Assembly (NCBI GenBank): GCA_943332445.1
Contig: CALQPL010000001.1
Location: 1-24,062 of the forward strand
Direction: 5' to 3'
Source of the DNA: Bifidobacterium breve
Lineage (GTDB): Bacteria > Actinomycetota > Actinomycetes > UBA12327
DNA: 24,062 nt
The notes under the pieces were generated by a model. That model had not been told where the DNA came from. It did no database searches and was given only the letters and a program-made list of their open reading frames with translations. The translations under genes and the position numbers were made by a program. This document shows, one piece after another, positions 1 through 24,062 of this stretch. Within the stretch, counting starts at the first letter, position 1. The number at the start of each line of letters is the position of its first letter.

Positions 1-2
1 AG

Positions 3-1862
3 GACCGCGTCTTGGTTCGTCGTAAGGGTGGCGAAGTCGAGTACATCGAGCCCAACGACGTGGACTACATGGACGTTTCACCTCGTCAGATGGTGTCCGT
101 TGCCACCGCGATGATTCCGTTCCTTGAGCACGACGATGCAAACCGTGCGCTCATGGGATCAAACATGATGCGTCAGTCAGTGCCTTTGTTGCGTGCCGAA
201 TCCCCGTTGGTCGGAACCGGTATGGAATACCGCGCGGCTAAGGATGCTGGCGACGTTGTCATTGCTACCTCAAGTGGTGTTGTTGCTGAAGTCAGCGCTG
301 ACCACATTGAAATTGCTAATGACGACGCCACCTACACGACCTACAAGTTGGCGAAGTTCCGTCGCTCGAACCAGGGCACGAGCTACAACCAGAAGGTCAT
401 CGTCTCTGAAGGCGATCGCATCGAATCTGGCCAGATCATTGCTGACGGTCCGTGCACCGATAACGGCGAAATGGCTCTTGGTAAGAACCTGCTCGTGGCA
501 TTCATGCCGTGGGAAGGTCACAACTACGAAGACGCCATCATCTTGAACCAGCGCTTGGTCCAAGACGACGTCCTTTCTTCAATTCACATTGAGGAATACG
601 AAATCGATGCCCGCGACACCAAGTTGGGCCCAGAGGAAATCACGCGAGACATCCCTAACGTCTCCGAAGAAATTCTCAAGGACCTCGACGAGCGTGGAAT
701 CATCCGCGTCGGCGCCGAAGTTGTTCCAGGTGACGTTTTGGTCGGCAAGGTCACACCTAAGGGTGAAACCGAGCTCACGCCAGAAGAGCGTTTGTTGCGT
801 GCCATCTTTGGTGAGAAGGCCCGTGAAGTTCGCGACACCTCGTTGAAGGTTCCGCACGGTGAGTCCGGCAAGATCATTGACATTCGCGTGTTTGATCACG
901 AGAACGGCGATGAACTGCCACCGGGCGTAAACCAACTGGTCCGCGTTTACATCGCGCAGAAGCGCAAGATCCAAGATGGTGACAAGCTTGCTGGCCGCCA
1001 CGGCAACAAGGGTGTTATCTCCAAGATCCTGCCCGCTGAAGACATGCCGTTCTTGGCTGATGGAACCCCCGTCGACATCGTCTTGAACCCACTGGGTGTT
1101 CCTGGGCGTATGAACGTCGGTCAGGTTTTGGAAACCCACTTGGGTTGGGTTGCTAAGACTGGCTGGAAGGTCGAAGCATCCGAGGGCGAGTGGCAGAACC
1201 GCTTGGTCGACATTGGTGCTGCCGAAGGTGCTCCTGGCACCAACGTGGCCACGCCAGTCTTCGACGGTGCTCGGGAAGAAGAGATCACTGGACTTCTTGC
1301 TTCCACGATCGCTAACCGCGATGGCGAACACATGATTGACGGATCCGGTAAGGCCATGTTGTTCGATGGTCGTAGCGGCGAGCCCTTCAAGGCTCCGATT
1401 TCCGTTGGTTACATCTACATCTTGAAGCTGCTCCACTTGGTTGACGACAAGATTCACGCTCGTTCAACCGGCCCGTACTCCATGATCACGCAGCAGCCGC
1501 TGGGTGGTAAGGCACAGTTCGGTGGTCAGCGCTTTGGTGAGATGGAAGTGTGGGCGCTTGAGGCCTATGGAGCTGCTTACGCACTTCAGGAACTTCTCAC
1601 GATCAAGTCCGACGACGTCCTTGGACGCGTCAAGGTTTACGAAGCCATCGTCAAGGGCGAAAACATTCCAGAACCTGGCATCCCTGAGTCATTCAAGGTG
1701 TTGGTCAAGGAAATGCAGTCGCTCGCACTCAACGTCGAGGTGCTGTCCAGCGACGGACAGTCCATCGAGATGCGTGACACAGACGACGACGTCTTCCGTG
1801 CAGCCGAAGAACTCGGCATTGACCTTTCCCGTCGCGAGCCCAGCAGCGTCGAGGAGGTGTAA
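3..1862 (+). CDS. rpoB: DNA-directed RNA polymerase subunit beta, C-terminal part (5' truncated by window edge)
   Basis: Frame is open from nt 3 (GAC CGC GTC TTG...), so the TTG at 12 is not the real start. Motifs [58 protein letters not shown] at 1860-1862. Confidence 0.99.
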
Positions 1863-1916
1863 GGCCGGCCCCGCCATCGCCTTACACCCCCAAAGACAAA
1901 AGAAAGAAGGATCCAC

Positions 1917-5789
<3,873 letters not shown>

Positions 5790-5792
5790 TAA

Positions 5793-6449
5793 CTAAGCGT
5801 TAATCATGATGTGGCGCGTGGTGGTGCCTTCGGCAACTACCACGCGCTCCGTCATGTCTGGGCTAAACAGTCCGTGATCAATCACGCCAGGAGTGGCCGA
5901 TAGTCGAGCGGCCAAAGAAGCCGGGTCATCGAGCGATCCCAGCCAGTCGGCGATGACTCCACCATCAGGACTGCGGGGTACATCGCGTAAGGAGACCGTT
6001 CCTAAGGCCCGCAAGGTCGCCGCCAAGCCGTAGTCCAAGAGTTCCAACGGCAATGGGGCGCTGAGCGCAGGAACGAGTTTTTCGCTGGACACGATGACGA
6101 TGAATCGGTCGGCCGCTGCCGCCACACACTTTTCCCGCGTATGAGCAGCGCCGCCACCTTTGATGATCCAGCCAGCCGGATCAACTTGGTCAGCACCATC
6201 GATGGCCATGTCCAGATGAGCGACCCCATCGAGGCCGGCGAAAGAAGAAACGTTCAGTCCCAGCTCTCGAGCGATCTTTTCGGTTTGGGGCGATGTGGAG
6301 ACGCACTCGACATCAATGGCGCGATCTGCCAAGGCTTGAAGCAAGAACGCGACCGTGGATCCGGTGCCTAATCCCAGCTTCATGCCGCTTTCGACGAGCT
6401 CGGCAGCGGCTACGGCAGCAGCCTGCTTTTCAATGTCGGATGGGTTCAT
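5793..6449 (-). CDS. rpiA: Ribose-5-phosphate isomerase A (218 aa; start moved from 6536 to ATG 6449)
   Basis: RpiA motifs GLGTGST, DGADQ, IKGGGAAHTREK, PGVIDHGLF. On the - strand AAGGA lies 5 nt before ATG 6449 (MNPSDIEKQAAA). The extra 29 upstream codons have no RpiA character. Confidence 0.93.
   Translation of the reverse strand: MNPSDIEKQAAAVAAAELVESGMKLGLGTGSTVAFLLQALADRAIDVECVSTSPQTEKIARELGLNVSSFAGLDGVAHLDMAIDGADQVDPAGWIIKGGGAAHTREKCVAAAADRFIVIVSSEKLVPALSAPLPLELLDYGLAATLRALGTVSLRDVPRSPDGGVIADWLGSLDDPASLAARLSATPGVIDHGLFSPDMTERVVVAEGTTTRHIMINA
5814..5847 (+). terminator. Strong hairpin 24 nt after the rpoC stop, lying inside the rpiA 3' coding region; likely U-tract-less rpoBC terminator or 3' stabiliser
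   Basis: GCGCGTGGTGGTGCC-TTC-GGCAACTACCACGCGC: 15 pairs with one G-U and one bulged A. No poly-U follows. Confidence 0.55.
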
Positions 6450-6482
6450 CGGTGTCCTTGGCGCGAGTGGGCAGGTGAGTTG

Positions 6483-6488
6483 ATCGTA
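6483..6488 (-). promoter_or_regulatory. Candidate sigma-A -10 box (TACGAT) for rpiA
   Basis: TAnnnT hexamer on the - strand giving a roughly 27-nt 5' UTR that contains the AAGGA SD. No clear -35. Confidence 0.5.
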
Positions 6489-6521
6489 CTGAGGCCTGCA
6501 CCTAGATCCCCGACTCATCGG

Positions 6522-6527
6522 TAGCCT
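6522..6527 (+). promoter_or_regulatory. Candidate -10 box (ggTAGCCT) for a leaderless tal transcript
   Basis: TAnnnT ends 7 nt before ATG 6535, and there is no SD upstream of tal. This is the typical actinobacterial leaderless geometry. Confidence 0.55.
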
Positions 6528-6534
6528 GTCGGAC

Positions 6535-7590
6535 ATGCGCCCTACTCAGTCCCTGCAGAACGCCGGTCAAAGTATTTGGCTCGACAACATCACGCGAGGA
6601 ATGCTCGGCTCGGGTGAGCTGCAGCGCTACGTGGATGAGTTGTCAGTGACCGGGTTGACGTCCAACCCTTCAATTTTCCAAAAAGCCTTTACCGAAACTT
6701 CTGATTACCAGACAGCCATTGCTGCTGCCAAAACTTCGTCGCCAGAAGAGTTGTTCATGCAGCTGGCTATCGAGGATTTGCAAGCAGCTGCGGATGTGTT
6801 CGCCGATGTGCATGCACGCACCGACGGTGTCGACGGATGGGTCTCGCTTGAAGTATCACCGTTGTTGGCCTATGACGCACAGAGCACGATTGAGGCAGCA
6901 GTTGAGGTGCACCAGCGGTTGGCTCGCCCCAATGTCTTCATCAAGATTCCCGGTACGCCACAAGGGCTTCCAGCCGTAGAGGAAGCCATTTACCGAGGCA
7001 TTCCGGTCAACGTCACGTTGTTGTTTTCGTTACAGCAGTACCTCGATTGCGTAGCGGCTTATCAACGCGGCATCATGCGCCGAATCGCGGATGGGTTGAA
7101 TGCCGACGTGGCATCGGTTGCTTCGGTGTTCATCTCGCGATGGGATGCAGCAGTGGTTGGCCGAGTGCCAGCCGAACTCACAGGAAAGTTGGCTTTGGCT
7201 GTGGGGGAGAGCGTTCACCACGCGTACGTCCACATGCTCAACGACACGACGCAACAGACCATCGCTACCTCTGGCGGTCGGCCACAACGCCTGCTCTTTG
7301 CCAGCACATCCACCAAGGACCCCTCGGCATCGGACACCGTGTACGTCGAAGGGCTGATTGCGCCCAACACCATCAACACCATGCCCGATGCCACGCTCCA
7401 GGCCTTTGCCGATCACGGTCGGGTCGGGCGCATCCTCGATGGATCAGGCGGTAGTAGCGAGGCGCTCTTGGCGGCCTTTGCTGAGCAGGGGATTGACGTC
7501 CCGGCGCTGGGTGTGGAGCTGCAGGAGCAAGGCGCCCAGGCCTTCGTTACGGCTTGGCAGGACTTGATGCAGGTGCTGGCCCGCTCCTGA
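6535..7590 (+). CDS. tal: Transaldolase, long (type 3/Tal-mycobacterial-plant-like) form, 351 aa
   Basis: GQSIWLDN (catalytic Asp), GLTSNPSIF, VSLEVSP (Glu), PNVFIKIPGT (Schiff-base Lys), NVTLLFS, SVFISR (Phe, typical of Tal rather than FSA), RLLFASTSTK, INTMP. Confidence 0.96.
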   Translation: MRPTQSLQNAGQSIWLDNITRGMLGSGELQRYVDELSVTGLTSNPSIFQKAFTETSDYQTAIAAAKTSSPEELFMQLAIEDLQAAADVFADVHARTDGVDGWVSLEVSPLLAYDAQSTIEAAVEVHQRLARPNVFIKIPGTPQGLPAVEEAIYRGIPVNVTLLFSLQQYLDCVAAYQRGIMRRIADGLNADVASVASVFISRWDAAVVGRVPAELTGKLALAVGESVHHAYVHMLNDTTQQTIATSGGRPQRLLFASTSTKDPSASDTVYVEGLIAPNTINTMPDATLQAFADHGRVGRILDGSGGSSEALLAAFAEQGIDVPALGVELQEQGAQAFVTAWQDLMQVLARS

Positions 7591-7612
7591 TCCGGCCGCT
7601 AGGCAGCCAGCC

Positions 7613-7639
7613 TGTCCCTTTTGTCCCTATTTGCCCTAG
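7613..7639 (+). repeat. Three imperfect 9-bp tandem repeats
   Basis: TGTCCCTTT (7613), TGTCCCTAT (7622), TTGCCCTAG (7631). Confidence 0.5.
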
Positions 7640-7652
7640 GTATTGACCTGGG

Positions 7653-7682
7653 GATAACCAGCGGGCTCACCGGTTGGCTATC
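7653..7682 (+). terminator. Hairpin downstream of tal, possible terminator
   Basis: GATAACCAGC/GTTGGCTATC, 9 of 10 positions paired including one G-U, plus a short inner GG/CC stem. No U-tract. Confidence 0.35.
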
Positions 7683-7713
7683 GCGATCGATGGACCGGGA
7701 GGGCGGACGGCGA

Positions 7714-7732
7714 AAGGGGACCAAATCCCCTT
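7714..7732 (+). terminator. Short hairpin before the str promoter region
   Basis: AAGGGGA-CCAAA-TCCCCTT (7 bp) followed by AATTGACC. Confidence 0.35.
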
Positions 7733-7734
7733 AA

Positions 7735-7777
7735 TTGACCCCCGCCTCGGACCCCGTTAAGTGCACTCCGGTACAGT
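7735..7777 (+). promoter_or_regulatory. Candidate str-operon promoter elements
   Basis: TTGACC at 7735-40 (-35-like) and ggTACAGT at 7772-77 (-10-like). They are 31 nt apart, so they are not one canonical promoter. The hexamer 17 nt after TTGACC is TAAGTG, an imperfect -10. Confidence 0.35.
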
Positions 7778-7926
7778 TCACCGCCGTGCCTGAGATGCCT
7801 CGGGACCGCTGATGTGAAAGTGCCCTTTTGAGGGTTTGGTCGCATCAGAATTGCAAGTCAGCAGCGACGTGGGCTTCCCCGCAACCCGCCTCTGATTCGC
7901 AATACCTCTCCTGTGTATTGGATGAG

Positions 7927-8018
7927 TTGGTGTGCGTTCGCGCATTCCGACACACCCGACCGCGTGGGCCGGAGGGAACGAGGCAAAGCAAGCACACCGA
8001 ACACCAAGTGCAGCACTT
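7927..8018 (+). promoter_or_regulatory. Structured 5' leader domain of rpsL (candidate r-leader)
   Basis: TTGGTGTGC/GCACACCGA (9 bp) encloses GTTC/GAAC, TCCG/CGGA and CCC/GGG nested stems, then AAGTG-CAG-CACTT just before SD AAAAGGA. Confidence 0.45.
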
Positions 8019-8037
8019 CACGAAAAGGACAACATCG

Positions 8038-8412
8038 GTGCCAACGATCCAACAGCTAGTCCGCAAGGGCCGGCAGGACAAGGTCTCAAAGACCAAAACA
8101 CCCGCGCTTAAGGGCAGCCCTCAGCGTCGTGGTGTGTGCACCCGTGTCTACACGACGACTCCTAAGAAGCCGAACTCCGCGTTGCGCAAGGTCGCACGTG
8201 TGCGTTTGTCCAGTGGAGTTGAAGTCACTGCTTACATTCCTGGTGTTGGTCACAACTTGCAAGAACACTCCATCGTGTTGGTTCGCGGTGGTCGTGTGAA
8301 GGACCTTCCTGGTGTCCGCTACAAGGTTGTGCGTGGATCACTCGACACCCAAGGTGTGAAGAACCGTAAGCAAGCGCGTAGTCGCTACGGCGCGAAGAAG
8401 GAGAAGGGCTAA
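8038..8412 (+). CDS. rpsL: 30S ribosomal protein S12 (124 aa; GTG start at 8038)
   Basis: [11 protein letters not shown]...[13 protein letters not shown]...[19 protein letters not shown] 8 nt upstream. The ORF-track extension from 7828 is not S12. Confidence 0.99.
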
Positions 8413-8882
8413 TGCCACGTAAGGGTCCAGCTCCCAAGCGCCCCATCATCATCGACCCCGTATTCCAGTCAACGCTGGTTACGCAGTTGGTCAACAAGAT
8501 TTTGCTCGATGGCAAGAAGTCAACAGCTGAAGCCATCGTGTACGGCGCCCTTGAAGGCTGCCGCGAAAAGACCGGTACTGATCCGGTTGTGACGCTGAAG
8601 CGTGCTCTTGACAACGTCAAGCCCACCTTGGAAGTGCGTAGCCGTCGTGTTGGTGGCGCCACCTACCAGGTTCCGGTTGAAGTCAAGGCCGGCCGCAGCA
8701 CCACCCTTGCTCTTCGTTGGTTGATCAACTACTCACGCGCACGTCGTGAAAAGACGATGACCGAACGTTTGATGAACGAAATTCTTGACGCGAGCAATGG
8801 ACTCGGCGCCAGTGTCAAGAAGCGTGAAGACACGCACAAGATGGCTGAGTCCAACAAGGCCTTTGCTCACTACCGCTGGTAA
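8412..8882 (+). CDS. rpsG: 30S ribosomal protein S7
   Basis: [10 protein letters not shown]...[14 protein letters not shown]...[20 protein letters not shown] overlap with rpsL. Confidence 0.99.
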
Positions 8883-8934
8883 TTCCTTCCCCTATCCATT
8901 AGTTAGTTAAGTACTCAGTCAAGGAGACGAACGC

Positions 8935-11037
8935 GTGACTACGTCAACCGCTATCGACCTCTCCATGGTTCGCAACATCGGGATCATGGCGCATATCGAC
9001 GCGGGCAAAACCACCACGACTGAGCGCATTCTTTTTTACACCGGTATCAACTACAAGATCGGTGAAGTTCACGATGGCGCAGCCACCATGGACTGGATGG
9101 AGCAGGAACAAGAGCGCGGAATCACCATCACCTCCGCTGCCACAACCTGTCAGTGGGATGACCACGTCATTAACATCATTGACACCCCCGGCCACGTGGA
9201 CTTCACGGTGGAAGTGGAGCGCTCGCTTCGCGTCCTCGACGGAGCCGTGGCCGTTTTTGATGGTGTAGCTGGTGTGGAACCACAGTCAGAGACCGTGTGG
9301 CGCCAAGCTGACAAGTACGACGTCCCCCGCATTTGCTTTGTGAACAAGTTGGACCGCACGGGTGCTGAATTCCAGCGCTGCGTGGACATGATTGTTTCCC
9401 GACTGAACGCCACCCCGTTGGTCCTGCAGGTCCCCATTGGCGCTGAAGGCGACTTCGTGGGCGTGGTTGACCTGGTCGGCATGAAGGCGTTGACCTGGCG
9501 CGGTGAAACCAAGCTCGGTGAAGACTATGCAGTCGAAGAGATCCCCGCAGACCTGGCTGATGAAGCTGCTCAAGGTCGCGAATTGCTCATCGAGACCTTG
9601 GCTGACGCAGATGACGAGTTTGCTGAATTGTTCCTTGAGCTTGATGGTGCCGAGCCGGCTGAAGCCGATCTGATTGCTGCGATTCGTCGCGCAACCTTGG
9701 GCAACAAGCTCAACCCCGTTCTGTGCGGCACCGCGTTTAAGAACAAGGGTGTTCAGCCCATGCTCGACGCCGTGGTTCGCTACCTTCCTTCCCCACTCGA
9801 CATTGGTGCCGTCGAAGGCCACAAGGTCAACGACGAAGAAGTCATCATCGAGCGCAAGCCAGAAGAGTCTGAGCCCTTCGCCGCTCTTGCGTTCAAGATC
9901 ATGACCGACCCGCACTTGGGCAAGCTCACCTACTTGCGCATCTACTCCGGCGTTCTCGAATCCGGAACTCAGGTGCTCAACAGCGTGAAGGGCCGCAAGG
10001 AGCGCATCGGCAAGATTTACCAGATGCACGCCAACAAGCGTGAAGAAATCCCGAGCATGGGTGCCGGTCACATCGTGGCTGTTATGGGACTCAAGGACAC
10101 CACCACTGGTGAAACTTTGTGCGACCCGAGCAACCCTGTTGTTCTCGAATCTATGACCTTCCCAGCCCCGGTTATCCACGTGGCGATCGAGCCCAAGACC
10201 AAGGGCGACCAAGAGAAGTTGGGTACGGCTATTCAGCGTCTTGCTGAAGAAGACCCCACCTTCCAGGTCCGCACCGATGAAGAAACCGGTCAGACCATCA
10301 TCGCCGGAATGGGCGAGCTTCACCTCGACGTCCTCGTTGACCGTATGCGTCGCGAGTTCAAGGTCGAAGCCAACGTTGGTAAGCCACAGGTTGCTTACCG
10401 CGAGACGATCCGTAAGGCCGTGGCCAAGGTCGAGTACACGCACAAGAAGCAGACCGGTGGTTCAGGTCAGTACGCGCGCGTGATCATCGACATCGAGCCT
10501 GCTGGCGAAGAGGGCGGTTACGAATTCGTCAACGCTGTTACCGGTGGTCGTGTTCCTCGTGAATACATCCCATCCGTCGACCAAGGTTGCCAGGAAGCCA
10601 TGGAGTTCGGTGTGCTCGCCGGTTACCCATTGGTTGATGTCAAGGTCACCCTTCAAGATGGCGCCTACCACGACGTTGACTCTTCAGAACTTGCCTTCAA
10701 GATCGCCGGATCCATGGCGTTCAAAGATGCAGCTCGTCGCGCAGACCCAGTGATCATGGAACCCGTGATGGCTGTCGAGGTGACCACCCCAGAGGACTTC
10801 ATGGGTGAAGTTATCGGTGACCTCAACTCGCGTCGTGGACAAATTCAGGCGATGGATGAGCGGGCCGGCGTACGCGTGGTCACCGCTGTTGTCCCGCTGT
10901 CAGAGATGTTCGGCTATGTGGGAGATCTACGAAGCAAGACCCAAGGCCGTGCAAGTTACTCCATGCAATTTGATTCCTACGCAGAAGTTCCTAAGAACGT
11001 CTCGCTAGAAATCATCGCTAAGGCTCGGGGCGAATAA
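8935..11037 (+). CDS. fusA: Elongation factor G
   Basis: [36 protein letters not shown]-type [20 protein letters not shown] 8 nt before GTG. Confidence 0.99.
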
Positions 11038-11045
11038 CCCCGGAA

Positions 11046-11075
11046 ACAAGGGTTGAGGCACCCGCCTCAACTTGT
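11046..11075 (+). promoter_or_regulatory. Intercistronic hairpin between fusA and tuf
   Basis: GTTGAGGC-ACCC-GCCTCAAC (8 bp) extended by ACAA/TTGT across a GG bulge. Confidence 0.55.
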
Positions 11076-11136
11076 ACTACCCGCACTATCAATCAGACGT
11101 CGTACGGCGTGAAGATCAAGTCCCGAGGAGGACGCA

Positions 11137-12330
11137 GTGGCGAAGGCAAAGTTTGAACGGACTAAGCCGCACGTCAACATCGGCACCGTTGGCCACATCG
11201 ACCACGGTAAGACCACTCTTACCGCAGCGATCACCAAGGTGCTGCATGACCGGTACCCGGACGTGAACCCATTCACGCCGTTTGACCAAATTGACAAGGC
11301 GCCGGAAGAGCGCCAACGCGGTATCACCATTTCGATTGCTCACGTGGAGTACCAGACTGAGGCGCGTCACTACGCACACGTCGACTGCCCTGGCCACGCT
11401 GACTACATCAAGAACATGATCACCGGTGCCGCCCAGATGGACGGCGCAATCCTCGTGGTTGCAGCAACCGACGGCCCCATGCCTCAGACCAAGGAGCACG
11501 TCATCTTGGCCCGCCAGGTGGGTGTCCCCGCGATCGTGGTTGCCTTGAACAAGTCGGACATGGTTGATGACGAGGAAATCCTCGAGCTCGTGGAACTCGA
11601 AGTCCGCGAATTGCTCAACCAATACGAATTCCCTGGCGATGACATCCCTGTCATCCGCGTTTCGGCCCTCAAGGCTCTTGAAGGCGACGCTGCCTGGGGC
11701 GAGAAGATCATTGAGTTGATGACCGCTGTCGACAACTCGATCCCGACCCCCGAGCGCGACGTTGACAAGCCCTTCTTGATGCCCGTTGAAGACGTCTTCA
11801 CGATCACTGGTCGTGGAACCGTTGTCACCGGTCGTATCGAGCGTGGAATCGTCAAGGTCAACGAGGAAGTCGAGATCATCGGCATCCGCGAAGAGACTCA
11901 GAAGAGCACCGTTACCGGTATCGAGATGTTCCGCAAGTTGCTCGACGAAGGTCAAGCTGGTGAAAACGTTGGCGTCCTGCTGCGTGGAACCAAGCGTGAA
12001 GACGTCGAGCGTGGCCAGGTTCTTTGTAAGCCTGGTTCGGTTACGCCTCACACCGAGTTCGAAGCCACGGTCTACATCTTGTCGAAGGACGAGGGTGGTC
12101 GACACACTCCGTTCTTCAACAACTACCGCCCACAGTTCTACTTCCGGACCACTGACGTGACCGGTGTTGTGGACCTGCCCGGTGGCAAAGAGATGGTCAT
12201 GCCTGGTGACGACACCGAAATGACGGTCACTTTGATTCAGCCCATCGCCATGGAGGACGGTCTTCGCTTCGCAATCCGCGAAGGTGGCCGCACCGTGGGA
12301 GCTGGACGAGTTACCAAGATCCTCAAGTGA
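11137..12330 (+). CDS. tuf: Elongation factor Tu
   Basis: [49 protein letters not shown]. Confidence 0.99.
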
Positions 12331-12334
12331 TGAC

Positions 12335-12365
12335 TCCGGGGCGCCAAGTCACTTGGCGCCCCGGA
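12335..12365 (+). terminator. Perfect 15-bp inverted repeat after tuf (U-tract-less terminator or mRNA 3' stabiliser)
   Basis: TCCGGGGCGCCAAGT-C-ACTTGGCGCCCCGGA, 4 nt after the tuf stop, followed by CCATCC rather than poly-U. Confidence 0.7.
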
Positions 12366-12415
12366 CCATCCACCCCCTGCACTATCCGGACCACAGTTAA
12401 GGACACGTAGCCACC

Positions 12416-12724
12416 ATGGCGGGACAAAAGATCCGCATCAGGTTGAAGGCCTATGACCACGAGGTCATCGATTCGTCAGCGCGCAAAATCGTTGACACGG
12501 TGACGCGTACTGGTGCAAAGGTTGCCGGCCCGGTGCCGTTGCCCACGGAAAAGAACGTGTTCTGTGTGATCCGTTCACCACACAAGTACAAGGACAGTCG
12601 CGAACACTTTGAGATGCGCACGCACAAGCGTCTCATCGACATTCTCGACCCCACGCCCAAGACGGTTGATTCGCTGATGCGTCTCGACCTTCCGGCTGGT
12701 GTCGACATCGAGATCAAGCTCTAA
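12416..12724 (+). CDS. rpsJ: 30S ribosomal protein S10
   Basis: [11 protein letters not shown]...GPVPLPT...[20 protein letters not shown]. Confidence 0.99.
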
Positions 12725-12736
12725 GGGACTACGACA

Positions 12737-13381
12737 ATGAGCAGGCAGGTCAAGGGAGTGCTGGGCACCAAGCTCGGTATGACCCAGGTATGGGACGAGA
12801 ACAACAAGATCGTCCCCGTTACGGTCATTGCGGCCGGACCATGCGTTGTAACGCAGGTTCGTACCCCTGACGTTGATGGTTACTCAGCTGTGCAACTGGC
12901 GTTTGGCGCGATTGACCCACGTAAGGTCAACAAGCCTGCTGCTGGACACTTCGCCAAGGCCGGGGTTACGCCTCGTCGCCACTTGGTTGAATTGCGCACC
13001 GATGATGCTGCTGAGTACGAGCTGGGTCAAGAAATCACCGCTGAAGTTTTTGAAGCCGGTCAACTCGTTGACGTCACCGGTACCACCAAGGGCAAGGGCT
13101 ACGCCGGTGTAATGAAGCGTCACGGCTTCGCTGGTGTGAGTTCCTCGCACGGTGCCCACCGCAACCACCGCAAGCCTGGTTCGATTGGCGCTTGCGCCAC
13201 CCCAGGTCGCGTGTTCCGCGGTATGCGCATGGCAGGCCGTATGGGTGGCGATCGTCAGACCACGCAGAGCCTGACCGTCCACTCCATCGACGCCGAAAAG
13301 GGCTTGGTCTTGGTAAAGGGTGCAATCCCTGGTCCCAAGGGCGGACTCGTCTTGGTTCGTAACGCCGTGAAGGGAGCCTGA
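12737..13381 (+). CDS. rplC: 50S ribosomal protein L3
   Basis: [41 protein letters not shown]. Confidence 0.99.
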
Positions 13382-13383
13382 CG

Positions 13384-14067
13384 ATGACCAGCATTGACTT
13401 GCGCACCCCCACGGGCGAGAGCAAGGGCAGCATTGAACTGCCCGAAGAAATTTTTGATGTGACGGTCAACATTCCGTTGATCCACCAAGTGGTGGTGGCT
13501 CAGTTGGCTGCTGCTCGTCAGGGCACCCACGCCACCAAGACTCGCGGCGAAGTCCGCGGTGGTGGTAAGAAGCCATACGCACAGAAGGGAACTGGTCGCG
13601 CCCGTCAGGGTTCGATCCGCGCCCCTCAGTTCGCCGGTGGTGGAGTGGTGCACGGACCTCAGCCTCGTGACTACAGCCAGCGCACCCCCAAGAAGATGAA
13701 GGCTGCTGCTTTGCGTGGCGCTTTGTCGGATCGCGCTCGTAATGGTCGCGTTCACGTCCTGACGTCATTCATTGATGGCAGCGCACCTTCGACCAAGGAA
13801 GCTCTTGGCGCGATCAGCAACCTGACCGAGCGTAAGAACATCTTGGTTGTCTTGGACCGCAGCGAGGAAACCTCGTGGCGTTCATTGCGCAACCTGGTCA
13901 ACATTCACTTGATCACGCCAGATCAGTTGAACACCTATGACGTCCTGATCAGTGACGACGTGGTCTTCACCAAGGCGTCGATTGACACCTTCCTTGATGG
14001 CGCACCTCGCGGCAAGTCCGTCAAGGCTGTCGCATCCGAGTCCGAGATTGATGGGAGCGACGCATGA
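13384..14067 (+). CDS. rplD: 50S ribosomal protein L4
   Basis: [33 protein letters not shown]...[11 protein letters not shown], with a short C-terminal tail. Confidence 0.99.
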
Positions 14068-14363
14068 GAATCGCTGATCCGCGCGACATTTTGCTTGCGC
14101 CCGTGGTCTCCGAGAAGAGCTACAGCCTTCTTGACGAGAACAAGTACACCTTCTTGGTTGACCCTCGGGCCAACAAGACTCAGATCAAGATCGCCGTTGA
14201 GCAGGTTTTCAACGTCACTGTCTTGTCGGTTAACACTGCCAACCGTCAGGGCAAGCGCATCCGTACGAGGTCAGGATTTGGCCGCCGTGCAGCTACTAAG
14301 CGCGCGATTGTCAGTGTCACACCAGGTCAGCGCATCGACATTTTCGGAGGGCCGGTCTCCTAA
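14064..14363 (+). CDS. rplW: 50S ribosomal protein L23
   Basis: PVVSEKS...[19 protein letters not shown]...KRAIV. ATGA overlap with rplD. Confidence 0.98.
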
Positions 14364-14397
14364 GGACCGACTCACCTAACGATTAAGGGAAAACACC

Positions 14398-15234
14398 ATG
14401 GGTATCCGTAAGTACAAGCCGACAACACCAGGCCGTCGTGGCTCGAGTGTTGCCGACTTCGCTGAGATCACGCGGTCTCAGCCGGAGAAGTCGTTGGTGC
14501 GCCCGCTGCACAGCAAGGGTGGACGTAACAACACCGGTCGGATCACTACGCGTCACCAAGGTGGCGGCCACAAGCGTGCCTACCGTGTTATTGACTTCCG
14601 TCGTGCGGACAAGGACGGCGTTCCCGCCACCGTTGCTCACATTGAGTACGACCCCAACCGCACCGCGCGTATTGCTTTGCTGCACTACGCCGATGGCGAG
14701 AAGCGTTACATCATTGCCCCGAACAAGGTGGCTCAAGGCGACAAGATCGAAAGTGGTCCCACCGCCGACATCAAGCCCGGAAACAACTTGCCTTTGCGTA
14801 ACATCCCCGTCGGTACCGTGATTCACGCTATTGAATTGCGTCCCGGTGGCGGCGCCAAGCTGGCTCGTTCAGCTGGTGCCAGCGTGCAGCTCGTCGCCAA
14901 GGAAGGTCGCTTCGCTCAGTTGCGTCTGCCCTCTGGCGAAATCCGCAACGTGGATGTGCGTAACCGCGCCACTGTGGGAGAAGTCGGCAACGCCGAACAA
15001 TCCAACATCAACTGGGGTAAGGCCGGCCGTATGCGTTGGAAGGGCAAGCGCCCAACCGTTCGTGGTGTGGCTATGAACCCGGTTGACCACCCACACGGTG
15101 GTGGTGAAGGTAAGACCTCCGGTGGTCGTCACCCAGTGAGTCCTTGGGGACAAGCCGAAGGCCGTACCCGCAAGAAGAACAAAGCAAGTGACAAGTACAT
15201 CGTCCGTCGCCGCAAGTCGAACAAGAAGCGCTAG
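14398..15234 (+). CDS. rplB: 50S ribosomal protein L2
   Basis: [39 protein letters not shown]. Confidence 0.99.
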
Positions 15235-15246
15235 GAGTACTAGTTC

Positions 15247-15528
15247 ATGCCTCGCAGTTTGAAAAAGGGTCCGTTCGTCGACGACCATCTGATGAAGAAG
15301 GTCGACGCTCAGAACGAGGCTGGCACGAAGAACGTCATCAAGACGTGGTCGCGCCGCTCCATGATCGTGCCTGCCATGCTCGGCCACACCATGGCCGTTC
15401 ACGATGGTCGCAAGCACGTGCCGGTTTTTGTCACGGAATCGATGGTTGGTCACAAGCTCGGTGAGTTTGCTCCCACCCGTACCTTCCGCGGCCACATCAA
15501 GGACGACCGAAAGTCTCGTAACCGCTAA
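15247..15528 (+). CDS. rpsS: 30S ribosomal protein S19
   Basis: [12 protein letters not shown]...KTWSRRS...[18 protein letters not shown] overlaps the rplB stop. Confidence 0.99.
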
Positions 15529-15577
15529 ACAGCGTTTACATCAAGAGTTCAGTTCACACACGAGTCAGGAGTAAGAC

Positions 15578-15934
15578 ATGGAAGCCAGGGCCCAGGCGCG
15601 GTACGTCCGCGTTACGCCCATGAAGGCACGACGGGTCGTTGACCTGATTCGTGGCCTTCCGGCGGCCGATGCTGCAGCAATTCTGCGGTTCGCCCCTCAG
15701 GCTGCAAGCGAGCCCGTGGGCAAGGTCCTCGCTAGCGCGGTGGCCAACGCAGAGAACAACTTGCGCATCAACCCCGCAACCCTGATCGTGTCGCAGGCCT
15801 ACGTTGACGAAGGCCCGACCATGAAGCGTTTCCGTCCGCGCGCCCAAGGCCGTGCGTACCGCATCCGTAAGCGCACCAGCCACATCACCGTTGTTGTTGC
15901 TTCGGTTGATCAATCGAAGGGTGGGGCCAACTAG
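15578..15934 (+). CDS. rplV: 50S ribosomal protein L22
   Basis: [11 protein letters not shown]...SAVANA...[27 protein letters not shown]. Confidence 0.99.
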
Positions 15935-16770
15935 TGGGCCAGAAAGTCAATCCCCATGGTTTCCGACTTGGAATTACTTCCGAGTTTCGGTCACGTTGGT
16001 TTGCTGACAGCAGTGCTGTCGGTCAGCGTTACCGCGACTACATCAAGGAAGACGTCGCCATCCGCGAACTCATGACTAAGGGTATGGAGCGCGCCGGAAT
16101 TTCTCGCGTCGAAATTGAGCGCACCCGTGATCGCGTTCGCGTGGACATTCACACCGCACGCCCCGGCATCGTCATTGGTCGTCGTGGAGCCGAAGCAGAC
16201 CGCATTCGTGGCGATCTGGAAAAGCTCACCGGCAAGCAGGTCCAGTTGAACATTCTTGAGGTGAAGAACCCTGAGATTGACGCACAACTTGTGGCCCAGG
16301 GTGTTGCTGAGCAACTCTCCAGCCGTGTCTCGTTCCGTCGTGCCATGCGTAAGTCCATGCAGGGGACCATGAAGTCTGGTGCCAAGGGCATCCGAGTTCA
16401 GGTGTCTGGTCGTTTGGGTGGCGCTGAAATGTCACGCTCGGAGTTCTACCGCGAAGGTCGTGTGCCGCTGCACACCCTGCGTGCCGACATTGACTACGGC
16501 TTCTACGAGGCGCGTACCACCTTCGGTCGCATTGGTGTCAAGGTCTGGATCTACAAGGGTGACCTCATCGGTGGTCGTGCCGAGCGTGCCCAGAAGGAAG
16601 CCTTGGAGCGCGCTGCTAGTCGCGGCCGTCCCTCGACTCCTCGCACCGGTGGTCGTCCACGCCGTGCCGAAGCCGAAGCTCCTGTCATCACCTCGGAATC
16701 TGCTGAGTCTGTAGCAGTGGTGACCGAAGCCGCTCCTGTTGTTGTTACTGAAACCACTGAGGGGGCATGA
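15934..16770 (+). CDS. rpsC: 30S ribosomal protein S3 with low-complexity C-terminal tail
   Basis: [13 protein letters not shown]...[10 protein letters not shown]...[14 protein letters not shown]...[14 protein letters not shown] overlap with rplV. Confidence 0.99.
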
Positions 16771-16771
16771 C

Positions 16772-17191
16772 ATGTTGATTCCTCGCAAAGTGAAGTACCG
16801 CAAGCAGCACCGCCCGGATCGTCACGGTGCAGCTTCTGGTGGTACTCGCGTAGTTTTCGGCGAATGGGGCATTCAAGCCCTTGAGCCGGCTTATGTCACC
16901 AACCGTCAGATTGAGGCTGCTCGTATTGCGATCACGCGTCACATCCGTCGTGGTGGCAAGGTCTGGATCACTATTTACCCAGACCGTCCGTTGACCAAGA
17001 AGCCTGCTGAAACCCGCATGGGTTCTGGTAAGGGTTCACCCGAATGGTGGGTGGCCAACGTTAAGCCCGGACGCGTGATGTTCGAGTTGTCTTTCCCCAA
17101 CGAAAAGGTGGCGAAAGAAGCTTTGACCCGCGCCGTGCACAAGCTTCCGATGAAGTGCCGAATTATTCGGCGCGAGGCAGGTGAGGCATAA
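16772..17191 (+). CDS. rplP: 50S ribosomal protein L16 (start corrected to ATG 16772)
   Basis: [14 protein letters not shown]...RQIEAARIA...[12 protein letters not shown]. Confidence 0.98.
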
Positions 17192-17422
17192 ATGGCCGTC
17201 AACGCCAGTATTACGGAGATCCGCGATCTCGATGACGAAGCATTGGTCATCAAGTTGCGCGAATCAAAGGAAGAACTGTTCAACCTTAGGTTTCAAGCGG
17301 CCACTGGTCAGCTTGAAAGTCATGGACGTCTGCGTTCAGTCCGCAAGGACATCGCGCGGATTTACACCATCATGCGTGAGCGCGAGCTCGGCATTACCTC
17401 CTACGAAGGCGGTGCAGCATGA
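17192..17422 (+). CDS. rpmC: 50S ribosomal protein L29
   Basis: [17 protein letters not shown]...[10 protein letters not shown]. Abuts the rplP stop. Confidence 0.98.
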
Positions 17423-17688
17423 GTGAAAACAGCATCGATCGCACAGACCGCAAGGTGCGTGAAGGTCTGGTCGTCAGCGACAAGATGGATAAGACCGTCG
17501 TCGTCGCCGTTGAAGACCGCTTCAAGCACGCGGTGTACAGCAAGGTCGTTCGCCGTACCAACAAGCTCAAGGCCCACGATGAAAACAACGCTGCCGGTAT
17601 CGGTGACCGCGTTTTGATCATGGAAACCCGCCCACTCTCAGCCACCAAGCGCTGGCGAGTGGTTGAAATTCTCGAAAAGGCCAAGTAA
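17419..17688 (+). CDS. rpsQ: 30S ribosomal protein S17
   Basis: [14 protein letters not shown]...KAHDENN...[16 protein letters not shown] overlap with rpmC. Confidence 0.99.
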
Positions 17689-17697
17689 CACCCACCC

Positions 17698-17734
17698 GTC
17701 CGTTCCGCCAGGCTCGGTAAGAGAACCAGCAGAC
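17698..17734 (+). promoter_or_regulatory. Compact structured element upstream of rplN (candidate three-way junction)
   Basis: GTC/GAC, GTT/AAC, CC-GCCA-GG and CTC-GGTAA-GAG, directly before SD AGGAG. Confidence 0.35.
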
Positions 17735-17749
17735 ACTTCAGGAGTAATC

Positions 17750-18118
17750 GTGATCCAGCAGGAGTCGCGGCTTCGCGTCGCCGACAACACCGGTGCCAAG
17801 GAAATCTTGTGCATCCGCGTTCTCGGCGGTTCGGGTCGGCGTTATGCCGGTATCGGTGACGTCATCGTCGCCACAGTCAAGGACGCCATCCCCGGTGGCG
17901 GTGTGAAGAAGGGTGACGTCGTCAAGGCAGTCATCGTTCGCACCACCAAGGAGCGTCGTCGTCCCGATGGTTCGTACATCAAGTTCGACGAGAACGCTGC
18001 CGTCATCCTCAAGGGCGATGGTGAGCCTCGTGGTACCCGCATCTTTGGTCCAGTCGGCCGTGAACTTCGCGACAAGAAGTTCATGAAGATCATTTCGTTA
18101 GCGCCGGAGGTGCTCTGA
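17750..18118 (+). CDS. rplN: 50S ribosomal protein L14 (GTG start at 17750, 122 aa)
   Basis: [17 protein letters not shown]...FDENAAV...[20 protein letters not shown] at 17740-44. Confidence 0.99.
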
Positions 18119-18459
18119 TGAACATCAAAAAGGGCGACCTCGTACAGGTCATTTCAGGACGCGACAAGGGTCTCCAGGGCAAGGTCATTGCTGCCTTCCC
18201 CGAGACTGACAAGCTCCTGGTGGAGGGTGTGAACCGCGTAACGCGTCACACCAAGGTCGAGCAGACGCAGTTTGGTTCCAAGCAAGGCGGGATCATCACC
18301 ACTGAGTCTCCGATCCACGTCAGCAACGTCATGTTGGTAGACCCCGAGACCAAGAAGCCCACGCGCGTTGGCTTCCGCAAGGAATCTGTGGAACTGCCTA
18401 ACGGTGGCACCAAAGAGCGCAGCGTGCGAATTTCAAAGCGAACCGGTAAGGACATCTGA
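18118..18459 (+). CDS. rplX: 50S ribosomal protein L24
   Basis: KOW motif [16 protein letters not shown]...VEGVN...[14 protein letters not shown] overlap with rplN. Confidence 0.99.
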
Positions 18460-19019
18460 TGACTGACACTTCTAACTCACCACGTTTGAAGCTTCGCTAC
18501 CGCGAAGAGATCTCGCCCGCTTTGCGCGAAGAGTTCTCTTACGCCAACGTCATGCAGGTACCCACCGTCACCAAGGTTGTCGTCAACATGGGTGTGGGTG
18601 AAGCCGCTCGTGACTCCAAGCTCATCGATGGCGCTGTCCGCGACCTCTCGGCGATCACCGGCCAAAAGCCGACCGTGACAAAGGCTCGCAAGTCCATCGC
18701 GCAGTTCAAGTTGCGTGAAGGAATGCCCATTGGCGCGCACACCACCTTGCGTGGCGACCGCATGTGGGAGTTCCTGGACCGCCTCTTGTCGGTAGCCCTT
18801 CCTCGTATTCGTGACTTCCGTGGCTTGTCTCCCAAGCACTTTGACGGTCGCGGTAACTACACCTTTGGTCTCACCGAACAGTCCATGTTCCACGAGATCG
18901 ATCAAGACAAGATTGACCGAGTTCGCGGAATGGACATCACCATCGTGACCACGGCCATCAATGACGACGAGGGCCGGGCACTGCTTCGCCGCCTGGGCTT
19001 TCCCTTCAAGGAGAACTGA
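18459..19019 (+). CDS. rplE: 50S ribosomal protein L5
   Basis: KVVVNMGVG...ITGQKP...FKLREG...LPRIRDFRG...[13 protein letters not shown] overlap with rplX. Confidence 0.99.
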
Positions 19020-19020
19020 T

Positions 19021-19206
19021 ATGGCAAAGAAGGCCCTAGTCAATAAGGCAGAGCGCAAGCCGAAGTTCAAGGTTCGCGGCTACACCCGATGCAACCGTTG
19101 CGGTCGTCCGCACGCTGTGTATCGCAAGTTCGGCTTGTGCCGTATCTGCCTTCGCGAGATGGCACACCGCGGCGAACTCCCCGGCATCACTAAGAGCAGC
19201 TGGTAA
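19021..19206 (+). CDS. rpsN: 30S ribosomal protein S14 type Z (61 aa, Zn-binding C+ form)
   Basis: MAKKAL...RCNRCGR...GLCRICLRE...PGITKSSW, with a CxxC-x12-CxxC motif. The ORF-track start at 18961 is not the real start. Confidence 0.99.
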
Positions 19207-19212
19207 CTACCA

Positions 19213-19248
19213 CTACGACGAAGGTCCCTGCGGGGAAACCACGACGAG
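19213..19248 (+). promoter_or_regulatory. Candidate uS8-binding operator hairpin (16S helix-21 mimic) upstream of rpsH
   Basis: AGGUCCC-UGCG-GGGAAACC: G-C, G-C, U-A with two bulged A, C-G x3, UNCG loop. Lower stem CG-A-CG/CG-A-CG. Confidence 0.55.
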
Positions 19249-19269
19249 AAAGGCCTTGAGGCCAAGCAC

Positions 19270-19674
19270 ATGACCATGACAGACCCGATTGCGGACATGT
19301 TGACCCGCGTCCGGAACGCAAACTCTGCGTACCACGACGTAGTTCTCATGCCATCAAGCAACATCAAGACGCACGTCGCCGACATCCTCAAGCGTGAGGG
19401 TTACATCGGTAGCTGGAGCGTGGAAGATGCTGAAGGCGGCGTAGGCAAGACCTTGCGTCTTGACCTGAAGTACGGCCCCAACCGCGAGCGTTCAATCGCC
19501 GGCATCAAGCGCGTCTCCAAGCCCGGTCTTCGCGTGTACGCAAAGTCCACCGCACTTCCTAAGGTCCTTGGCGGCCTAGGCATTGCGATCATCTCGACCT
19601 CGTCCGGTCTTTTGACTGACCGACAGGCCGCTAAGCAGGGTGTAGGCGGAGAAGTTCTCGCCTACGTCTGGTAA
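19270..19674 (+). CDS. rpsH: 30S ribosomal protein S8
   Basis: [17 protein letters not shown]...[10 protein letters not shown]...[14 protein letters not shown]...GGEVLAYVW. Confidence 0.99.
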
Positions 19675-19689
19675 CGGGAGGTCATCGAA

Positions 19690-20229
19690 ATGTCACGTAT
19701 TGGACGTATGCCGATCACCATTCCTAACGGTGTCGAAATCAACGTTGACGGCCAGGAAGTCACGGTCAAGGGTCCCAAGGGAACTTTGAGCGAGATCATC
19801 GTTGAGCCCATCAAGGTTGTTCGCAATGACGACGGATCCATCGGCGTGGAACGCCCCGATGACGACCGCCGCAACCGTTCACTTCATGGTCTATCGCGCA
19901 CCTTGATCAATAACATGGTCGTCGGTGTCACCGAGGGCTACAAGAAGACGCTCGAGATTGTTGGCGTTGGTTACCGTGTGGCCGCCGCTGGCAACAACCT
20001 TGAGTTCGCTCTTGGCTTTAGCCACCCGGTCATTGTTGAAGCTCCTGAAGGAATCTCCTTCGAGGTGGAATCACCCACTCGCTTCCACGTCAGTGGGATT
20101 AACAAGCAGCGCGTGGGCGAAGTATCCGCCAATATCCGCAAGTTGCGTAAGCCTGACCCTTACAAGGGCAAAGGCGTGCGTTACCAAGGTGAAGTCGTTC
20201 GCCGCAAGGTCGGAAAGGCGGGTAAGTAA
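19690..20229 (+). CDS. rplF: 50S ribosomal protein L6
   Basis: MSRIGRMPI...VKGPKGTL...LGFSHPV...[21 protein letters not shown]. Confidence 0.99.
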
Positions 20230-20232
20230 GCC

Positions 20233-20619
20233 ATGGCTGTCTCCGTAAAGTTGAGTGGTACTCCCACCAACCCCAAGACCATTGGTCGCCGCCGCCGCCA
20301 CATTCGCGTTCGCAAGAAGGTCAGTGGCACCCCCGACCGTCCCCGCTTGGTGGTCACGCGCTCTACGCGTCACCTCTTCGTGCAGATCGTCGACGACGTT
20401 GCTGGTCGCACCTTGGCTTCGGCATCCACGATGGAAGCCGACCTGCGTGCAAGTGGCGACGACAAGACCGCCAAGGCTCGCTCTGTGGGTGGCAACATCG
20501 CCCAGCGCGCTAAGGACGCCGGCATCAGCACGGTCGTGTTTGACCGTGGCGGAAACCGTTACGCAGGACGCGTTGCAGCTTTGGCTGACGGCGCCCGCGA
20601 AGGAGGTCTCGACTTCTAA
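20233..20619 (+). CDS. rplR: 50S ribosomal protein L18
   Basis: [20 protein letters not shown]...[26 protein letters not shown]. Confidence 0.99.
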
Positions 20620-20659
20620 TGACGATGACTTCAGCAACTACAGAAACGAGGGTCAACTG

Positions 20660-21244
20660 ATGGCAGGCGCTGCAGGCGGCAACGAACGCCGCGACCGTCG
20701 TGATGGCCGTGGCCCAGCCGCGGAAAAGAGTGCTTACCTCGAGCGCGTGGTAACGATTAACCGCGTGTCCAAGGTGGTTAAGGGTGGACGTCGCTTTAGC
20801 TTCACCGCTCTGGTTGTTGTCGGCGACGGCAACGGTCAAGTCGGTGTGGGTTATGGCAAGGCCAAGGAAGTCCCGGCCGCGATTGCTAAGGGTGTCGAAG
20901 AAGCCAAGCGCAACTTCTTCACCGTTCCTCGCATCCAGGGCACCATCCCGCACAGTGTTCAGGGTGAAGCTGCTGCTGGCGTTGTTCTCTTGCGCCCGGC
21001 CTCACCTGGTACCGGAGTTATCGCCGGTGGACCAGTGCGCGCCGTGCTTGAGTGCGCTGGCGTTCACGATGTCTTGAGCAAGTCCTTGGGTTCAGACAAC
21101 GCCATCAACGTGGTTCACGCCACGGTGGCAGCCCTGCGCATGCTCGAAAGCCCACAGGCAGTTGCGGCCCGCCGCGGATTGCCTGTCGAAGATGTTGCTC
21201 CTGCAGCCTTGCTGCGAGCTCAGGCCGCTGGAACGGGGGCCTAA
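20660..21244 (+). CDS. rpsE: 30S ribosomal protein S5 (start corrected to ATG 20660, 194 aa)
   Basis: [25 protein letters not shown]...[15 protein letters not shown]...[15 protein letters not shown] before 20660. Confidence 0.97.
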
Positions 21245-21247
21245 CTC

Positions 21248-21430
21248 ATGGCACGTTTGAAAGTGACGCAGACCCGATCAAAGATCGGTGGCAAGCAAAA
21301 CCAGCGCGACACTCTCCGCTCGCTTGGCCTCAAGCGCATCGGTGATGTGGTCGTTAAGGAAGACCGTCCCGAAATTCGTGGCATGGTCCACACGGTCCGA
21401 CACCTCGTGACCGTTGAGGAGGTTGACTGA
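21248..21430 (+). CDS. rpmD: 50S ribosomal protein L30
   Basis: LKVTQTRS...[10 protein letters not shown]...IRGMV..V.HLV. Confidence 0.98.
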
Positions 21431-21431
21431 T

Positions 21432-21872
21432 ATGACGCTCAAAGTCCATCACCTGCGCCCAGCGCCAGGTTCACACAAGGCCAAGACCCGTGTGGGTCGT
21501 GGTGAAGCCAGCAAGGGAAAGACGGCTGGTCGCGGTACCAAGGGAACCAAGGCCCGCTACCAAGTCCCCGCACGCTTCGAGGGTGGCCAAATGCCCCTTC
21601 ACATGCGTCTTCCTAAGCTGCGCGGATTCACTAACCCTTTCCGTGTTGAATATCAAGTGGTCAACCTCGACAAGCTGGGCGAACTCTTCCCAGCTGGTGG
21701 CGAAGTCACCATTGAGGACCTGGTCAAGGCAGGCGCTGTCCGCAAGGACGAGCCAGTCAAGATCTTGGGCTCGGGCGAGATCACCGTTGCTCTGCAGATT
21801 GAGGCCAACCGGTTCTCAGCCTCGGCAAAAGACAAGATTGTTGCCGCTGGCGGTACCGCTACCCAGATCTAG
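21432..21872 (+). CDS. rplO: 50S ribosomal protein L15 (start corrected to ATG 21432)
   Basis: LRPAPGS...[19 protein letters not shown]...[12 protein letters not shown]...KILGSG. Confidence 0.98.
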
Positions 21873-21938
21873 TCTGGACTCAGGCTCGGCTAGGGCCTAA
21901 GTTCGGCAGGGACTGTGTACCTGGACTCAAGTTCCCCA

Positions 21939-21944
21939 TAGGGT
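21939..21944 (+). promoter_or_regulatory. Candidate internal -10 (TAGGGT) for secY-adk-map
   Basis: TAnnnT hexamer 34 nt upstream of the secY GTG, leaving a short UTR containing SD AGGAGG (21967-72). Only a weak -35 (TGTACC). Confidence 0.3.
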
Positions 21945-21978
21945 TCTACGGCTAGCAAGATCAACTAGGAGGCTCCGC

Positions 21979-23292
21979 GTGCTTAACGCATTCGTCTCGG
22001 CGTTCAAGACGCCTGACCTGCGACGCAAGCTGCTTTTTGTGTTGGCCATGGTCGGCTTGTACCGACTCGGTTCTGTCACGCCAACTCCTGGTGTTTCGTA
22101 CGAAGCCATTCAGACCTGTGTCAACAGTGTGGGTGACAGTTCCATTTATGGTCTGATCAACCTGTTCAGTGGTGGCGCGCTCTTGCAGTTGACAGTGTTC
22201 GCTTTGGGCGTCTTGCCATACATCACGGCGAGCATCATCTTCCAACTTTTGACCGTGGTCATTCCTCGCCTCGAGACCTTGCAAAAAGAAGGACCCTCGG
22301 GCCAGGCCAAGATCACGCAGTACACGCGTTACCTCACTTTGGGATTGGCTGTCCTTCAATCCACCGCATTGATTTCGATTGCTCGTGAGCCCGGTCGCTT
22401 CATTGCCGGCTGTAACGAAAACATCATCCCGAACCAGTCCTTGTTCATCATCATCATGATGGTGTTGGTCATGACTGCTGGAACCGGTTTGGTCATGTGG
22501 CTTGCCGAGCTCATCACTGACCGCGGTGTGGGTAACGGAATGTCGCTGTTGATCTTCACCTCGATCATCGCCGGCTTCCCAGGCCAAATCTGGCAGATTT
22601 ACAAGACCAAGTCCTTGTTCGTCACCTTGGTGGTCGTTGTGGTGGGTATTGCCATCATCACCGGCATCATCTTTGTCGAGCAGGCTCAGCGCCGCGTCCC
22701 AGTTCAGTACGCCAAGCGCATGGTGGGTCGCCGCATGTATGGCGGAACCTCGACCTACTTGCCGATGAAGCTCAACATGGCTGGTGTTATCCCCGTCATC
22801 TTCGCCTCGTCGCTCCTGTACTTGCCGGTCTTGCTGACCCAATTGGTTGCTCCGGCCGATCCGACCAAGTTGCCACCAGGTTGGGCACAGTGGATTCAAA
22901 ACAACTTCACGCGTGGGGACCACCCGCTCTACGTGCTGGCCTATGCCGGCTTGATCATCTTCTTCACCTACTTCTATGTCGCCATCACGTTCAACCCCGT
23001 TGACGTTGCCGATGACATGAAGAAGTTCGGTGGATTTATTCCTGGTATTCGCGCTGGACGTCCAACCGCGGAATACCTCGACTACGTCATCTCTCGAATC
23101 ACCTTCCCCGGTTCGCTGTACTTGGCGCTGATTGCCGTCTTGCCGTTAGTCGCATTCCAGTTCTTGGGCGTGGGACAAAACTTCATCTTTGGTGGCACCA
23201 GCATCTTGATCATCGTCGGCGTCGGTCTCGATACCGTCAAGCAGATCGAGAGCCAGTTGCAGCAACGCAACTATGAAGGGTTCTTGCGCTAG
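21979..23292 (+). CDS. secY: Preprotein translocase subunit SecY
   Basis: About 10 hydrophobic segments. NLFSGGAL, LGVLPYITASII, GNGMSLLIF, GVIPVIFASS, IPGIRAG, GGTSILIIVGV. Confidence 0.99.
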   Translation: MLNAFVSAFKTPDLRRKLLFVLAMVGLYRLGSVTPTPGVSYEAIQTCVNSVGDSSIYGLINLFSGGALLQLTVFALGVLPYITASIIFQLLTVVIPRLETLQKEGPSGQAKITQYTRYLTLGLAVLQSTALISIAREPGRFIAGCNENIIPNQSLFIIIMMVLVMTAGTGLVMWLAELITDRGVGNGMSLLIFTSIIAGFPGQIWQIYKTKSLFVTLVVVVVGIAIITGIIFVEQAQRRVPVQYAKRMVGRRMYGGTSTYLPMKLNMAGVIPVIFASSLLYLPVLLTQLVAPADPTKLPPGWAQWIQNNFTRGDHPLYVLAYAGLIIFFTYFYVAITFNPVDVADDMKKFGGFIPGIRAGRPTAEYLDYVISRITFPGSLYLALIAVLPLVAFQFLGVGQNFIFGGTSILIIVGVGLDTVKQIESQLQQRNYEGFLR

Positions 23293-23855
23293 TGAGACTG
23301 GTTCTCGTAGGGCCACCTGGTGCTGGCAAGGGGACCCAGGCGCACATCGTGGCCGCACAACTGTCTATCCCGCATATCTCCACGGGCGATATCTTCCGCG
23401 CGAATGTTGCTGGTGGCACCGAGTTAGGTCTCCAGGCTCAACAGTTCATGAATGCTGGTGAACTCGTGCCCGACTCAGTCACCAATGCCATGGTGGCGGA
23501 CCGATTGGCCCAGGCCGATGCTCAAGCCGGCTTTCTGCTTGATGGATACCCACGCAATCGCGAGCAGGCCATCGTTCTTGAAGGGCTCCTGGCCGAACGC
23601 GGTATTGCCTTGGATGCTGTCGTCGAACTTGACGTGGACAACGAGTCCGTCATCGCTCGTTTGCTTGATCGTGCCATCAAGGATGGCCGAGCAGATGACA
23701 CTGAAGAGGTGATCCGCCGCCGCCTCGACGTCTACAGCGAGCAGACGGAGCCCTTGGTGGGTTATTACCGCGAGCACGGTTTGTTGCGCAGTGTTGATGG
23801 AGTGGGTTCCATCGAAGACATCACCGCTCGCATCGTCGCTGCGCTTGCTTCTTAA
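23292..23855 (+). CDS. adk: Adenylate kinase, short-LID type
   Basis: P-loop GPPGAGKGT, HISTGDIFR, GFLLDGYPR, short LID GRADD with no Zn cysteines. TAGTG overlap with secY. Confidence 0.99.
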   Translation: MRLVLVGPPGAGKGTQAHIVAAQLSIPHISTGDIFRANVAGGTELGLQAQQFMNAGELVPDSVTNAMVADRLAQADAQAGFLLDGYPRNREQAIVLEGLLAERGIALDAVVELDVDNESVIARLLDRAIKDGRADDTEEVIRRRLDVYSEQTEPLVGYYREHGLLRSVDGVGSIEDITARIVAALAS

Positions 23856-23863
23856 GTTCTTAC

Positions 23864-24062
23864 ATGTCTTTCCTTCAGCGCATTGACGTCAAGTCAAACG
23901 ATCAGATTGCCTTGATGCGTAAAGCTGGAGCTGTTGTCGGGCAAACTCTGGAGATCTTGCGCGAAGCCGCTCAACCTGGTGTGAGTTTGGCTGAGTTGAA
24001 TGCACTTGCTGAAGATTCCATTCGCACTAGAGGTGCCACTCCATCTTTTCTTGGTTATGGCG
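23864..24062 (+). CDS. map: Type I methionine aminopeptidase, N-terminal part (3' truncated by window edge; absent from the ORF track)
   Basis: Hand translation: MSFLQRIDVKSNDQIALMRKAGAVVGQTLEILREAAQPGVSLAELNALAEDSIRTRGATPSFLGYG. This matches the MetAP N-terminus (KS..I..MR.AG...PG....L......I...GA.PSFLGY) and the canonical secY-adk-map order. Confidence 0.95.
   Translation, partial: MSFLQRIDVKSNDQIALMRKAGAVVGQTLEILREAAQPGVSLAELNALAEDSIRTRGATPSFLGYG

Follow-up and report, generated by a model that had tools for sequence, protein, structure and literature searches.

A candidate uS8 autoregulatory operator resembling 16S rRNA helix 21 in the leader of rpsH in the class Actinomycetes and some of its relatives

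The window, i.e., the whole stretch of 24,062 nt analysed here, spans the str-S10-spc run of ribosomal genes. Within it, rplN, rplX, rplE and rpsN are joined to each other by 1-nt overlaps (TGATG, the form found at the rplX/rplE junction) or by a 2-nt gap (Table 1). With the genes from rplN to rpsN so tightly joined, the 62-nt spacer between rpsN and rpsH stands out as the sole sizeable break in the cluster. The product of rpsH in the window is a standard uS8 that matches the PDB uS8 chains of the mycobacterial ribosome with an E-value of 4e-63, and it retains both the S-T-S tripeptide that contacts RNA and the Tyr residue in RVYAKS, whose roles have been established for this protein (PMC4176348). 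Promoter and terminator prediction on the + strand of the rpsN-rpsH spacer returned none. Contigs from RNA libraries of three freshwater metatranscriptome studies run continuously from rpsN through the spacer into rpsH; they are compatible with co-transcription without proving it, as such contigs carry neither transcript ends nor expression levels. As to provenance, near-identical copies of the region 18900-19700 of the window are present in metagenomes of lakes, drinking water and sediment from many studies, as well as in six metatranscriptome runs from fresh water, and the organism is a small-genome freshwater actinobacterium.

Table 1. Genes and RNA features of the rplN-rpsH region, in coordinates of the window (core residues with their E. 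coli 16S rRNA numbering)
Feature	Position	Strand	Remarks
S8-like hairpin, rpsQ-rplN spacer	17705-17732	+	A17710; by last two digits, pairs G11-C27, G12-C26, C13-G23, U14-A22, C15-G21; A24/A25 bulged; loop GGUAA; lower stem CCGCC/AGCAG
rplN	17750-18118	+	
rplX	18118-18459	+	
rplE	18459-19019	+	start reads AUGACUGACACU
rpsN (zinc-type uS14, 61 aa)	19022-19207	+	stop codon 5 nt 5' of P1
Whole candidate uS8 operator	19213-19248	+	lower stem P1, asymmetric internal loop (S8 core), distal stem-loop P2; minimum-energy fold; R1 match
P1, 5' strand	19213-19220	+	CUACGACG; A19215 bulged; A19218 opposite A19244
S8 core, 5' side	19222-19226	+	AGGUC; A19222 = A595, G19223 = 596, G19224 = 597, U19225 = 598, C19226 = 599
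P2, distal stem with UGCG loop	19227-19234	+	variable part
S8 core, 3' side	19235-19240	+	GAAACC; G19235 = 639, A19236 = 640, A19237 = 641, A19238 = 642 (bulged), C19239 = 643, C19240 = 644
P1, 3' strand	19242-19248	+	CGACGAG; final three bases open the purine tract
Purine tract	19246-19253	+	GAGAAAGG; consensus GAGARAGG; each position conserved in 52-68 of 71
Hairpin 2	19252-19263	+	GGCC-UUGA-GGCC; includes the GG of the tract and a second GAGG
rpsH (uS8, 134 aa)	19270-19674	+	proposed repressor and first regulated gene
rplF	from 19690		

The initial annotation of this DNA had drawn attention to a hairpin in the rpsN-rpsH spacer, which it took for a uS8 operator imitating helix 21 (h21) of 16S rRNA. 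All the base pairs that it listed are present in the sequence and equal the predicted minimum-energy fold: when positions 19205-19275 are folded with ViennaRNA, the element is both the minimum-energy and the centroid structure (-16.4 kcal/mol). Denoting positions by their last two digits, the lower stem P1 comprises C13-G48, U14-A47, C16-G46, G17-C45, the mismatch A18.A44, C19-G43 and G20-C42, and the core consists of G23-C40, G24-C39 and U25-A36, with A37 and A38 bulged, A19222 unpaired, and C26-28 paired with G33-35 around the UGCG loop. The stability of this fold is unremarkable (z = -0.87, with 36 of 200 shuffles being as stable), and a search for the bare motif AGGYC-N3-30-GRWACC was set aside as uninformative, its 150 matches in the 1.17-Mb genome being fewer than the 216 of the reversed control. 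Two further exact AGGTC..GAAACC matches occur in the window itself, inside rpoB and fusA. Given the modest z and the commonness of the bare motif, the hairpin alone proves nothing, and the evidence is comparative. The same two observations are all that speaks for a chance hairpin in a GC-rich spacer, a reading to which we assign practically no probability and which is already refuted by the conservation of this position across dozens of families with compensatory changes.

To trace the element, a covariance model (R1) was built from the elements of 29 relatives with short stems. In the window, R1 has a single match, at 19210-19254 (52.7 bits, E = 1e-13), and the whole 1.17-Mb genome likewise yields a single match (E about 5e-12). 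Among 40 other genomes of the class, representing 39 families, 29 have a match, and the best match lies 10-35 nt 5' of rpsH in every one of the 29; three of these (G172, G177 and G179) are left aside in sequence-level claims, which rest on the other genomes. In two genomes, weak second matches of R1 (E about 1e-3) were considered as extra copies and rejected, since they lie antisense inside protein-coding genes and are thus best ascribed to chance. When loci were fetched by way of the S8 protein, 78 of 80 actinobacterial loci were found to carry AGG[U/C]C ... G[A/G][A/U]ACC at 22-31 nt before the rpsH AUG; one of the two exceptions has a C in place of the unpaired A and the other is cut by the end of its contig. 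Loci with the element include those of Streptomyces, Rhodococcus, Microbacterium and Bifidobacterium, and some of the sampled genomes have Mycobacterium-like 16S rRNA. In Microbacteriaceae, the element comes directly after rplE; its persistence before rpsH where rpsN is not the upstream gene indicates that it tracks rpsH rather than rpsN.

About a quarter of the sampled families lack an R1 match, implying that control of this kind is not universal. Inspection of four genomes missed by R1 revealed AAGUC/GAUACU in two, AGGCC/GGAACC in a third, and in the fourth a spacer of only 8 nt that leaves no room for the element. More generally, the element is absent from lineages with spacers of 8-25 nt before rpsH. 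In the other classes of the phylum, the spacers are mostly 10-25 nt and devoid of the element, with several families showing AGGC(N)/(N)GAACC variants in longer spacers. Under strict filters, R1 found 0 matches in about 140 genomes of these other classes, a figure that undercounts, as direct reading of 40 other-class genomes recovered variants in several families. Taken together, the candidate element is distributed over most of the class Actinomycetes, with further occurrences in some other classes of the phylum. Hence, the initial annotation, in ascribing it to 'this lineage', was right about its presence here but not about any peculiarity of the lineage.

Several individual loci show departures from the common form. 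Two actinomycete loci (L171 and L173) carry before rpsH AAGUC/GAUACU, which are the exact letters of E. coli 16S h21, and in L173 the distal part has shrunk to one pair with a UCCG loop. In a metagenome-assembled genome of Pseudonocardiales (L043, 1053-1093), AGGCC-UUCG-GGAACC lies 121 nt 5' of the ATG indicated by the protein match, reflecting either a longer leader there or an insertion. Three loci from other classes of Actinomycetota (L094, L095 and L112) have just 5' of rpsH a distinct conserved GGAAGU(A/G)C-[stem]-G(N)AACC, which resembles the S8 core with an imperfect fit; this leader may be a further variant.

In the alignment of 71 elements made with the model, which also contains one stray weak match, the proposed partners pair in 84.5% of the cells, versus 36-46% when the partners are slid by 1-3 columns, and the covariation score is 0.361 versus 0.147 for shuffles, with none of 500 shuffles reaching 0.361. 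A MAFFT alignment, which was fitted to no model, gives 81.5% paired and a score of 0.378 versus 0.156; all these pair counts lean towards the structure, because the sequences are mutually related and two of the three counted alignments were fitted to the model. The five inner pairs of P1 covary, with 3 to 15 sequences per pair changed on both sides, and the position of its A.A mismatch is occupied by C-G in Streptomyces and A-U in Bifidobacterium. The pairs of P2 also covary, having changed on both sides in many sequences. The distal stem can be as short as 3 bp with a small loop or, as in Streptomyces and Kitasatospora, contain inserts of 50-70 nt; the element as a whole measures about 36-100 nt. 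Of the lower stem originally proposed, these five inner pairs stand, whereas the outermost C13-G48 and U14-A47 show no covariation and, though conserved in many relatives, fail to pair in roughly one third to one half of these. Likewise, the tetraloop that had been classed as UNCG-type is present here as UGCG but is not conserved in relatives.

In contrast to these drifting stems, the core is nearly immutable. As read from the model-based alignment, which was used in place of an automatic parsing of core variants that misassigned some leaders with long inserts, position 595 is A in 69 of the 71 elements (C in one, G in one), 597-643 is G-C and 599-639 is C-G in all 71, and 642 is A in all 71. 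The remaining positions vary within narrow limits: 596-644 is G-C in 69 and A-U in two, 598-640 is U-A (53) or C-G (17) in all but one element (the single column 640 having A in 54 and G in 17), and 641 carries A in 58 elements and U in the other 13. Aligning the spacers of relatives and building a covariance model, the check put forward at the outset, thereby recovered an AGGUC/GAAACC core that is both conserved and covarying.

This pattern can be set against what is known of uS8 recognition. The features of the S8 site are A642, a G597-C643 pair with base 641 beside it, and an internal loop of odd size (PMC4176348). The 595.(596-644) triple is A.(A-U) in E. coli 16S rRNA and spc mRNA and G.(C-G) in Thermus, and position 641 is free, being U in rRNA and A in spc mRNA (PMC4176348). 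The E. coli operator itself combines an invariant core with a drifting distal stem (PMC3616713). In the element before rpsH, A19238 takes the place of A642 (A in every aligned element), G19224-C19239 that of the G597-C643 pair next to a variable 641, and A19222 that of the unpaired purine 595 beside a Watson-Crick 596-644 pair, the correspondence of the latter two being judged on sequence; the closing pairs 598-640 and 599-639 are also in place. Across the alignment, the positions that S8 would read are frozen, and those at which change is tolerated (641, 596-644, 598-640 and the distal stem) vary or covary.

A 16S gene was sought in this 77%-complete metagenome-assembled genome and is absent from it, and the 16S rRNAs of relatives were used to read h21. 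These have G595.(C596-G644), G597-C643, U598-A/G640, U641 and A642, and the mRNA core departs from them in having A where they have G at 595, G-C in place of C-G at 596-644, and A in place of U at 641. Thus, the mRNA and the rRNA share a functional core, with the former not being a letter-for-letter copy of the organism's own rRNA. The proposed mimicry of h21 therefore holds for the core and strand topology, but actinobacterial h21 itself presents a different 595.(596-644) combination. With this qualification, the best explanation for the rpsH hairpin is that it represents an mRNA copy of the uS8 site of h21.

The neighbouring genes encode several other RNA-binding proteins, namely uL5, uS14, uL6, uL18 and uS5, any of which, or a dedicated regulator, could in principle be the ligand of an operator at this position. 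To our knowledge, none of these five recognizes a loop of this type. Nothing that we found points to another ligand, and the invariant and variable positions agree one for one with the published uS8 site, leaving a protein other than uS8 as a very improbable candidate.

A second hairpin of the same general form lies before rplN, in the rpsQ-rplN spacer. This arrangement, GUUCCGCC-AGGCUC-[variable stem]-GAGAACC-GGCAGAC, recurs in 15 relatives at about 25 nt before the start of rplN; its partners are paired in 85% of cases versus 29-39% when slid, and four pairs have changed on both sides. It occurs in about half of the actinomycete families examined and was not found in the Mycobacterium-like genomes examined. 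The R1 search of the window did not report this hairpin, which indicates that it belongs to a sequence family distinct from that of the rpsH element. Each of the two tightly coupled gene blocks is thus headed by an S8-like site. There is no third S8-like copy in the tuf-rpsJ spacer of the window, which holds an unrelated hairpin. The latter, 3' of tuf and 5' of rpsJ at 12335-12365, is a perfect 14-bp hairpin (CCGGGGCGCCAAGU-CAC-UUGGCGCCCCGG; z = -4.78) followed by no U-run, and may be a transcript-end or stability element. Where the initial annotation envisaged a single, relocated operator, its site before rpsH is supported, but the second site before rplN makes it probable that there are two operators rather than one that has moved.

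The stretch between the rpsH element and the AUG is itself organized. It begins with the purine tract, which is likely to be the rpsH Shine-Dalgarno sequence, and continues into hairpin 2, for which the role of a structured spacer may be suggested. Hairpin 2 is predicted in 38 of 48 distinct leaders, its 5' arm always opening at the GG of GAGARAGG, and its arms covary (GGCC/GGCC, GGGC/GCCC, GGC/GCC and GGUUCU/AGAGCC); from its end to the AUG there are 0-7 nt. Leaders without hairpin 2, i.e., those of Microbacteriaceae and some Mycobacteriales, have AAAGGA 8-10 nt before the AUG, a normal distance for a Shine-Dalgarno sequence. We also considered a structural switch, whereby S8 would lock a helix that hides the ribosome-binding tract, and rejected it: the operator folds in the model even without protein, and locking it leaves the accessibility of the tract unchanged. 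Repression, if any, is accordingly expected to be steric, by displacement or entrapment of the 30S subunit, and not by refolding.

These features permit a mechanism to be outlined. When uS8 is in excess over free 16S rRNA, it would bind the asymmetric internal loop, comprising the unpaired A, the two G-C pairs, the bulged AA and then the U-A and C-G pairs. The 3' strand of the bound helix would merge, 22 nt before the AUG, with the purine-rich tract of the ribosome-binding site, and a 30S subunit would presumably be blocked or trapped on rpsH. The closely spaced rplF and rplR, and probably rpsE, rpmD and rplO, would then be expected to fall through translational coupling. The sister site before rplN would probably extend uS8 control to rplN-rplX-rplE-rpsN.

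The principal rival to this scheme is a conserved mRNA structure with another job, i.e., a processing or stability hairpin that splits the halves of the spc transcript, or a ribosome platform at rpsH, with its likeness to the S8 site being coincidental. The long spacer requires independent initiation of rpsH, the conservation of hairpin 2 and the purine tract implies constraints on the leader beyond the S8-like loop, and the folding model shows no structural switch, all of which would suit such a role. However, a stability hairpin needs no invariant bulged A with an adjacent G-C pair and an unpaired A opposite, and it is precisely these that are invariant as the surrounding stems drift. Moreover, the same internal loop recurs with different stems before rplN, and uS8, the product of the gene that follows, is the one protein known to recognize such a loop (PMC4176348). 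We therefore regard this alternative as unlikely. By our assessment, the hairpin is probably an operator at which uS8 controls the translation of rpsH and of the genes coupled with it; the conservation of the core, its position before rpsH and the lack of an E. coli-type site at rplE all bear out this part of the initial annotation.

Much more tentatively, and with more doubt than confidence, a broader scenario may be entertained. Here, uS8 would control the whole actinobacterial spc cluster via two h21 mimics, before rplN and before rpsH, each heading a coupled block. Operators with the rRNA topology before rpsH would be widespread and possibly the ancestral bacterial solution, with the rplE site of E. 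coli being a derived, permuted relocation.

The spc operon is the longest of the ribosomal-protein operons, and the feedback that S8 exerts on it is a classic textbook example. That feedback has so far been described only for E. coli and its relatives, and according to a 2024 review the regulation of spc outside the gamma-proteobacteria is unknown, with phylogenetic studies not having advanced (PMC10931766). The element before rpsH offers a concrete candidate answer for a major phylum. No S8 leader from outside the gamma-proteobacteria was found in the literature that we surveyed, including Fu et al. 2013, Eckert and Weinberg 2020, Yao et al. 2007, a Streptomyces transcriptome paper and the 2024 review, though subscription journals may hold one. 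At the gathering score, Rfam 15 has no match in the window, and a scan of 19150-19330 at E<=10 yielded nothing pertinent, a weak match to the Edr frameshift signal (E 6.6) being dismissed as noise. Thus, the search for an existing family that had been advised returned none, and the belief that no actinobacterial S8 leader had been described agrees with both the literature surveyed and Rfam 15. However, the classical S8 operator of E. coli (the K-12 rplE start, L197 5320-5470) also hits no Rfam 15 family; the library has no model for it, and hence the Rfam negative reflects a gap in the library and not dissimilarity. On balance, the hairpin is probably a hitherto undescribed operator through which uS8 would regulate its own synthesis in the class Actinomycetes and some of its relatives.

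For annotation, it constitutes a candidate new RNA family, for which R1 is already specific. It would also present a case of the same protein-RNA recognition being reused at another place and with another strand topology, and is in this respect relevant to the origin of such regulators. As the element is short, with clear predictions for loss-of-function and compensatory mutants, a direct test is feasible in Mycobacterium smegmatis, Streptomyces coelicolor or Corynebacterium glutamicum.

With respect to known systems, a close parallel is 16S h21 itself (E. coli 595-599/639-644), with which the element shares the strand topology, an unpaired purine on the 5' side and two bulged bases on the 3' side, the pairs 597-643, 598-640 and 599-639, the invariant bulged A642 and a three-base asymmetric loop. 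In contrast to h21, it is situated in an mRNA spacer, has unrelated flanking helices, presents A.(G-C) as its triple rather than the A.(A-U) of E. coli or the G.(C-G) of Thermus and actinobacterial 16S rRNA, and has mostly A, not U, at 641. Correspondence also extends to the gamma-proteobacterial S8-interacting RNA (Fu et al. 2013, PMC3616713; crystal structure 1S03), which shows the same internal-loop core, A at 641 (GAAAC), two bulged adenosines and a variable distal helix. It also parallels other rRNA-mimicking leaders, e.g., those of S15, L1, L20 and S6:S18, in which the ribosome-binding region of an operon carries an mRNA imitation of the rRNA site bound by one of the operon's own proteins. 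None of these other leaders concerns S8, and the study that reported 20 such candidates (Eckert and Weinberg 2020, PMC7247131) names S8 nowhere but among its references.

A further comparison is with the spc operator of E. coli. As fetched from K-12, it reads AUGGCGAAACUG ... CAUGCAAGUCCCUCGG and contains, as the initial annotation states, the loop GAAACU together with AAGUC. It is a circularly permuted h21, with GAAACU at +6..+11 and AAGUC 70 nt later, at +80..+84, whereas the element before rpsH is not permuted and reads AGGUC ... GAAACC. The E. coli site spans the start codon of rplE and reaches into the coding sequence, such that it is almost entirely coding; the actinobacterial element is non-coding and lies two genes further down, in the rpsN-rpsH spacer. 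As also stated in the initial annotation, 596-644 is A-U in the former and G-C in the latter. The window has no E. coli-type GAAACU/AAGUC site, including at the start of rplE (AUGACUGACACU), where comparison with the E. coli sequence shows the arrangement to be lacking; as stated in the initial annotation, rplE overlaps rplX by TGATG. Conversely, R1 has no match in the spc operon of E. coli. With R1 blank there and no E. coli-type site here, the two are to be seen as analogues and not as members of one family, and they are probably of independent origin. Yet they converge on the same presumed ligand, uS8, and on the same presumed logic, that of translational repression spreading to further genes of the operon by coupling.
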